This document shows, one piece after another, positions 1 to 64,000 of a DNA stretch of 64,000 bases. The DNA lies in NCBI GenBank assembly GCA_016721875.1, contig JADKHG010000008.1, positions 24,390 through 88,389 on the forward strand, in the 5' to 3' direction. The notes beneath the pieces were generated by a model. The model was given only the letters and a program-made list of their open reading frames with translations, had not been told where the DNA came from and ran no database searches. The DNA comes from Sphingomonadales bacterium. Lineage in GTDB: Bacteria > Pseudomonadota > Alphaproteobacteria > Sphingomonadales > Sphingomonadaceae. A program made the translations under genes and the position numbers. Each line of letters opens with the position of its first letter. Within the stretch, counting starts at the first letter, position 1.

Positions 1-9
1 AATGACAGA

Positions 10-915
10 ATGACAAGCGTGACAACGGACATCAGTCTTCCTGCCGATTGGCGGGATTTCTGGGCGCTGACCAAGCCCCGGGTGATGTCGCTTGTCGTGT
101 TCACCGCGCTCTGCGGCCTGCTGGCGGCACCGGGATCGATCCATCCGATACTCGGCTTTACCGCGATCCTGTGCATCGCGGTCGGTGCGGGTGCGTCAGC
201 CGCGCTCAACCAATGGTATGAAGCCGACATCGACGCCAAGATGAAACGGACCGCGAACCGTCCATTGCCTGCGGGCCGGATGGATCGCGAATCGGCGTTT
301 CAGTTCGGCATCGGGCTGTCGGCCTTTTCGGTCGGGGTGATGGGGGTCGCGGTCAACTGGCTATCGGCGGGCATTCTTGCCTTTTCGATCTTCTTCTACG
401 CCGTGGTTTACACCATCTGGCTGAAGCGCTCGACCCCGCAGAATATCGTGATCGGCGGCGCGGCCGGTGCCTTCCCGCCGGTAATCGGATGGGCAGCCGT
501 GACCGGCGATGTCACTTTGCTGCCGGTGTTGATGTTCGCGCTGATCTTCCTGTGGACCCCTCCGCATTTCTGGTCGCTCGCGCTCTATGTAAAGCCCGAC
601 TATGCCGCTGCGGGTGTGCCGATGATGCCGGTAACCGCCGGGCAAAAATCGACGCGAAACCAGATTTTCTTTTACAGCTGGATCATGGCGGCGTCTGCAC
701 TCGCACCATGGGCGCTGGGCATGACCGGGCTGATCTACGGCATCCCGGCGATGCTGTTGACTTTGGTATTTCTCGCTCTGGCCTTTTCGGTGTGGCGCAA
801 TCCGGCGATGGAAACCAGCGCGATGAAGCCTGAAAAGCGCCTGTTCGGCTGGTCGATCCTTTACCTGTTCCTGATGTTCGCATTGCTGGCTGTGGACCGG
901 ATGGTGCTGGCATGA
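10..915 (+). CDS. ctaB: protoheme IX farnesyltransferase (heme O synthase)
   Basis: 301-aa multi-TM ORF with UbiA-family prenyltransferase motif [23 protein letters not shown]. Heads a cytochrome oxidase assembly cluster. Confidence 0.9.
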
Positions 916-1064
916 GCGAACAGCCCGAAATGCTGACCCCCGAACAATCGGCTCAGGTGCGTGCGCGCCAAAAGGGGCGGGCCAAAATATTGGGATTGAT
1001 CCTTGGTGCGCTCGCCATACTTTTCTACGCGATAACGATTGTTAAGATCGGGGCCGGATCATGA
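912..1064 (+). CDS. small single-TM protein inside the cox cluster
   Basis: 50-aa ORF below the track cut-off ([50 protein letters not shown]). ATGA overlaps with both the ctaB stop and the ctaG start. Confidence 0.5.
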
Positions 1065-1621
1065 CCGCGCTTACATCAACGCCCAACAATCTGCGCACCG
1101 CGTTAATGGCGGGCAGCATCGCGCTGGCAATGGTTGGAATGGGTTTCGCTTCGGTTCCGCTTTATCGCATCTTTTGCCAAGTCACGGGCTTTGGCGGTAC
1201 CACAATGCGCATCAGCGAAGCGGAAGCCGCGACGGTTCAGGCCGTCAACAAGACGATCGTTGTCCGTTTCGACGCCAATATGCGCGGGCTGCCTTGGGAG
1301 TTCAAACCCGAACGACCCACCGAAACAGTCACCATCGGCGCGCGCGACATGACGATTTTCCTTGCGAAAAATCTGTCCGATCATCCAGTGACCGGAACCG
1401 CGACCTTCAATGTCAGCCCCGCACAGGCCGGACAATATTTCAGCAAGGTGCAATGCTTCTGCTTTACCGAGCAGACGCTGAAACCCGGCCAGCAATTGCG
1501 CATGCCGGTGGTTTATTATGTCGATCCGAAGATTCTTGACGATCCTGATACCAAGGATGTCGAGGAAATCACGCTAAGCTATACCTTCTACCCGGTGGAC
1601 GAGCCGGGGAAGGGAAGCTAA
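1061..1621 (+). CDS. ctaG: cytochrome c oxidase assembly protein CtaG/Cox11
   Basis: 186 aa. N-terminal TM, Cox11 signature YRIFCQVTGFGGTT and CFCF copper-site cysteines. Confidence 0.9.
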   Translation: MTALTSTPNNLRTALMAGSIALAMVGMGFASVPLYRIFCQVTGFGGTTMRISEAEAATVQAVNKTIVVRFDANMRGLPWEFKPERPTETVTIGARDMTIFLAKNLSDHPVTGTATFNVSPAQAGQYFSKVQCFCFTEQTLKPGQQLRMPVVYYVDPKILDDPDTKDVEEITLSYTFYPVDEPGKGS

Positions 1622-1664
1622 GGCTAAACCAGATACGTAGAGTCAGGGAATAGGGAAGCAAGTC

Positions 1665-2555
1665 ATGGCCGGTGCCAAGAACCACGATTATCATATCCTT
1701 CCGCCGAGCATCAATCCGCTGATCGGATCGTTTGCGGCGCTCACCATGTTCTTCGGACTGGTGATGATGTTCCAGCCCAAGGTGTTTGGCGGCTATGGCA
1801 GCCTTGTATTTGGTGGTGGCCTGATCGCTGTGCTCTACACTTTCTGGACATGGTGGTCGGACGTTATCAAGGAAGCCCATGCCGGCGACCATACCCCGGT
1901 GGTTTCGTTGCACCTGCGCTATGGTATGATCCTGTTCATTGCCTCTGAAGTGATGTTCTTCGTTGGCTGGTTCTGGGCATGGTTCGACTTTTCGCTGTTC
2001 CCGGTGCCGCTGGAAATCGTCCGTGATCCCGAAACGCATGCGCTGACCATCACCAACCTGTTTGGTCAGGATGGCGCGGCGGCTGCAACGCAGTTTCCGG
2101 CAAAGGGCATGGAAGTGTTCGACGCCTTTTCGCTGCCTTTGCTCAACACGCTGATCCTGCTTTGCTCGGGCACCACGGTCACCTGGGCACACCACGCGCT
2201 GATCCACGGCGACCGCAAGGGATTGATCAATGGCTTGTGGGTCACGGTCATTCTCGGCGCGCTGTTCTCGTGCATTCAGGCTTATGAATATTCGTCTGCG
2301 CCCTTCCCCTTCGGCGGACTGAACTATGGCTCTGCCTTTTACATGGCGACCGGTTTCCACGGCTTCCACGTGCTTGTCGGAACGATCTTCCTGATCGTTT
2401 GCCTCGCCCGTGCCTATGCCGGTCACTTCACGCCGAAGCAGCATTTCGGTTTCGAAGCGGCAGCATGGTATTGGCACTTCGTCGATGTCGTATGGCTGTT
2501 CCTCTTTGTCGTCGTCTATGTCTGGGGCGGCTGGGGCGCGCCGGTCCACGCCTGA
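1665..2555 (+). CDS. ctaE: cytochrome c oxidase subunit III
   Basis: 296 aa, 7 hydrophobic segments, COX3 C-terminal signature HFGFEAAAWYWHFVDVVWLFLF. Confidence 0.9.
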   Translation: MAGAKNHDYHILPPSINPLIGSFAALTMFFGLVMMFQPKVFGGYGSLVFGGGLIAVLYTFWTWWSDVIKEAHAGDHTPVVSLHLRYGMILFIASEVMFFVGWFWAWFDFSLFPVPLEIVRDPETHALTITNLFGQDGAAAATQFPAKGMEVFDAFSLPLLNTLILLCSGTTVTWAHHALIHGDRKGLINGLWVTVILGALFSCIQAYEYSSAPFPFGGLNYGSAFYMATGFHGFHVLVGTIFLIVCLARAYAGHFTPKQHFGFEAAAWYWHFVDVVWLFLFVVVYVWGGWGAPVHA

Positions 2556-2565
2556 TCGGGCGGAT

Positions 2566-2961
2566 ATGACGGAAATCCAAAATAAGGAAGGGCAGCCTGG
2601 CTTGGTTCAGGCTGCCCTTCTTGGTCTCTGCCCCGAATGCGGAGCCAAAACGCTCTATGGCGGGCCGGCGAGCTTCTCGGACAAATGCAGCGCCTGCGGG
2701 CTCGACTATTCGTCGTTCAATGTCGGTGACGGTCCGGCGGCGATTCTGACATTGGTGCTTGGCGCGTTGATCGGCGCGCTGGCGATCAGCTTCGACATTG
2801 CGGTTCGTCCACCCTTTTGGGTGCATGTGATCATCTGGGTGCCGCTAACCTGCCTGATGGTGGTCGCGTCGCTGCGCGTGACCAAAGGCGCGCTGCTGAT
2901 TGCCGAACATCGCAATCGAGCGGTAGAGGGCAAGCTGGCGGAGCAGGACGAGGAGGCGTGA
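2566..2961 (+). CDS. DUF983 zinc-ribbon membrane protein
   Basis: Start set at ATG 2566 inside ORF 2410-2961. Zinc ribbon CPECG..CSACG followed by 2 TM. Usual position between cox subunit III and SURF1. Confidence 0.7.
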   Translation: MTEIQNKEGQPGLVQAALLGLCPECGAKTLYGGPASFSDKCSACGLDYSSFNVGDGPAAILTLVLGALIGALAISFDIAVRPPFWVHVIIWVPLTCLMVVASLRVTKGALLIAEHRNRAVEGKLAEQDEEA

Positions 2962-3584
2962 TGCCGCGCTTTCCGGTTATCTCAACCATCATCGTTGCAC
3001 TGGCAGTGGCAACGATGATCGGGCTTGGTATCTGGCAGTTGCAGCGCAAAGGCGAGAAGGAGGCGCTGCTAGCGCTCTATGCCGCCAATGCTACCAAACC
3101 GGCGATGGCCTTTCCAGAAATCGGTCCAGTCTCGGACGACGCATTGTTCCGCCAATCGTCAGCCACTTGCATGAAGGTGGTCGAATGGCGCAGCCAATCG
3201 GGTCGCGATAACACGGGCAAGCCGGGAATACTTTACATTGCCGAATGCCAGACCGGCGCCGACGGCCCGGGCTTGCTCGCGGCAATGGGGGTTGCGGACC
3301 GGCCCAATCTGAAACCCGACTGGAACGGTGGCATAGTCAGCGGAATGATCGTGACCGAACCCGATCATTACAGCTTCCTCGAACGCGCCTTTGGCGTGAT
3401 CCCGACGCCCAACCCGATGCTGGTGTCTGCCAATGCTGTGTCCGGATTGCGAACGCCTGCAAAGCCTGATCCGGCTGGCATTTCGAACAACCATCTGTCC
3501 TATGCGCTGCAATGGTTCTTCTTCGCAGCCGCTGCTTCGGTTATCTATGTGCTGGCATTGCGCAAGCGGCAGGCGAAAAATTGA
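2961..3584 (+). CDS. SURF1 family cytochrome oxidase biogenesis protein
   Basis: Start ATG 2961 (1-nt overlap with the DUF983 stop) inside ORF 2817-3584. N- and C-terminal TM. GLGIWQLQRK and NNHLSYALQWFFFA motifs. Confidence 0.8.
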   Translation: MPRFPVISTIIVALAVATMIGLGIWQLQRKGEKEALLALYAANATKPAMAFPEIGPVSDDALFRQSSATCMKVVEWRSQSGRDNTGKPGILYIAECQTGADGPGLLAAMGVADRPNLKPDWNGGIVSGMIVTEPDHYSFLERAFGVIPTPNPMLVSANAVSGLRTPAKPDPAGISNNHLSYALQWFFFAAAASVIYVLALRKRQAKN

Positions 3585-4336
3585 GCATACCAGCCGACGC
3601 GTTTTTCTACATTGTCGCTGCCATTGCCGTCATATTGGTCGGGCTGGGCAAGGGTGGCTTTGCCGGGCTGGGTGCAGCGGCGATGCCGATCATGACATTG
3701 GCGATTGATCCGGTCAGCGGCGCTGCAATCCTGCTGCCGCTCTTCATTGTACAGGACGCAGTCGGGGTCTGGGCGTTTCGCAAGAGTGTGGATTGGCGGT
3801 TGCTTGGCTGGATGTTGCCGGGGGCGGCGGTGGGAACCTTCCTCGGCTGGCTGCTTGCGGCAAGCGTTGCGGTCTGGGTGGTCGAGGCGGCTGTCGGCGC
3901 GATAGCCATTGCCTTTGGCGCGAACCGGTTGCTGGCAGTGCGCGGAGGCGGGATGCGGTTGGCAAAGCCACAGCCAGAACCGGTCGGGCTATTCTGGGGT
4001 GGGGTGTCGGGCTTTACCAGCCAAATCGCGCTTGCAGGCGGGCCGCCCTTTCAAATCTGGGCGCTGAGCCGCAATCTGCCGCGCGATGTCTTTGTCGGCA
4101 CCAGCGCGCTGTTCTTTGCCGCGATCAACTGGCTAAAGGTGCCCGCCTTTTTTGCGCTGGGCCAATTTACCGAGCGCAACGGTACATTGTCGCTGCTGTT
4201 CCTGCCGTTGGCGATTGCCAGCACCTTTGCCGGTGTCTGGCTGGTTCGCCGCATTGCGGCAGAGCGCTTCCTGACCGCGATCAATCTGTTGATGGTCGCG
4301 GTCGGGGCAAAGCTGCTATGGAATGCGTTTGGCTGA
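3581..4336 (+). CDS. TauE/SafE (DUF81) family anion exporter
   Basis: Multi-TM ORF with GKGGFAGLG and GGPPFQIW motifs. Start set at TTG 3581 overlapping the SURF1 stop; ATG 3512 is the alternative. Confidence 0.65.
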   Translation: MSIPADAFFYIVAAIAVILVGLGKGGFAGLGAAAMPIMTLAIDPVSGAAILLPLFIVQDAVGVWAFRKSVDWRLLGWMLPGAAVGTFLGWLLAASVAVWVVEAAVGAIAIAFGANRLLAVRGGGMRLAKPQPEPVGLFWGGVSGFTSQIALAGGPPFQIWALSRNLPRDVFVGTSALFFAAINWLKVPAFFALGQFTERNGTLSLLFLPLAIASTFAGVWLVRRIAAERFLTAINLLMVAVGAKLLWNAFG

Positions 4337-4339
4337 GCC

Positions 4340-4860
4340 CTATTTCGGCGAAAGCACCATCAGCATCTGGCGGCCTTCCATGCGGGGATAGGCTTCAACC
4401 TTTGCGGTTTCCGCCATGTCCTCGGCAACGCGTTGCAGCAAGGCCATGCCCAGCTGCTGGTGCGCCAGTTCGCGGCCACGGAAGCGCAATGTTACCTTCA
4501 CCTTATCGCCATCACCGATGAATTCGATGATCTTTTTCATCTTCGTCATATAGTCATGATCATCGATGTTGGGACGCATCTTGATCTCTTTGATCTCCTG
4601 CGTTCTCTGGCTCTTGCGGGCGAGATTGGCCTTTTTCTGGGCCTCATATTTGAATTTGCCGACGTCGAGGAATTTGCAGACTGGCGGGTCGGCGTTGGGC
4701 GATACTTCGACCAGATCGAGGCCGACTTCAGCTGCTTGGGCAATTGCTTCGCGAGTGTACATCACCCCAGATTCTCGCCTTCATCGTCAATTACGCGAAC
4801 TTTTTCGCTCTGGATGAATTCATTATAGCGCGGTCCACTTTTGACCGGTGGCGTGTTCAT
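4340..4860 (-). pseudogene. infC: translation initiation factor IF-3, frame broken in a homopolymer
   Basis: ORF 4340-4765 is the IF-3 body ([29 protein letters not shown]...). The N-terminal 32 codons ([32 protein letters not shown]) start at ATG 4860 in another frame and hit TGA at 4762-4764. Adding one C to the C4 run 4765-4768 joins them as ...[12 protein letters not shown]... An in-frame ATT at 4890 is an alternative start. Confidence 0.85.
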
Positions 4861-4977
4861 GCGCCGTGAGACTGGGGCAGCGATAGCAATTACTCCTTTG
4901 TTTCAGATAGGCGGCCCTTACCGCCAAATTCCCTACAAATAAAGGGGCGATGCTTGGCGGCGGCGCTTTTGTAAAGC

Positions 4978-4999
4978 GGCGTTGCAGCGGAGCAACGCC
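4978..4999 (-). terminator. hairpin just after the stop of the 5003-5746 gene
   Basis: Perfect 8-bp stem GGCGTTGC/GCAACGCC with a 6-nt loop, 3 nt beyond the stop. On the minus strand it is followed by GCTTTACAAAAG, a weak T tract. Confidence 0.35.
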
Positions 5000-5002
5000 T
5001 GT

Positions 5003-5746
5003 TCATGTGGCAAGCCTGACGACAGCGGCAATTCCGGCCACGCCCAACAGCACCCCGACAATGCTTCGCCACACCGGTTCCGAGATTGTGCCAAAGGCCT
5101 TTGTCCCCATCCAGTTGCCAACCAGCACGGCGGGAAAGAGCAGGGCAGAAAGCAGCAAAATCGCCCAATCGACACTGCCCAGGGCAATGGCGGACAGCGT
5201 GCCTGCAATTGCGGTAGCGAAGAAAATCAGCAGCATCGACGCCCGCGAGACGACTGGCGGCAATTTGCGGCGCAGGTAGAAGGGGACAACCGGCGGACCC
5301 GGCATCGCGGCAAAGCCGGTGAGGATTCCCGCAGCGATGCCGGTCAATGCGACTTCCAACCGGCCCGGTACCGCACCCTCGCGCGCGGGCAACAGCACCA
5401 GCAGAAACGCCCCGATGGCAATCAACGCAATCAGCAGCCGGGCGAGATCGGGCGCGGTAACACCCAAGGCCCAAAGCCCCAGCGGCGTTGCCAGCATCGC
5501 GATGACCGCGATTGGAATGGCGCTTGCCGTCTCTGCATCGGCATGGATTTTGCCAATGCCAACAGGGCCAATGAACAATTGCAACAGGATCGCCACCACC
5601 ACCGCCTGCGCCGGTTCGATCACCAGCCCCAGCAAAGGCACAAGGATGATCGCCATGCCAAAGCCGGTGAGGCCACGGATGGCGGCTGCACCAAAGGTCA
5701 TGGTGAGCGCAAAGAGGAAAGGATTAACGGCGAGGGGGAGGGTCAT
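5003..5746 (-). CDS. TauE/SafE (DUF81) family membrane transporter
   Basis: 247 aa, 7-8 TM, glycine-rich DUF81 repeats (GLTGFGMAIILVPLL; AMPGPPVVPFYL). Confidence 0.7.
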   Translation of the reverse strand: MTLPLAVNPFLFALTMTFGAAAIRGLTGFGMAIILVPLLGLVIEPAQAVVVAILLQLFIGPVGIGKIHADAETASAIPIAVIAMLATPLGLWALGVTAPDLARLLIALIAIGAFLLVLLPAREGAVPGRLEVALTGIAAGILTGFAAMPGPPVVPFYLRRKLPPVVSRASMLLIFFATAIAGTLSAIALGSVDWAILLLSALLFPAVLVGNWMGTKAFGTISEPVWRSIVGVLLGVAGIAAVVRLAT

Positions 5747-6606
5747 TGCTCGCCCTTCCCGCGCAAAGTCACCAGCCAGACATCGGGATGCGCGCCATAA
5801 CGCAGCGGCAGGATCGAGGTGCCGAGTCCAGCCCCTACAAAAACCCGCTGCCCCTTATCGTTGATCGCTCCACAGCCAAAACGATCCCCATAGCGTGAGA
5901 CATAGCTGATCGGACCATAAAGCGGCAGCACGATCTGCCCGCAATGGGTGTGGCCCGCAAAGACAGCGGCGACCGGCGACGGCAGGGCAGGGACGACATC
6001 GGGGCTGTGCGTCACCAATATGCGGGGTTTTGCGGGAAGCATATCCATTGCGCTAAAGGTGGCGGGGACATCGTCATGGTTCGAGAAATCGTCATCGACC
6101 CCGCCAATGACCAACGGCCCACGCGCAATCGCTTCGTTCTTCAGCACCGCGATGCCGCCCTTGCGCAGCCCCGCCTCGATAGCCTTGGGGTCAAACCAAT
6201 GGTCGTGATTGCCAAGCGCTGCGACCGTACCCAGCCGCGCCTTAAAACTATGCAAGGGGGCAGTGACTTCGCCGGGCGTATAGATATGCGTCGCCAGTCT
6301 TTTCTCGCTGACCAGATCGCCTGGGATTAGCACCAAATCGGGTTTCAGCCGGTTGAGATCCGCAACGATCCGCGCCAGCCTTTCAGGCGGCATATCCGGT
6401 CCAGCGGCATGGGTGTCGGAGAGCAGCAGCACCTTCAGCGGCGGCTCGCCCGCTGGCCAGTTATCGACCTCCACCGTCGCGCGGTGGACAATGGGGTCGC
6501 GGGTGGCGTTCCAATAGCCTTTGCCCAGCAAGGCAAGCGTCAGCAAAAGCAGGATCGCGGTCCAGCGCAGCCAGCGGCGTTTGGTTGGGATGCTCCGACC
6601 GCTCAA
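5743..6606 (-). CDS. metallophosphoesterase
   Basis: 287 aa. N-terminal TM. Calcineurin-like motifs [32 protein letters not shown]. 4-nt overlaps with both neighbouring genes. Confidence 0.8.
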
Positions 6607-8615
6607 CCCCGCAAATCCGGCGCTGCCGCCTCGGCCACCAGCATCGCAATGGCATCCTCAACGCTCATAATCCGCTGGCCTTCCTGCCCCAGCGTGCGGA
6701 TCGCGACTTTGCCTTCCTCGGCCTCGCGGTTGCCGACCACCAGCAGGTGCGGGACTTTCGCGAGGCTGTGTTCGCGTACCTTATAGTTGATCTTCTCGTT
6801 TCGCAGGTCGGTCTCGACACGGATCCCCGCTGCCGCCAGCTTCGCGGTCACTTCGTTCGCATAAGCATCGGCGTCGGAGACAATCGTCGCCACCACTGCC
6901 TGCACGGGCGCGAGCCAGACCGGAAAGCGTCCGGCATAATGTTCGATCAAAATGCCGATAAAGCGCTCGTACGACCCAAAGATCGCGCGGTGCAGCATCA
7001 CCGGGCGGTGCTTGCCGCCATCTTCGCCGACATAGCTGGCGTCCAGCCGCTCGGGCAGCACCCGGTCGGACTGGATCGTGCCAACCTGCCAGGTGCGGCC
7101 AATCGCGTCGGTCAAATGCCATTCGAGCTTGGGCGCGTAAAAAGCGCCTTCGCCGGGCAGTTCTTCCCAGCCATATTCTTCGGTCGCCAGCCCTGCCTTG
7201 ACCACGGCGTCGCGCAGTTCATTCTCCGCCTTGTCCCAATCGGCGTCGCTGCCGAAACGCGCCTCGGGGCGCAGCGCCAGCTTGATCGAATAGGTAAAAC
7301 CGAAATCCTTGTAGATACGGTCGGCAAGCGCGCAGAACTCCTGCACTTCCTCGACAATCTGGTCTTCGCGGCAGAAGATATGGGCATCGTCCTGCGTGAA
7401 TTGCCGCACGCGCATCAGCCCGTGCAGCGCGCCATGCGGCTCGTTGCGGTGGCAGCAGCCATTTTCGTATATGCGCAAAGGCAGGTCGCGGTACGACTTG
7501 ATCCCCTGACGGAAGATCAGGACATGCGCCGGACAGTTCATCGGCTTCAGCGCCATCCAGTCGGCCTCGCCCGAAATCACCGGGCCTTCATCCTCGGTAT
7601 TGGGAACCTCATCGGGAATCACGAACATATTCTCGCGATATTTGCCCCAATGGCCCGATTGCTCCCACTGGCGCGCGTCCATCACCTGCGGGGTTTTGAC
7701 TTCCTTGTAACCAGCGGCGTCAATTGCACGGCGCATATAGGCCTCCAGCGCGCGCCAGATGGTGAAGCCATGCGGGTGCCAGAAAACACTGCCATGTGCT
7801 TCGGATTGCAGGTGGAACAGATCCATGTCCGCGCCCAGCTTGCGATGGTCGCGCTTGGCCGCTTCCTCCAGCCGCAACAGATGCGCGTCCAATTGCTTCT
7901 TGTTGAGCCAGCCAGTGCCATAAATGCGCGTCAGCTGCGCATTATTCTGGTCGCCGCGCCAATAGGCCCCGGCAACGCGCATCAGCTTGAACGCCGCCGG
8001 ATCGAGCTTTCCGGTCGAGGGCAGATGCGGGCCACGGCACATATCCATCCAGTCGTCACCCGACCAATAGACCGATAGCTCCTCACCCTCGGGCAGTTCC
8101 GCCGCCCATTCGGCCTTGAAGCTTTCGCCTGCATCCTTCCAAGTCTGGATCAACGCATCGCGCGCCACAACCTCGCGGCGCAGCGGCTTATCGGCGCGGA
8201 TGATGTCGCGCATCGCTTCCTCGATTGCGGGCAGGTCGTCCTCGGTAAAGGGGCCGCGCGAGGCAGGCGCCAACACGTCATAATAGAAACCGTCATCGGT
8301 CGCCGGGCCAAAGGTGATCTGCGTTCCCGGAAACAGTTTCTGCACTGCCTCGGCCAGCACATGGGCGAAATCGTGGCGGGCAAGCTCCAGCGCATCGGCC
8401 TCGTCGCGGGTCGTGACCAGTGCCAGATTGCAATCGCCGTCGAAGGGGCGGGTCGCATCGCGCAACTCGCCATCGACGCGCGCGGCAATGGTGGCCTTGG
8501 CCAGACCGGGACCGATGGCGGCGGCAATGTCCGCCGGGGTAGTGCCGCGCGCGACTTCACGGGCAGAGCCATCGGGAAGGGTGACGCGGATCATCTCGGA
8601 GGCTTCAAGGGACAT
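6603..8615 (-). CDS. thrS: threonine--tRNA ligase
   Basis: TGS start [10 protein letters not shown], editing-domain [12 protein letters not shown], class II motifs [61 protein letters not shown] 6603-8750 trimmed to ATG 8615; ATG 8594 is the alternative. Confidence 0.95.
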
Positions 8616-8733
8616 TGGGGAATTTGGTGCTTTCTGTATTGGTCGGAGCCGACCCTTTGCCAGCCCAGCGCAATGGCCGCAACCCCGCAGACAAGCGGCA
8701 AAGTTGACAAAGTTGACACCAAGGAAGGGCTTC

Positions 8734-8809
8734 AATGACAAGCAAGGCAATCAAAATGACAAGTAACATTGACATATGAGCGACTCGACTGTAAAGGTCG
8801 CTTGTCATT
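8734..8809. promoter_or_regulatory. repeated 9-mer AATGACAAG (two direct, one inverted), candidate operator set
   Basis: AATGACAAG at 8734-8742 and 8755-8763 (21-bp spacing) and its reverse complement at 8801-8809. The outer copies share 11 nt, CAATGACAAGC. A tandem AAGTTGACA x2 lies at 8701-8718. All lie upstream of the 8828 operon that ends with an XRE regulator. Confidence 0.3.
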
Positions 8810-8827
8810 GCCGGAAAGGACACCGAA

Positions 8828-9430
8828 ATGGTCGAAGTCGAAATCAATGCCGAAAGCAGACTCAACCCGCCCCTGTTGTGGGGCATTGCCTTTGTTGTTG
8901 CGATGTTCGGCGCGGGCATTTTTGCGCGTTGGGTTGATCTCAACAGCTTCTGGAGCATGGCGATCATGATCCCGCCGATGCTGCTGCTGTTCCCTATGGT
9001 GAAGTCCGGGCAAAGGCGTCAGGCGGCGGTGTGCGGCAATGTGTCGCCGGCGATCAATGCCTATAACCGGCGGATGCTGATCTGGTCGTTTGCTTATGTT
9101 GCGGCCTTGTTTGGGGCAATATCAATCCATGATGCGATCAAGCCGACCGGGCCCCTATTGTGGCTGATTGCGATCCTGCCTGCGTTGCCGATCCTCTATT
9201 TCGTCTGGGCGCTGGGTCGCTATCTGGTCGAGGAAACCGACGAATATATCCGCATGAAACAGGTCTCCGCCGCGCTTTTTGCGACCGGCGTGTTGCTGGT
9301 GCTGGCAACGGTTTGGGGTTTTCTGGAAACTTTCGGCGTGGTCATCCATGTCCCGACCTGGGCAGCAGTGCCGGTCTGGGCCATTGGACTGGGTCTTGGC
9401 CATTTCTACAACAAGGTGAGGGGCGTATGA
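8828..9430 (+). CDS. hypothetical integral membrane protein
   Basis: 200 aa, 5-6 hydrophobic segments, no recognisable domain. Stop overlaps the next start. Confidence 0.5.
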   Translation: MVEVEINAESRLNPPLLWGIAFVVAMFGAGIFARWVDLNSFWSMAIMIPPMLLLFPMVKSGQRRQAAVCGNVSPAINAYNRRMLIWSFAYVAALFGAISIHDAIKPTGPLLWLIAILPALPILYFVWALGRYLVEETDEYIRMKQVSAALFATGVLLVLATVWGFLETFGVVIHVPTWAAVPVWAIGLGLGHFYNKVRGV

Positions 9431-9828
9431 AAACCGCAGAGGAAATCAAGGCAGAGGTTCAGGCGGTAAACGCTTTCTGGATGAAAATCTGGCTTGGCGT
9501 TATGGTCGCTTGCGTATTTTTCGATGCGGTATTGGGCTTCAGCGGTGCCGCTAAAATCATCTCAATCCTGATTTTTCCGGTTGGCCTATTTTTGGAAGTC
9601 AGGCGCGCGACGACGGCGGGTGATCAGTTCGCAGCTTTTTCTGCCTATCGCACGTCTGCGATCATGATGACCTCCGCCGTTGTAGGCGTATTGATTGAGT
9701 CAGCAGCTGAACGTGAGGGGATCAATATAGGTATAGAGACATTTTACATACTCATCCTCTTCGGAGGAGCGGGTCTGTTGGGAATGACCCTCTACGACCG
9801 CTACATCGCACGTGGCGATTCCGAATGA
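9427..9828 (+). CDS. hypothetical integral membrane protein
   Basis: Start ATG 9427 inside ORF 9160-9828. 133 aa, about 4 TM. ATGA overlap with the XRE gene. Confidence 0.5.
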   Translation: MKTAEEIKAEVQAVNAFWMKIWLGVMVACVFFDAVLGFSGAAKIISILIFPVGLFLEVRRATTAGDQFAAFSAYRTSAIMMTSAVVGVLIESAAEREGINIGIETFYILILFGGAGLLGMTLYDRYIARGDSE

Positions 9829-10016
9829 AAAACCGCCTCAAAGTCCTGCGCGCCGAGCGTGACTGGAGCCAGCAGGATCTGGCCGATGCGCTCGCGGTAT
9901 CGCGGCAATCGGTCAATGCGATCGAGACCGGGAAATATGACCCGTCGCTGCCGCTCGCGTTCCGCATATCGGACGTTTTTGAAATGCCGATCGAAGCGAT
10001 TTTTTCCCGCGACTGA
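9825..10016 (+). CDS. short XRE/Cro-C1 family HTH transcriptional regulator
   Basis: 63 aa with WSQQDLADALAVSRQSVNAIETGKYDPSL. Belongs to the short class that usually follows small membrane proteins. Confidence 0.85.
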   Translation: MKNRLKVLRAERDWSQQDLADALAVSRQSVNAIETGKYDPSLPLAFRISDVFEMPIEAIFSRD

Positions 10017-10048
10017 ACCGCAAAATTTTCTAATCGAAAGGACTTGCC

Positions 10049-11021
10049 ATGTTTCGCAAGCAGACGAGTTTTGACCGCTTTCTGGCGCTTGCCATAGCCG
10101 TTGCATTTGCCGTTTCGGCCTCACCCTCGCGTGCCGCAGCGCTGAAAGAATGCGCCGTCCCCGATCTTGCCACAACGCCGGTAGAGCGGCTTGGAGGCAA
10201 AAGGTTCAGCGTAGAAGTGCGGGGCACCGGCCCCGACGTGGTGCTGATCCCCGGCCTGTCAACCTCGCGTAGCGTATGGGACAAGGACGGTCAAGGCGTT
10301 GGATGGCAAATATCGGCTGCACCTTGTCCAGATACGCGGCTTTGGCGATGATGCTGGTGTCAATGGTGAAGGACCGGTGCTTGAGCCCTTTGTCGCCGAA
10401 CTGGCCGACTATATCGACGATGAAATTACCAATAAAGGGCGCGCTGCCCCTGCTATCATCGGGCATTCGCTTGGTGGGTTGACGGCGCTGATGATTGGCG
10501 CGCGCTATCCGCAGCTTGCTGGGCGGCTGATGATTGTCGACTCGTTGCCCTTTATAGGCACAATGGTTGATCCGGGCGCGACCGTTGCCACAATCGAACC
10601 CAGAGCCAAAGCAATGGCGGACGGAATGCGCGCGCGTCCCTCTGCTGCTGCCAGAACACCGATCACGGCTGATCCCGGCCCCATGAGCTTGGCTGGCTTC
10701 ATGAGTCTGCGTCCCGAGGGCCGCATTGCTGTAGCCAATTTGATTGCAGGCGCCGACAGCCGGGTTACGGCGCAGCTCTTCTACGAAGACAGCATCACCG
10801 ATATGCGGCCTGAATTGGCAAAAATCAGCGCGCCGGTGCTGCTGCTTTACGCGCATGATGCCAGCTTGATGTCAGCAGACGAAATAACCAAAACCTTTGA
10901 ACCGCAATTTGCGGGAGTTGCAAATTTCAAGGCTCAGCGTGTCGAGAACAGTCGTCACTTCATCATGCTCGATCAGCCAGATATATTTCATGCAGCCGTG
11001 AAGGCGTTTGTCGAACATTGA
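10049..11021 (+). pseudogene. secreted alpha/beta hydrolase, frameshifted
   Basis: ORF 10049-10351 (signal peptide, VVLIPGLSTSRSVWDK) continues in ORF 10299-11021 (TVKALDGKYRLH..., nucleophile elbow GHSLGG). Removing one G at 10285-10286 joins the frames. Confidence 0.7.
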
Positions 11022-11103
11022 TCCGCTGCCTTTGTCGCTGTCTTGACAAGGTTGCGGCTGCCTGCGCAACTGTGCGGGCAACCATCAGGGGGAAAACCGC
11101 ACC

Positions 11104-12327
11104 ATGTCTGACAGTCAGGGCCGCACGCCCAGCGCCGTTACTTTTCACGGAAGCTGGATTGATTTTGCCAAGATCGCGCTGCCCAATGTGCTGCTGACTT
11201 TGGTGACTCTGGGGATTTACCGTTTCTGGGCGACCACGCGTGAGCGCAATTATCTGTGGTCGAAGACGCGTTTCATCGACGAGCCATTGGAATGGACGGG
11301 TACAGGGATGGAGCTGTTTATCGGTTTCATCATGGTCCTGTTTTTGCTGGGTGTTCCCTTCGCGATCCTGCAACTGGTGGCGCAGGGGATGATCTTTCAG
11401 GGGCAGGTGGCGATTGCCGCGATCCTGGTGATCACAATGGTGCTTGCGATCTATTACCTCACCGGGGTCGCCTATTTCCGCACGCTGCGTTACCGGCTGA
11501 GCCGCACCTATTGGCGCGGGATCCGGGGCGGCAGCGATGATCAGGGGCTGACCTATGGTTTCTCCTATATCTGGAAGAATTTTGCTGCGGCCATACCGCT
11601 GTTTTTGCTCTATCCTTGGGCGAGTATTTCGCTGTGGAATGAACGCTGGAACCTGATGAGTTTTGGCCCCTACCGCTTTGAAAGCAATGCGCGCTGGACC
11701 GACCTGATGAAGCGTTATCTGCTTTTCTACCTCGTTCCCTTCCTGATCTTTGCCGGGATTTTCATCGCCGGTGTCTCAGCGGGGATGAGCGGCGGGGGCG
11801 GCGGCAATCCTTTTGACTCCGCCGGCGGTATCGCTGCTTTTACGCTTATCATCGTTGGCGTGCTGGCAATGTATATCCTCGTGCCGATTGCCGCGCTGAT
11901 GTATTATTCGAAATTCTTCCGCGTTGCGGTTGGCGGATTACGGCTGGGTGATCTGGAATTTGAATTCAAGGCGCGCTCGCCCGACTGGATCCTCTATTGG
12001 CTCGGCAACATCGCGATCATGGGACTGGCTTATGGCTTCGCCTTCGCGCCCTTTTCCGCCTTTGTCTTTGCCAGCCCCGAACAGTTTGCGCAGAAGATCG
12101 AGGCGGGTGAGACGTTCATGACCGCCGGTTTCATCATCTCCGCACTGATCGCGATCATCCCGTTGGCCTTTGCCGCATCGATTATCCGCTATCGTGCCTG
12201 GAAATTTTTCGCAGTGCATATGGAGGCCTATGGCGAGGTCAATCTCGACCATCTGACCCAATCCGAAACCGAAGTGTCGAGCCATGGTGAAGGCCTGCTC
12301 GATGCCTTTGATGTCGGGGCGATGTAA
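11104..12327 (+). CDS. DUF898 (YjgN) family membrane protein
   Basis: 407 aa, many TM. N-terminal FHGSWIDFAKIALPNVLLTLVTLGIYRFWATTRERNYLW matches the DUF898 repeat signature. Confidence 0.8.
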   Translation: MSDSQGRTPSAVTFHGSWIDFAKIALPNVLLTLVTLGIYRFWATTRERNYLWSKTRFIDEPLEWTGTGMELFIGFIMVLFLLGVPFAILQLVAQGMIFQGQVAIAAILVITMVLAIYYLTGVAYFRTLRYRLSRTYWRGIRGGSDDQGLTYGFSYIWKNFAAAIPLFLLYPWASISLWNERWNLMSFGPYRFESNARWTDLMKRYLLFYLVPFLIFAGIFIAGVSAGMSGGGGGNPFDSAGGIAAFTLIIVGVLAMYILVPIAALMYYSKFFRVAVGGLRLGDLEFEFKARSPDWILYWLGNIAIMGLAYGFAFAPFSAFVFASPEQFAQKIEAGETFMTAGFIISALIAIIPLAFAASIIRYRAWKFFAVHMEAYGEVNLDHLTQSETEVSSHGEGLLDAFDVGAM

Positions 12328-12336
12328 GGAACCGCA

Positions 12337-13425
12337 ATGCCCACATTTTTCGACGCATGGCATTTTGATGGCAAATCAGCGGTTCGCCGCAAGGTCGAGG
12401 TGCAGACCGTCGGCAACCAATTCTATCTGGCCGAGCTTGAGCGGCGGCACGGGCCCTTTGCCTTTGCCGATCTGGAATATGCCGGCGAACAGGGCGACGC
12501 TTCGGTTTATAAAATGGGGGGCAATGATGGCTGGCGGCTGGGTCTGGTCGGCAATGTGCCCACAGAGCTGGTTCCGCATTTACCGGCGAAGAAAACCTAT
12601 GGCGGCTGGATCGACCGGCTGGGAATTGGCCCCGCCAGCGCGGTATTTGCGATTGTCAGCGCGGCGGTGGTCGCGGTGGTGTTGTTCAGCCCGCAATGGC
12701 TCGCGCCGCTGATTCCGGCGAGTGTCGAAACGAAAATTGGTGACGCGTTGATTGGCGATTTTGGCGGACGCTTCTGCAGCACGCCCAAGGGTAAGGCTGC
12801 GCTTGCCAAATTGACCAATGCACTCGATGCCGACCCGCGCGATTTGCAGGTCGAAGTTGCCAATATCGATATGATCAATGCGGTCGCTGCCCGGCGCAAG
12901 GTGATCCTGTTCAACGGGCTGGTGTCGCAGGCGAAATCGCCCGACGAGGTTGCAGGCGTGCTCGCGCATGAAATCGGCCATGTCCGCGAAAAGCATGTGA
13001 TGCAGGGGATGCTACGTCAGATGGGACTGGCGGTCGTGCTTGGCGGCTTTGACGGTAATGGCGGCTCGACGCTCAACGGTTTGCTGTCGACCACCTACAC
13101 TCGCGAATCCGAACGTGAGGCCGATGACCATTCATTGAAGGCGCTGAAGTCCGCGTCGGTTTCCCCGATCGCCACCGCCGATTTTTTCCGCCGCCTGTCG
13201 GCGATGGATGGCAGCGCGCAAATGCGTGAAGGCAAAGAACGGGCAATGGCGAGCTATACCTCGAGCCACCCCTTGTCCGACGAACGGCGCAAGCTGTTTG
13301 AGAATAGCGTGATCAAGGGCAAGGCCTATCGCCCGATATTGTCGTCGGACGAATGGACTGAGCTGAAGACGATGTGCGCGCAGGATCGCAAGGTCAAATC
13401 GGGCTGGGGTTTTGACTTTGAATAG
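12337..13425 (+). CDS. M48 family zinc metallopeptidase
   Basis: 362 aa. HEIGHVREKH zinc motif with downstream ESEREADD. N-terminal non-catalytic region plus one TM. Starts 9 nt after the DUF898 gene. Confidence 0.8.
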   Translation: MPTFFDAWHFDGKSAVRRKVEVQTVGNQFYLAELERRHGPFAFADLEYAGEQGDASVYKMGGNDGWRLGLVGNVPTELVPHLPAKKTYGGWIDRLGIGPASAVFAIVSAAVVAVVLFSPQWLAPLIPASVETKIGDALIGDFGGRFCSTPKGKAALAKLTNALDADPRDLQVEVANIDMINAVAARRKVILFNGLVSQAKSPDEVAGVLAHEIGHVREKHVMQGMLRQMGLAVVLGGFDGNGGSTLNGLLSTTYTRESEREADDHSLKALKSASVSPIATADFFRRLSAMDGSAQMREGKERAMASYTSSHPLSDERRKLFENSVIKGKAYRPILSSDEWTELKTMCAQDRKVKSGWGFDFE

Positions 13426-13469
13426 TCACTGCGGCTAAGCCCGCCCTGTTCCAACAATTGGAGTAGCCC

Positions 13470-13724
13470 ATGTTCCGCCGTCTGTTCGTCGATCACCCCA
13501 AAAGCGTTGACGAAAATTATTTCGAGCATTTTGCTGTCGCTGCCAAATTCGGGGTGACGATGATCTGGGGCGGGCTTTGTGCGCTGGTGCACGCAGCGGT
13601 GCCGGGCTGGTGTGTGACCACCGGCAGCCGGACAATCGAGCGCCTGAACGCAATCATGGTTATCCAGCGACGTGCCAAGGGGCGGGAAGTCGCCCAGATG
13701 CAAACGGTTGACTGGGTCATTTGA
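13470..13724 (+). CDS. small conserved hypothetical protein (DUF6356-like, from memory)
   Basis: 84-aa ORF MFRRLFVDHPKSVDENYFEHF... with one hydrophobic segment. Stop overlaps the next ORF. Confidence 0.45.
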   Translation: MFRRLFVDHPKSVDENYFEHFAVAAKFGVTMIWGGLCALVHAAVPGWCVTTGSRTIERLNAIMVIQRRAKGREVAQMQTVDWVI

Positions 13725-13744
13725 GAGTCTCAAAATTGAATCCG

Positions 13745-14482
13745 ATGGCAGAAACCCGCTATTTCACGCGCGCAGACGGACTGCATCTCGCCTATCGCAA
13801 ATCCGAAGGTGAAGGACTAACCATCGTTTTTCTACCCGGCTATATGTCCGACATGGCTGGCGGCAAGGCGAGTGCGGTGTTTGACTGGGCGGTCGAGAAT
13901 GGCCGTGCCTGCCTGTTGCTTGACTATGCCGGGTGCGGGCTGAGCGAAGGCGATTTTGCCGATCAGACGCTCAGCATCTGGCGCGACGATGTGCTGGCGA
14001 TGATCGATGCGTTGGCGGATGGCCCGGTGGTACTGATCGGATCGTCTATGGGCGGCTGGCTGATGCTGCTTGTGGGCCTTGCTTTGGGAGACCGGCTGGC
14101 AGGGATGATCGGCATAGCGCCCGCGCCCGATTTCACCCGCTGGGGCTTCACCGATGCGCAGAAAGAAATGATCGCGCGCGACGGCGTGCTGTATCAGGAT
14201 AATCCCTATGGTTCGGAGCCGACGCCGACCTGGCGCAGGCTCTATGATGATGGTGTTGCGCACGAGATGCTGGGGACAGAGATAGCGATCAGCTGCCCGG
14301 TGCGGCTGCTCCACGGGCAGGCCGATGCCGATGTGCCGTGGAAGATTTCATTGAAACTGGCAGAATCGCTGCGCAGCGATGATGTGCGGGTGACGCTGAT
14401 CAAGGATGGCGATCACCGGCTGTCGCGCGATGCCGATGTGGGGTTGTTGCTTGCGACTGTGGCGGAGTTGGCTGGCGGTTAG
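13745..14482 (+). CDS. alpha/beta hydrolase
   Basis: GSSMGG nucleophile elbow, LLHGQADADV, KDGDHRL His region. Start ATG 13745; TTG 13721 is the alternative. Confidence 0.8.
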   Translation: MAETRYFTRADGLHLAYRKSEGEGLTIVFLPGYMSDMAGGKASAVFDWAVENGRACLLLDYAGCGLSEGDFADQTLSIWRDDVLAMIDALADGPVVLIGSSMGGWLMLLVGLALGDRLAGMIGIAPAPDFTRWGFTDAQKEMIARDGVLYQDNPYGSEPTPTWRRLYDDGVAHEMLGTEIAISCPVRLLHGQADADVPWKISLKLAESLRSDDVRVTLIKDGDHRLSRDADVGLLLATVAELAGG

Positions 14483-14514
14483 GGTGGGGCTTCTTTGATA
14501 TATCGTGCCAGTTG

Positions 14515-14680
14515 GTTTCACACGAAGACACGAAGACACGAAGATTTTGAAGATGGCGGTGGATCAGGTGAACGGCATGCGCGCAGCGCGCTTATCACGA
14601 AACACTCGCTGCGCGAGCGAAGGTGTATCAATCGCATTACCTCTTCAAAATCTTCGTGTCTTCGTGTCTTCGTGTGAAAC
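14515..14680 (+). repeat. MITE/REP-like palindromic element, copy 1
   Basis: 38-bp perfect terminal inverted repeats GTTTCACACGAAGACACGAAGACACGAAGATTTTGAAG (14515-14552 vs 14643-14680) around a 90-bp GC-rich core with internal palindromes (GCGCGCAGCGCGC). No coding capacity. Confidence 0.7.
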
Positions 14681-14731
14681 AAATAGCACGAAGCTGGCAA
14701 ACCAAAGTCGCCTTTGCGTGAAAAGCAAAAC

Positions 14732-16515
14732 TCAATATCCAGCAGCCTGCCCATCCTTGCGGAACTCGCTTGCGCCCCAATAGACCCCTGTTTCCGGATC
14801 GCGCCAGATCGCCTGATAGCCGCCATAGGGACCGACCGAATATTTGACGCTGTGGCCGCGCTTGCGCAGATCATCAGCCAGTGCCGCCGGAACGCCGGTT
14901 TCGATTTCGACCACCCCGCCATCCTCCATCGGCGCTCCGCCTTCGGGGTCGGTTGAGCCATCATGATGGAAGCGCGCGGCGTCGCCTGCGGCTTGCACAC
15001 CCATGCCGAAATCGACCATGTTAACAACGATCTGCGCATGCCCCTGCGGCTGCATCGCGCCGCCCATCACGCCAAAACTCAACAGCGGCTTGCCGTCCTT
15101 GGTCATGAAAGCGGGAATGATCGTATGGAAAGGGCGCTTGCCCGGCGCATAGGCGTTGGCATGTTTGGCATCGAGGCTAAACTGCGCGCCGCGATCCTGA
15201 AACATGAAGCCCAGCGTTTTGCCTTTGCCATCGTCAGCGACCAGCCCCGACCCCATGCCGCGATAGTTGGACTGGATCAGGCTGACCATCATCCCGTCCT
15301 TGTCGGCGACGGTCATATAGATGGTGTCGGCACCGCCATCGACAGGCAGCGGCGCGTCGGTCAGCGTAGCCTTGCCCAGGTCGATGCTGGCGCGCTGTTT
15401 CTCGGCGCGCTCTTTCGACAGCAATTCTTTCAGCGGAATTTTGGCAAAGGCTGGGTCGGCATAATATTTCGCCCGGTCGGCAAAGGCGCGTTTCTTGGCC
15501 TCGATAAAGACATGCCAGAAATCGGCGCTGCCGCGCCCCATCGCTTTCAGGTCATAGCCTTCGAGAATGTTGAGGATTTGCAGTGCGGCAATGCCCTGAC
15601 CATTGGGCGGGATTTCCCACACGTCATAACCGCGATAATTGGTCGAAACCGGCTCGACCCATTCGCTTTTATGCGCAGCGAAATCTTCATAGCGATGCGC
15701 CGCGCCGATGCGTTTGAAATAGCCGTCCATCGCCTTGGCCAGATCGCCTTTGTAAAAGCATCGCGCCCGCCCTCGGCAATTTCGGTAAGTGTCATCGCCA
15801 GATCGGGGTTTTTGAACAGCAAGCCTTCGGCGGGTGCCTTGCCGCCGGGCATGTAAACCCGGCGCATATTGTCGATCTCTTCGATCACGCCTTCGGTTTT
15901 CAGCATCTCGAACGCAGCGGTATTGGTCTTCCAATATTGCGCGATAAGTTCGGATACCGGGAAGCCCTTGTCCGCATAATGGATCGCCGGGGCAAGATTC
16001 TGCGCCATTGGCAGCTTGCCGAATTTTGCGTGCATTTCAAACCAGCCATCAACCGCGCCGGGGATAGTGACCGAGGCCGAACCCCAGTCGGCTATCGTGC
16101 CGTCGGTGTCGCGCGCCGAACGCGGGGTCTTTTTGGTGCGCTCCTGCAACTGCTTCAGGCTCTGCCCCATCGGCGCGCATCCGCTGGCGTTGAGGCCGTG
16201 GAGCTTCTGCGTCTTCGGGTCCCAGATGATCGCGAACAGGTCTCCGCCAACACCGCTGCCGACCGGCTCGACCAACCCAAGCGTGGCGTTGGCGGCAATC
16301 GCTGCATCCACCGCACTGCCGCCTGCCTTCAATATGTCGAGCGCAACCTGCGTCGCCAACGGTTGGCTGGTCGCGGCCATGCCATTCTGCGCGATGACAG
16401 CCGAACGGCTTGCACCCGGAGCGCCCGAATAGCGGTCCCCCTGATCCTTGGGCGCGGTTTGCGCCCATAGTGGGGTAGCGGTCAATAACGCGATGATTGC
16501 GAGCGATATGCGCAT
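14732..16515 (-). pseudogene. ggt: gamma-glutamyltranspeptidase, frameshifted
   Basis: ORF 15547-16515 (signal peptide ... TLTEIAEGGRDAF) and ORF 14732-15934 (YKGDLAKAMDGYF..., nucleophile region GADTIYMTVADKDGMMVSLIQSN, GVMGGAMQPQGH) form one GGT. One A is missing in the A4 run 15754-15757. Confidence 0.85.
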
Positions 16516-16590
16516 GGAATGTCCTCTGCCTTAGTGGGTGGAGGGGTATCGTTTCAATGCCGCGTCCGCAAGGACGGGTTGCGCAAAGGA

Positions 16591-16739
16591 GTTTCACACG
16601 AAGGCACGAAGATTTTGAAGAGGTAACCCCTTTGATGCACTTTCACTCGCACAGCGAGTGTCTCGTCATTAGCGCGCTGCGCGCGTGCCGTTCATTTTAT
16701 CAAATGCCGTCTTAAAAATCTTCGTGTCTTCGTGTGAAC
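16591..16739 (-). repeat. MITE/REP-like palindromic element, copy 2 (inverted relative to copy 1)
   Basis: Starts GTTTCACACGAAGGCACGAAGATTTTGAAG and ends CTTAAAAATCTTCGTGTCTTCGTGTGAAC. The core aligns by eye with the reverse complement of the copy 1 core (...GAACGGCA(T/C)GCGCGCAGCGCGC...CACTCGCTG(C/T)GCGAG...). Confidence 0.65.
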
Positions 16740-16793
16740 CCAAAAAAATCCCGCCCTAATGGCTAGGCGCTGCCTTGCAGCTCCACACCGGCC

Positions 16794-17577
16794 TTATCGC
16801 TCGCGCGCCTTCGCAGCTGACTTCGGCGACACGGCAAAGACTCCACGATATTCCGGTTTGACCGCCGCGATAAGATTCGCCGTGACCGGCAGGTCGATTT
16901 CATAATCGCCTTCGACATAGGGGCCTACGGTGTAGATGCCGACATAGACCGCCAGCCGGTTGAAAGTCTTGCGATCGCTTGAACCGAGGATGATGTCCAA
17001 TTCTGATGGTTTCGGGCATCGTTCCATCCAGTCCTGCCAATATTCTGCATCATCTTTACCAGCCACCGGTTCCTGCCCGTCTTTTCTTGCGCGCTCGGTA
17101 TCCAGTGCTTCGCAAAAGCGTTCATGCATCACCCGATCAAAGGCTTGCTTGTCGACAAACATCTCGATCGGTTTCCGCACGGTGCCCAACTGCTTGTCCC
17201 ACAATGCTTGATCGCCACCAATTGCCGTGGGCCCCTCCCGAATAATCCCATATGTCCTTTGTCAGGCTCAGGAAACGTGGCAGGTTGGCGACGGTCTGCC
17301 ATGTGATAAACGACTCCATATCGGTTTCGACCGCCCGTTCCGGATTTTCGCTCACCCAATCCTTTCCCCATTGCTTGAGCTGGGTAAGCTGGGTCTGTCT
17401 TTCCGCCAGCACCATCTGTTGGAGCGCGGGATGTTCGGCGATCACCGCCGGATAGCTGAATTCGAGACTATATCCCGTACCCTGCTCATTGCTTTCGATC
17501 GATTTTTCAGCGGCGGCTTGGGACAATGCGGCGGTAGCCAGCATCAGCGCCCCAGCCATGGATCGGAAAATGGTCAT
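16794..17577 (-). pseudogene. DUF3298/DUF4163-type secreted protein, frameshifted
   Basis: ORF 17137-17577 (signal peptide ... DYSGGAHGN hallmark) continues in ORF 16794-17204 (ALWDKQLGTV...). One base is missing near 17217-17223. Confidence 0.65.
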
Positions 17578-17604
17578 TTTGTCGCCCTTTGCTTCGCGCC
17601 GCGA

Positions 17605-18372
17605 TCAATCGAGATAATATTCGACCGTCGTTACCACGCGAACCTTTTTAAACGGGCTATCCGATACACCCCAGCCGCCTTCGCCGTCACCATCGCGGGC
17701 AGTGACTTCGAAATAGCCCTGTGTCGCCGACTTGATTGAACCGACATCGGTGCCGCTGTCCTTGGCGAATTGCTCGGCGGATTTGCGCGCGTCCTTGGTC
17801 GCCTGCGCGATCATCTCGGGCTTGATCGCATTGAGCTTGGTGTAGGTGAAGGCCATGCCAGAGCCTTCCTCCAGCTCGACGCCCTGCTTGACCAGATCAA
17901 ACTGCCGCTTGACTGCGTCCTGCGCCTTCTTGATGTCGGTGGTGCGCAAGCTCATGCGCTGTTTGACGGTATAGGTGGTGATCCCCTGATCGCTAAATTG
18001 CGAGACATTGGCGCCGGTCGGCTGCACTGCGTCGCCATCAAAGCCCAGCGTGCCGAAAAAGGCGCGGATCGCCTTGGTGTCGGCATCGGCCTTTGCTTGC
18101 GCGCTCTGCAGGTCTCCCGCCTTCGCCGAATAGGCAATGGTCCAGGTGGCAAGGTCAGCGGTAACTTCACGCTCGGCAAGCCCGCGCACGGTGACCGCGC
18201 GGTCGGCCTGTTTCATCCGCACCAGCCCGTCACCCATCAGGTAACCGCCGACGATCAGCCCGAATGACAGCAGCCCCGCACCGGCCAGCCAAGCCTTGCC
18301 CTTGTTCGCGGTCAACCGTGTCAGGAAACCGCCTTCATTGTCTGCTTTAATCTGGTCGCTCATGGGTCGCAC
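17605..18372 (-). CDS. SIMPL (DUF541) domain protein
   Basis: 255 aa. N-terminal TM. SIMPL-like layout ending ...KKVRVVTTVEYYLD. Start is GTG 18372 or ATG 18363. Confidence 0.75.
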   Translation of the reverse strand: MRPMSDQIKADNEGGFLTRLTANKGKAWLAGAGLLSFGLIVGGYLMGDGLVRMKQADRAVTVRGLAEREVTADLATWTIAYSAKAGDLQSAQAKADADTKAIRAFFGTLGFDGDAVQPTGANVSQFSDQGITTYTVKQRMSLRTTDIKKAQDAVKRQFDLVKQGVELEEGSGMAFTYTKLNAIKPEMIAQATKDARKSAEQFAKDSGTDVGSIKSATQGYFEVTARDGDGEGGWGVSDSPFKKVRVVTTVEYYLD

Positions 18373-18379
18373 TTTCGAT

Positions 18380-18400
18380 AAATAGGGACTGTCCCTATTT
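18380..18400. promoter_or_regulatory. perfect 21-bp palindrome in a divergent promoter region
   Basis: AAATAGGGAC-T-GTCCCTATTT with 10-bp arms, between the SIMPL gene start (18372) and gloA (18538). Confidence 0.3.
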
Positions 18401-18537
18401 TTGGGTTGGAATGGGTTTCACACAGCTTGCGCAGGGTAGCATGACGGTCCATATTTCGCCCCACCCGGCACGGTTCGCCTCATGCGCTGACTGCGATGAA
18501 CTGTGCATGAATAGCGATGAAATGAGTTTTGGCAACG

Positions 18538-18954
18538 ATGAAATATCTCCACACCATGATCCGCGTCTCCGACCCGGCAGCGACGATCACCTTTTTCGAA
18601 CTGTTGGGGCTGAAGGAATTGCGCCGTTTCGGCAATGAGGTGGGGCGCTTTACTCTGATCTTCCTTGCCGCCCCCGGCGACGAAAGCGCGCAGGTCGAAC
18701 TGACGCACAATTGGGACGAGGGTGGCTACGGTGAGGGACGCAATTTCGGCCATCTCGCCTATGCGGTCGATAATATTTACGACAGTTGCCAGCGGCTGAT
18801 GGACGGCGGCGTCACAATCAACCGTCCACCGCGCGATGGCCGCATGGCCTTTGTGCGGACGCCAGACAATATTTCGATTGAGCTATTGCAAGCTGGTGAC
18901 GCGCTCGCGCCCGCCGAGCCGTGGATTAGCATGCCCAATATTGGAAGCTGGTGA
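18538..18954 (+). CDS. gloA: lactoylglutathione lyase (glyoxalase I)
   Basis: MKYLHTMIRVSDP..., VELTHNWD, GHLAYAVDNIY, FVRTPDNISIELLQ. Start ATG 18538. Confidence 0.9.
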   Translation: MKYLHTMIRVSDPAATITFFELLGLKELRRFGNEVGRFTLIFLAAPGDESAQVELTHNWDEGGYGEGRNFGHLAYAVDNIYDSCQRLMDGGVTINRPPRDGRMAFVRTPDNISIELLQAGDALAPAEPWISMPNIGSW

Positions 18955-19392
18955 AATTGAAAGTCACGGTAGAAAATTACCAGTCTCTTAAGGCGTTTTT
19001 TGGTTGGATGGTTGGACTGACCCATCCCAACGTTGCAGATTTGCCGTTTGAGGCTCAGCCTTTAAACTTTTTGGCGGCGTTGGAAGGCAAGACGCCTGGA
19101 CTTGCAAGGCAATCGCTTCGCATGGGTATTGGCGATACGCTTGAGGAAACGCAACATTGGGGATTGGAGCGAGTGCAGAAGACGGATGCTGCTTTGGAAA
19201 AAGAGGACTTCCAACTTAGAGTGCCGTCCGGCTCGAATTTTCGAAAACAATTGCATCAATAATGAAGCGCAAAGTAAAGTGGAAGCTGAATATTATGCAC
19301 TCCGAAACGTCGTGGAAGCGATGCCCGACGAAGAACAATGCAAGGCATGGGAATTGTTAGCTGTATTTGAAGAGAGGGCTGTATCGAAATGA
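18951..19392 (+). pseudogene. AT-richer orphan ORF between gloA and gloB, apparently frameshifted
   Basis: ORF 18951-19262 (GTGA overlap with the gloA stop) and ORF 19102-19392 (ATGA overlap with the gloB start) are in different frames. Removing one base in the T4 run 19238-19241 or the A4 run 19244-19247 gives one reading of about 146 aa (...VPSGSNFENNCINNEAQSKVEAEYYAL...). No recognised family. Confidence 0.4.
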
Positions 19393-20114
19393 CTTTGGAA
19401 ATCATCCGCATCCCCGTTCTCTCCGACAATTATGTCTGGCTGGTGCACGAACCTGTGTCTGGCGAGACGATGGCCGTCGATCCGGCGATTGCCGAGCCTG
19501 TGCTCGAAGAAGCCAAGGCGCGCGGCTGGACCATCACGCAGATCTGGAACACCCATTGGCACCCCGATCACACCGGCGGCAATGCCGCGATCAAGGACGC
19601 GACAGGCTGCACGATCACTGGCCCCGCTGCGGAGGCCGAACGCATCCCGACGCTCGACCGGATGGTTGCAGAGGGCGACACTGTCATGCTCGGCGCGGCT
19701 GAGGCGCGGGTGATTGACGTCCCTGCACACACCGCTGGCCACATCGCCTTTCACTTTGGTGAAGACCAAGCTGCCTTTGTCGGCGACACTTTGTTCGCAA
19801 TGGGCTGCGGCCGCTTGTTCGAAGGAACCGCCGAACAGATGTATGCCAATATGCGCAAGCTGGAAGCGTTGGGCGACGCCACGCGCGTCTATTGCGCGCA
19901 CGAATATACGCTGTCGAACGGTCGTTTCGCGCTGACTGTCGAGCCGGACAATGCGGCATTGGTTGAGCGCATGAATGAAATCACCGCAATGCGCGACCGC
20001 GGCGAGGCAACGGTACCAACCACCATTGCCCTCGAGCGCGTGACCAACCCCTTCATGCGGGCAAGCTCGGTTGAGGAATTGGCCGAACGGCGTGCGGCGA
20101 AAGATGCTGCATGA
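19389..20114 (+). CDS. gloB: hydroxyacylglutathione hydrolase (glyoxalase II)
   Basis: 241 aa, metallo-beta-lactamase fold. THWHPDHTGGN, HTAGHI, CAHEYT. Confidence 0.9.
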   Translation: MTLEIIRIPVLSDNYVWLVHEPVSGETMAVDPAIAEPVLEEAKARGWTITQIWNTHWHPDHTGGNAAIKDATGCTITGPAAEAERIPTLDRMVAEGDTVMLGAAEARVIDVPAHTAGHIAFHFGEDQAAFVGDTLFAMGCGRLFEGTAEQMYANMRKLEALGDATRVYCAHEYTLSNGRFALTVEPDNAALVERMNEITAMRDRGEATVPTTIALERVTNPFMRASSVEELAERRAAKDAA

Positions 20115-20536
20115 TCGCTCAACTCGCCGTCGCCACCGTCATGGTGATCCTGACAGTGATGATCCACGGCGCAGGGTTGGCGTTTCTCGGGCGGCTTTTG
20201 CAGAGCGAAGTCGCCGAGGAGCGGCAGCATCATGTGCCGTCGCTTTCGCGGCGCAATCTGTTTTTCACCGTCGGACTGGTGATAGCCCTGTTCGCGCTGC
20301 ACGGTGCCGAAATCTGGATCTACGCCTTTGTCTACGAAGCCATTGGTGCGATCAACGATCTGGAAACAGCGGTCTATTATTCAACGATCAGCTATGCGGG
20401 GATCGGCTATGACGACCGCTATATCCACACAGACTGGCGGCTGGTGAGCGCGATTGAAGGGATTAACGGGCTGTTGCTGCTCGGCTGGTCAACAGCCTTT
20501 TTCGTGACCATCGTCACCCGGCTGGGGCGCCGTTAG
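20111..20536 (+). CDS. minimal two-TM ion-channel (potassium-channel-like pore) protein
   Basis: 141 aa. Two TM flank a pore-helix/filter-like segment YYSTISYAGIGYDD. ATGA overlap with gloB. Confidence 0.6.
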   Translation: MIAQLAVATVMVILTVMIHGAGLAFLGRLLQSEVAEERQHHVPSLSRRNLFFTVGLVIALFALHGAEIWIYAFVYEAIGAINDLETAVYYSTISYAGIGYDDRYIHTDWRLVSAIEGINGLLLLGWSTAFFVTIVTRLGRR

Positions 20537-20938
20537 CGTTTGGCTGCACCCAGCCGCCGTGCCCAAACAGCATCAGCAGCACCGTCACGCCTTCGATAAT
20601 CATTGCCTGATTGTTGGCGGGTGAGCTTGGGTCGCCCATGGCCAGCCCGATAAGCCGACCGGCAAGTGCGGTCCCATACAGCGCGGCAGGGACATAGAGC
20701 AGGCGCGCCTTAGCCGGTTGCCATGCCGCCCATAGCGCGGACACTGCCGAGACAAGGAAAAAGGCGCCGAAGTCGAGCGGATCGTGTTGATCGATGCCCC
20801 CGGTCCTTGAACGCCGAATTGATCGAGAAAAACCTTCGGGTCCAATATGCCGCGAACTGCCAGCAAACCAAATCCAATACCCCACAGGCCGAACCAATAT
20901 ACGCAACAACAGTGATTTTCCCTCTCGCATGCAGGCAT
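20514..20938 (-). pseudogene. small 4-TM membrane protein (DUF4345-like), frameshifted
   Basis: ORF 20600-20980 (...VYWFGLWGIGFGLLAVRGILDPKVFLDQFGVQGPG) continues in ORF 20514-20930 (GIDQHDPLDFGAFFLVSAV...). One C is missing in the C5 run 20797-20801. The start is uncertain. Confidence 0.45.
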
Positions 20939-20998
20939 ATCGGGCAAATGGGTGACTGGCAACTGGACAGCGGCGGTCATCGCCTTTAACGGCCAGCC

Positions 20999-22570
20999 AT
21001 GTCTATCCAGCCATCCGACTCCATCCTTATCGTCGATTTCGGGTCACAGGTGACCCAGCTCATTGCCCGCCGCGTGCGCGAGGCTGGGGTGTATAGCGAG
21101 ATCGCCCCGTTCAACACCGCCGAAGAGGCGTTTAAGCGAATGAAGCCCAAGGGGATCATCCTCTCAGGCTCGCCCGCGTCGGTACCCGAAGACGGCAGCC
21201 CGCGCGCACCACAAAGCCTGTTCGATTCCGGCCTGCCGATCTTGGGCATTTGCTATGGCCAGCAGGTCATGTCGCACCAATTGGGCGGCGAGGTCCGCCC
21301 CGGGCATGAAACAGGGGAGGGGGGCGAATTTGGCCGTGCCTTCCTTACCGTGACCGAGGACTGCATCCTGTTCGACGGGCTGTGGCAGGTGGGCGAGCGG
21401 CATCAGGTGTGGATGAGCCATGGCGACAAGGTAACGCGCTTTGCCGATGGCTTCCGCATCGTTGCGACTTCGGACGGTGCGCCCTTTGCAGTAATCGCCG
21501 ACGATGCGCGGCGTTATTATGGCACGCAATTCCACCCCGAGGTCGTCCACACCCCCGATGGCGCAAAGCTGATCGCCAATTTCGTCCACAAGGTTTGCGG
21601 CCTGTCAGGCGACTGGACGATGGCCGAATTCCGCGCGACCAAAATCGCCGAGATCCGCGAACAGGTCGGCTCGGGCCGAGTGATCTGCGGCCTTTCGGGC
21701 GGGGTCGACAGCTCGGTTGCGGCAATCCTGATCCATGAAGCGATTGGCGAACAATTGACCTGCGTCTTCGTCGATCACGGGCTGTTGCGGTTGAACGAGC
21801 GCGAGCAGGTCGAAAGCCTTTTCCGCGACCATTACAACATCCCGCTCGTCGTGGTCGATGCCGAGGAGCGCTTCATGGCGGGGCCCGCGGGCGTGACGGA
21901 CCCGGAGAAGAAACGCAAATTCATCGGCGCCGAATTCATCAATGTGTTCGAGGAAGAGGCGAAGAAACTGGGTGGCGCGGATTTCCTCGCCCAAGGCACA
22001 CTCTATCCGGACGTAATCGAAAGCGTGTCCTTCACCGGCGGGCCATCGGTGACGATCAAATCGCACCACAATGTCGGCGGCCTTCCCGAACGCATGAACA
22101 TGCAACTGGTCGAGCCGTTGCGCGAACTCTTCAAGGACGAAGTGCGCGCGCTTGGTCGCGAATTGGGCCTCAACGACCAATTTGTCGGGCGCCATCCCTT
22201 CCCCGGCCCCGGCCTCGCTATCCGTATCCCCGGCGAAGTCACCAAGGAACGCTGCGACATTTTGCGCAAGGCCGACGCGGTCTATCTGGAGGAAATCCGG
22301 GGCGCAGGATTGTACGATGCGATCTGGCAGGCTTTCGCCGTGCTGCTGCCGGTGCGTACCGTCGGCGTCATGGGCGACTTCCGCACTTATGACAGCGTCT
22401 GCGCGTTGCGCGCGGTCAACTCGGTCGACGGCATGACCGCCGACATCTACCCCTTTGACGCAGCCTTTTTGTCGCGCGTCGCCACGCGGATCATCAACGA
22501 GGTGCAGGGGATCAACCGCGTGGTCTATGACTATACGTCGAAACCGCCGGGGACGATTGAGTGGGAGTGA
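20999..22570 (+). CDS. guaA: GMP synthase (glutamine-hydrolysing)
   Basis: 523 aa. GATase CYGQQ, ATP-PPase SGGVDSS, C-terminal ...KPPGTIEWE. Confidence 0.97.
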
Positions 22571-23084
22571 AGGGAGAACGGCTACATTGGCGCGGTTTCC
22601 ATGGCGATTTTCGTAATTCCTTTATCAATCATCTCGTCTTTATTTTGCCTCCTTGTGCTTGCCCACTCCATTCTTGTCCCACCGAACCGATCTGCGCGTA
22701 ATCCCTGATCCAGTAACGCCGCTTTGATGGATGGTTGTGCTCCGGCGAAAATCGCGTGCACGAAGGCGCAACTGATAGTCGACTACCGGGCTGGTTTGCG
22801 CTCCCGGCATGGTCGCTCGCGCTTTCAGGGCCGCAACGATGCCTATGTCAGACGATGCTGACTGTCCGCTCCACCTCCAGACTATCTGCAAAGCGGACAT
22901 TGTAATCCGACGCATTTGTCATTTACGGCAAAAACCCCAAAAAACTAATGCAAATTCCATAACCGAAGGGAATGGAATGGTCACAAATTTTTGGTGACTT
23001 TTCCTTGTAAATCGGGCGGTTCGATGCGATGCCTCGGGTAAATTCATAGACCGTGTGGGGACGGTTAAGGGAGGCAAATCGAAA

Positions 23085-26078
23085 ATGTCCAAAATTTCAC
23101 TGCGCGCCGGCTTATTGCTCGGCTGTTCTTTGCTGGCGTCGACCCCGGTGCTTGCTCAAAGTCCCGCTTCGTCGCCTCAGCCTGATCAGCCGGTTGCAGA
23201 AGCTGAAGACAGCATCGTCGTTGTAGGCAGCCGCATCGAAGGTTCAAAAATCGCTGAAACCTTGCCGGTCTCCGTTTTGAGCGAGGACAGGATTGCCGCA
23301 ACTGGCAGCGTTTCGGGCGATGATCTGTTCCGCTCGATTCCGCAGGCTGGTGATGTGCAGTTTCAGGAAGCGCGCACCACGGGCAATCTTAACGATGCGC
23401 GCGGAGACAATGCGTCGATCAATCTGCGCAATGTCGGTACCGGAAATACACTGGTCCTGGTCAACGGGCGACGGATGATCCTTTCGCCCGGTACGCAAAC
23501 GGAAAATTTTGTTCCCGTGCAAACCGCCAACACAAATTCGCTTCCTGTAGGCGCAACCCGCCGGGTCGAAGTGTTGCGTGATGGCGCCGCTGCCATTTAC
23601 GGCGCGGACGCCGTTGCCGGTGTTATCAACGTGGTAACCAACGATAAATATCAGGGACTTCGCTTCGACGCGCGCTACGGTTTTGCTGACGGAATGAGTG
23701 AGTCAACCGGTGCGGTCAGAGCGGGTATCAAAACGAAATCGGGCGGCCATTTCACGTTTTTCGGCAGCTATACCCACCGTACGCCCTTGTTCGCCAGCGA
23801 ACGGCCGTTTTCAGCAAGTGAGAACCACATGCCTGCGTTGGTTGGTACGCCATGGGAAGGTGACACATCGTTCGACAACCGCTCGACATCGTCGCCTTGG
23901 GGTAGCTTTACGACGGTTCCCGTCACCGCAGTGCGGCAGGGAACGGTGGCGCTAACGGCCACTGGCGTTTTTCATATCGAACCAACCGCCAACACCGCGG
24001 CGGGTTGCTCCAGCACGGTGATCAGCGGTAATCTGTGCCTGCGAAGCGGAACCATCACCGGCGCGAATGATCGCGTGCTGCGCTATGATGAAAATCCTGA
24101 CCGGACGATCCGTGGCGGACTGGACCGGATCAACCTGTTCAGTACCTTCCGTCAGGAAATCGGATCGGTAGAGCTGTTCGGCGAAGCCGGTTATTACCAT
24201 GCCGAACTCGACGGCCAACGTGAACAGTCTGCGCCGATCTCGAGCGCTGTCATTACCATTCCTGCCAGCAATTTTTATAATCCCTTTGGTCCCACGACAC
24301 TAAACGGCGTGGCCAATCCCAATCGTTTGGCCGGACTCACAGCTGTGCCTGCTGCTGGATTGCCTTTGCGAATTACGACCTATCGCCCAGTTGATACCGG
24401 ACCCCGGCAATTCACTGTCACCGATGACAGCTTCCGCACGCTTTTGGGCGTTCGCGGCGAGTGGGGCAATTTCAAATGGGATTCGGCAGCCACCTATTCG
24501 TGGGCGCGCACGGATGATCACACGCGCAACGCCATCAGTAACACTTTGTTTCAGGCCGCACTAGCGCGAACGACCGCCGATGCTTACAACCCGTTCAATG
24601 GCGGCAGCCAGCCGACTTTTTCGCTGGGTGATGGTACGGCAAACAGCGCGGCGACCATCGATTCTTTCCTCGTTGATGTTCACAGGATCAGCAAGACGTC
24701 GCTCGGCACCGTCGATTTCCGGATCTCCAATTCCGAGATTTTCAGTCTCCCCGCCGGGCGTGTTGGTTTTGCAAGTGGGGTCGAATACCGGCGTGAAACC
24801 TATGAAGACAATCGCGATGATCGTCTGGATGGCACCACCACATATACCGACAGCGTGACCGGGATCCGCTATGGCACCGACATCATGGGCGCCAGCCCTG
24901 CACCCGATGTGAAGGCGCACCGTTCGGTATTTTCGGCCTATGCCGAGCTTGCCGTGCCATTGATTTCGGAAGACATGAATATTCCGCTTGTCCAGTCGCT
25001 CGATCTGCAGCTTGCGGCGCGCGATGAGCATTATTCGGATTTCGGCAATGTCCTGAAATCCAAGATTGCGGGTGCATGGACAGTGATGGATGGAATCAAA
25101 TTCCGATCAGCCTGGTCGCAAAGCTTCCGCGCGCCCAATCTGGCCCAATTCTATAGCGCAGGCACGCAGGTTTCGAACACACGCACCGATTTTGCAGCTT
25201 GCCGGATTAATCCAGCGACTGCTTGTTCCGGTGTCAGCACGCTTGAGGTCCGGTCTGGAAACCAAAGCCTTGAGCCTGAAAATGCAGAGACATTTTCCGC
25301 TGGTGTGATCATGCAGCCTCGGCGGAACCTGACGCTGACATTGGATTTCTGGTCGTTGCGATCCAAAGGTGTGATTGGCCTGCAAGGCGCGCAGAACCAG
25401 ATTTTGTTCGATCTTCTGGAACGGCTGGGTGGCCGCAGCAATCCCAATGTTGTTCGTCTGGCACCTGTCGGAACGCAAGTGATCGGCACGATTGACTATG
25501 TTCAGGACAATTATTTCAACCTCGGCCCGCGGGTGTTGAAAGGACTGGATTTCGCTGTCAGTTATGACGTGAAAAATACCCCCTTGGGCAATTTCAATAT
25601 CGATCTTTCTGCATCGAAATTGCTGAAGTTTGAACAATCGGCATCTGAATTGCAGGCGCAACTGATCGCGGCAAACGCGGCAGGTACCTTGGGTTCGGGT
25701 GTGACCATCTCGCAGGCGGGAAGCCAGATTCAGGTCAATGGCAACCCCGAGTGGCGGCTGAGCGGCAACCTGACATGGAAGTCGGGTCCGGTCAGTGCAG
25801 GCGTGCTGGTCAACTATGTTGGTTCGGTTTTTGATACCGGAACGGCACAGGTGAATGGCCAGTTCTACAAATTGCCAAGCTTCACAACAGTAAACAGCTA
25901 TTTGCAGTATCGCGCAGGCGACGATCAGGGTGCGTTTTCGGGCACGCGTTTCCGCGTCGGCGCGCGCAACCTGTTCGACAAACAGCCACCGCTGGCATCC
26001 ACCAATTACGGCTTCCTGGGTTCGCTGCACGATGCCGTCGGCCGGTTCGTTTATTTCGAACTGTCGAAGGAATTTTGA
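23085..26078 (+). CDS. TonB-dependent receptor
   Basis: Start ATG 23085 behind AAGGGAGG. Signal peptide MSKISLRAGLLLGCSLLASTPVLAQ. Plug region IVVVGSR...VEVLRDGAAAIYGADAVAGVINVVT. Terminal ...FVYFELSKEF. Confidence 0.9.
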   Translation: MSKISLRAGLLLGCSLLASTPVLAQSPASSPQPDQPVAEAEDSIVVVGSRIEGSKIAETLPVSVLSEDRIAATGSVSGDDLFRSIPQAGDVQFQEARTTGNLNDARGDNASINLRNVGTGNTLVLVNGRRMILSPGTQTENFVPVQTANTNSLPVGATRRVEVLRDGAAAIYGADAVAGVINVVTNDKYQGLRFDARYGFADGMSESTGAVRAGIKTKSGGHFTFFGSYTHRTPLFASERPFSASENHMPALVGTPWEGDTSFDNRSTSSPWGSFTTVPVTAVRQGTVALTATGVFHIEPTANTAAGCSSTVISGNLCLRSGTITGANDRVLRYDENPDRTIRGGLDRINLFSTFRQEIGSVELFGEAGYYHAELDGQREQSAPISSAVITIPASNFYNPFGPTTLNGVANPNRLAGLTAVPAAGLPLRITTYRPVDTGPRQFTVTDDSFRTLLGVRGEWGNFKWDSAATYSWARTDDHTRNAISNTLFQAALARTTADAYNPFNGGSQPTFSLGDGTANSAATIDSFLVDVHRISKTSLGTVDFRISNSEIFSLPAGRVGFASGVEYRRETYEDNRDDRLDGTTTYTDSVTGIRYGTDIMGASPAPDVKAHRSVFSAYAELAVPLISEDMNIPLVQSLDLQLAARDEHYSDFGNVLKSKIAGAWTVMDGIKFRSAWSQSFRAPNLAQFYSAGTQVSNTRTDFAACRINPATACSGVSTLEVRSGNQSLEPENAETFSAGVIMQPRRNLTLTLDFWSLRSKGVIGLQGAQNQILFDLLERLGGRSNPNVVRLAPVGTQVIGTIDYVQDNYFNLGPRVLKGLDFAVSYDVKNTPLGNFNIDLSASKLLKFEQSASELQAQLIAANAAGTLGSGVTISQAGSQIQVNGNPEWRLSGNLTWKSGPVSAGVLVNYVGSVFDTGTAQVNGQFYKLPSFTTVNSYLQYRAGDDQGAFSGTRFRVGARNLFDKQPPLASTNYGFLGSLHDAVGRFVYFELSKEF

Positions 26079-26145
26079 TCACAGGCGTGCACGGCAATCC
26101 TTCAAATAACGGCTGTCGTGCAGCCAATGTGATTGATTCACCGAT

Positions 26146-27027
26146 ATGAGGCTGAGGCAGATCGAAGTGTTCCATGCCGTTTACGCGAACGGTTCGATCA
26201 GCGCCGCTGCGCGCGGACTAAATGTCTCGCAACCAGCGGTCAGCAAAGTCCTCCGCCATACCGAAACACAGCTTGGTATCAGGCTGTTTGACCTTGTGCG
26301 CGGACGCCTTGTCCCAACCGATGAAGCGCACGCGCTGTTTCGTGAAGTGGACGAGGTGTTCGGCCGCATAGCGTCACTGCAAATCACCGCAAACAATCTG
26401 CGCAACGCCGGTGCGGGCCATTTGCGGATAGGAGTGGCTCCATCGCTTGGGCTGGAAATTGCACCTGCTGCGATATCAGCGTTCCGCAAGAAGTTTCCCA
26501 GCGTCACTTTCGATATCAAAACACTGCATCATAATGATGTATTGCGCGCGTTGTACGAACGCGAATGTGATCTTGCGATCGGCTATGATCCACCGGATCA
26601 CCCGCGATTGAAATCGAGAAAGCTGTCAGCGGCCCAACTTTACCTGATCGCCCGACCGGGTCATTTTCCGTCCGTGTCTGAAACGCTGGATATTGCAGAA
26701 CTGAGCGGATTGGAAATCGTCAGTGTCAACGGCAGCGGACCGATTGGTGATTTGGTCGAAACTGCGCTCGAAAAGGCGCAAGTTGAAGTGCGAGAGATTA
26801 TATCGGTCGGCACCTATTACATCGCCGCGGCATTGGTCCGGTTCGGCTCCGGGGTCGCAATCGTTGATGAGTTTACCGCCCGGTCAATGGTGAGTCATGG
26901 GTTGGACACAATCGAGATCTCACCCGAAATGCGGTTTGGCGTCCATGCAATATGGCTGGAAGATCGACCTCCATCCAAACTGGGTCTGCGTTTCGTTAAA
27001 GCGATCGAAGAAGCATTGCAGAAATAG
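26146..27027 (+). CDS. LysR family transcriptional regulator
   Basis: N-terminal HTH MRLRQIEVFHAVYANGSISAAARGLNVSQPAVSKVLRHTE with a LysR substrate-binding C-terminus. Confidence 0.9.
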   Translation: MRLRQIEVFHAVYANGSISAAARGLNVSQPAVSKVLRHTETQLGIRLFDLVRGRLVPTDEAHALFREVDEVFGRIASLQITANNLRNAGAGHLRIGVAPSLGLEIAPAAISAFRKKFPSVTFDIKTLHHNDVLRALYERECDLAIGYDPPDHPRLKSRKLSAAQLYLIARPGHFPSVSETLDIAELSGLEIVSVNGSGPIGDLVETALEKAQVEVREIISVGTYYIAAALVRFGSGVAIVDEFTARSMVSHGLDTIEISPEMRFGVHAIWLEDRPPSKLGLRFVKAIEEALQK

Positions 27028-27171
27028 CACCTGCGCACCGAATATCGCTCTCTATTGCCCTTAACCCAAAGCTATGGCCCGGATGTATATTTGTTCGGTC
27101 ATGACGCTTGCTCTTGTCCGCTCCCACTTTAGCAAGAATGCATGGTCCGGGAAAAAACCTCCGGTGCAAAT

Positions 27172-28389
27172 ATGCCCCCCCGTCGCGCACTTGTCGTAGG
27201 AGCCGGGGTAGTCGGTGTGGCGACAGCTTATGCCTTGGCACGACGCGGCGCAGAAGTGACAATCCTCGACAAAGGTGACGCGCCCGGTAGCGGAGCGTCA
27301 TTCGCAAATGGCGCACAGCTCAGCTATATTTACACCGAGGCATTGGCAAACAGCACTCTTTTGAAACGATTGCCCGCGCTGGCCCTGGGTCTCGATAGCG
27401 GATTTCGCTTGAGGCCCGTATACGATCCTTGTCAGATCCGGTGGTTGTTACAATTTCTGCGTAATTGTACGCAACGCCGGTTTCTGGCAAACACCTTGGC
27501 GGGCATGGAACTTGGCTTGGAATCGCGCTTGGCGATGCAAGCATTACTGTCGCGGCATTCTGTAGACTTCGGCCACAAGGCAGCGGGCAAAATATTGATT
27601 TATCAGGATCGTGAAGCGTTTCGTTCGGCGTGCGAGTTGGTTGAAATAAGACAGCGCCATGGCGCCGAACAGGAGATATTGTCGCCCGACGAGGCCGTCC
27701 GGACAGAATCTCCGCTGACCGACCAACGGCAAAAATTTGTCGGAGCAATTTATTCCCCACAAGAGGAGTTGGGAGATCCTAACAGATTTTGCTGTGCGCT
27801 ACTGGCCCTTTTGCAGCAAGACTATGGTGTGCAGGTGAAACTGGAAACTATGGTTGAAAGCTGGAAAATCGAAAATGAATCGGTGATTGTTGAGACTAAA
27901 GCTGGCGAGCAGATTGTTTCCAGCCAGATTGTGATTTGTGCTGGGATTGAAGCTGGGTCACTTTTGAAAAAGCACCGCTTGGGAAGCGCTTTGATGCCGA
28001 TGAAGGGCTATTCGATTACGGCTCCACGCGGACAAGCCGCACCGACAATGAGCATTACCGACGTCGCCAGAAAAGTCGTTTTCTGTCCTCTTGATGGCAA
28101 GGTTCGCATCGCCGGCCTCGCAGAATTGGGAGTGCGTAACGCCCTGATCGACCCACGGCGTGTTGAAAAATTGAAATCAATAGCCGCCGATGCGTTGCCA
28201 GAAGCGGCAGATTATAAAGCATCGAACGGGGGGTGGGCCGGCATTCGTCCGATGACCGCAAATTCGCTTCCCCTCATTCGAAAAGTAGCGCCAAGGGTTA
28301 CAATCAATGTTGGCCATGGCATGCTGGGCTGGACATATGCGATGGGATCAGCCGAACGGGTTGCTCGATTGATGGGGGGACTGGAATGA
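27172..28389 (+). CDS. FAD-dependent D-amino-acid dehydrogenase-like oxidoreductase
   Basis: Rossmann VVGAGVVGVATAYALARRGAEVTILD. DAO family, with length and GHGMLGWT as in DadA. Stop overlaps the ggt start. Confidence 0.8.
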   Translation: MPPRRALVVGAGVVGVATAYALARRGAEVTILDKGDAPGSGASFANGAQLSYIYTEALANSTLLKRLPALALGLDSGFRLRPVYDPCQIRWLLQFLRNCTQRRFLANTLAGMELGLESRLAMQALLSRHSVDFGHKAAGKILIYQDREAFRSACELVEIRQRHGAEQEILSPDEAVRTESPLTDQRQKFVGAIYSPQEELGDPNRFCCALLALLQQDYGVQVKLETMVESWKIENESVIVETKAGEQIVSSQIVICAGIEAGSLLKKHRLGSALMPMKGYSITAPRGQAAPTMSITDVARKVVFCPLDGKVRIAGLAELGVRNALIDPRRVEKLKSIAADALPEAADYKASNGGWAGIRPMTANSLPLIRKVAPRVTINVGHGMLGWTYAMGSAERVARLMGGLE

Positions 28390-30137
28390 CTGGAATAATT
28401 GAAAAATGCAGGCACGCGGTTTTCGCCTTGCTAACGGCCATTATACTGACTGCATCCCCGGCCATCGCGCAAAAGAAACAACTGCTCGAATATCCCAGCA
28501 TCCATTCGCCGGTGGTTGGTGCAAAGGGCATGGTCGTCTCGCAAAATGCCATTGCCTCGGATGTCGGCGCAGACATTCTGCGTCGTGGCGGCAATGCCGT
28601 TGATGCGGCTGTCGCAATCGGCTTTGCCCTTGCCGTCACGCTGCCTCGCGCGGGCAATATCGGGGGTGACGGGTTCATGCTCGTCCACGATGCCAAAAGC
28701 GGCGAACAGGTCTTTTTCGATTTCCGGTCGGTCGCACCCAAAGCCGCTACATTGGCGATGTATGTTGACAATAAGGGGGAAGAATCCAAGGTCGCTGGTC
28801 GAGGCTATCTGGCACCGTCGGTTCCCGGCACCGTCGCGGGTCTCGACATGGCGCACAAGAAATTTGGCAAACTGCCTTGGGCCGATGTCGTTGCCCCCTC
28901 AATCACATTGGCACGCAACGGCGTTGCCTTGACCCCCGATGAGGCGTTCGTTTTTGATTGGGGCAAGGAGCGGCTTTCGACCAGCACCGCCGCCAAGGCC
29001 GCCTATTATAAATCCGATGGTTCGCTGTATCGTGCCGGAGAAAAGCTGAAACAGCCCGATCTCGCCTGGACCCTGACCCAGATTGCGAAGCACGGGGCCG
29101 ATGGCTTTTACAAGGGACCGGTTGCAGAGCGCTTTGCAGCGGATATGAAGGCCAATGGCGGGTTCATAACCAAAGACGATCTCGCTGCCTATCGCGCGGT
29201 TGAGCGAAAGCCGTTGCGGGGATCCTATCGCGGGCTTGAGGTTGTGACTGCACCCCCCGCAAGCGCAGGCGGCGCAACCTTGCTCAACATGCTAAACATC
29301 TTGGAGGGCTTTGACCTCAAACCAAATGGCGTCGGTTCGGCGCAATCGCTGCACATCATGGCAGAGGCGATGAAGCTGGGATATGCAGATCGCTACCGCA
29401 TATTGGGTGACACCGATTTCGTTACCACCCCGGTGCAAGGCTTCATTTCCAAATCCTATGCTGCGTCGCGCGCCAAGCTGATCGATCCTGAAAAAGCCAA
29501 GCCGGTCGACCAAATGGGCGCTGGTGATCCGTTGAAATTTGAAAGTCCTTCGACCACACATTTCTCCGTTGCCGATGCGCAGGGCAATGTTGTTTCGACT
29601 ACCTATACGCTGGGTGCGGATTTTGGCTCCGGCGTGATGATTGCCGGAACGGGAATATTGCTCAACAACCAGATGAACAATTTCTCGCATGAGCAAACCG
29701 CGAAGGCTCTGCGCGAAGGCGCACCTCCGCCGCCCAATGCAATGGCACCGGGCAAAAGAATGTTGTCGACGATGATGCCAACGATCGTGTTGAAAAATGG
29801 CAAGCCATGGCTCGTTACCGGTACGCCGGGAGGCAGCACGATAATCGACACGGTTTTGCAGGTGATCGTCAACGTCGTCGATTTCAACCTCAATGTTGAA
29901 GAAGCAACGCATCAGCCGCGGATATTTCAGGATAGCAGCGACAAGTTGCGCGTTGAACCGAACTTTAACCCCGACACGGTTCGCATTTTGCAAGCCAAAG
30001 GCCACACCATTACATCGGACGAAACCATGGGCAGCGCACAATCGATCATGATTGAAAACGGACTGTTTTTGGGAGCTGCGGATCCCAGGCGCCCCGGAGC
30101 CCTCGCCATCCCACCCGAGCGCAAGCAACCGCGCTAG
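28386..30137 (+). CDS. ggt: gamma-glutamyltranspeptidase (second paralogue, intact)
   Basis: Start ATG 28386. Signal peptide. Nucleophile region STTHFSVADAQGNVVSTTYTLG. GTPGGSTIIDTVLQ. Confidence 0.9.
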   Translation: MTGIIEKCRHAVFALLTAIILTASPAIAQKKQLLEYPSIHSPVVGAKGMVVSQNAIASDVGADILRRGGNAVDAAVAIGFALAVTLPRAGNIGGDGFMLVHDAKSGEQVFFDFRSVAPKAATLAMYVDNKGEESKVAGRGYLAPSVPGTVAGLDMAHKKFGKLPWADVVAPSITLARNGVALTPDEAFVFDWGKERLSTSTAAKAAYYKSDGSLYRAGEKLKQPDLAWTLTQIAKHGADGFYKGPVAERFAADMKANGGFITKDDLAAYRAVERKPLRGSYRGLEVVTAPPASAGGATLLNMLNILEGFDLKPNGVGSAQSLHIMAEAMKLGYADRYRILGDTDFVTTPVQGFISKSYAASRAKLIDPEKAKPVDQMGAGDPLKFESPSTTHFSVADAQGNVVSTTYTLGADFGSGVMIAGTGILLNNQMNNFSHEQTAKALREGAPPPPNAMAPGKRMLSTMMPTIVLKNGKPWLVTGTPGGSTIIDTVLQVIVNVVDFNLNVEEATHQPRIFQDSSDKLRVEPNFNPDTVRILQAKGHTITSDETMGSAQSIMIENGLFLGAADPRRPGALAIPPERKQPR

Positions 30138-30412
30138 CACGAAGAAGTTTGCGCTGATCGTTTTTGGCGATGTAAAATGCGAATTCGAACTGCATAATGA
30201 TATGCATATGGATGATAGCACGCATTAGGTGAGGCAAACGCCGAATTGCTGACTTTGAGTGATTGATGACTACCTCTCACACGTGCGGCAAGACGGCCAC
30301 TGACTTTCTGTTTTTCGCCAGCTGATGGCAAATTGTCAAAATCCGACGTTCTCCGCGGAGCATTGAATTAAATAGCCATTTAAGGTTGCGTTAAACCGGT
30401 GCGCCGGAGCCA

Positions 30413-31006
30413 TTACACACCGCCGGTGCACGTCCCCGCATAGTCGGTGGTCGCCTTCATACCGCCAAACGATTTGGTTGAGCTGGCGCTGAACTCACCG
30501 GTATTCCTGTGGATACGTGGGGAAGCGCTCCATTCCCACTGCTTCCCAAAAGAAGTAGATTTGCTAGGATCGATGCCTTCAATCCAGCCAACAATTGTCA
30601 TTACCCGCCAATCGCCCTCGTCGACGAGGCTAAACCTGTGCTGCCTATCGATCGCACCGTTGCCTCCATAGACCAAAGATCCGTCGTCCAGCGCCGAAAT
30701 CGTGAACTGCCGCTGCTCTGTTGTGGCCGGGCTGCCGATCATCTTACGCGTCACATCGACAGTGCAATAATAGGCCGCCTTGATCGATTTTGGTACCTTC
30801 ACCTGGGATACTTCCGGCGGACCTTGCTTCAGCTTGTCGGGCTCTGTGGATTGCACTGGTCGATTGGACGGAACGCGGGCGGGTACAGTACTCGTCCTTG
30901 TCCGAATCTGTTGCCCGTCGGCACCGGTTCGCGCGGCCGCTGGAGCTGTGGCGGAGGACGCAGCGAGGAGGCTGGCTATCATTCCTTGCTTCAAAATCTT
31001 GATCAC
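30413..31006 (-). CDS. secreted hypothetical protein
   Basis: 197 aa. Signal peptide MIKILKQGMIASLLAASSATAPAAA, Pro/Thr-rich linker, no recognised domain. Confidence 0.5.
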   Translation of the reverse strand: MIKILKQGMIASLLAASSATAPAAARTGADGQQIRTRTSTVPARVPSNRPVQSTEPDKLKQGPPEVSQVKVPKSIKAAYYCTVDVTRKMIGSPATTEQRQFTISALDDGSLVYGGNGAIDRQHRFSLVDEGDWRVMTIVGWIEGIDPSKSTSFGKQWEWSASPRIHRNTGEFSASSTKSFGGMKATTDYAGTCTGGV

Positions 31007-31111
31007 AATGTATCCTTCCAGAATATTGGATTGTTGCCGTTCGCGTAACCCACAGGTCTCGGCCTGCGTGCTGCTGTCCTAAGCCGCGCTCAAATAGGGG
31101 CAGAACCAAAC

Positions 31112-31678
31112 CTACATCCTTCTGATAGGCGGGGGGCCTTTGCGCGGCGTGCAGATCAGTTGGCCGTTGACGTTAGTTATCTCTTTGCCAACCTCGCATT
31201 GGTCCAAATTCAGCGAGCTTGGACTGTAAAACTTGTCGCCTTTTACAGGGAATTTGATGGTGCGATTGTCGTTGGAATCCGGTCGGTCGCAACTTGCCCA
31301 CAACACCGGACTGGGCGTCAATTCAACGCGGATATTTCTACAACTCGCTTTGTAGCTGCCATTGGGCGTCGCGCCGCCTTTGCCCCATGTGCCCGGCGTA
31401 GCAATGCAACCTAAAGTACCGTCCACATTTGCGATATCGCTCCGCTTTGCGCAAAAAGCAGGCTCCAAGGCCGACACGTTTAAGCCGCCATTCGTATTTT
31501 TGCACTGCGCAGTCAGCACACCACCTGAAAATTTGATATTCTGGCATGATTGCAGATAGGAACCGCGAGGTGCAGCGGTGCCAGTCGGGCTAGCTTGCGC
31601 CAGACCTAGTGTGGCAGTGAACGAAGATGCGCTGGCGAGCAATGCCAGGCTCCAGTTAATGAAATTTCGTTTTGTCAT
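31112..31678 (-). CDS. secreted CVNH (cyanovirin-N homology) domain lectin-like protein
   Basis: Start ATG 31678 with signal peptide ...TLGLAQA. Two CVNH half-repeats: GSYLQSCQNIKFSGGVLTAQCKNTNGGLNVSAL..IANVDGTLGC and GSYKASCRNIRV..LWASCD..LNLDQC..ITNVNGQLIC. Compare cyanovirin-N FSQTCYNSAIQGSVLTSTCERTNGGYNTSSIDLNSVIENVDGSLK. Confidence 0.75.
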   Translation of the reverse strand: MTKRNFINWSLALLASASSFTATLGLAQASPTGTAAPRGSYLQSCQNIKFSGGVLTAQCKNTNGGLNVSALEPAFCAKRSDIANVDGTLGCIATPGTWGKGGATPNGSYKASCRNIRVELTPSPVLWASCDRPDSNDNRTIKFPVKGDKFYSPSSLNLDQCEVGKEITNVNGQLICTPRKGPPPIRRM

Positions 31679-31817
31679 GTCAATCTCCTCCTTCGCAACG
31701 CTTGCCAATGTGCAAGACAACTTAATTCAAACGGTCATGGGAGAGGGGCAAAGGCAGGTGAAATGGCCTGGTCGGTTCACGCCATATTCGTGCCGCCGCT
31801 TACCGCCTTCCCTGTCC

Positions 31818-32675
31818 TCAGCAGCTGTTCGGCTTGCCGCTTTCCTTTTCGGCGCTGTAGTAGGCGGCGTAAAAGGCGAGGTTGCTCTTGCCTTCATTGC
31901 GCACCAGGCCGACCAGTTCGCCCGAATCCATCAGTTGGAACAGGCCATCGAGCATCTGGTCGTCTGCGCGCTGGTGCATCTTGATCTTGAGAACGCGGCC
32001 ATCAACGACACCTTCGAATTCGCCCTGTTGATAGGCGTAGCAACCGGCAACGCCATCATCGCTGTCGGTTATATTGAGCCGACCCCAGCCGTTACCGCCC
32101 ATATATTTGCCGGTAAGGTCAGGCATCGTCGCTTCCTGCGTCAGCTGCTTGCCATAGGCGTGAAAGCCGGTGAACGCGGTGTAATCGTCGCCATAATTGT
32201 TGAGTATGGTCAGCCGCACCCATTGCGCCGTCGGGCGTTCCTCGGGTTTGAAGGAAAAGGATTGGCCGTTCTTCGCCATTTTCAGCGTTCCACCCATCAC
32301 TTCTGAAAAGCCCTTGGTTGCTGAGGTTTCGGACACTTCGACAACAAAGTCCTTTGCTGATTTCGTGTCACGATTGAGCCCGGCGGTATCGAACGCAAAG
32401 CCATGGATTTCGGTTGTTTCGGCCAGTTCGAACACGAATACGCTTTCGCCTGCTTCACCTTCCCAGTCGGTCGCCGCAGAGCCATCGATAAGGTTGAGCG
32501 GACCCGCCGACATCGAGCTGATCGCGGGAAAGTCCGGATGTTCCAGAACGCGCCCGCCTGCTGCGAACGCCAGCAGATCGGGCGACCCGGATTCCTTGGC
32601 TATTGCTGGAGCCGACATTGCCGCAACGGCAAAAACGGAAAGCAGGGTTTTGCTGCGGAATGAAATTCTGGTCAT
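31818..32675 (-). CDS. secreted hypothetical protein, possible galactose-binding-like domain
   Basis: 285 aa with signal peptide ...AMSAPAIAKE. The region NLIDGSAATDWEGE...WVRLTILNNYGDDYTAFTGFHAYG weakly resembles a discoidin-type fold. Confidence 0.5.
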   Translation of the reverse strand: MTRISFRSKTLLSVFAVAAMSAPAIAKESGSPDLLAFAAGGRVLEHPDFPAISSMSAGPLNLIDGSAATDWEGEAGESVFVFELAETTEIHGFAFDTAGLNRDTKSAKDFVVEVSETSATKGFSEVMGGTLKMAKNGQSFSFKPEERPTAQWVRLTILNNYGDDYTAFTGFHAYGKQLTQEATMPDLTGKYMGGNGWGRLNITDSDDGVAGCYAYQQGEFEGVVDGRVLKIKMHQRADDQMLDGLFQLMDSGELVGLVRNEGKSNLAFYAAYYSAEKESGKPNSC

Positions 32676-32874
32676 GATAACTCCTCCATTGCTTGTGGCT
32701 TTCGAAAGCCCTCACCAAACAAGACGGGAGGTTTTGATCAAAGCGGACATTGCCGACTCAAGTTATTTCCATTGCAGAAACGAGGCGTTTCGTTAGCTTC
32801 GCTGTGGGTCGTTGGTGCGAGGGGGTCAGGCGGCAGCGCTGCTAACCGCGACGCGCAGCGAAGGCATATTGGAC

Positions 32875-35141
32875 ATGGCCGCGCCGTCGATGGAACCCGA
32901 CGCCGCAAAGCCGACAAGCTATTCATCGCTGGGCGAGGGTCAGGAGATTGGCGGTTTTACGATCGAGCACCTTATCGGCCGTGGCGGCATGGGCGAGGTG
33001 TATCTCGCCCACCGGACGTCGGCGGATTTTACGCAACTCGTTGCGCTCAAACTGCTCCGTGCCGAAGCAGCGGATCGTGGCGATGCCTTCCTGCGCGAAA
33101 GGCGGCTGCTGGCGCGGCTTGAGCATCCCGGTATCGCACGACTGATCGACGCGGGCATCGCGCCTGACGGTCGTCCCTATATGGCGATGGAATATATCGA
33201 GGGACAATCGATTGACCAATATTGCCGAGATCAACAGTGCAGTCTGGAGCAGCGGCTCGACCTGTTCCGCGATGTTTGCGATGCGGTCAGCTATGCGCAT
33301 GCAAAGCTGATCATCCACCGCGATATCAAGCCGTCGAACATCATGATCGATAAAAGCGGCAAGGTTCGCTTGCTCGATTTCGGTATCGCCAAATTGCTCG
33401 ACGATACATCGCTTGTTCCCGCGACAACCCAGGCGATGCTGACCCCCGATTATGCCGCACCCGAACAACTTGACGGCGACGAACCAACGGTGACCGCCGA
33501 TGTCTATGCGTTGGGGATTGTGTTGTACGAGCTGATTTGCGGAAAAGGACCATGGCGGCGCGACGGCGCATCGGTTCCGGCAATCATTCGGCGCGTGCTG
33601 TATGAAGACCCGGCGATGCCAAGCAAGGTAGCGGCAGAAGTCGGCGCGCCTATTCCTGCCAACAGGATTGCAGGCGACCTTGATGCCATCATCATGAAGG
33701 CCATGCGGCGCAACCCGACCGAGCGCTATAGCAGCGTGGCGGATCTAGCGACCGATGTCCGGCGACATCAGGAATTAAAGCCCGTGCATGCGCGTGACGG
33801 CTCGACACGCTATATGGTCGGACGTTTTGTTCGGCGTTACCGCTGGGCAGTCGCCGCCAGCACCGCAGCCATTGCTGCATTGTTGATCGGCGCAGGGGGA
33901 ATTGCTTGGCAGGCACGGCAGACCGCGGTCGAACGCGATATCGCGGTGGCCGAAGCGAAGCGTTCGGAAGCGATCAACAATATGCTCGGCGTTATGCTGA
34001 GCGACAGCGTGTCCGCCAATGACGGCGAAGAGGTAACCGTCAAAAAAATGCTCGACCAGACTTCGACACGGCTGGTTAACACGCTCGATTCCAGTTCGAA
34101 ATCGGGTGCGCTGATCGCAACGGTGTTCGATCTCCACCAAAGCATAGAGGATTTGGCAGGTGCCGACGCTCTGATCCAGAAAGCGCTCAAACGAAATATC
34201 GGCAAGGATGATCCAGTGGCCTTTGCCCGTTTACAGTTGCGGGCAGCGACGATTGCTGCGTCGCTCGACCGCATTGATGAAGCCGGACCATTGCTGGACA
34301 AAGTGCAGCCAATATTTCGTGCAGACCCGATGCGCTATCGCAACGAATTGCTCGATGTTAGCTTGACCCGGGCGCAGGTCCTGCGTCGCACTGGAAAGGC
34401 GGATCAGGCGTTTGCGCTTTTGGTTGAGAACCTGCCCGATGCGGAAAGGATCTTTGCCGGCAAGCCGCGCGAGTTGCTGACGATATATAATAATGTGCTG
34501 GTCAATATGGCCGAAGCCAATCGGTTCGATGCCATGGTCCCCATTTTTGGCCGCGCCGATAAATTCATCGAAACAAACGGGCTGGGTTCGACGCCCACGG
34601 CATTGGCGATCAGGCAATTGAAAGCCGTCCGTCTGATCAAGCTAAAGCAACCAGAGGCTGCCGAACCCGTACTCGAAGAGATCGTGGTAAAGCGACGCGC
34701 TGCATTTGGTGCGTCGGCAGGGTTGGGCGTTGATTTGATGCATCTTGGACGCGCCAAATTGCTGCAAGGCAAATTCGCCGAGGCCGAGCGAAATCTGGGT
34801 GAGGCCTATGGTCTGTTGCAAAATTTATCGGCCCTGCCGCGTTGCCGGCATTTGTGTCGGGATCGACGCTGATCGAAGCACAAGCCGAAAGCGGCAATGC
34901 CGCAGCAGCAAGCAGGACAATCGCAGGGCTGGAGCAGCGGTTACCACCCGCACCTCCAGGCTTCCCGCATGCGTTGTTGAAGCGGGCTAAGGCCGTTGCT
35001 TTTCTGAAAAGTGGCAAATTGGCACAAGCCAAGGCCGAAGCCGATCAATCCGAAGCGATCTTCAAGACTCTGGGTCCGCAAGCCGAACCTTATCTGCAGT
35101 CCTTCCCTGCCTTGCGCGCAAGAATCGCCAAAGGCAGTTAG
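32875..35141 (+). pseudogene. transmembrane Hanks-type Ser/Thr protein kinase with TPR-like tail, frameshifted
   Basis: GRGGMGEVYLA, HRDIKPSNIMI, DFGIAKLL, APEQ. TM WAVAASTAAIAALLIGAGGIAW with a long helical-repeat tail. The frame changes at the A4 run 34820-34823 and the last 100 codons are ORF 34842-35141. Confidence 0.85.
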
Positions 35142-35682
35142 GCCGCTTCCATCTCGTTGTGGATCCACGCCCGCGCCTGCACCCACCAGCGCCGCACGGT
35201 GCGGTCGGTAACGCCAAGGATATCGGCGGTCTCGCGTTCATCCATCCCGGCAAAGAAGCGGCAATCGACAACCTTGGCGAGGTTTGGATCGAGTTTCGAC
35301 AAATTGCCCAGCGCGTCCCCCAGCCGGACAACCTGTTCGTCTTCAGGCACTGCGGCGGCGAGTGAATCCAGACTTTGCGTGTAGCTATAGGTCGGAGCAT
35401 CGCGTTTTGATGCCAAGCGCGCGCGTGCTGCATCGATCAGGATATGGCGGATTGCGGTCGCGGCGCATCCCAGAAAATGCGACTGGCTTTCCCACGCGTC
35501 GCGTTTCCGCAACTTCATATAGGCTTCGTTGATCAGCGCGGTGGTCTGCAAGGTCTGCGGTGAACCCGCGCGATAATGCTCTCGCCGGGCGATTGCCCGC
35601 AATTCCCCATAAAGGCTTTCGATCAGCGCATCGGTAGGACCTGAATAAATTGTTTCAGGCGGAATGTCCGGTTCGATGGCAA
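35138..35682 (-). pseudogene. ECF sigma factor (TIGR02999/ECF43-like), N-terminus apparently frameshifted
   Basis: ORF 35138-35602 has region 2 (TTALINEAYMKL) and region 4 (ETADILGVTDRTVRRWWVQARAWI). There is no ATG/GTG/TTG in frame upstream. About 14 N-terminal codons (MPSNRTFRLKQFIQ) run from TTG 35682 in another frame. Adding one base at CC 35640-35641 joins them to GPTDALIESLYGELRAIA. Confidence 0.7.
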
Positions 35683-35796
35683 TTCTCCGTCTTACCCTAT
35701 GCCGGACGTTCCGACGCCCAATTTATGAAGCGGTGCCGGAATTTAGGCAAGGGGAAACGAGCGCCCAAAATAGGCCCGATTGGAAGGGAATTTGTG

Positions 35797-37548
35797 ATGA
35801 CGAATTGGAGTCGATTGCTGTCCGGTACAGCCTCCTTGGTGGTATTGGGGATGATGACGGTGCCGACGCAAAGCGTTGCAGCGCCCAAATTGCGAATTCC
35901 GGCAACGGTCCCTGCCGTCGAAGAAGCGCCGAAGCCGGTGGTTCGAACGCGCGTTCCGGCAAAGCTGGAAACCGATGAGCCCGCAAAAATTGAAAACAAC
36001 CCCCGAATTCGCAACCCTGTCGCGGCACCTTCTGACGAAGAAGCGGTGAGGGTCGATCATGCCGAGGTTACGCCAGCACCGCCTGTCCGCGTTCGCATAC
36101 CGCGGGTTGACACATCGACGCCTGCCACGTTGGAAACATCGCCCAAAATTCGTACACGCGTACCTGCACCCACCGAAGCATCACCAGAAGTCGAAAATAC
36201 CCCGCGCAGTCGTACGCGCGTGGCGACGCCCGATGTCAAAGGCGAAGAGCAGGCTCCCCGCAGGCTTTATCGCCCGGGCGACACACAGGTCGGCAGCGCG
36301 CTTCCTGTCGGGATTCCTGGCGGGACGGTCCACTCCATAGGATCGACCCAGGCGAATTGTCTGTTTCGCCCGGATGCAAATCTGAATTACAGAAAAAAGC
36401 CACCTACCCCTGGCAGCACGGCTATCCTCGAAATGGTCTGCATACGCGCGGGAGTACCGACTCTTACCGGGTTCCGCTATGACGTTCCGACCGACAAAAA
36501 TACCTCGTCTCCACTTTTGCAAGCCACGCAAATCGACAATGAGGGATTGGCATCGCTGATCACCTACGAAATCGATCCGGTTGAAACCGACCAGACAGGC
36601 AGGCAAGTATATAAGCTCGTTAGCCTTGCCAAAGGTGAGGATGGCCGTCGGACGACCTATTGCATCGATCCTGATGAAGGGCTGCAAAGGAAAGCCGGTT
36701 TTGGTGATCACGATCCGGGTATTGTCGCGACATTCTGGTGCAGCGACGGAACGACGATTTCAGAGCGTTCATTTCAAATCAACAATTGGCTGATGCCAGC
36801 CAACACCGGCAAAGTTTCATTGGGTCCACCGGTTTCTGATAGCACACAAAAGCCCAGAGAATATGGCAGCAATACAAAAGTTGTTCAATATGAAGGCAGT
36901 ACGGGAACCAGCGAAGCAGGACCGTTTCTTATGCGATCAATTATTGGCGGTGGAACCACTTATGCGACCTGCAAACTGAACGGTACCGATGCCGGCAGCC
37001 TGTATTGTACGACAGACCCCATCAATGGTGTGGTGACAACTTATCTCGCGCATAGTCTGCCAAGCGTAAGAGCGCAGATTGGCAAATTGTCGGCACCGAA
37101 ATGTTCGTCAGAAACGGCACCCGTTTATGACGACAAGCATTGGGGATATGACGGCGCGGGCGGACAACTGTCAAAATATGTCCGCTATTATGACGTCACC
37201 ACCACTGTCTGCCATACGCGAAAAATCGGATACACATTGCTCCCCGGTAAAGTTGCGGCGCAAGATCGCGGTAAGGTTAAGGGCGCTTGCTATCTTGCTT
37301 CCTGGGCGGGGATCGTGACCGAGAAAAGTGTCACAATAACCTACGGGCGCGCAGTGGAAGTAACCAAAACCGGCGAACAGGTAATTAACCCGGCCGATAG
37401 GTACGGCCCAGGGGGTATGGAAGATGTTACCAAAGAAGGCAGAACAATCGGCACGAATGGCACGTTGGACCTTAACACAGCGCTGAAAAGCAATGGTGAG
37501 CGCGTCCCGTTGCAGAATATCACCAAAGTAAATGCGCCTTGCACCTGA
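35797..37548 (+). CDS. large secreted orphan protein with degenerate Pro/Arg repeats and a Cys-containing C-terminal domain
   Basis: Start ATG 35797 (GTG 35794) behind GGAAGGG. Signal peptide ...MMTVPTQSVAAP. At least 5 copies of P-x-[IV]R-x-R-[VI]-[PA] (KLRIPA, VVRTRVPA, VRVRIPR, KIRTRVPA, SRTRVAT). 400-aa C-terminal region with about 12 Cys and no recognised domain. Confidence 0.6.
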   Translation: MTNWSRLLSGTASLVVLGMMTVPTQSVAAPKLRIPATVPAVEEAPKPVVRTRVPAKLETDEPAKIENNPRIRNPVAAPSDEEAVRVDHAEVTPAPPVRVRIPRVDTSTPATLETSPKIRTRVPAPTEASPEVENTPRSRTRVATPDVKGEEQAPRRLYRPGDTQVGSALPVGIPGGTVHSIGSTQANCLFRPDANLNYRKKPPTPGSTAILEMVCIRAGVPTLTGFRYDVPTDKNTSSPLLQATQIDNEGLASLITYEIDPVETDQTGRQVYKLVSLAKGEDGRRTTYCIDPDEGLQRKAGFGDHDPGIVATFWCSDGTTISERSFQINNWLMPANTGKVSLGPPVSDSTQKPREYGSNTKVVQYEGSTGTSEAGPFLMRSIIGGGTTYATCKLNGTDAGSLYCTTDPINGVVTTYLAHSLPSVRAQIGKLSAPKCSSETAPVYDDKHWGYDGAGGQLSKYVRYYDVTTTVCHTRKIGYTLLPGKVAAQDRGKVKGACYLASWAGIVTEKSVTITYGRAVEVTKTGEQVINPADRYGPGGMEDVTKEGRTIGTNGTLDLNTALKSNGERVPLQNITKVNAPCT

Positions 37549-37570
37549 ACCCACGAAACGGAGAATTGCG

Positions 37571-38128
37571 ATGAAAAACCTAACCCTATTGATCCTTGTT
37601 TCCACCACTACGCTGATGCTGGCTGGATGCGGCGGAACGGGTGATAGCAGCGACGCTGGCGCTTCCAACGAAGGCACGGTAGCGATCGCTGGCTGGGACG
37701 CGACCAATGCCTGCGCTTTGCTCGACAAAGATGCCGTCGGTGCCGCGTTGAACGACAAAGTGACAGAGGCGACCGTTGCCCTCGTAAATCATGCATCGGG
37801 GGCAAATGCTGCTACCTCGGAATGCACCTATATGCTGGAAAGCGGCGGCAGGGCTTCACTGATGACACGCAACTCACCTATTGCCGATAACACGGACGAA
37901 GCAATAAAATTGGCACACAACGCTACTCAGGAATCAGTTTCGGCATTCACCGACAAAAAGGTCGAGGATATACCGGGGCTTGGCAAGGCGGCCTTCTTTG
38001 TTCCCGGTATCAACCAGCTGAATGTCTTCATCGACGACAAACGCTTTGCCATCCTGACCATCAGCAGCGCCTCCAATGAAAGCGCAAAAGCAACAGCAGT
38101 GGCGCTTTTCGGGAAGATTAGGATCTGA
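37571..38128 (+). CDS. lipoprotein, unknown function
   Basis: Start ATG 37571. Lipobox LMLAGC. 185 aa. 22 nt downstream of the orphan gene. Confidence 0.65.
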   Translation: MKNLTLLILVSTTTLMLAGCGGTGDSSDAGASNEGTVAIAGWDATNACALLDKDAVGAALNDKVTEATVALVNHASGANAATSECTYMLESGGRASLMTRNSPIADNTDEAIKLAHNATQESVSAFTDKKVEDIPGLGKAAFFVPGINQLNVFIDDKRFAILTISSASNESAKATAVALFGKIRI

Positions 38129-38180
38129 TTATAATTGGTTGATGAAACGCTGTAACCGTACTGCATTTATCTCAAATCAT

Positions 38181-38212
38181 TGATCCCGATAGTAGGAATT
38201 GAACCTATAACC
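38181..38212 (-). other. tRNA 3'-end-like fragment (T arm plus acceptor strand only)
   Basis: The minus strand reads TATAGGTTCAATTCCTACTATCGGGATCA, i.e. T loop TTCAATT plus a 3' acceptor strand. No matching 5' acceptor, D arm or anticodon arm lies upstream. Confidence 0.3.
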
Positions 38213-38953
38213 TTCAGGCTCTCAGATTGCCGCATCGTCAGAATGCCGATTTATCCGCTGAACGCGCTTTGGTGGCAACGCGGTAAAGTGAGCTAAAAAT
38301 CGCGCTAATTGCCATTCGATATCAAGTTTCGGCCACTCCAAGCAGATAGCCAATTTGGGCTGCTAATGAAACGCATTTGGCGAGGTCAATGCTGGCTATG
38401 CCGACTGCCTGCATCGCACGCCAAACCGATCTTAGCCGTTTCTACAGACATCAATTCCCTCACAAATTCGTTCAACAATCATCGAGCAAGGTTTCAGAAA
38501 GCGGCCAGCAGCTGCAATAGACACGGCCAAATGAACGGCCGCTTATGATCAATCAACTGGAGCCCCCCGAACGGCCTCTTTCAGGGGCGCCGATTGGGAT
38601 TGCGGACATTCTGAAAGGTGAACTGGCACGTCCGCTGCGCGCCCTCATCGCTTTTTCTCCGAATGGCTTCGAAATCGCATCACAGACTAGGAGACAGCTT
38701 TCACGACCGGACGAGGTTCTTTCATTGTGAGAGTCCGCGCCTCCAAATTCGCGATCACATGCGGTAGCTATACGGTCTGAGAAGCGAAATAGTCGAGTCT
38801 CGAGACCGGCTCCAGAATGCGTGTTCTATGTCGTCGCGCGCGATCATGGCTGAAACGCACGATTCTGCACATGTGTTCGTCAAGATATTGCCTTCCTCCC
38901 ATGGCTTATCGCAAGGTCGCAAATGTCGTTGGCAAACCTCTGCACTATCACCG

Positions 38954-39742
38954 CTAGACCTTCGGCTTCAGGCCGATATGTAGCGCCGCGATCCCGCCCA
39001 TCAGGTTTTCGTAAGTCACATGCGCGTACACGGCATCCTGCATCATCGATTTGAACGTTACCTGGTCAGGGTGCATTTTTATCGATTCGACAAGGTAACG
39101 ATAGGGCTTACAATTCCCGACGAGGATCTGCCCAAAGGTCGGCCATAGCCTCGAATAGGCATTCGCCATCATTTGCAATGGCCTAGACGTGGGCCTTGAA
39201 AACTCGATGATCGTCAGCTGTCCACCGGGTTTTAGCACCCGCAATATCTCCCGCTGGGCTTGCTCCTTGTCTGTGAAGTTACGGATTCCATAGCCGATGG
39301 TAACGGCGTCAAAGCTATTGTCCGCAAACTGCAAATTCTCAGCGTCTGCCTGAAGAAACGTCATATTATTGGGTATGTCAGCCTTTGAAAGGCGTGCGCG
39401 CCCTGCCTTCAGCATCTGTTCGTTGATATCACTATGAACGACAATACCCTGCGGGCCGACACGTCTGCTGATCAGGCGAGACAAGTCGCCAGTGCCCGCC
39501 GCAATATCAAGCACCTTGGACCCCGGCTTGATGTTGCTCGCCTGGATCGCATACCATTTAACGAGCCGATGGGTACCCAGCGACATGACATCGTTCATCA
39601 TGTCATATTTCGCCGAAATGGCATCGAAGACCTCGGCGATCCGTTCGGCCTTTTCATCGACGCCGACCGTTTCAAACCCAAAATGCGTAGTCCGGGCACC
39701 ATCCATTTCGTTGTATTTCTTGATGGTCATTTGCATTCCCAA
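38954..39742 (-). CDS. ubiE: UbiE/MenG-type C-methyltransferase
   Basis: 262 aa. THFGFETV, SAM motif VLDIAAGTGDL, LKPGGQLTIIEFS. Looks AT-richer than the core genes. Confidence 0.8.
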   Translation of the reverse strand: MGMQMTIKKYNEMDGARTTHFGFETVGVDEKAERIAEVFDAISAKYDMMNDVMSLGTHRLVKWYAIQASNIKPGSKVLDIAAGTGDLSRLISRRVGPQGIVVHSDINEQMLKAGRARLSKADIPNNMTFLQADAENLQFADNSFDAVTIGYGIRNFTDKEQAQREILRVLKPGGQLTIIEFSRPTSRPLQMMANAYSRLWPTFGQILVGNCKPYRYLVESIKMHPDQVTFKSMMQDAVYAHVTYENLMGGIAALHIGLKPKV

Positions 39743-39776
39743 TCGACCTCTTTCGTTCCAGTATTCCCAACAGGTG

Positions 39777-40169
39777 TCAGTTGAAGAGCTGGACCAAAAT
39801 CAGCGCGCCGCCGCCCCAGGCACCGAACCAAGCGAGTGTCCGGAAGTATTTCACGCCCGCGACATAGGCACCCAGGTGGATCACTCTCCCCCAGAAGAAG
39901 ATGGAAGCCCCCAGAGCGGTCTCCGCGTTGGCGCTGCCCGAGATTTGCGCAGCCAGCACCAGAATTGCGAAAGGTATAAGGTTTTCAACCAGATTGGCAT
40001 GGGCCTGAACCGCCCTTTGCGTCCACGCCGGAACATCCAGCGGGGTCTCGCGATTGCCGGCTGCCCATGCAAATCCTCCGGGCTGCATGAAGCGACCCGC
40101 GCCGTATATGAGGGGGATGCCAAGGCACAGCAGCGCAGTGGCGACAAGCATGAAAACATCTTTGGTCAT
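39777..40169 (-). CDS. MAPEG family membrane protein
   Basis: 130 aa, 4 TM. Start ATG 40169 inside ORF 39777-40661. Confidence 0.65.
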   Translation of the reverse strand: MTKDVFMLVATALLCLGIPLIYGAGRFMQPGGFAWAAGNRETPLDVPAWTQRAVQAHANLVENLIPFAILVLAAQISGSANAETALGASIFFWGRVIHLGAYVAGVKYFRTLAWFGAWGGGALILVQLFN

Positions 40170-40280
40170 TCTGACGAGTCCTGTAGAAATCGATATGTCC
40201 TGCAAGCTCGCGCTTCTCGCAAACCCCGACCCGCGCCAGTCCTGCACTGGCGTGGCGGATAAGAATAGAATTGAAACGAC

Positions 40281-41188
40281 ATGACTGACCTGAGCAAAGT
40301 CGGCGCATTTGCCATAGATAGAGGTCGCGATCACTCGGCGTATGCGCTGCGACCGCGCCCTTCGCTCGGCAATGAAATCTTTGCGGCCTTCATTCGCGAC
40401 ACACGCAAGCTGGATTTGCAGCCCCGGCAAAGGTTCAGCTTCTACCCCGCTTTTCCGTTCTGCGTTGTCAACTGGATCTTCGATGGCGCTGCTTACGAAG
40501 TTGCTGGATGCGACGCAGATGTTGACCTGGGCACGGTTCAGCCTCTGCCGAAAGTCTATTTTTGTGGCCCCCGGACGAAGCCGGCGATCCTCTGGAACCC
40601 GGGCAAGACTGTCGTCCTGTCCGTTGGATTTTACCCTCATGCGATTGCAGCGTTGACACACAGTGACGTGGCCGAGCTTGTCGACGTAACAGCGCCTGCC
40701 AGTGCAATCTTGGGAAAGGATATTGCCGCAATCTGTGCCAGCGTCGCAAAAGCCGCCGACCCGGAAGTCGCTTTCGCGCTATTGCAGGACGAACTTGTCC
40801 AGCGGGCAACCATGTCGCCTCCAATCTCATTACCGGGCGAGGCAGACCGCGTCCGCGCGTGGGAACCGGCCATCGCGCTCGAAGCCGCAGGACCGCCTGG
40901 CACAAGGAGCAAGCGCCAGATCGAGCGCCGCATCAAGCAATGGACCGGACATGCACGGCGCGGCCTCGCAATGTACTTGCGCGCGGAGCAATTCTTCGAA
41001 CAGGCGCTCTTGGCGGGATCGCAAGAACCGCCTTGGTCGGGGTTGCCCATGACTTGTGATTTTCGGATCAGTCGCACATGATCCGTGACACAAAACGCCT
41101 CACGGGATTCACGCCAAGGGCGCTCTATCGCCGTCTCGATGAAGAACCATTCTGGTGCTATCGTGTGTTGGGTGGTCTGTTGGCTTAG
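40281..41188 (+). pseudogene. AraC family transcriptional regulator, frame broken
   Basis: ORF 40281-41081 carries the first HTH (SKRQIERRIKQWTGHARRGLAMYLRAEQ). The second HTH (FSDQSHMIRDTKRLTGFTPRALYRRL) is in the +1 frame and ends at TAG 41186-41188. One G is missing in the G4 run 41039-41042. An in-frame TGA at 41057-41059 is explained by compensating TT/G indels at 41054-41058. Confidence 0.7.
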
Positions 41189-41911
41189 AATTGCGGTTAC
41201 ACGTTGCAATTGCTGGATCCAAATAGATTTGTCGGCGACAATTTTGGTTCCATTCCGTTGACAGCGGGAATTCCGGGCGGTCGGTAATTGCTTTTCGATT
41301 GCGCAAAGCGGGCAGTGCACAACCGGCCCCAGTCGGAATATGTATCGTTGCGCGAATGTGCGGCCGTTTTCGAAAGCCAAGCGAAGCGCTGCGAAGGTCT
41401 GCTATGGCTGCGATGCTCGCCACCGGGCAAAATAATCCATCGGCGACTAAGGTTGGGAGGCGGTGCGATTCTGGCGCGACCTTCAAAATATGTGCTTCAG
41501 CGATCTTTGAGCCATTCTTCAACTTCCGCCAAATCCCAATCCAAGCAGCGCGGGGAAAGATTGAAGCGGTGCGAGAACTCGCCTCGTTTTTGCATCTCGA
41601 AGGCCGTCCGGGCAGCAAGCGGCACTATCAACCGAAGTTCGTGCCACCTGATCGTTTGAGTCAGCCCAGATAGCACCGTCGCTGGACCAGCGCGAGTATT
41701 GGCACGTCCGCCGTTGCCATCGTTAAATCGCTATGCATTATGGGTTCTTGCACGCTTTGGTTTGCATACCATAATTCCTCTCCTTCTTTGACAGAGGAGG
41801 CAGTAATGGCGAACTGGTTCCCTAAATCGTTCTTGCAAAATGACGGTCATCCGCGAATCGACGGGCGGCTGCTCGCCTGCCTAATTTGCCAAAACCGCTC
41901 GCGCAACTCTC

Positions 41912-42420
41912 TCACGGCAAAGCGACAAACTTCCCAGCGTCCCTATCTTTGCGCACCTTCAGCCCGTCAAATACCTGCCCGCTCATCGCGATCCACACGC
42001 CCGCCGGGGCGACCTGCGCCGTTGCAAAGGCCATGCCGAGGTTGAAATTGGCGTCGGTCTCGGCAAAGCGGGCGGGGGATAGCGCTCCGGTCAGGACGAT
42101 GGTTTGCCCGGCACTGCGGCGGCCAGCACCTTCGCGGTTTCGGTCATGGTGTCGGTGCCATGGGTGATGACGATGCGGTTTTCAGGTGCCTCGCGCGCGG
42201 CACTGGCGACGGAAAGCCGGTCGGCATCGGTCAGCTCAAGGCTGTCCTTGCGCATCAGCTCGACAAGGCGGAAGGGCAGCGCCACCCGCGCTTCCTTGAG
42301 CAATGCCGGAATGCCGCTGTCGACAATCTGATATTCGGACAGCGCGTCGAAATAATTTTTGTCGATCGTGCCGCCGGTGGTGAGGATGAGGATACCAGTG
42401 TCTGCCATGGCAACGCGCAT
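41912..42420 (-). pseudogene. short asparaginase-family protein, frameshifted
   Basis: ORF 42091-42420 (ILILTTGGTIDK, ITHGTDTM) continues after the T3 run 42103-42105 as TIVLTGALSPARFAETDANFNLGMAFATAQ... to TGA 41912-41914. Confidence 0.65.
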
Positions 42421-42467
42421 AGCCGATGCAGCGCATCAGGCAAAGGCCAGCGTCTGACTCCGATCCC

Positions 42468-43133
42468 TCAAGCAGCTTCGGCCAATGCCTCCAACTCCAT
42501 CCGCCCGATGGCCGTGCGCAACCGATCTGCGGTGACGGGCTCCAGTGCGTGATCGAACAGGGTCAAATGTCGCAACAACGTCTTGCGCACCGCACCCGTC
42601 CCTTCAGCGGTTGGTTCACCCATTTCGCGAAAATGCTCCAGCCCATAACGCAGGATGATCGTCGCATTGATCGCCAGATCGCGCAGCTGCCCGCGCGGCC
42701 AGTCGAGCAGACGGTGATCGACCAGAGCGGCAAGATGTTCCTCAAACTGGACGAAGCTTGCTTCCAGCCAATGCGGCGCTTGCGCAGAGATGCTTTCAAC
42801 ATGCTCGCCATAGGTGGCCTGATCACGAAACAGGAAACGGAAGGTGCGGAATTCGTGCATGCACGTCTTAAGCAGCGCGACATAATCTTCAACACAGTCC
42901 GTCGCCATTCCTGGATGCAGTCGCAACCGCGCTGCTATACTGTCCGCATAATGCGCTGCGATCGCCTCGAGCAGCGCTCGCTTGGTCTTGAAATGATACC
43001 AGAGATTGCCCTCTGCCATGCCGAGATGAGAAGCGAGCGCGGCGGTGGTGACTTCGCCATAGCCGCGTTCGTTGAACAGCCGTCGAGCGGCTTCGACAAT
43101 GCGATCCCGCGTTTTTAAGACCGGGGTTGCCAT
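42468..43133 (-). CDS. TetR family transcriptional regulator
   Basis: HTH RIVEAARRLFNERGYGEVTTAALASHLGMAEGNLWYHFKTK. Start overlaps the P450 stop by 1 nt. Confidence 0.85.
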   Translation of the reverse strand: MATPVLKTRDRIVEAARRLFNERGYGEVTTAALASHLGMAEGNLWYHFKTKRALLEAIAAHYADSIAARLRLHPGMATDCVEDYVALLKTCMHEFRTFRFLFRDQATYGEHVESISAQAPHWLEASFVQFEEHLAALVDHRLLDWPRGQLRDLAINATIILRYGLEHFREMGEPTAEGTGAVRKTLLRHLTLFDHALEPVTADRLRTAIGRMELEALAEAA

Positions 43134-44383
43134 CAGTAATGCGATAGCTCAACCTGCATCGATTTAAAGCCATGGACGAAGCATTGCTCGACGCGTTCGG
43201 GCTCGCCGATCACATTGACGCGCAGCCGCCTTTTGGCCATTTCCTCAAGCAAAATGTGCAATTGCAGCTCGGCGACACGCGCGCCGACACAGCGGTGGAT
43301 GCCATAGCCGAATGACAGGTGTCGGCGGGCATTTTCCCGGTCAACGCGGATGCTGTCGGCATCGTCAAACACGCTTTCGTCGCGATTGGCGGAGATATAC
43401 CAGAGTACCACCTTGTCGCCCTTTTTCATCGACACACCATCCACCTCGGTATCCTCCTGCACGGTGCGGCGCATATGGGCGAGCGGGGTTTGCCAACGGA
43501 TGATTTCCTGCACCGCATTGGGGATCAGATCGGGGTTTGCCTCCAGCTTGGCCCGTTCCTCCGGGAATTGCGACAGGGCATAGGCATAGGCCGACATGGT
43601 GTTGCGTGTGGTGTCATTGCCGCCCACGATCAGCAGGATCAGATTGCCGATAAATTCTTCCTGCGCCATCTGGCTCATCGCGTCCGATTGCAGCATGACC
43701 GAAATCAGGTCCTTGCCGGGATTGGCAATCCGCTGTTGCCAAAGTTCGGCAAATTTGGCTCCCATTTCGAACAGCAGTGTCTGGCGCGTCTCAATACCGT
43801 TGGGGCGAAATAGCAATTCAATATCGCCGCTGGTATCGGACCAATGGGTCAGCTTGTGCCGTTCCGCCCATGGAAAATCGAACAATTTGGCAAGCATGCC
43901 GGTGGTGAGTTCGATCGAAACCTTTTCCACCCAGTCAAAGCGTTCACCAATGGGCAGCGAATCGAGCAGTTCACCGGTGCGCTGTTGCACTTCCGCTTTC
44001 ATCGCCGCAACTTCGCTCGGGCCGAAGGACGGGGCGACGGTCCGACGCTGGCCGGTGTGGCGTGGCGGGTCCATCGCGATGAACATCGGCATCCGGATTT
44101 CGCCTTCCATCAGCTTTTCCGGATCGAAGGCAACGGTAATGCCGCCATATTCCCAACTGGATGAGAATATTTTGGGTAGCGATTCGATGTAAATGATCGG
44201 CTTGTGCGTGGTGACCGACCAATAGGGGCCGAATTTGGAATCGGCGACATAATGGATCGGCGATTCCGCACGCAGCTTGCGAAAGGGTTCCTGCCAGCGG
44301 TCTTCGGAATAGAGTTCGGACCGCGTGACATCGAACGGGTCAATGGCGGGCGCAGCTGCGGTGACAGGGGACATTTCGTTCAT
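43133..44383 (-). CDS. cytochrome P450, CYP153-like
   Basis: Heme loop FGYGIHRCVGARVAE, I-helix LLIVGGNDTTRN (CYP153 hallmark), EIIRW. ATG 44383 behind AGGAGA; GTG 44386 is in the track. Confidence 0.9.
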   Translation of the reverse strand: MNEMSPVTAAAPAIDPFDVTRSELYSEDRWQEPFRKLRAESPIHYVADSKFGPYWSVTTHKPIIYIESLPKIFSSSWEYGGITVAFDPEKLMEGEIRMPMFIAMDPPRHTGQRRTVAPSFGPSEVAAMKAEVQQRTGELLDSLPIGERFDWVEKVSIELTTGMLAKLFDFPWAERHKLTHWSDTSGDIELLFRPNGIETRQTLLFEMGAKFAELWQQRIANPGKDLISVMLQSDAMSQMAQEEFIGNLILLIVGGNDTTRNTMSAYAYALSQFPEERAKLEANPDLIPNAVQEIIRWQTPLAHMRRTVQEDTEVDGVSMKKGDKVVLWYISANRDESVFDDADSIRVDRENARRHLSFGYGIHRCVGARVAELQLHILLEEMAKRRLRVNVIGEPERVEQCFVHGFKSMQVELSHY

Positions 44384-44403
44384 CACACTCTCCTGATGTT
44401 CAT

Positions 44404-44423
44404 TTTAGGGTAAATACCCTAAA
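44404..44423. promoter_or_regulatory. 20-bp palindrome, candidate TetR operator
   Basis: TTTAGGGTA-AA-TACCCTAAA with perfect 9-bp arms, starting 21 nt upstream of the P450 ATG. Confidence 0.45.
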
Positions 44424-44454
44424 TTTCGCAAAAGGCAAGCTGTGATGGCCGGTG

Positions 44455-44832
44455 CTATCGCGGTAATCCTTCCACAAGCCAAAATCGTGCCTGCGAAGCG
44501 CGCCGGCGGATCGGGGCTACTGCCTGATATTCAGGGGAATTGTAGAAAGCCTTTGCCTGATCAAAGCTGGGGAAGGCGACTATTGCGATCCGTCCCGCAG
44601 GTGGCGGACCCTCAAGCTGTTCAACCCTGCCACCTCGCGCGAGATATTTGCCGCCATATTTGGCCACAGCAGCGGTCGCGCCCGGCACATAGGCTTTATA
44701 GGCCTCAGCGTCGGTGACTTGAACCTCTGCGATGATATAGGCTTTAGGGGATTTCGCTGGCTTTGCCGCCGCATAACCGCCTGCTGCCGCCAATAAGGCG
44801 GTGGCCAACGTCCATCCGAAATGCACTCGCAT
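44455..44832 (-). CDS. DUF1330 domain protein with signal peptide
   Basis: Start ATG 44832. AYIIAEVQVTDAEAYKAY...IVAFPSFDQAKAFYNSPEYQ. Confidence 0.75.
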   Translation of the reverse strand: MRVHFGWTLATALLAAAGGYAAAKPAKSPKAYIIAEVQVTDAEAYKAYVPGATAAVAKYGGKYLARGGRVEQLEGPPPAGRIAIVAFPSFDQAKAFYNSPEYQAVAPIRRRASQARFWLVEGLPR

Positions 44833-44887
44833 ATTTGCCTCCCCAACCGTAATTGCTAGAGCGGATACCAACTACAAGGAGCGGCCA

Positions 44888-45292
44888 ATGTCCATCGACT
44901 ATATCATGATCGGGTCGAACGACCTCGGGCGATCACGCGCCTTTTACGACGCAGTAATGCCGCATTTGGGCGGCACGCTGGCGCATGATTATGAAGGGAT
45001 CACCTTTGGCTATGCGATGGAGCATGGGGTGACGGTGTGGGTTGCGCGCCCGCATGATCGCGGGGCTGCGGTACCCGGCAATGGATCTATGCCCGGCTTT
45101 GGTTGTGCGACCCGCGAGGCGGTCGATGCCGCGCATGCCGCCGCTTTGGCGAACGGAGGAACCAACGAAGGTGCTCCCGGTCCGAGGCCGATTTATGGCC
45201 CCGAATTTTACGGCGGTTATGTCCGCGATCCCGATGGCAACAAGATGAGTTTCGTGCTCGCTGGAACTTCGGCAGAAGGAGGCAGCGAATGA
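44888..45292 (+). CDS. VOC (glyoxalase/bleomycin resistance) family protein
   Basis: Start ATG 44888. MIGSNDLGRSRAFYDAV...GGYVRDPDGNKMSF. Confidence 0.8.
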   Translation: MSIDYIMIGSNDLGRSRAFYDAVMPHLGGTLAHDYEGITFGYAMEHGVTVWVARPHDRGAAVPGNGSMPGFGCATREAVDAAHAAALANGGTNEGAPGPRPIYGPEFYGGYVRDPDGNKMSFVLAGTSAEGGSE

Positions 45293-45639
45293 ATGTGACC
45301 CTTTATGGCATCCCCAATTGCGATACGGTGAAAAAGGCCCGCGTCTGGCTCGACGCGCAAGGGATCGGCTATGATTTCCACGATTATAAGAAAGCCGGTG
45401 CCGACGCAGGCAAGCTTGCCGCGTGGTGTGACGCCAAGGGGTGGGAGACAATCCTCAACCGCGCGGGTACGACCTTCAAGAAACTGCCTGATGCTGACAA
45501 GGCCGACTTGACGCAAGCCAAGGCTATCAAGTTGATGCTCGACCAGCCGAGCATGATCAAGCGACCGGTGGTTGAATATCCCGGCGGCTTGCTCGTCGGT
45601 TTCAAGCTGCCCGAATGGGAGGCTGCGTTCGGCAAATGA
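45289..45639 (+). CDS. ArsC/Spx family protein (YffB-like)
   Basis: MNVTLYGIPNCDTVKKARVWL...MIKRPV. ATGA overlap upstream. Confidence 0.8.
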   Translation: MNVTLYGIPNCDTVKKARVWLDAQGIGYDFHDYKKAGADAGKLAAWCDAKGWETILNRAGTTFKKLPDADKADLTQAKAIKLMLDQPSMIKRPVVEYPGGLLVGFKLPEWEAAFGK

Positions 45640-46445
45640 ACCCGATTGCCACTGCGCTTGCCGAAGCGGTTACCGGTTGGCTGACACCGGGCAAGCCGCT
45701 GGTGCTAGGGCTGTGCGGGACGCAGGCGTCGGGAAAGTCCACAGCGGCTGCACAATTGGCGGAGCATTTTGGCGGGCAGGGGCTGAACGTCGGGGTGCTG
45801 TCACTCGACGATCTCTATCTGGGGCGGACGGTGCGAGCGGAAATGGCAAAGGTAGCGCATCCGCTGTTTGCGACGCGCGGGCCCCCGGGGACGCACGATA
45901 CTGCGATTGGCATTGCCACACTCGATGCAGTGAAGCGCGGCGATCCGGTCATGCTGCCGCGTTTCGACAAACGCGCCGACGAGCCGCTGCCGTCGCGCGA
46001 ATGGCCGTTGCTCGATGGTCCGTGCGACCTGCTGATCTTCGAAGGCTGGTGCGTCGGCGCGGTGTCGGTGCCGGACGCAATGCTGGCCGAACCGGTCAAT
46101 GCACTCGAACGCGAGAAGGACCCGGATGGTATCTGGCGGCATAGCTGGAACACACATCTGGCGGATGAGACCGCAGCGCTTTTCGCACGGATTGACCGAC
46201 TAGCCTATCTGCGCCCGCCATCATTCGAGATTGTCCGGATTTGGCGCAGCGAGCAAGAGCGACGCTATCAGGCGCAAGAGGGCGAACGCGCGGCGGCGGC
46301 GATGACCGACGAGCAGGTCGCGCGCTTCATTGCCCATTATGAGCGGCTGACGCGTTGGATCATGGACGAGATGCCTGGTCGCGCGGATGTAACAATAAGG
46401 CTGGATGAGGGGCGCAATGTCCTCTCGGTGGAGACGCTTGTGTGA
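45636..46445 (+). CDS. P-loop kinase, glycerate 3-kinase-like
   Basis: Start ATG 45636. Walker A GTQASGKST followed by LSLDDLYL. Confidence 0.6.
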   Translation: MNPIATALAEAVTGWLTPGKPLVLGLCGTQASGKSTAAAQLAEHFGGQGLNVGVLSLDDLYLGRTVRAEMAKVAHPLFATRGPPGTHDTAIGIATLDAVKRGDPVMLPRFDKRADEPLPSREWPLLDGPCDLLIFEGWCVGAVSVPDAMLAEPVNALEREKDPDGIWRHSWNTHLADETAALFARIDRLAYLRPPSFEIVRIWRSEQERRYQAQEGERAAAAMTDEQVARFIAHYERLTRWIMDEMPGRADVTIRLDEGRNVLSVETLV

Positions 46446-47503
46446 TCCGGCTTCTATGCACACTCTCGTTACTCATACTGTCGGCCTGTTCGGGCGCGGT
46501 GCAGGAAAGGAAATTACCTGTGAAAGAACCCATCATCATCGCCCATCGCGGTGCCAGCGGCGAACGGCCCGAACATACAATCGCCAGCTATACGCTTGCC
46601 ATTGAGCAAGGCGCGGATTTTATCGAGCCCGATCTGGTGTTGACCAAGGACGGCGTGCTGGTGGCGCGGCATGAGAATGAGATTTCCGAAACCACAAATG
46701 TCGCGGCACACCCCGAATTTGCCTACCGCAAGACGACCAAGACCATCGACGGCGAGAAAAAGACCGGCTGGTTCACCGAGGATTTCACGCTCGCCGAACT
46801 TAAAACGCTGCGCGCGAAGGAGCGGCTGCCGCAATTGCGCAAAGCGAATATGGCGTTTGACGGCCAATTTGAAATCCCGACGTTTGAAGAGATTATAGAG
46901 CTTGCGCAGGCCAAGTCGAAGGAGACGGGGCGGGTGATCGGCATTTATCCCGAAACCAAGCATCCCAGCTATTTTGCCTCCATAGGGCTGCCGCACGAAG
47001 CCCCTTTGCTCGCGATGCTGGAAAAACAGGGCTATACCGAAAAGGCCGATCCGCTGTTCATCCAGTCGTTCGAGGTCGAAAATCTGAAGGCGCTACGCGG
47101 CAAGACCAAGCTCCGACTGATCCAGTTGATGGATGAGAAAGGCAGCCCCGCTGATCGTGCCGATCTCAGCTATCCGCAGATGGCGACCGCCGATGGGCTG
47201 AAGGCGGTTGCGCAATATGCCGACGGCATCGGCCCTAACAAGGCAATGGTGATCCCGCGCACGATGCTGGGCAATTTGGGCGAGCCGACTGCGCTGGTGC
47301 GCGATGCCCATGCAGTTGGGCTTGCGGTCCACCCCTGGACCTTTCGGCGGGAGAATTATTTCCTGCCATTGGGGCAGCGTTCGGGGCTGAACCCGGCGGG
47401 GCATGGTGATCTGGTGGCCGAGATCAAGGCGTTTCTAGCGGCAGGAGTGGACGGGTTTTTCAGTGACAACACGGCTGAAGCAGTTGAGGCTGTGGGGCGG
47501 TAA
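46442..47503 (+). CDS. glpQ: glycerophosphodiester phosphodiesterase
   Basis: Lipoprotein-like start LLILSACS. GDPD motifs IIAHRGASGERPEHT, FIEPDLVLTKDGVLVARHE. Confidence 0.85.
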   Translation: MIRLLCTLSLLILSACSGAVQERKLPVKEPIIIAHRGASGERPEHTIASYTLAIEQGADFIEPDLVLTKDGVLVARHENEISETTNVAAHPEFAYRKTTKTIDGEKKTGWFTEDFTLAELKTLRAKERLPQLRKANMAFDGQFEIPTFEEIIELAQAKSKETGRVIGIYPETKHPSYFASIGLPHEAPLLAMLEKQGYTEKADPLFIQSFEVENLKALRGKTKLRLIQLMDEKGSPADRADLSYPQMATADGLKAVAQYADGIGPNKAMVIPRTMLGNLGEPTALVRDAHAVGLAVHPWTFRRENYFLPLGQRSGLNPAGHGDLVAEIKAFLAAGVDGFFSDNTAEAVEAVGR

Positions 47504-47540
47504 AACTGTTTTCAATGACGGTTAAAAAGACACCGTAGCC

Positions 47541-47626
47541 CTGAGCTTGTCGAGCCGAAGGCCACCAGAGGTGAACGGCGCTTCAAAGTTTGTGCGTTCC
47601 TTGAAGGCGTGCTTCGACAGGCTCAG
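47541..47626. repeat. imperfect inverted repeat of the CTGAGC(C/T)TGTCGA...GAAG type
   Basis: CTGAGCTTGTCGAGCCGAAG at 47541-47560 vs CTTCGACAGGCTCAG at 47612-47626, with inner stem CTTCAA/TTGAAG at 47581-47606. A further 8-bp stem GGTGAAAG/CTTTCACC lies at 47633-47666. Confidence 0.3.
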
Positions 47627-47661
47627 CACTTCGGTGAAAGACTTGCTCGATTGTTGAGCTT

Positions 47662-48339
47662 TCACCCCACAATCGCCCGCGCAATTGCGCGAATAGCATC
47701 CGGATTGGCGACAAAGGCCATGTGGGTGCAGCTGAGTTCGACATGTGCATCGGCCTCTCCCGGCTGGCCGCGCGCTGCGGCAGGAGCGACGACGCCATCA
47801 CGCGGCGACCAGAATGCGATGGTGGGCACAGGTGGCTTTTCGTGCAGGCGCACCTCGATGGGTGGCGCATCGACACGGTGTCGGGCGATCAGCTGATATA
47901 CCCGCCACGCATTATTGGCACGCGGGTGCGCTGAAAACGGGCTGCCGAGCGTGATAACTTTGGCCACGCGGTCGGGGTCAATCTTTGCATATTCGCGCGC
48001 GAGCAATCCGCCAAGGCTCCAGCCGACCAAAGTTACCTGCTCGTCAGGAGCAAGCAGGTCGATCCGGTTGCGAATCCGATCAAGCGTGTCTGAACGCACC
48101 CCGCCATTACGGCCAAGACCCCAGCCATGCGACTGAAAACCGGCGGCGTCGAGCGACCGGCGCAAGCGTGCAGTGGTACGATCCGATGCCATAAAGCCGG
48201 GAAAAACAAGGACCCTACGACCTCCACCGTCGACATCCATCGGCACCGCAGGCGCAAAGCTGGCCCGCGCCCGCATGAAAGCGAACGATGTGGACTCGCG
48301 CAGCAGCAGCCGCTTTGAAGGAGGCGGCGCAAGAATCAA
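47662..48339 (-). CDS. alpha/beta hydrolase (lipase-like)
   Basis: 225 aa. GWSLGG nucleophile elbow. Confidence 0.7.
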   Translation of the reverse strand: MILAPPPSKRLLLRESTSFAFMRARASFAPAVPMDVDGGGRRVLVFPGFMASDRTTARLRRSLDAAGFQSHGWGLGRNGGVRSDTLDRIRNRIDLLAPDEQVTLVGWSLGGLLAREYAKIDPDRVAKVITLGSPFSAHPRANNAWRVYQLIARHRVDAPPIEVRLHEKPPVPTIAFWSPRDGVVAPAAARGQPGEADAHVELSCTHMAFVANPDAIRAIARAIVG

Positions 48340-49145
48340 ATGTCAGTCGGGCTTTCCAGAGGTGCGGCTTCGGACTGGACGGGAGGCTGGGCGGGGGCAT
48401 CAGCTGGAGGCGCAGGGACAACCGGTGCTGCGGGTGCCTGCGTCAGCGCGCTGCGTTCCAATATCTCAAGCGCCTCTTCGGTCTTCTGATAACGTGCCGC
48501 GAGTGCGAGCCAGCTTTTGGCTCCGTTGCTTCCTGGCATGGTGGAAACGCTGCGAACCGCTGCCCGGACATTGCCGGTGGCTAATAATGTACGAACCCGG
48601 TCAAGCGCTGCGTCGGGTCCGGCTGGCTTTGTGTCCGAGCGACGGAGCACGAACAGCGTTGCCATTTCCTTCTGTGCTTTTTCCCACAATGTGCCCTGCT
48701 TTTGCGTCAGTGTCGGCGCGATTTTGTCAAATTCACTTAGCAGGAGTGCTGGAGTCAGCTTGTCGCGCTGGGCCGACAATATTTGCTCGACCGCTCCGGG
48801 CTGGGTAGTACCAAAGGCGGCCTTCAGCCGGGCTTCATTATCGCCCAATGGCGTGCCGGCGGTGATCGCACGGCGGGTGGCAAGCGCCACCAGCATCGCT
48901 TCGGTTCGTGCGGAATCGGCGACAGGAACCACAAGCTGCGGCGAAACCGGGGCTGCGAGCATCGGCGCGGCTTCGGGGATCGCGGATGTAGTTGCATCGG
49001 AGTTCGCTTGCGGCATCACCCCGTCCTCAACCGCGGTCGAGCTGCTTTCCCAAGGGATCAGCCCGGAATCGCCCAGCCAGCCATAGGCCAAAACGCCGCC
49101 AGCAAAGGCTGCAATCGAAAGCACCAATCCAGCGCGCCAGTTCAA
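48336..49145 (-). CDS. membrane-anchored hypothetical protein following hemD
   Basis: 269 aa. N-terminal TM, Ala/Pro-rich. Its position after hemC-hemD is typical of alphaproteobacteria. Confidence 0.45.
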   Translation of the reverse strand: MNWRAGLVLSIAAFAGGVLAYGWLGDSGLIPWESSSTAVEDGVMPQANSDATTSAIPEAAPMLAAPVSPQLVVPVADSARTEAMLVALATRRAITAGTPLGDNEARLKAAFGTTQPGAVEQILSAQRDKLTPALLLSEFDKIAPTLTQKQGTLWEKAQKEMATLFVLRRSDTKPAGPDAALDRVRTLLATGNVRAAVRSVSTMPGSNGAKSWLALAARYQKTEEALEILERSALTQAPAAPVVPAPPADAPAQPPVQSEAAPLESPTDI

Positions 49146-49855
49146 ATTCTGTACTCCTTGTCCGACCCTGTAGCGCCAAGCTTACCAAGTGCCGCCAGCG
49201 CCGACAACAACGCATCGTCATTGGGTGCAGCCGCGACCGCAACCGCGCGCCAGCCTTCGCCTGCGGCTGCGGCAATGGCGGGGGAGAAAGCGGCTATGCT
49301 GAATGCCGCGCGATCAAGCTGCCAGCTATCGCAGCATGTGCCAAAATACTGTGCAGCGCGGATCGAATGCAGCGCCACTGCTTCGCAGCTTGCAACCGTA
49401 GCGCGGGCGTCGCCGGCGGGCTGCAGTGTTGCCGAGCGATAGACCGTTACGGGTTCGACCTGAACATCGCTTATGGATTCAAGCGCGCTGCGATCTTCGC
49501 CCGCCAGCCACAGCAAGTTTGTGTGCCCGGCAGAGCCCGCAGCGGCGACAGCTTCGTTAGCGCCCGACGTGCTTGTCGTGGCAATGGTGAAGCCCGCCTT
49601 GGCAGCGATGCCCGCACTGTGCGCGCCAACTGCGTGGACCGGCAACGACAGCAGCGCCGAAAGTGCATCGTCACCCTGCCGGATGGCGTTGGCGCTGGTG
49701 ATCAACAGCGCGTCATAGTGCGAAGGATCGGGCACGGACCAGTCGACCGGTTCGACCTGAAACAGCGGCAGTTGCACTGGCTCAAACCCTGCGGCCTGCA
49801 CACGGCTGGCACTGGCATCATTGCCCGGTTGCGGGCGGATGATCAGCAACCTCAT
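49142..49855 (-). CDS. hemD: uroporphyrinogen-III synthase
   Basis: Start ATG 49855 (overlaps the hemC stop) inside ORF 49142-49966. [11 protein letters not shown]...LLITSANA. Confidence 0.75.
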   Translation of the reverse strand: MRLLIIRPQPGNDASASRVQAAGFEPVQLPLFQVEPVDWSVPDPSHYDALLITSANAIRQGDDALSALLSLPVHAVGAHSAGIAAKAGFTIATTSTSGANEAVAAAGSAGHTNLLWLAGEDRSALESISDVQVEPVTVYRSATLQPAGDARATVASCEAVALHSIRAAQYFGTCCDSWQLDRAAFSIAAFSPAIAAAAGEGWRAVAVAAAPNDDALLSALAALGKLGATGSDKEYRI

Positions 49856-50781
49856 CCTTCGAACAATGCGCGCAGCGCCGGGCTGGCCTGATCGAGCAAC
49901 TGGTGCGCAAGCCGTGCGGGGGCATCGCCATCGGTCGCAGCAAAACTGATAAACCCTTTTTGGCACTCACTGCCGTTTTCGCTCAATATCTCGGCTTGCA
50001 GTTGCAGCGTTGCGCCATCGACAGTCGCTTGCGCCGCGACCGGCGAATGGCAGGTGCCGCCCAGCGCCTCAAGAAACGCTCGCTCGGCCATCACGCAGGC
50101 AAAGGTTGGTGCGTGGTTTACGGGCGCAAGCAATGCAGCGATTTCTGCGCGTGCGCTCAAACAATCTATGCCGATGGCACCCTGTGATGCCGCTGGCAGC
50201 ATTTCCTCGGGCGCAATTGCGACACCGATATTGCCCTGCCCCAAACGGTCAAGCCCCGCCGCCGCAAGCAGCGTTGCGTCAAATTCGCCATTGGCGACTT
50301 TTGCCAATCGCGTTGCGACATTGCCGCGGATCGGTGCAGTGCGCAGGTCGGGTCGGATCGCCCTCAACTGCGCAGCACGGCGCGGGCTGGAGGTGCCGAC
50401 AAGCGCATTTTCCGGCAGACTCAAAATCGAGTTCGCGCCGATAAGCCGATCGCGCACATCGGCGCGCGGCAGCATTGCGGCGATGGCGAAATGGTCGGGG
50501 CGCACCGTCTCGACATCCTTCATCGAATGCACCGCAATGTCGATTTCGCGTTCGATCAAGGCGCGTTCGAGCTCCTTGGTCCACAGCGCCTTGCCGCCAA
50601 TTTCGGCAAGCGGACGGCTCTGGTCCTTGTCGCCGCTCGACAGCATTGGGACCAGTTGAACTGCATCTTCGTTCCAGCCATGTGCCGCCAGCAAAGTGGC
50701 CTTCACCATCTCCGCCTGCGCCAAGGCGAGCGGGGAGGAACGGGTGCCGAGGCGGAACGGATGATCAACGGTCGGGGTCAT
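49852..50781 (-). CDS. hemC: hydroxymethylbilane synthase
   Basis: 309 aa. [31 protein letters not shown]. Confidence 0.95.
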
Positions 50782-50822
50782 GCGGCTTGTCCATAGCGAG
50801 AGCGCTGCCTATGGGGAAGGGG

Positions 50823-51853
50823 ATGGCGATCATATTGGGTCTTGAATCGAGTTGCGACGAAACCGCTGCGGCATTGGTGCGGTCGGACCGCACAATATTG
50901 AGCCACGCGCTGGCGGGGCAGGAGGATCACCACCGTGCCTTTGGCGGCGTCGTACCCGAAATTGCCGCGCGCGCCCATGCCGAATTGATGACGCCTTTGG
51001 TCGAAACCGCGCTTGCCGATGCCGGGATGACGCTCGATCAGGTCGATGCCATTGCTGCCACCGCAGGACCGGGGCTGATCGGCGGGGTGATGGTCGGGCT
51101 GGTGACAGCCAAGGCACTGGCGATGGCAGCGGACAAGCCGCTGATTGCGGTCAACCATCTGGAAGGCCATGCGCTGTCGCCCCGGCTGACGGAGCCTGAG
51201 CTGGCTTTCCCTATCTGCTGCTGCTTATCTCCGGTGGGCATTGCCAGTTGCTGCGCGTCAACGGCGTCGGGCGTTATGACCGCCTTGCCACCACCATCGA
51301 CGACGCCGCGGGCGAGGCATTCGACAAGACCGCGAAGCTGCTAGGTCTGGGCTTTCCCGGCGGGCCAGCGGTGGAGCGGGCGGCACCGACCGGCGACCCC
51401 CAGGCCGTGCCATTGCCGCGCCCGTTGAAAGGGCAGCGCAGAACCGCATTTCTCTTTGCCGGGTTGAAAAGCGCGGTGCTGCGCGCCGCATCGCGCCAGA
51501 TACCGGGCAGAGGATATTGCGGCCTCTTTCCCGCAAGCGGTGGTCGATTGCCTGGTGGACCGGACTAGCAGCGCCTGGCGCGGATCGATCCTTTGGCGGC
51601 GCTGGTGGTCGCAGGCGGCGTTGCTGCCAATGACGCGGTGCGTGCGCTGCTCCGACGCTGGCGGTCCGGCACGGCCTGCCTTTTGTCGCGCCACCACACT
51701 GGCTGTGCACCGATAACGGCGCGATGATCGCCTGGGCCGGGCGCAGAACGCTTGCGCTGCGGGTTGGTCGACCGGCTGGATGTCGCCGCCGGCCCGCGCT
51801 GGCCGCTCGATCCCGATGCCGAGGCAGCACGCGGAGCCAGGGTGAAAGCATGA
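50823..51853 (+). pseudogene. tsaD: tRNA N6-adenosine threonylcarbamoyltransferase TsaD, multiply frameshifted
   Basis: The frame is intact for the first 129 codons ([20 protein letters not shown]). It first breaks at the C3 run 51209-51211. Later segments ([34 protein letters not shown]; [19 protein letters not shown]; [14 protein letters not shown]; [14 protein letters not shown]; [16 protein letters not shown]...VKA) are spread over all three frames, giving at least 6 shifts. Confidence 0.85.
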
Positions 51854-52600
51854 TCGACATCGGCATAATCGGCGGCGAGGCGCCAGGGGCACGGCGCTGG
51901 CACAGGTGATGGCGCAAGGACCAGCCGAAGTGCGGCTCTGGGCGCTGGAGCACGAAGTGGCCGCCGCGATCAACCAGGGCCATCTGAATCCGCTCTATCT
52001 GCCTGACTGCCGCTGCCCCCCGCCATCCGCGCCACCATGACATCGCAGGACATGGCCGAATGCTAGGCCTCTTGCTCATCGCACCCGGCGCAGCACCTGC
52101 GCGCACGCTGGCCGCCTGCCGCCTCCCGACGCGCCGCTCATTCTCTGCGCCAAGGGGATTGAAGCCGGCACTAGATGCTAATGTCCGAAGTAGTGGCCGC
52201 GGTGCGCCGCGGCACCGATCGCGGTCGTTTCCGGCCCGACCTTCGCGCAGCCGGGGCTTCGCCGAGATGACGCGCTTCGGCCTGGCGTTGGGCGCGCGGG
52301 CGGAAACGCTATCTGGCCTTTCCGGCCTGGGCGATCTGGTGCTCACCTGCTCGTCCACCAATTCGCGCAACTTCTCCCTCGGTAAAGGTTTGGGGCAAGG
52401 GCAAAGGGCGACAGAACTTCTTTCCAACCGCCGCACGGTGGCGGAAGGTGCGTTTACCGCACCGGTATTGCGCGATGTCGCACGCCAGGCTGGGGTAGAA
52501 ATGCCGATTGTCGAAGGCGTGTGCGCGCTGCTGTCGGGCAAGGCCAGCGCTGCCGCGATGATCGACGCCCTGCTATCCCGGCCGCTAGGCCGAAAGGTGA
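51850..52600 (+). pseudogene. gpsA: NAD(P)H-dependent glycerol-3-phosphate dehydrogenase, frameshifted and internally deleted
   Basis: MIDIGIIGG... then shifts. GARGTALA replaces the expected GAWGTALA. ...VVSGPTFA is joined directly to [11 protein letters not shown] near 52245, so about 75 codons including the GGAVKN region are absent. The C-terminus ([19 protein letters not shown] ... [13 protein letters not shown]) runs on without a stop; the end is approximate. Confidence 0.8.
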
Positions 52601-52619
52601 CAGCGGGCGCCACTGCGCT

Positions 52620-54154
52620 ATGTCACCTGACCGGGGCAGCAACGCGGCGAGGGAACCAGCTCGGCTACGGGCAGTTCAACCTCCGGCGCGAGGGACCGCG
52701 AAGCCGATCGAATGCCGCGCTCGCCAAGGGCGGGCGCACCAATGTGGCGGCTTTGTCCTGCGGCTTGCCGCGCATCCCGTTCCTGTTCATCGCCGGGCGG
52801 ATCTACGGGCCGGAAGTGCTGGGCCGTTTCGCCTATGCCATCCTCATCGTCGAGTTCGCGGCCCAGCTGGCGACAGCGTCTGCGGCGCGGGCTGGCGGAC
52901 GCGCTGGCGAAACCAGACCGGCATGAGGCCCATGTCGTCGCCGACGCGATGGTGGTGGCTTTAGTCTTTTCGCTGATCGCGGCCGGCGTGCTGATCGCCC
53001 TTCCGCATGCGATGTTCCCCAACAGCCCGTTCAACGGCATGGACCGCTTCCTGCCGCTGATCATTATCGCGATTGCCTGTACGGAGATTGCGCTGTCCGC
53101 GCTCGCCTACCGTTTCGATATCGCCGCCACCGTCCGCGCGCGGGCGATTGTCGAGCCATGGACGATCAGCATCGCGGCGGGGTTGCTGGTGTTCTACTCG
53201 ACCCGCGACGGTCTGATCCTGTCCTATGTCGCCTCGATTGTCGCAGCGATGCTGGCGGCGATCTGGCCGCTCGTCAAAAGCTATGGCTTGCCGCAGGCGT
53301 GGCGCCCGCGCCCGATACGAGCTTGGCGGACTGGCCCGAATCAACCTGCCACTCGCCGCCGCCGACGCCGCCGAATGGGGCAGCAGGCGGCTCGATCTCG
53401 CCATCCTCGGCCTGTTCGCCAGCCCTGCTGTGGTCGGGATTTACTATGTCGCGCAACAGGTCGCCAGCCTGCCGCAGAAACTGAAGAGCAGCTTCGAGCC
53501 GATCCTCGGCCCGGTCATCACCCGCAACCTCGCCGATCATAACTATGCGGCGATCGCACGGCAGGTGAGCCAGGTGGGGTTCTGGATTCTCGCTGCACAG
53601 GCGGGGATAGCTCTCGCGCTCGGCATCCCCGGTGAAGCGGTGATGGGGCTGATCGGGCCCGAATTTGTCGGCGGGACGGCGCCATGGCCTTCCTGCTCGC
53701 GGCAGAGGTTGCCGCCGCCACGGCCGTGGTCAGCGAAAGCGCGCTCGTTTATATGGCGCGGCACCGCAACCTGATGATCTCGATGTTCATGCTGGCGTTG
53801 CAAGTTGTGCTCAGCCTGATCCTGATCGAGCTGGTGCCGATGCTGCCGATCAAGCCGCAATATCTGGGCCTTGCTCAGGCCGCAGCGGTCGCCGCCGCGC
53901 TGATGCTCGCGCTGGGCGTGGCATCGGTGGCCAAAGTGCTGTTGCTGGCAAAGCTGCTGGGCGAACCGATCAACATCTGGCGCTGGACCCTGCTCCCCGC
54001 CGTCGCCACCGCAATCCTGATCGGCGTGGGCGCGACGCAGCTTCCCGAATGGGCCGAACTGGCGCTGGGCATTCCGGCGATTTTGGGCGTGTATCTGTGG
54101 GTCATCTGGCGCTGGGGTTTCGGGCCGGAAGACCGCGTTCTTTTCAAAAGGTAG
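52620..54154 (+). pseudogene. MOP/Wzx-type polysaccharide flippase-like membrane protein, multiply frameshifted
   Basis: Hydrophobic segments are spread over ORFs 52521-52964, 52060-52926, 52712-53542, 53226-53774 and 53684-54154 (e.g. [33 protein letters not shown]; LAILGLFASPAVVGIYYVAQQVASLPQKLKSSFEPILGPVITR; ...ILGVYLWVIWRWGF). The start is approximate. Confidence 0.6.
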
Positions 54155-54157
54155 GAT

Positions 54158-55516
54158 ATGGCAAAAAAGACCCTGTGGAGCCGTGCGCGTGACATGGCGG
54201 AAAAGGCCCCGCCCGAACGCAACCGCTATGTCGATTTCCTGCGTGCTTTGTCGATCATGGCGGTAGTGGTCGGCCATTGGCTGGTGGCGGCGCCCTATAT
54301 GCAGGATGGCGCCGTGGTTGGCGGGCATTTGCTGGGGATCATCCCCTGGACGCAATGGCTGACCTGGGGCTTTCAGGTGATGCCGCTCTTCTTCCTCGTC
54401 GGCGGCTTTTCCAACGGTATGAGCTGGGCGGCGACCCAGCGTAAAGCCTGTCCTGAGCCTGGTCGAAGGAGCGGCCATTATGCCGACTGGTTCGGCAGCC
54501 GGGTGCAACGCCTGATCAATCCCGTCCTGCCGCTGTTCCTGATCTGGACGCTGTTCGCCGCCTTTGGCACCGCGCTGGGCGTGGAGCGCGGGGTTGTGAA
54601 GATGGCGGCGCAATTGGCGCTGGTGCCAGTGTGGTTCCTCTCGGTCTATCTGATGGTCTCGGCACTGGTGCCGCTGACCTGGAACCTGTGGCAGCGTTTT
54701 GGCCTTGGCTCTTTCTGGGGCTTTGTCGTGGGCGCAATTGCCGTTGATGTGCTCAGCATCCATTTCGGCGTGCCCTATATCAATTTCGCGAACTTCCTCT
54801 TCGTCTGGCTGGGCGTGCACCAGCTGGGCTATGCCTGGGGCGCGGGGCGTATCCGCAATCCCTGGGTCTGGGCGGTGTTCGGCGCGATTGCGCTCGAAAT
54901 GCTCGTCTATTTCGGCCCCTATCCGGTAGCGATGATCGGCGTTCCGGGCAGCGAGCTGAGCAACTCGATGCCGCCCACGCTCGCGCTGTTCGCGCTGGGT
55001 GTGGCACAGGCGGGGCTGGCGCTGGCGCTGGAAAAGGCCGGACGGCGGATGCTGGATACTATGCGCATCTGGACCGCGACCGTCCTCCTCAACGGCATGA
55101 TCATGACGGTCTATCTCTGGCACCTGACCGCCTTTGTCTTTGTGATGGTTGCGGCGTGGTTGCTGGGTGGCATCGGTCTGCACAGCGCGCCCGGCAGCGG
55201 CGCATGGTGGCTCGCCCGACCGATCTGGTTCGCGCTGTACATCGCGATGCTCCTCCCGCTGATCGCCCTCTTTGCGCGGTTTGAGGCAGCGCGTGGCATG
55301 CCCGACCGCGAAGCCCCCGTGCCGCACTGGCGGCTGGTCACCGGCCTGATCCTGACCTGCGCCGGATTGGCCTTCACCGCCGCAATCAGCATCGCAAGTC
55401 CAGAGGGTGTGACGGGCGTGAGGTTGTGGGTGGTGGCGCTGCCGTTTGTGGGGGCGGCACTGATCGGCTTTGGCCCGGTGCGGGATTTGAGTAAAAAGGT
55501 GAGTGGGGCAAATTGA
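54158..55516 (+). CDS. acyltransferase family 3 membrane protein
   Basis: 452 aa, about 10 TM. N-terminal RNRYVDFLRALSIMAVVVGHW. Confidence 0.8.
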   Translation: MAKKTLWSRARDMAEKAPPERNRYVDFLRALSIMAVVVGHWLVAAPYMQDGAVVGGHLLGIIPWTQWLTWGFQVMPLFFLVGGFSNGMSWAATQRKACPEPGRRSGHYADWFGSRVQRLINPVLPLFLIWTLFAAFGTALGVERGVVKMAAQLALVPVWFLSVYLMVSALVPLTWNLWQRFGLGSFWGFVVGAIAVDVLSIHFGVPYINFANFLFVWLGVHQLGYAWGAGRIRNPWVWAVFGAIALEMLVYFGPYPVAMIGVPGSELSNSMPPTLALFALGVAQAGLALALEKAGRRMLDTMRIWTATVLLNGMIMTVYLWHLTAFVFVMVAAWLLGGIGLHSAPGSGAWWLARPIWFALYIAMLLPLIALFARFEAARGMPDREAPVPHWRLVTGLILTCAGLAFTAAISIASPEGVTGVRLWVVALPFVGAALIGFGPVRDLSKKVSGAN

Positions 55517-55643
55517 CGCCCCGGTTGACATTGCTGATCGGTAAGCCTAACGGCCACCACCTTATGAAGACGACCAAACTATACCAACTAGTCAATCGAC
55601 CCGTCAGCTGGAGCTGACACGGGCGTTTCGTTGCGCCCGACAT

Positions 55644-55724
55644 TCGGGTGCGGCGCGGTATGGTAATAGCGTCAGGTTTTTCCTTAAAACCTAAGCCAAG
55701 CAGGTTCGATCCCTGTCACCCGGA
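55644..55724 (+). ncRNA. tRNA-like element immediately upstream of rtcB (non-canonical cloverleaf)
   Basis: Folded by eye. Acceptor 55644-55650/55717-55723 (7 bp, one U-G). D stem 55653-55656/55669-55672 with a GG-containing 12-nt loop. 7-bp stem 55674-55680/55686-55692 with 5-nt loop UCCUU. 7-nt variable region. T stem 55700-55704/55712-55716 with loop TTCGATC. It lacks U8, an encoded CCA and a 7-nt anticodon loop. Confidence 0.5.
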
Positions 55725-55749
55725 CAAAGATTTATCCAGGAGACAGATT

Positions 55750-56967
55750 ATGCAGATCATACAAGGAAACAAGGGCGGCCTGATCAAGGCTTGGATCGAC
55801 GGCGTTGGTGTCGAGGCGCAGGCACGCGCCCAGCTTGACAACATCGCCGCCATGCCTTTCGTCCACAAGCATGTGGCGATCATGCCCGACGTGCATTGGG
55901 GCATGGGCGCAACCGTTGGCTCGGTGATTCCCACTAAAGGGGCGATTATCCCCGCGGCTGTGGGCGTGGATATCGGCTGCGGCATGATGGCGCACCGGAC
56001 CTCGCTGAACGCATCGGATTTGCCCGATAGCCTCGCCGGCATTCGTTCTGCAATCGAGGCGGCGGTACCGCATGGGCGCACCAATAATGGTGGTCCCGGG
56101 GATCGCGGCGCGTGGGGCAGCGTACCCGACGCCAATGTCGATCGCATCCGCCCGCATGTCGAGGCGCTGAAGGGGTTGGCTGAAAAGCATCCCAAGATCG
56201 CGCAAGCCAGTGAACGCGCACCGACCCATGCGGGTACGCTCGGCACCGGGAATCATTTCGTCGAGATCTGTCTCGACGAGGAGGAGCGGGTGTGGGTGAT
56301 GCTCCATTCGGGATCGCGCGGCATCGGCAACAAGATTGGCACCTACTTCATCGAGAAGGCCAAGGCCGAAATGCGGCGCTGGTACATCAATCTTCCCGAT
56401 GAGGACCTTGCTTACTTCCCCGAAGGGTCGGGCCTGTTCGACGATTATTGGGAGGCTGTGGGCTGGGCGCAGGGCTGGGCACGGTTGAACCGCGAACTGA
56501 TGATGGACGCGGCGATGGCGGCGCTCAGCAAGGCGGTACCCAAGCCATTCACTACCGATTGCGAGGCGGTGAACTGCCACCACAACTATGTCACCCGTGA
56601 AGCGCATTTCGGGGACAATGTTCTGGTGACCCGCAAGGGGGCGGTGTCGGCGAAGGAAGGCGAAATGGGGATCATTCCCGGATCGATGGGCGCCAAGTCG
56701 TTCATCGTGCGCGGGAAGGGCAACCGGGACTCCTTCTGCTCCTGCTCTCACGGGGCAGGACGCGCGATGTCGCGTAACGAAGCGAAGAAGCGCTTCACGC
56801 TAGCCGACCACGCCGCGGCAACCGCCGGCGTCGAATGCCGCAAGGACGAAGGGGTAATCGACGAAACCCCCGCGGCCTACAAGGATATCGACGCCGTAAT
56901 GGCCGCGCAGGCCGACCTTGTGGAGGTGATGCACACGCTGAAGCAAGTTGTATGCGTCAAGGGTTGA
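55750..56967 (+). CDS. rtcB: RNA ligase RtcB
   Basis: Start ATG 55750 behind AGGAGA (55738-55743). The track ORF start at GTG 55648 would read through the tRNA-like element. Motifs [22 protein letters not shown]. Confidence 0.95.
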
Positions 56968-57037
56968 TTATGTAGGGGGCGGGGTCTTTTGGGCTTCGCC
57001 CCTTGCTCCTTTCAAAAAACCAGCACATATAGCGAAC

Positions 57038-59239
<2,202 letters not shown>

Positions 59240-59294
59240 AACTCATTGACTAATTATTCTCACTAACATAGATTAGCCGAATTGGAGATTCGGT

Positions 59295-59726
59295 ATGAAA
59301 ACCATAGAGATCGACTTTGAGGTGTTCAAGGGGCTTACCGCCGGCCTGCTGAGCGAGGCGGATACCTACAATGATGTAATCAGACGAATGCTCAACTTGC
59401 CAGATGCGCAAGCCAGCGCTTTGCCGGGGGAGGTCGACAATCCCGGGCTTCCCGCCGTCGCTACCGTTGCTGGTCAGGCAAGCGGTATCTGGCTGTCCAA
59501 TGTTTTTTTCCCTAATGGAACCCTGTTTCGAGCCACATACAAGGGTAAGACGCATCGTGCCCAAATTCGAAATTCCCAGTGGATTGACGAACTTGGACAA
59601 GTGAGAAGTAGCCCCTCAGATGCGGCTAGCGCGATCTCCAAAACGAATGTCAACGGGTGGCGATTCTGGTTTGTTCGGCGTCCATATGATGAAGACTGGC
59701 AGCGGATGGATGCTCTAAAGCAATGA
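59295..59726 (+). CDS. hypothetical protein with SeqA-N-like N-terminus and DUF4357-like C-terminus
   Basis: MKTIEIDFEVFKGLTAGLLSEADTYNDVIRRMLNL resembles the SeqA N-terminal domain ([35 protein letters not shown], recalled). The C-terminal SSPSDAASAISKTNVNGWRFW resembles the DUF4357 motif. ATGA overlap with higB. Confidence 0.55.
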   Translation: MKTIEIDFEVFKGLTAGLLSEADTYNDVIRRMLNLPDAQASALPGEVDNPGLPAVATVAGQASGIWLSNVFFPNGTLFRATYKGKTHRAQIRNSQWIDELGQVRSSPSDAASAISKTNVNGWRFWFVRRPYDEDWQRMDALKQ

Positions 59727-60010
59727 TCCGCTCCTTCGCCAAAACGCCAACCAAGACCGAGCGCATCTGGAATGGTTTGCGCAGTCCGAAGTTGCCGCCG
59801 GATGTGCAACAGCGAGCCTTGGTCAAGCTGCTAATGCTCGATGCCGCAACCACGCTCGACGATCTCAAATTTCCGCCCAGCAACGGCTTGCACGAGTTGA
59901 AAGATGACCGGCGCGGTCAACATGCAATTTCCATTAACAGAAAATATCGTATATGCTTCGTCTGGAACAACGGAGATGCCTACGATGTCGAAATCGTCGA
60001 CTACCACTAA
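59723..60010 (+). CDS. higB: HigB-type toxin (plasmid maintenance system killer family)
   Basis: 95 aa. ...LHELKDDRRGQHAISINRKYRICFVWNNGDAYDVEIVDYH is the family C-terminal signature. Confidence 0.85.
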   Translation: MIRSFAKTPTKTERIWNGLRSPKLPPDVQQRALVKLLMLDAATTLDDLKFPPSNGLHELKDDRRGQHAISINRKYRICFVWNNGDAYDVEIVDYH

Positions 60011-60302
60011 TCCCGACTGGCTGGAGCTCGTCCATGCCGGGGATATTCTGCTGTCCGAATTTATCGAGCCGCTTGAGCTAACCGAAGCCAAAGTGGCCGA
60101 AGCCGTTCATGTGGAACCCGCTCGAATTTCGGCCATGATTTCCGGAATCTCGCCAGTCGATGCCGATCTCGACCTTCGCTTGACACGCTATTTCCGGCTC
60201 AGCGAAGGTTATTTCCTTCGCATTCAGACCCGGCATGACACGCTGGCAGCCAAACGTGCTCTTAACGGTGAACTCGAACGTATATTGCCGCTAGCAGCCT
60301 GA
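59985..60302 (+). CDS. higA: HigA-type antitoxin (HTH)
   Basis: Start ATG 59985 (or 59976), overlapping the higB end. HAGDILLSEFIEPLELTEAKVAEAVHVEPARISAMISG...LRLTRYF. Confidence 0.85.
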   Translation: MSKSSTTTNPDWLELVHAGDILLSEFIEPLELTEAKVAEAVHVEPARISAMISGISPVDADLDLRLTRYFRLSEGYFLRIQTRHDTLAAKRALNGELERILPLAA

Positions 60303-60364
60303 CCAAGGCAAATTGCGCGATCAATCGGCGGCAATGGTTGGACCCTATCTGCAAAGCGCAGACC

Positions 60365-60745
60365 CTAATCCGCCCTCATCCCCACATCCTCCATCTTCGC
60401 CCAATGGCGCGCGTCGTCCAGCTGTTTCAACCCGAACACCCTGATTTCCGCCGGATAGAGCGGTGCAAAAAACCGCGTTAACGGCCCGACCCAGCCCTTG
60501 TCGCTGACCACTGCGATGCGGCCGAGCCATTTGTGGTGGGTCAGCTGGAACAGGATGTCCTTCCACCAGATTTCGACATCGACCCAGCCTATTTCACCCA
60601 CCACCTCGACGACATTGACTGTTTCGTTGCTCTTGATCAGTTCATCGACCGCCGCAATCACCGCCTCGAAATCCGCTTTTTTGATCGCACCGTCGACGGT
60701 CAGTTCGAGATAACCGGTCTTGGCATCGGCATGGACTTTCAGCAT
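60365..60745 (-). CDS. STAS/SpoIIAA-like (DUF3478-type) protein
   Basis: Start ATG 60745 inside ORF 60365-60823. MLKVHADAKTGYLELTVDGAIKKADFEAVIAAVDELI...RIAVVSDKGW. Confidence 0.7.
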   Translation of the reverse strand: MLKVHADAKTGYLELTVDGAIKKADFEAVIAAVDELIKSNETVNVVEVVGEIGWVDVEIWWKDILFQLTHHKWLGRIAVVSDKGWVGPLTRFFAPLYPAEIRVFGLKQLDDARHWAKMEDVGMRAD

Positions 60746-60906
60746 GACTCGTCTCCTTGGCATTAAAAACCAAGTTTGATCCGGCATGTTCCCAATGTCA
60801 TTGACGGCCATCAATACGACCAAGCCCGTGTTGGCTTCGACCAGAGAGATTGCCTTTCACAGGCGATGGGCGCATCTTTGTGCGGAAGGACAATGGGAGA
60901 CTGTTT

Positions 60907-61650
60907 ATGCGCAAATGGATCCTGATCGCGGCTTTGGTTGCAACTCCGGTCATGCTTGCCGCAAAGACCCAGCCGAGTTGGCTTGCGATCGAGGGCAGGG
61001 CGGAGGCCGACAGCAAGCAGGACGAAGGCCGTAAGCCCGTCGCAACGCTGCAATTCCTTGGCCTCAAAAAAGGCATGAAGGCGCTCGATTATATGGCGGG
61101 TGGTGGCTATTATGCGGAGATTTTGGCGAAAGCCGTCGGGCCTAAGGGCAAGGTGACCGCGTGGAACCCCGAAGCCTTTGTCAGCAGCGACAAGGCGAAG
61201 GAAAAATGGGTCGCGCTATCTGCCCGCACGCCCAATCTGGTCCACAACAAGGCCGCCTTTGACGGTTTTGCGGCACCAGCCAAAAGCTATGATTTCGCTC
61301 TGTTTCACCTCGTCTATCACGACCTTTATTGGCAGTCCGAAGAGTATAAGGTGCCCAGGACCGATCCCGATGCGGTGCTGAAAAAACTCTATGCTGCGAT
61401 GAAGCCGGGCGGGATTGTCGGCGTGATCGACCATTTTGGCGCAAAGGGTGATACCCGCGAAACCGTCGACAAGACGCACCGCATCGACCCCGAAGTGGTC
61501 AAGGCCGATTTCGCCCGAGCAGGCTTCAAGCTGGTTGCCGAAAGCCAGCATCTGCGAACGGCGGGCGATGACTTGAGCAAAAGCGTGTTCGACCCGGCGC
61601 TTCGCGGCAAGACCGACCGTTTCGTCTACAAATTCCGAAAGCCGAAATAG
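60907..61650 (+). CDS. class I SAM-dependent methyltransferase with signal peptide
   Basis: Start ATG 60907. ALDYMAGGGYY, MKPGGIVGVIDH. Confidence 0.7.
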   Translation: MRKWILIAALVATPVMLAAKTQPSWLAIEGRAEADSKQDEGRKPVATLQFLGLKKGMKALDYMAGGGYYAEILAKAVGPKGKVTAWNPEAFVSSDKAKEKWVALSARTPNLVHNKAAFDGFAAPAKSYDFALFHLVYHDLYWQSEEYKVPRTDPDAVLKKLYAAMKPGGIVGVIDHFGAKGDTRETVDKTHRIDPEVVKADFARAGFKLVAESQHLRTAGDDLSKSVFDPALRGKTDRFVYKFRKPK

Positions 61651-61665
61651 CTTTCGAAATCCGTT

Positions 61666-62727
61666 TCAGGGCGCAGCCGCCTTTATCGCGTCGAGAATAT
61701 TGCGATAGGGTGCGGCATTGTTATCGCCCGGATCAAGGAACAACCCCGCCATTGCCGCCCCTTTTGGCGTTTTCAGGCATAATGTCCGTTCGGGGTCTTT
61801 GCCTGCCAATATGACCGGGCCGACCTGCCAGCCGCTGGCTACGTTGATCGCCGGTTTGGCTTCCTCGGCGGCGTTTCGCGGTTGCTTGTTCAGCGCATCG
61901 AACATCATCTTGCAGTCGATATTCGCGCCGTAAGCCAGTTCCATGTCGGCAGAGGGCAGCGAAGGAGCAAGGCGGTTGAGCATGTCGGCATGTTCAGTGG
62001 TGTTGGTCAACCACACCGTGCCGTCGTCGGGCAGCATGATTTCAAATCCGACCTTTGCCAGTTTCAGCTTTCGAACAGCCGACAGCTTGCCGCGATTCTT
62101 GATGATCGCTTTTTGCGATACGCCGCTACGGTCATAGGTTTTGGCGTCATAGGCGCGTGAGGCAGCGGCGAGAACCTTTGCGCTGGTGATCGCCTTTAAT
62201 CCATTCTCGCGGCTGTTAGCGGGCGGGTTTTCGATCATGAAACGGTAAAGCAGAAAGGCGCGCCCGTCGTCTTCGGTGCGGCACATCACGACTGTCGGTT
62301 TTTGCCCCAGCGTATTTTTGAAATCAAACATACCGCCGCGTAGCTTCCAGCTCTTGCCCCAGAAATTGGCGTCGGCGGCCCAGGGTTGCAACAAGCTGAC
62401 GGTTGCCAGCACTGCGTCGCAGCCTTTCGCATCATAATAACCGGTGAGTATCCAATAGCCATTGTGCAATTTGCCGGTCTTGGGATCGAAATCATCAATC
62501 ACATCGCGGCCTTCGTAGACGGTGCCTGCATCGTTCAAGGAGAAGCTGCCGCTGACCTTATATTGCAGCGTCTTGTCGGCTGGCAGGTTGATGACCAGTC
62601 CGCTCATCGGCAGTGTGGTGGTGCCCGATGCAACGGTTTTGGTCTGGGCAGATGCAGGCGCCGAAACTGTCACAGCGGCGGAAAAAGCGAACAGCATGGA
62701 TGCGGAAATGGAAAAGCGGATCGTCAC
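61666..62727 (-). CDS. secreted hypothetical protein
   Basis: Start set at GTG 62727 (AAGG 7 nt upstream), giving signal peptide VTIRFSISASMLFAFSAAVTVSAPASA. No recognised domain. The ORF extends to 62874. Confidence 0.5.
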   Translation of the reverse strand: MTIRFSISASMLFAFSAAVTVSAPASAQTKTVASGTTTLPMSGLVINLPADKTLQYKVSGSFSLNDAGTVYEGRDVIDDFDPKTGKLHNGYWILTGYYDAKGCDAVLATVSLLQPWAADANFWGKSWKLRGGMFDFKNTLGQKPTVVMCRTEDDGRAFLLYRFMIENPPANSRENGLKAITSAKVLAAASRAYDAKTYDRSGVSQKAIIKNRGKLSAVRKLKLAKVGFEIMLPDDGTVWLTNTTEHADMLNRLAPSLPSADMELAYGANIDCKMMFDALNKQPRNAAEEAKPAINVASGWQVGPVILAGKDPERTLCLKTPKGAAMAGLFLDPGDNNAAPYRNILDAIKAAAP

Positions 62728-62830
62728 AAAATTACCTTTCGGCAGCAGTTGACCCGCCCTGCGAATGGCATTTTTGAAAGGAGGAGGCAAGCGGGCTTTT
62801 TGCCATTTTGATAGCGTTAAAGCCCCGACC

Positions 62831-63499
62831 CTAGCTGGCCTTGCGCTTCGCTTCTTTTTTGGCAGTGCGATCAAGCTCGGCGAGCAGTCTGCCCGACAGA
62901 CGGAAGGCAGGAGCGGCGGCTTTGGCCTTTGCGGGTGCGGGCAGGTTCGCCTTGGCCGGAGTCAGCGCCTGCACCACCGCGCCCGGCTTCACCAGCGATG
63001 CGACGGCCATGCGCATGTCCTTTTCGGGGCGGGCTTTTGCAGGATAGATGAAGCCATGCGCCGGCCACTCGGTCGTGCCAAGCGCTGCATTGGGGGTGTA
63101 CCATACACGCACCCGGCTCCAGTCATTGGCTTCGGACACATCGACCACGCGCACGTCATTTTCGATATGACCGCGAATGCCATTGATCGTTGACCAGTTG
63201 GCATGGCTGACCAAGATCGTGCGCTTGTCGAGGATGCGCCGCACCGCTGCGACATGGCCCAGCCGCATAGCGCCATGCGGGCGGAAGGCGAGCACTGCGC
63301 CTGCTCGCGGCGTGTTACCTCTGACATAGCGCCCTTCGGCCTGCCCCCACCATGTGTGCGCATCGCCACGGATTTCGACCCCCGACAGCGCACGCGCATA
63401 GGGGACGCATTGCAGCCCTTCGTTCAGGGCCGCCGCCGGGCTTGCCAACAATAGCAGTGCAAGGATCGCCATTCGCATGACGGTGTTGATAATGTCCAT
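62831..63499 (-). CDS. CHAP domain-containing secreted protein
   Basis: Signal peptide. Catalytic-type LQCVPYAR ... GHVAAV ... SHANW. Lys/Ala-rich tail. Confidence 0.7.
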   Translation of the reverse strand: MDIINTVMRMAILALLLLASPAAALNEGLQCVPYARALSGVEIRGDAHTWWGQAEGRYVRGNTPRAGAVLAFRPHGAMRLGHVAAVRRILDKRTILVSHANWSTINGIRGHIENDVRVVDVSEANDWSRVRVWYTPNAALGTTEWPAHGFIYPAKARPEKDMRMAVASLVKPGAVVQALTPAKANLPAPAKAKAAAPAFRLSGRLLAELDRTAKKEAKRKAS

Positions 63500-63661
63500 C
63501 GGTCAAGCCCCGGCTAAGCGCTGTGGTTAACGGCGGGGTAAGCATTTCATCCGCGTTTTTACGGCATTTGATGGGGCGGCGGTGATCGATTTGTCGAAAT
63601 TGCTGAAATGATATGTTGTAACCTGTCGAGCGCTGTGCCAAATGAGATGTTAGAGAATCAC

Positions 63662-64000
63662 ATGACGGCATTGATCGCATCAGGGTGGCGCACTTGGCGC
63701 TGGGATGGGCTTGGAATCGGGCTTGCCGGTCTGTGCCTGGTGCATTGCCTTGCTACGTCAGTGATATTGGCACTGGTCGCGTCGGCGGGCGTTTTGCTGT
63801 TTGACCCGATTGTGCATGAAATCGGATTGGGGCTGGCGATCATTTTTGGCTCGCTCGCACTGATTAAGGGTGTGTTTCAGCATGGCTTTATCATGCCTGC
63901 CGCGATCGGCGCATTGGGCATTGGCGTGATGGCGGGAGCGCTGACGTTGCCGCATGGCGGTGGTGAGATAGTCTACACGATTTTCGGCGTATCGATCCTC
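63662..64000 (+). CDS. MerC-like membrane protein (3' end outside the window)
   Basis: Not in the track because there is no stop. ATG 63662 opens 113 codons to the window end: MTALIASGWRTWRWDGLGIGLAGLCLVHCLATSVILALV..., 3-4 TM with a CLVHC motif. Confidence 0.45.
   Translation, partial: MTALIASGWRTWRWDGLGIGLAGLCLVHCLATSVILALVASAGVLLFDPIVHEIGLGLAIIFGSLALIKGVFQHGFIMPAAIGALGIGVMAGALTLPHGGGEIVYTIFGVSIL

Follow-up and report, generated by a model that had tools for sequence, protein, structure and literature searches.

The window analysed here, a 64 kb (64,000-nucleotide) stretch of a Sphingomonadales contig, contains seven successive open reading frames and several associated promoters (Table 1). 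A preliminary description of this DNA had recognised the seven consecutive genes at essentially the same coordinates. Its statement that five of them have a signal peptide or lipobox was confirmed by inspection, with Sec-type signal peptides in P1, the CVNH protein, P3 and P7 and an L-A-G-C lipobox in P8; the orphan status of P1, P7 and P8 was also upheld, as no Pfam or NCBIfam family scored above threshold for them. The neighbouring genes had no match to the anti-sigma families of Pfam and NCBIfam, in agreement with the earlier statement that an anti-sigma gene is absent. The supposed low G+C of the patch was not borne out, since the region has a G+C of 0.561 vs 0.583 for the window (27th percentile of same-size windows), and G+C in the flanking LysR, DAO and UbiE genes is no higher than in the block. 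All seven genes were found to be under purifying selection by dN/dS, and the block is kept together in related Sphingomonadales; in two contexts retrieved via P1 homologues (L043 and L044), the whole block is retained and the flanking genes differ.

Table 1. Genes and promoter elements of the seven-gene block (window coordinates)
Feature	Position	Strand	Basis or remark
P1, 197-aa secreted orphan, fast-evolving	30413..31006	-	signal peptide by inspection
Secreted two-repeat CVNH lectin-like protein	31112..31678	-	PF08881
P3, secreted two-domain protein	31818..32675	-	Pfam, AlphaFold model, Foldseek
ECF-type promoter of P3, TGTCCGCTTTGATCAAAACCTCCCGTCT	32722..32749	-	perfect motif match
PknS-like receptor Ser/Thr kinase, gene disrupted in window	32812..35141	+	Pkinase + TPR_12
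ECF43-type sigma factor, probably 181 aa from non-canonical ATT	35138..35683	-	TIGR02999, homology-extended start
ECF-type promoter of P7-P8, TGTCCGGTTCGATGGCAATTCTCCGTCT	35665..35692	+	perfect motif match
Putative housekeeping-type sigma-gene promoter, TTGCCT-N17-CATAAA	35712..35740	-	conserved upstream blocks
P7, 583-aa secreted protein	35797..37548	+	signal peptide; no Pfam family
P8, LAGC-lipobox lipoprotein, 22 nt after P7	37571..38128	+	conserved family

The assignment of the sigma factor to the TIGR02999/ECF43 type proved correct, as the minimal frame from the called TTG (35138-35602) scored 159 bits on TIGR02999 (cut-off, 126), and PF07638 was also matched above cut-off. The TTG at 35602 was nonetheless rejected as the start for being too short, the TIGR02999 score being 173.8 bits for the extended protein vs 159.3 bits. 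No canonical start codon was found upstream in frame with this TTG; the NCBI annotation of the sigma gene in a 99.5% identical MAG begins at the same ATT, which is common to the assemblies L001 and L042, and the L002 and L003 genes have ATG at this position. Judged from these comparisons, the true start probably lies upstream of the TTG, at the non-canonical ATT. In region 2.2, the sequence LQTTAL replaces the acidic DAED motif, and the QTTA threonine is invariant across 33 sigma relatives, the predicted phospho-acceptor being T48 in Q46-T47-T48-A49. Such an acceptor threonine in a region 2.2 without DAED is a hallmark of ECF43 (PMC13147305, PMC8999054). The sigma gene is under extreme purifying selection (dN/dS 0-0.02). 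When 28 sigma upstream regions were aligned, CTTGCC and CA-TAAA/TGAA blocks proved to be conserved in 80% or more of them, loci without a divergent gene included, from which we infer that the TTGCCT-N17-CATAAA element drives the sigma gene as a non-ECF promoter.

The neighbouring gene had been described as a Hanks kinase with a TPR-like tail, and the Pfam matches substantiated this (Pkinase, E=6e-48, plus TPR_12). The predicted protein has a cytoplasmic N-terminal extension ahead of its Hanks domain, and a single transmembrane segment leads from that domain to the TPR region in the periplasm; the dN/dS is 0.09-0.15. The kinase gene (+) and the sigma gene (-) point towards each other and overlap at their stop codons, an orientation that rules out an operon of the two, and this tail-to-tail arrangement was seen in 29/29 of the related loci that served as the comparison set for sigma/kinase neighbourhoods. 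The allele in the window is damaged. Set against L001 and L042, it has lost a net 132 bp at 32825/32826, and with them its start codon and first 42 codons; an A5-to-A4 contraction (1 bp) at 34819 also shifts the frame, so that the TPR tail carries on in the frame 34842-35141. These two assemblies, 99.5-99.8% identical to the window, encode an intact kinase of 813 aa.

Exactly two copies of the motif TGTCCGSTT-N14-CGTCT are present in the 64-kb window, and allowing up to two mismatches brought no further site. These motif promoters exist and are conserved. In the P3 promoter, the -10 element ends 47 nt before the P3 ATG, and the P7-P8 promoter is embedded in the initial codons of sigma, which runs divergently. 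When scored by a PWM trained only on other loci, the P7-P8 site reached 40.7 bits and the P3 site 32.8, the next best in the window being 9.4; the motif was absent upstream of CVNH and P1 (PWM, -10 and -15). The shared -35/-10 motif proposed earlier was therefore found in the intergenic regions 32676-32874 and 35603-35796, and not in the other two regions named. About 45 copies were collected from related loci, all located 0-180 nt upstream of gene starts and none inside genes, and the genes behind them encode P3, P7, P8, YadA-like, F5 or F9 proteins. The motif upstream of P3 recurs in other loci, and in most loci a motif block precedes YadA-like, F5 or P7 genes divergent from sigma. An unlinked P8 homologue in Sphingomonas colocasiae also has the ECF motif upstream; some standalone P8 homologues, such as that of L040, have none.

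P3 had been called discoidin-like, which was supported by borderline Pfam matches to F5_F8_type_C and Sad1_UNC and by Foldseek matches to SUN2/CBM32 with probability 1.0. In the AlphaFold model (pLDDT 87.9), an N-terminal SUN/CBM32/discoidin-like beta-sandwich is followed by an unassigned beta domain with an invariant terminal cysteine (C285; C212 is also invariant). The modelled N-terminal domain superposes on SUN2/CBM32 (Foldseek E ~2e-9, target-normalised TM-score 0.64-0.76). Unlike SUN/CBM32/discoidin modules, P3 has an extra C-terminal beta domain of ~100 aa without a PDB match and, in contrast to the SUN/CBM32/F5-8 type C comparators, it is attached to no enzyme. Distant P3 homologues are fused to an OmpA peptidoglycan-binding domain. 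P3 adjoins the sigma/kinase pair in ~20/29 loci, and a search from the P3 side found the pair adjoining in 3/4 contexts: in L032, L036 and L038 the P3 homologue has as neighbours a kinase gene and, in convergent orientation, a Sigma70_ECF gene, and for the distant homologue in L034 no pair was found within the short contig. The CVNH identification was likewise sound (PF08881, E=2e-8, 35.3 bits vs a cut-off of 24.5). By sequence, this protein shares the two-repeat domain of cyanovirin-N (E=2e-7 against the PDB entry), although its second repeat has insertions relative to cyanovirin-N and it falls below the NCBIfam mannose-binding-lectin cut-off (42 vs 80 bits). CVNH (dN/dS 0.08-0.14) lies beside the module only within the narrow clade of the window, and the same holds for the linkage of P1, which has only 12 homologues among 5.8 billion proteins, a dN/dS of 0.41-0.72, and a position after P3-CVNH in every context retrieved. 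Because no terminator was found, CVNH and P1 may be read through behind P3.

On the other side, P7 has relatives in only 15 clusters among 1.84 billion representatives and a dN/dS of 0.36. Its description as a repeat protein held in part: there is no tandem repeat at the DNA level, but about six degenerate Pro/Arg peptide motifs (xVRxRxP) are present, together with a Cys-containing C-terminal domain. Its N-terminal motif is common to the F5-type proteins that hold the same slot in other genera, where it can also be occupied by trimeric autotransporter adhesins of the YadA type or by further large secreted proteins. P8 belongs to a family of >200 homologues with invariant C48 and C85, in which 4/25 members gave weak matches to DUF3558 (PF12079); the P8 model (pLDDT 81) had no fold match in the PDB. 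P8 follows P3 in ~15 loci and has a dN/dS of 0.10. A tRNA-like fragment lies immediately downstream of P8.

The locus is a sphingomonad version of a known kinase/ECF43 signalling pair. The regulons of such sigma factors had been regarded as essentially uncharacterised, which does not stand, as two are already known, in Vibrio parahaemolyticus and Xanthomonas citri. EcfP of V. parahaemolyticus is an intrinsically inactive ECF43 sigma factor in which DAED is replaced by STTA, and it is activated through threonine phosphorylation by the adjacent kinase PknT; the same activation was shown for the ECF43 pair of the alphaproteobacterium Hyphomonas neptunium (PMC8999054). EcfK of X. citri is likewise a TIGR02999/ECF43 protein with an acceptor threonine in region 2.2 and, like the window sigma, has Ser/Thr residues in the sigma2-sigma4 linker, and its kinase PknS, with the same architecture as the window kinase, is also ~810-830 aa long (PMC13147305). 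An anti-sigma gene is absent in both the EcfK/PknS and the window systems. The differences are that EcfK has QATE, with one acidic residue kept, and the window sigma QTTA; that the window genes are convergent with overlapping stop codons; and that EcfK/PknS controls a type VI secretion system whose induction follows contact with amoebae, whereas the output predicted here is made up of a SUN/CBM32-like protein and a lipoprotein together with proteins of secreted or adhesin type. The EcfP regulon of V. parahaemolyticus reportedly confers polymyxin resistance, and the regulon and signal of the window system, which are predicted only, differ from those of EcfP/PknT.

Overall, the locus is probably a signalling module of the ECF43 type whose regulon is local and compact, and the evidence supports a circuit from kinase to sigma to adjacent secretome for P3, P7 and P8. 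Other readings have to be weighed. That these are functionally unconnected low-G+C orphans, gained by horizontal transfer and grouped by chance, is scarcely credible: the P1 and P7 families are indeed very rare, the flanking genes differ in L043 and L044, and there is the tRNA-like fragment, but the G+C is not distinctive and the block is conserved as a unit with a shared promoter and purifying selection, which already contradicts this idea. It is also quite improbable that TGTCCG...CGTCT is read by a different ECF sigma encoded elsewhere, its closeness to the pair being coincidental or due to cross-regulation. GTCC-type -35 and CGTC-type -10 elements do resemble those of many ECF groups; against this, the motif accompanies the sigma locus across several genera and in three gene arrangements, is found beside sigma/kinase pairs only 38-39% identical, from unrelated metagenomes, and lies within sigma's own 5' end.

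More weight is due to the view that P3, P8 and a QFAAE-type protein, encoded before P3 in other genera, do more than serve as outputs and act outside the cytoplasm as co-sensors or modulators by binding the periplasmic TPR region of the kinase, in the manner of accessory lipoproteins in other envelope signalling systems; this is still unlikely. No other partners of the pair are as conserved as P3 and P8, whose dN/dS is very low (0.05 and 0.10), and TPR regions typically mediate protein-protein contacts (PMC13147305). An ECF motif heads a P3-P8-sigma transcription unit in L014-L020 and an F9-P3-P8-STK unit in L022-L029, L036 and L038, and sigma-dependent promoters of P3/P8 would make a feedback loop. 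However, in ~9/29 loci neither P3 nor P8 lies within 10 kb, P8 copies exist unlinked to the pair, and this role would fit within the main explanation and not replace it. Finally, it is conceivable, if on balance doubtful, that the system has decayed, the kinase being a pseudogene and the sigma ATG lost, so that the flanking genes are no longer under module control in the sequenced organism. The deletion of the kinase start and conserved N-terminal segment, the frameshift, the intact kinase in the two near-identical assemblies and the ATG of L002/L003 all speak for decay. Nonetheless, the window differs from L001 by 1 bp at three places within 20 kb, each time through an ORF-breaking homopolymer contraction (A5 to A4, G5 to G4, T4 to T3), as is typical of sequencing error; the loss of 132 bp preserves the frame, and TTG/GTG codons are present shortly upstream of it; the kinase domain keeps its motifs; and the ATT is shared with L001 and L042 in a protein under such strong constraint. 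Given the missing start and 42 N-terminal codons and the frameshift, the circuit may be impaired or the sequence erroneous.

Returning to the signalling module, control of the sigma factor by the kinase, as first proposed, is the expected mechanism in view of TIGR02999 membership, the QTTA motif, an adjacent Hanks kinase and the lack of an anti-sigma gene; the ECF43 hallmarks thus back the proposal, while the damaged allele of the window does not. The periplasmic TPR region would sense an extracytoplasmic cue, and the kinase, by analogy with the family, would phosphorylate the intrinsically inactive sigma on the QTTA threonine and possibly on linker Ser/Thr, the phosphate presumably supplying the negative charge required for binding to the RNA polymerase beta' subunit. 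This step has been shown experimentally only for EcfP and EcfK. The co-localisation of motif and pair across genera and arrangements suggests that the sigma holoenzyme transcribes from TGTCCGSTT-N14-CGTCT promoters. The adjacent secretome, earlier taken as a whole to be the regulon, would then be so for P3, P7 and P8, which share the motif, and is not supported as such for CVNH and P1, which have none. One target would be P3, a periplasmic or outer-membrane-associated SUN/CBM32-like protein, with CVNH and P1 possibly reached by read-through, and the other the P7-P8 pair of a Pro/Arg-repeat secreted protein and a lipoprotein. The sigma and P7 promoters stand face-to-face, which, speculatively, would allow mutual interference. 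The prediction that P3, P8, P7 and P1 homologues co-occur with the sigma/kinase pair in other genomes was borne out and, since YadA-type adhesins or large secreted proteins occupy the P7 slot elsewhere, the output of the module is likely to be a remodelling of surface adhesion or glycan binding.

The seven consecutive genes named in the preliminary description were borne out by ORF listing and profile searches, and N-terminal signal peptides were seen by inspection. The genes, the promoter sites discussed below and the dN/dS values, which were computed against the related loci L043 and L044, are collected in the table.

Features of the block in the window, with dN/dS against L043 and L044
Feature	Position	Strand	Size, matches and remarks	dN/dS
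P1, secreted orphan	30413-31006	-	197 aa; no family match	0.41-0.72
CVNH protein	31112-31678	-	PF08881, 35.3 bits against a cut-off of 24.5	0.08-0.14
P3, secreted SUN/CBM32/discoidin-like protein	31818-32675	-	F5_F8_type_C and Sad1_UNC, borderline	0.05
Kinase	from 32812/32875	+	Pkinase (E=6e-48), TPR_12	0.09-0.15
Sigma factor	35138-35602, as called	-	TIGR02999, 159 bits against a cut-off of 126	0-0.02
P7, secreted protein	35797-37548	+	583 aa; no family match	0.36
P8, lipoprotein	37571-38128	+	LAGC lipobox; no family match	0.10
ECF-type motif, site 1	32749..32722	-	47 nt before the P3 ATG	
ECF-type motif, site 2	35665..35692	+	upstream of P7-P8	
Predicted sigma-gene promoter	35740..35712	-	conserved	

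The sigma/kinase pair is conserved and carries the hallmarks of ECF43. The sigma factor scored 159.3 bits against TIGR02999 as called and 173.8 bits when extended (cut-off 126), and matched PF07638 with E=1e-29 (sigma2 and sigma4 only); a search of the PDB by sequence gave no match. In its sequence, PQTLQTTALINEAY, the acidic DAED/DxxD of region 2.2 is replaced by the uncharged (Q/S)TTA type, which is the consensus described for region 2.2 of ECF43 (PMC13147305). The second threonine of the motif TLQ(T/P/A)TAL, the one before A-L, was invariant in 33 of 33 aligned relatives, and the alignment also revealed conserved Ser/Thr residues in the linker; a conserved Thr together with linker Ser/Thr is the ECF43 signature known from EcfK of Xanthomonas citri and EcfP of Vibrio parahaemolyticus (PMC13147305, PMC8999054). 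Among the neighbouring genes, Pfam and NCBIfam searches gave no anti-sigma family match; the functionally uncharacterised P1, P7 and P8 are all secreted. The kinase translation contains the motifs GRGGMGEV, VALK, HRDIKPSN, DFG and APE and the hydrophobic segment WAVAASTAAIAALLIGAGGIAW. As in receptors of the type of PknS and PknT, the partners of EcfK and EcfP, a Hanks domain is combined with a single membrane-spanning segment and a sensor region outside the cytoplasm. By the features tested, the system belongs to the ECF43/Hanks-kinase class, and it would work like the members of that class.

A scan of the genome collection with the sigma factor retrieved 29 Sphingomonadales/Caulobacterales loci of 72-95% identity and one distant locus, and the window proteins were compared with the 29 loci by tblastn. 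Each of the 29 has its kinase and sigma genes placed tail-to-tail, and the kinase also adjoined sigma in the related loci L032, L036, L038, L043 and L044. P3 adjoined the pair in about 20 of the 29 and P8 in about 15, directly after P3 except in L002, which has P7-P8 as in the window; P7 was limited to the closest relatives among these loci, and CVNH and P1 to the window's own species. Three arrangements were found. In one, that of the window, P3 and the kinase are divergent; in the other two, P3-P8-sigma and F9-P3-P8-kinase (F9 being a protein of other genera), the genes follow one another in the same direction. The slot divergent from sigma is occupied, depending on the genus, by YadA-type trimeric autotransporter adhesins (Pfam YadA_head, stalk and anchor), by F5 (an uncharacterised protein of about 1000 aa) or by P7. 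In L032, L036 and L038, the neighbours of P3 homologues with 41-52% identity, some fused to OmpA, were again a kinase gene and a convergent Sigma70_ECF gene; the P3 homologue of L034 had no such pair adjacent to it. P1 had 12 homologues only, two of which, at 78% and 70% identity, keep the order P8-P7-sigma-STK-P3-CVNH-P1 between different flanking genes. A search of 1.84 billion representatives gave 15 clusters related to P7, and for P8 the homologues numbered more than 200, stand-alone copies included.

Two of these loci gave further observations. Compared with L043, the interval 31112-35141 is mosaic in its divergence, with dS of 1.4-2.4 for CVNH and the kinase and 0.14-0.47 for P1, P3, sigma, P7 and P8, which suggests recombination within the block. 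In L032 (950-9733), from an organism of 66% G+C, six genes come after the pair; they encode an OmpA/DUF748 protein, a DUF3558 protein of 367 aa, two uncharacterised proteins, a fusion of P3 with OmpA and a protein of 128 aa. The intergenic region there holds only a diverged version of the promoter motif described next.

An ECF-type promoter is conserved upstream of P3, of P7-P8 and of their counterparts elsewhere. When the P3 upstream regions were aligned, the loci with P3 divergent from the kinase proved to share the block GTCCGnTTT...CCGTCTTG. A pattern search found this 26-mer again in the conserved block upstream of sigma, where it stands on the other strand and is aimed at the divergent gene. 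The refined consensus, TGTCCGSTT-N14-CGTCT, has exactly two matches in the 64-kb window, both perfect, and no third site appeared there even at two mismatches. When scored with a position weight matrix trained on the other loci only, the sites upstream of P3 and of P7-P8 reached 32.8 and 40.7 bits, respectively, against 9.4 for the next best position and a background mean of -48. The shared -35/-10 motif anticipated for the block is thus present upstream of P3 and P7-P8, but it was not found upstream of CVNH and P1, where the best matrix scores were -10 and -15, respectively. Across the loci, all of the strict instances, about 45, precede a gene start at a distance of 0-180 nt, and the genes that follow are P3, P7, YadA-like, F5, F9, P8 and a small ORF, of the QFAAE type, that precedes P3. 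In Sphingomonas colocasiae, a P8 homologue is located on a scaffold other than that of the sigma/kinase pair and has the motif 41 nt upstream. In a metagenome-wide pattern scan, 6 of 120 loci lay beside relatives of the kinase or of TIGR02999-type sigma factors, the other 114, without a related gene, being mostly chance matches. Some metagenome pairs with the motif were only about 35-39% identical to that of the window, and those of 38-39% identity have DTTA or QATG in sigma region 2.2. Together, the unlinked P8 site of S. colocasiae and these distant pairs tie the motif to the sigma family and not to proximity alone, and the consensus may be valid for a much wider ECF43 subgroup. In L144, L157 and L085, which are among the distant pairs, the motif precedes the kinase gene, or it is divergent from sigma and stands ahead of genes for small secreted proteins. 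The QFAAE-type family always precedes P3 in other genera (L014-L020, about 7800-8330; L022-L029, 14405-15745; L038, 6538-8004) and is absent from the window; it has the mature N-terminus QFAA(E/S) and the C-terminus SIGDRSVADL...VQDAE..RTVIGK, and carries the ECF motif upstream. Some members are proteins of 137-153 aa, whereas in others the family forms the end of a larger, Gly/Asn-rich protein (446-503 aa).

The reading of the sigma and kinase genes themselves required that alternatives be weighed. No ATG, GTG or TTG occurs in frame upstream of the sigma TTG at 35602, and the gene was called from there, although the homology to TIGR02999 runs on further upstream, the profile being matched from position 19. 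The NCBI annotation of L042, a Sphingomonadales bacterium MAG (GCA_016711625.1), starts sigma at an ATT (35683), giving 181 aa. The region upstream of the TTG is probably coding, since it is conserved in frame, contains an indel of 15 nt that keeps the frame, raises the TIGR02999 score and is included in the NCBI annotation. Many Sphingomonadales orthologues are likewise without a canonical start; L002 and L003 have an ATG at the position of the window's ATT (35665), and in L043 and L044 sigma was called at only 137 aa. The conserved block GGAGAA..ATCGA..CCGGAC upstream of sigma was considered as a Shine-Dalgarno sequence with an ATC start and was rejected, since it is actually the divergent ECF-type promoter read on the complementary strand. 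The P7 promoter lies inside the first sigma codons, face-to-face with the predicted sigma promoter and with predicted starts only a few nucleotides apart, so that the two may interfere with each other. The predicted sigma promoter is TTGCCT-N17-CATAAA; a search for CTTGCC-N17-CATAAA returned no match, the spacing being N18 when counted from CTTGCC.

The window lacks a full-length kinase ORF with the conserved N-terminal extension, its frame ending at 34872 and resuming in another frame up to 35141. The near-identical L001, an ENA metagenome contig (99.8% identity to the window over 20 kb), and L042 (99.5-99.7%) both encode an intact kinase of 813 aa; such intact alleles have the layout of PknS (PMC13147305), with the N-terminal extension, the Hanks domain, the transmembrane segment and periplasmic TPRs. 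Kinase and sigma converge, and their stop codons overlap. Relative to both, the window has a net in-frame deletion of 132 bp at 32825/6, which removed the ATG and the first 42 codons, and an A5-to-A4 contraction at 34819, which shifts the kinase frame. Two other single-base differences from L001 were noted, G5 to G4 at 41038, by which an AraC-type regulator is cut to 266 aa against 302 aa, and T4 to T3 at 42102 inside an asparaginase-family gene; all three 1-bp differences within the 20 kb are homopolymer contractions. The kinase frameshift, being one of them, looks like a sequencing error, and the pattern suggests that the window assembly contains homopolymer errors, whereas the 132-bp deletion may be real. 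The preliminary description had recognised the kinase and sigma genes, but had missed the damage to the former and the start problem of the latter.

A simple terminator scan of the spacers separating P3, CVNH and P1 detected none, its counts being no higher than in shuffled controls, so that transcription from the P3 promoter may continue into CVNH and P1. The P3-CVNH spacer (31679-31817) is about 90% identical to those of L043 and L044, whereas the neighbouring P1 protein reaches only about 72-79% amino-acid identity; the spacer may hold a promoter, for which TTGCCC-N16-TGAATT is a weak candidate, or an RNA element. The view of the block as a patch of lower G+C was rejected: its value of 0.561, against 0.583 for the window, is at the 27th percentile of same-size windows, and the neighbouring housekeeping-type genes are as low. 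Rfam and ARAGORN returned no non-coding RNA over 29.5-40 kb or over the whole window. Between P8 and a UbiE-type methyltransferase gene there is an 825-bp non-coding gap (38129-38953, G+C 0.507), where about 38183-38235 on the minus strand resembles a tRNA T-arm and 3' end, GGTTCAATTCC, for which the two programs gave nothing; the gap with its tRNA-like fragment may be an old integration scar.

Among the secreted proteins, CVNH covers positions 2-101 of PF08881 in two tandem repeats and matches cyanovirin-N in the PDB (E=2e-7), with 42 bits to the NCBIfam mannose-binding-lectin equivalog, below the cut-off of 80. The P3 Pfam scores, 28.5 and 31.1 bits, were barely above the cut-offs; in its predicted model (pLDDT 87.9), a sandwich of the SUN/CBM32/discoidin type, with the galactose-binding-like jelly-roll fold, spans residues of about 35-180, and Foldseek gave E of about 2e-9 and probability 1.0 to SUN2, CBM32 and F5/8 type C structures. 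Its second beta domain had no PDB match, and C212 and the C-terminal C285 are invariant. P8 was modelled (pLDDT 81) as an alpha/beta fold for which Foldseek against the PDB returned only noise (E above 0.04). Its family is weakly related to DUF3558, in that 4 of 25 members matched PF12079 at E of 1e-4 or weaker and one is so named by UniRef; the P8 of the window had no match. P7, earlier described as a repeat protein, has about six degenerate Pro/Arg motifs, common to F5-type proteins, and no tandem repeat at the DNA level. Long Pro/Arg arrays, e.g., TPVRxRRIPVEATPP, were seen in the large secreted P7-slot proteins of L003, L006, L010, L016 and L020. P1 carries one similar stretch, QIRTRTSTVPARVP, and beyond one such motif (E=0.23) P1 and P7 had no significant similarity.

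By analogy with the family, the kinase would phosphorylate T48 of sigma, and perhaps residues of the linker, and this modification would enable RNA polymerase binding and transcription from TGTCCGSTT-N14-CGTCT promoters. T48 is the threonine of QTTA when counted from the ATT start, and lies near T51 of EcfK. EcfK/PknS is the closest characterised case, from which the window's pair differs in its predicted output, in its convergent gene order and in the promoter embedded in its sigma gene. The proposal that the kinase controls sigma and that the adjacent secreted proteins are the regulon is largely right for P3, P7 and P8, which share the promoter, and is unproven for CVNH and P1; the G+C argument is lost. 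A bolder and rather unlikely reading is that P3, the DUF3558-like lipoprotein and the TPR kinase form a sensor of glycan or surface contact, in which P3, helped by CVNH in the window's clade, would bind foreign or self polysaccharide, the signal would pass via the TPR region of the kinase to sigma, and sigma would switch on YadA-type or Pro/Arg-repeat adhesins, the same promoters feeding back on the sensor genes. If true, this would be a previously undescribed circuit of contact sensing and adhesion control built on an ECF43 pair, parallel to the amoeba-contact sensing of PknS/EcfK.

Pairs of ECF43 sigma factors and kinases are widespread; to our knowledge, however, only two of their regulons have been characterised experimentally, for polymyxin resistance in Vibrio and the type VI secretion system in Xanthomonas. 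The analysis flags annotation problems, namely the non-canonical sigma start, the promoter within the sigma coding region and the damaged kinase allele, and gives a regulatory context to the uncharacterised P3, P8, P7 and P1 families. TGTCCGSTT-N14-CGTCT offers a concrete, testable promoter consensus for a Sphingomonadales-wide subgroup, and together with the short list of predicted targets, namely large secreted proteins (YadA-type adhesins included), a conserved lipoprotein and an envelope protein that is SUN/CBM32-like, makes the regulon directly testable. These targets point to the control of surface adhesion or glycan interaction.

Follow-up and report, generated by a model that had tools for sequence, protein, structure and literature searches.

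Only in enterobacteria, with their RtcR/sigma-54 system, is it understood how rtcB is induced, and to our knowledge most rtcB genes are not accompanied by RtcR. The rtcB gene studied here, which lies on the 64-kb stretch of Sphingomonadales DNA that we analysed as a whole (the window), is likewise without RtcR. It is preceded by a conserved leader of about 190 nt built around an element with the shape of a tRNA.

Among described RNAs, YrlA (RF02553, rsr-yrlBA-rtcBA) resembles this element in mimicking a tRNA without decoding, in being encoded on the rtcB strand a short way ahead of the gene and in its conserved T-loop sequence. In YrlA, however, the arms are circularly permuted (T arm, closed acceptor hairpin, D arm), both ends join in a Ro60-binding stem and rsr is found alongside, whereas the element follows the normal order of a tRNA (acceptor 5' strand, D arm, hairpin, T arm, acceptor 3' strand) and has neither a Ro60-type stem nor rsr nearby. 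The permuted order T arm, acceptor hairpin, D arm was seen in the YrlA examples of loci L031 and L019. An initial annotation of this DNA had pointed to the Salmonella YrlA/Y RNAs as possible kin and had offered a cis-regulatory leader among other options; we retain the latter and reject the former, since RF02553 gave no match at E<=10 in 55400-55900 and none at its gathering score (69 bits) anywhere in the window, while as a positive control it detected YrlA ahead of rtcB at 11 other loci with 69-80 bits. The absence of rsr, rtcA and rtcR, which the annotation had also reported, was confirmed in that no homologue of the three was found in the window. Nor was a TROVE homologue found, either in the 64-kb window (tblastn with the TROVE protein of L178) or in the Pfam-scanned neighbours.

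In the E. coli thrS operator, a tRNA-like leader shape near the ribosome-binding site controls translation, and a resemblance between the his leader and tRNA-His was reportedly described by Ames et al. in 1983. Such mimics share with the element a tRNA-like shape in a 5' leader next to or overlapping the ribosome-binding site. In the thrS/his type it is the anticodon arm that is mimicked and read by the cognate synthetase, whereas the element has lost its anticodon arm, has conserved the acceptor/T half and, as argued below, probably derives from a real tRNA gene. A T-box riboswitch was considered and rejected, as there was no Rfam match at E<=10 and no terminator, and as the leader has the shape of a tRNA instead of binding one.

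Ribosome-mediated attenuators (ermC, cat/cmlA, armZ PA5471.1; trp-type logic) have mutually exclusive helices and, if the putative frame described below is translated, a short 5' open reading frame in common with this leader. In both, the last helix hides the Shine-Dalgarno (SD) sequence of the regulated gene (predicted here), the base of the first hairpin holds the critical codons, with the stop codon in the second segment, and the regulated gene answers to translational stress (proposed here). The leader differs from the classical cases in having six segments instead of four, an apparently leaderless upstream open reading frame (uORF) and an RNA repair ligase as regulated gene; moreover, its anti-sequestor would be a whole tRNA (relative L177) or a tRNA-shaped relic (window) in place of a simple stem. 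We know of no ligand or antibiotic that induces stalling in this leader.

Finally, canonical tRNA-Pro(UGG) genes beside rtcB share with the element the acceptor stem (C/U1-G72, GGGUG/CACCC), A73, the T arm GGUUCGAUCC and the position, and L177 shares the whole leader with the window. Compared with such tRNAs, the element lacks the 7-nt anticodon loop, the UGG anticodon and CCA, has C8 for U8, a 12-nt D loop that follows the uORF and a 7-nt variable region, and fails tRNA detectors. In the literature on rtcB leaders, tRNA-like or tRNAPro elements and leader-peptide attenuation we found no such leader described, and a leader switch with a tRNA-shaped arm appears to be previously undescribed.

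A tRNA-like element upstream of rtcB

55750-56967, + strand: rtcB, 405 aa, the regulated gene in the proposed model (Pfam RtcB, E=9e-131)
55644-55724, + strand: tRNA-like element, read as a tRNA-Pro relic (fold, conservation and covariation in 7 leaders)

The element, which ends 25 nt before the rtcB ATG (55750), has the sequence that the initial annotation had ascribed to it. Folded in isolation, its 81 nt adopt a cloverleaf as minimum free energy structure (MFE, -27.8 kcal/mol), with acceptor, D, anticodon-position and T arms all present. UCGGGUG (55644-50) and CACCCGG (55717-23) form the acceptor stem; C8 and G9 are followed by the D arm (55653-72, stem GCGC/GCGU, loop of 12 nt), a hairpin that replaces the anticodon arm (55674-92, 7 bp and a 5-nt loop, AGGUUUU-UCCUU-AAAACCU), a variable region of 7 nt (55693-99, AAGCCAA) and the T arm (55700-16, GCAGG-UUCGAUC-CCUGU), and the element closes with A73 at 55724 and no encoded CCA. 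All of the irregularities listed in the annotation (C8, the 7-nt variable region, the 7-bp/5-nt arm and the missing CCA) are thus present in the sequence. In addition, G14 joins C8 where the tertiary contacts of tRNAs use A14 and U8, and the anticodon position offers neither the 5-bp stem nor the 7-nt loop (U33, anticodon, purine 37) of a tRNA. The D loop of the window contains GG, those of L162, L165 and L163 do not, and G18G19 is not conserved.

The default ARAGORN search predicted 0 tRNA genes across the window, and a relaxed search (-ps80) reported the element as a sub-threshold 'tRNA-Arg(CCU)'. Its top Rfam match, tRNA-Sec, had E=1 and 17.3 bits, where the gathering scores are 47 bits for this family and 29 bits for the tRNA family. 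As the element fails the ARAGORN and Rfam thresholds and its "anticodon" loop is not conserved, a decoding tRNA, deemed unlikely from the outset, was excluded. Folding energy alone is unexceptional for the 106-nt stretch around the element (z=-1.36; 17 of 200 shuffles were equally stable), and it is the comparison with relatives, not the energy, that places the element beyond chance.

The close RtcB homologues are all 405 aa long and align with 100% query coverage from the methionine encoded by ATG-55750, 8 nt ahead of which lies AGGAG. An extension of rtcB from GTG 55648, which would render the region coding and had been named as one finding that would speak against a structured RNA, was hence rejected.

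Conservation and origin of the element

Upstream of rtcB, the element is kept in six distinct relatives with RtcB proteins 89-94% identical to that of the window, and the cloverleaf is found in 7 distinct leaders, the window's included. Covarying pairs, which the initial annotation had suggested to look for in the relatives, are present: in a hand-made alignment of the 7 leaders and L177, 99.4% of the cloverleaf cells are paired and compensatory changes are seen. The RtcB relatives belong mostly to uncultured Pseudomonadota known from metagenome-assembled genomes, with Caulobacteraceae as nearest named taxa; the comparison covered 14 distinct leaders, and more close RtcB homologues (P0008-P0030) exist.

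Conservation is unevenly distributed over the element. In the window group, 16 of the 17 T-arm columns (T5, T loop and T3) are invariant, among them 11 of the 12 columns of T5 and T loop, although these lie outside every helix of the OFF state described below; elsewhere, the invariant share drops to 8% in the D loop, 18% in the anticodon-like arm and 23% in the linker. Every leader of this group also has U at position -1 of the element. The arm at the anticodon position is a covarying hairpin in the relatives, with stems of 4-8 bp and loops of 4-6 nt that are mutually unrelated (UCCUU, CCAG, AUUGA, AUAA, UUUUG, UUUGUU, ACCA).

The leader as such is more widespread. Fourteen distinct sequences have the promoter spacing, the uORF, a first hairpin (H1), GCGCCC/GGGUGC/CACCC repeats and the SD in common. 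In L168-L176, L001 and L081 the T arm is gone while the remaining leader is kept, and L001 and L081 have lost almost everything of the element, indicating that the full tRNA shape is dispensable to the leader. The genes that flank leader and rtcB vary (acyltransferase, DUF3617, DXP synthase, BrnTA); judging by these neighbourhoods, the leader moves together with rtcB across differing gene contexts.

The origin of the element is indicated by L177, in which a canonical tRNA-Pro(UGG) with CCA (63.4 bits on RF00005) occupies the homologous position in the same leader. Among 83 distinct tRNAs, 8 of the top 9 matches to the acceptor and T arm of the element are tRNA-Pro genes, and the C1-G72 or U1-G72 pair together with A73 in the element and its relatives fits tRNA-Pro as well. 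On these comparisons, both the structure of the element and its descent from a tRNA-Pro gene are well supported. tRNA-Pro(UGG) also occurs as a co-transcribed-type neighbour of rtcB in L025/L105, L130, L043 and L153/L160, and tRNA-Pro directly adjoins rtcB in several unrelated lineages without the uORF found here. L083 was discarded as a further case of the same architecture: although a similar ATGGAAACGACC opens its upstream region, the frame there enters tRNA-Gln.

The L177 tRNA, the 17-codon uORF, the upstream segments complementary to the acceptor/D region and the pairing of the SD all go beyond the initial annotation.

Promoter and upstream open reading frame

55525-55553, + strand: putative sigma-70-type promoter (TTGACA at 55525-30, 17-nt spacer, TAACGG at 55548-53)
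55564-55617, + strand: leader uORF of 17 codons plus stop, no Shine-Dalgarno sequence, MKTTKLYQLVNRPVSWS followed by the stop (frame conservation)

A -35 hexamer (TTGACA/TTGACC/TTGCNN) stands at a constant distance from the uORF ATG in 14 of 14 leaders, as does a 'TA' that follows it by 17 nt. The -10 hexamer is weak against the E. coli consensus and a promoter scan made no call there. From this spacing, we infer a promoter from which transcription would start 2-4 nt ahead of the ATG, rendering the uORF near-leaderless on the predicted transcript.

Starting from this ATG, the frame is open for 17 codons in 12 of the 14 leaders and for 15 and 18 codons in the remaining two; indels between groups are multiples of three, the +1 frame closes immediately, and the stop codon lies inside or just past hairpin H1 in every leader. 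The frame contains conserved Arg-Pro codons (CGA CCC at 55597-55602). The pattern suggests that the uORF may be translated. Its variable sites are distributed 3/8/6 over codon positions 1/2/3, and without a clear third-position bias the frame could be conserved merely as an RNA strand.

A scan for intrinsic terminators found none in the leader, which argues for control at translation or processing; transcription attenuation was rejected for want of any terminator-like site.

Competing helices in the leader

55600-55623, + strand: hairpin H1 (A:B), CCCGUCAGC-UGGA-GCUGA(CA)CGGG, holding the uORF stop UGA (55615-17)
55620-55626, + strand: segment B (CGGGCGU), alternative partner of segment C (B:C pairing, covariation)
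55630-55640, + strand: segment C (GUUGCGCCCGA), 'anti-acceptor', pairing with positions 1-11 of the tRNA-like element
55569-55585, + strand: 5' strand of a long-range helix, within the uORF (MFE of all leaders, permutation test)
55713-55746, + strand: SD-sequestering hairpin E:F (SD paired in 14/14 predicted MFEs)

H1 is present in the predicted MFE of 14 of 14 leaders and was recovered by RNAalifold, with compensatory changes at columns 44-51 (GC 7, UG 4, CG 2) and stem sequences that differ wholly between groups (GUCAGC, CCGUC, CCGCC, GCGCG). The alternative B:C helix is paired in 89.6% of cells over 12 distinct leaders and has 2 pairs with compensatory changes, including C-G to U-A in L166; its covariation score was topped or equalled by only 2 of 500 shuffles. 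The C:D hairpin comprises 11 bp in the window and was recovered by RNAalifold on an unbiased MAFFT alignment; here, 89.4% of cells are paired, 4 pairs show compensatory changes and 0 of 500 shuffles match the score. Covariation is also evident from the pair counts of the D:E helix. These values have to be read on a base of 12-14 related sequences and, in part, alignments made by hand. The majority of helix positions do not vary, and B, C and D are G/C-rich repeats.

A long-range helix connects the uORF with the D arm: GACG (55569-72) pairs with CGUC (55670-73), and ACUAUACC (55578-85) with the D-loop sequence GGUAUGGU (55657-64). The uORF:D-loop helix appears in the MFE of every leader. An RNAduplex comparison of cognate pairs in 30-nt windows was too noisy and was replaced by narrower windows and a run-length statistic, in which cognate exceeded non-cognate pairs (permutation over 11 distinct leaders, P=5e-5 for run length and P=1e-4 for energy). 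As the helix covaries, the variable D loop tracks the sequence of the uORF.

At its 3' end, the element hides the start of the gene. In hairpin E:F, CUGUC.CC.GGA (T-stem and acceptor 3' strands, 55713-24) faces UCC.GG.GACAG (55735-46), covering the rtcB SD AGGAG at 55738-42. In each of the 14 leaders, the predicted MFE has segment E bound to the SD, and the unpaired probability of its core is <=0.25 in the full leader. The window group has invariant stems and a variable A-rich loop of 9-12 nt, and other groups have variant SDs with matching E segments (CUCCA/UGGAG, CUCCU/AGGAG, CCCUC/GAGGG). With H1, B:C, C:D, D:E and uORF:D-loop, the leader contains a set of mutually exclusive helices, each with covariation or complementarity above control levels. 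Its predicted ground state contains no cloverleaf; according to the model, three complementary segments keep the tRNA shape unfolded while its 3' strand hides the SD.

Masking the uORF as a mimic of a stalled ribosome flipped the MFE to B:C plus D:E in L170, L173 and L175, which belong to another group, and raised SD accessibility from 0.06 to 0.49, 0.25 to 0.60 and 0.00 to 0.29, respectively. In the window group, C:D and the SD hairpin persisted when the uORF was masked or the 5' part was removed (SD accessibility 0.25-0.33), and truncation at the acceptor 5' end still did not open the SD. Nearest-neighbour energies for the window are -48.2 kcal/mol for the OFF versus -36.7 kcal/mol for the ON state. 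With OFF favoured in the model, a switch would have to rely on kinetic co-transcriptional folding, on tertiary tRNA contacts, on a protein or on cleavage.

Proposed switch mechanism

We propose that the leader is a translational attenuator, in which a remnant of tRNA-Pro(UGG) in the 5' leader of rtcB has been kept to provide an RNA switch with its 'ON' fold, and put the probability of this reading at roughly one half. The transcript would begin 2-4 nt before the 17-codon uORF and by default adopt the OFF state: the D arm would be bound by uORF codons 2-8, the acceptor 5' strand together with positions 8-11 by segment C, and the SD region by the T-stem and acceptor 3' strands, leaving rtcB untranslated. 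Switching to ON would be triggered by a ribosome that stalls around the Arg-Pro codons of the uORF, at the foot of H1. By occupying both the 5' strand of H1 and the part of the uORF engaged in the long-range helix, the stalled ribosome would set B free for C; formation of B:C would release the acceptor 5' strand, the cloverleaf could fold and the SD would become exposed. The invariant minihelix of acceptor and T arm with U at -1 could in addition be cut by RNase P; with the inhibitory segments upstream of it cut away, the ON state would be fixed. In this way, the RNA ligase would be induced upon damage to translation or tRNA, and in relatives such as L177 the same event would release a spare tRNA-Pro. 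The leader switch would stand in place of the RtcR/sigma-54 control of enterobacteria.

A more specific version, which we put forward only tentatively and consider rather doubtful, is a ribosome-operated relay. Here, damaged or scarce tRNA-Pro, or damaged ribosomes, would cause the stall at Arg-Pro and thereby unmask a tRNA-Pro or its relic; the SD would be freed, RNase P would render induction irreversible, and L177 would release its tRNA-Pro(UGG).

Alternative explanations

The alternative that survives best, which we nevertheless judge unlikely, is a stable tRNA-like small RNA, freed by RNase P and a 3' endonuclease and acting in trans with RtcB. RNase P requires an acceptor/T-arm minihelix with the very features that are conserved here, including A73 and the U at -1 throughout the window group, and the 3' flank of the element is A/U-rich and single-stranded. 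An arm in place of the anticodon loop would resist anticodon nucleases. tRNA-like YrlA RNAs are present upstream of rtcB in many other loci, and a decoy role for YrlA has been discussed (PMC7790460). A simple small RNA, however, would need neither the upstream complementary segments nor the SD pairing, the predicted ground state of the full leader is without cloverleaf, and relatives devoid of the T arm retain the leader. Release of a small RNA would also be compatible with the attenuator, of which it could be the regulated step.

We attach little likelihood to a processing or stability element without uORF sensing, in which the fold would direct cleavage by RNase P or RNase Z/E and thereby set the 5' end of the rtcB mRNA or destabilise it, the upstream frame being an untranslated RNA strand. 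tRNA genes and tRNA-like structures within operons are known RNase P sites. The adjacency of tRNA-Pro and rtcB in lineages lacking the uORF and the codon-position pattern of the uORF, which is not clearly coding, would fit such an element. The constraints on the frame, on the other hand, would be left without a reason: its length and indel pattern, the fixed distance of the ATG from the -35 hexamer and the stop always at H1. The same applies to the six-segment alternating helices with Arg-Pro at the foot of the first hairpin, an arrangement like that of classical ribosome-mediated attenuators.

There is a slim chance that the cloverleaf is functionless, i.e. a decaying pseudogene of a tRNA-Pro once co-transcribed with rtcB, which has lost its anticodon loop and is drifting. 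Its conservation would then be due to little time since divergence and to other constraints on the leader that overlap it, such as the SD hairpin. The loss of the T arm (L168-L176) or of nearly all of the element (L001, L081) from sister lineages that retained rtcB and leader points in this direction, as do the unconserved G18G19, the change of U8 to C and scores far under tRNA thresholds. Decay does not account for the contrast between a nearly invariant T arm and the variable D loop, anticodon-like arm and linker, nor for an anticodon-like arm that stays paired through compensatory and length changes; changes in the D loop, moreover, are matched in the uORF, a pattern that neutral decay would not yield.

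Very improbable, finally, is a protein-binding operator modelled on that of thrS, a mimic of tRNA-Thr, at which RtcB, ProRS, a tRNA modification enzyme or EF-P-related machinery would bind the fold and set access to the SD: the preference for OFF by ~11 kcal/mol means that something must stabilise the tRNA shape, and among the conserved features, T loop, acceptor stem, G72 and A73 are of the kind that proteins recognise, but the anticodon G35 G36, the main identity element for ProRS, is missing from a variable arm, no gene for a candidate binding protein accompanies the leader from one context to another, and the uORF and the B:C helix are left unexplained.

Significance

If the attenuator reading holds true, a switch read through a uORF and built on a tRNA fold would constitute a second, mechanistically different way of controlling rtcB, and would be a clear case of a tRNA gene exapted into a regulatory element of an mRNA. 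The stages are represented in living lineages by an intact tRNA-Pro, an anticodon-less cloverleaf and a bare long-range stem. The analysis also exposes a recurrent linkage of rtcB and tRNA-Pro(UGG), which hints at a specific physiological substrate or threat. Should the relay be true as well, the leader would sense damage to the translation apparatus by RNA alone and control RNA repair in response, a functional equivalent of the sensing of tRNA fragments by RtcR/CARF, and would help to account for the repeated linkage of tRNA-Pro(UGG) and rtcB in unrelated phyla.

A conserved tRNA-like element upstream of rtcB

The sequence of 81 nt shortly 5' of rtcB matches the drawing in the initial annotation, namely a tRNA-like element with C8, a 7-nt variable region and no CCA.

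Features of the element and the rtcB start (window positions)
55644-55724: tRNA-like element, composed of
acceptor stem UCGGGUG/CACCCGG, then C8 and G9
D stem GCGC/GCGU with a 12-nt loop
arm in the place of the anticodon arm, 7 bp with a 5-nt loop (AGGUUUU-UCCUU-AAAACCU)
variable region of 7 nt
canonical T arm GCAGG-UUCGAUC-CCUGU, then A73, CCA absent
55750: ATG of rtcB, 25 nt 3' of A73, with AGGAG upstream

The predicted minimum free energy (MFE) structure of the isolated 81 nt is the cloverleaf (-27.8 kcal/mol), and the folding energy of 55644-55749 is unremarkable on its own (z=-1.36). ARAGORN found neither tRNA nor tmRNA in the 64-kb window at default settings; with a relaxed threshold, a sub-threshold 'tRNA-Arg(CCU)' was called at the element. 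Its sole Rfam match at E<=10 was tRNA-Sec (17.3 bits, E=1); nothing in the window reached a gathering score. Translation from GTG 55648, which would make the region coding, is not used: the best 120 RtcB homologues are about 405 aa long, and their alignment begins at the Met encoded by ATG 55750.

For comparison, 160 rtcB loci were gathered from genome and metagenome contigs, along with 18 further loci centred on the nearest RtcB homologues (80-94% identical). We found the element at the same place in six distinct relatives (L161-L166, RtcB identity 89-94%; with the window, the window group), its conservation being highly uneven between parts: 16 of 17 columns are invariant in the T arm, against 8% in the D loop, 18% in the anticodon-like arm and 23% in the linker to the rtcB Shine-Dalgarno sequence (SD). 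The anticodon-like arm is a hairpin throughout, yet has 4-8 bp and unrelated loops of 4-6 nt, with a compensatory switch from U-A to C-G. When the seven elements were aligned by hand, fitted to the structure, with L177, a relative carrying an intact tRNA-Pro, 99.4% of cells were paired, six pairs had changed on both sides and 0/500 shuffles reached the observed pairing. Stem conservation and covariation, on which the initial annotation had made its reading depend, are thus present among relatives, and the element is therefore an anticodon-less RNA whose structure is conserved. The observation is confirmed; the element is no artefact.

Relation to tRNA-Pro

Locus L177 (RtcB identity 83%, on a 395-kb metagenome contig) shares the leader of the window, but the place of the element is taken by a canonical tRNA-Pro(UGG). 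This tRNA has U8, A14, G18G19, the anticodon loop UUUGGGA, A73 and an encoded CCA; it is called by ARAGORN and scores 63.4 bits on the Rfam tRNA model. Among 83 distinct tRNAs from all loci, eight of the nine nearest to the window acceptor plus T arm are tRNA-Pro genes, with 27/32 identities to the rtcB-adjacent tRNA-Pro(UGG) of L153/L160. In loci L168-L176, L001 and L081 (RtcB identity 84-87%) the leader is kept, but between the two acceptor-like strands the T arm, or almost everything tRNA-like, is gone. The simplest history suggested by these sequences is that a tRNA-Pro gene was once co-transcribed with rtcB, and that decoding was lost in several lineages while parts remained under selection.

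Of the 12 loci with any adjacent tRNA, 8 have a canonical tRNA-Pro, mostly with UGG anticodon, within 400 nt of rtcB and in the same orientation (L025/L105, 2857-2933; L130, 2349-2423; L083; L043, 4185-4260; L153; L160; L177, 2407-2479). In some cases it is placed between a sigma-54 promoter and rtcB, in others directly 3' of rtcB. Since this linkage is far above chance level across unrelated lineages (Sphingomonadales, Acidobacteria and delta-proteobacterial MAGs), it suggests that RtcB is functionally linked to tRNA-Pro in a specific way. In a Blastocatellia MAG (L008, 24-2921), rtcB is preceded, at a distance of about 50 nt and on the same strand, by an array of 23 tRNA genes for most amino acids.

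Organisation of the leader

The element is part of a leader of about 190 nt, which begins with a short open reading frame (uORF).

Features of the window leader
55525-53: putative promoter
55564: ATG of the uORF

In all 14 distinct leaders, a -35 hexamer (TTGACA or close to it) is followed 17 nt on by 'TA', and both stand at a fixed distance from the ATG, so that transcripts would start 2-4 nt before it. The promoter scanner left this promoter uncalled because its -10 is weak. The uORF has no SD in any of the 14; it spans 17 codons in 12 and 15 or 18 in the other two, and indels between leader groups are in frame. It contains a conserved Arg-Pro (CGA CCN), and its stop codon lies inside or beside a hairpin, H1, formed by segments A and B. 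The leader region has a single match resembling the promoter consensus, on the minus strand within the uORF/H1 segment (55607-55578, CTGACG-18-TATAGT), which is probably due to chance. Every distinct leader has H1, its stem sequence wholly different between groups, the complementary repeat blocks B (CGGGCG), C (GCGCCCGA, anti-acceptor), D (UCGGGUGC, acceptor 5' strand) and E (CACCCGG, acceptor 3' strand), and the SD (segment F). No intrinsic terminator was found in the leader.

Genes flanking leader plus rtcB differ between relatives (acyltransferase, DUF3617, DXP synthase, BrnT/BrnA), and by this comparison the leader belongs to rtcB. In L173 (1667-4631), leader plus rtcB lie between an upstream BrnT/BrnA toxin-antitoxin pair (BrnT is a ribonuclease toxin) and a downstream IS200-type Y1 transposase, which suggests a mobile unit. 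Downstream of rtcB, the longest uvrB frame (TTG 56948) overlaps its end by 20 nt (56948-56967), and uvrB probably begins at a start codon 3' of this one; among relatives with 89-94% RtcB identity, uvrB follows rtcB in some contigs and is absent there in others.

Mutually exclusive helices

From the 14 leaders, aligned with MAFFT in an unbiased way, RNAalifold recovered H1 and a C:D hairpin, both with compensatory changes. Pairs were counted in aligned segments of 12 distinct leaders.

Pairing between leader segments (share of cells paired; number of pairs with a compensatory change; shuffles that attained the covariation score)
B:C: 89.6%; 2; 2/500
C:D: 89.4%; 4; 0/500
D:E, acceptor stem: 92.8%; 0/500 shuffles; pair 2-71 is A-U in 7, C-G in 3 and U-G in 2 leaders

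These pairings exclude each other, as C can pair with B or D, and D with C or E, but never with both at once. Every predicted MFE structure further contains a long-range helix between uORF codons ~4-9 and the D-loop region (in the window, ACUAUACC at 55578-85 with GGUAUGGU at 55657-64, plus GACG with CGUC). It covaries, reading UAUAUCAAAC/GUUUGAUAUA in L162, AAACUUUACC/GGUAAAGUUU in L168, ACAAUCCAAUU/AGUUGGGUUGU in L175 and CUCUACC/GGUAGAG in L177, and in a permutation test with 11 distinct leaders cognate partners surpassed non-cognate ones (P=5e-5 for run length, P=1e-4 for energy). The 'D loop' thus appears to be variable because it follows the uORF and not tRNA tertiary rules.

The SD region (UCC.GG.GACAG) pairs with the T-stem 3' and acceptor 3' strands (CUGUC.CC.GGA). 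This hairpin has invariant stems and a variable A-rich loop in the window group, and other groups have matching E sequences opposite variant SDs. The SD is paired in 14/14 predicted MFE structures, with an unpaired probability of at most 0.25. Structure, conservation, tRNA-Pro ancestry and competing helices all rest on tool results.

Comparison with other rtcB leaders

A T-box identity of the leader was rejected. The initial annotation had also considered a Y-RNA-like partner of RtcB. As noted there, homologues of rsr, rtcA and rtcR were not found in the 64-kb window. The bacterial Y RNA YrlA is a permuted tRNA mimic with a Ro-binding stem and differs from the element in this respect; its model (RF02553) has no match here, but scores 69-80 bits upstream of rtcB in 11 other loci, and we rejected this identity. 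No Rfam family covers the leader, and no published description of such a leader was found in the literature searched.

YrlA lies directly upstream of rtcB, in two copies each, in L028, L053 and L079, and also in L009, L014, L017, L019, L020, L031, L048 and L060; these loci, often with tandem pairs, come from Sphingomonadales, Acidobacteria and other MAGs. Another conserved leader, about 200 nt upstream of rtcB genes of the Caulobacterales type (L010-L013, L018, L021, L027, L033-L035, L042, L075, L077), has a block GGUCUAGGGUUCG..CUGAACUCGGGA, a terminator-like hairpin GAACCCCUCC..GGAGGGGUUC, a U-run and GCCAGGAGGGG. It had no Rfam match at gathering score in L010, and may act on rtcB as a second attenuator or riboswitch, unrelated to the window leader. 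Sphingomonad leaders with a TGGCAC-N5-TTGC promoter (L015, L025, L037, L046, L047, L050, L070, L072, L130) share a perfect hairpin, GGCGGCCGGAAUGGGCCGGCCGCC, between this sigma-54 promoter and rtcB, immediately before rtcB or before tRNA-Pro. L178 (864-6218, RtcB identity 80%) has a full RNA-repair cluster (TROVE/Rsr, small ORF, RtcB, Hen1, Pnkp) without any uORF/tRNA-like leader.

A proposed ribosome-mediated switch

The cis-regulatory option of the initial annotation is supported and considerably extended. We give about even odds to the layout being a ribosome-mediated attenuator with six segments, a model for which we infer transcription start, uORF translation, stalling signal, direction of regulation and processing. 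Without a stalled ribosome, H1, C:D, the uORF:D-arm helix and E:F would form, leaving the tRNA shape unfolded and the SD hidden (OFF). Because the Arg-Pro codons are located at the base of H1, a ribosome stalled there would mask A together with part of the long-range strand but leave B free; B:C could then form, followed by D:E and the T and D arms, and the cloverleaf would release the SD (ON). At the uORF stop codon, the ribosome would cover B, so that C:D would re-form.

When the uORF was masked in silico, the fold flipped spontaneously in L170, L173 and L175, with SD accessibility rising from 0.06 to 0.49, 0.25 to 0.60 and 0.00 to 0.29, respectively. No flip occurred in the window group, and in the window OFF is predicted to be more stable than ON (-48.2 vs -36.7 kcal/mol); the switch would therefore need additional help, for which co-transcriptional kinetics, tertiary tRNA contacts, a tRNA-binding protein or cleavage are candidates. 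The best-conserved part of the element is the acceptor/T-arm minihelix with U at -1, and such a minihelix is a minimal RNase P substrate. An attractive, if speculative, addition is that RNase P might cut off the inhibitory upstream segments and lock the ON state; in L177, this cleavage would also free a spare tRNA-Pro. In its working, the proposed leader would come closest to translational attenuators of the erm/cat type, from which it differs in that its anti-sequestor would be derived from a tRNA and the regulated gene encodes an RNA repair ligase.
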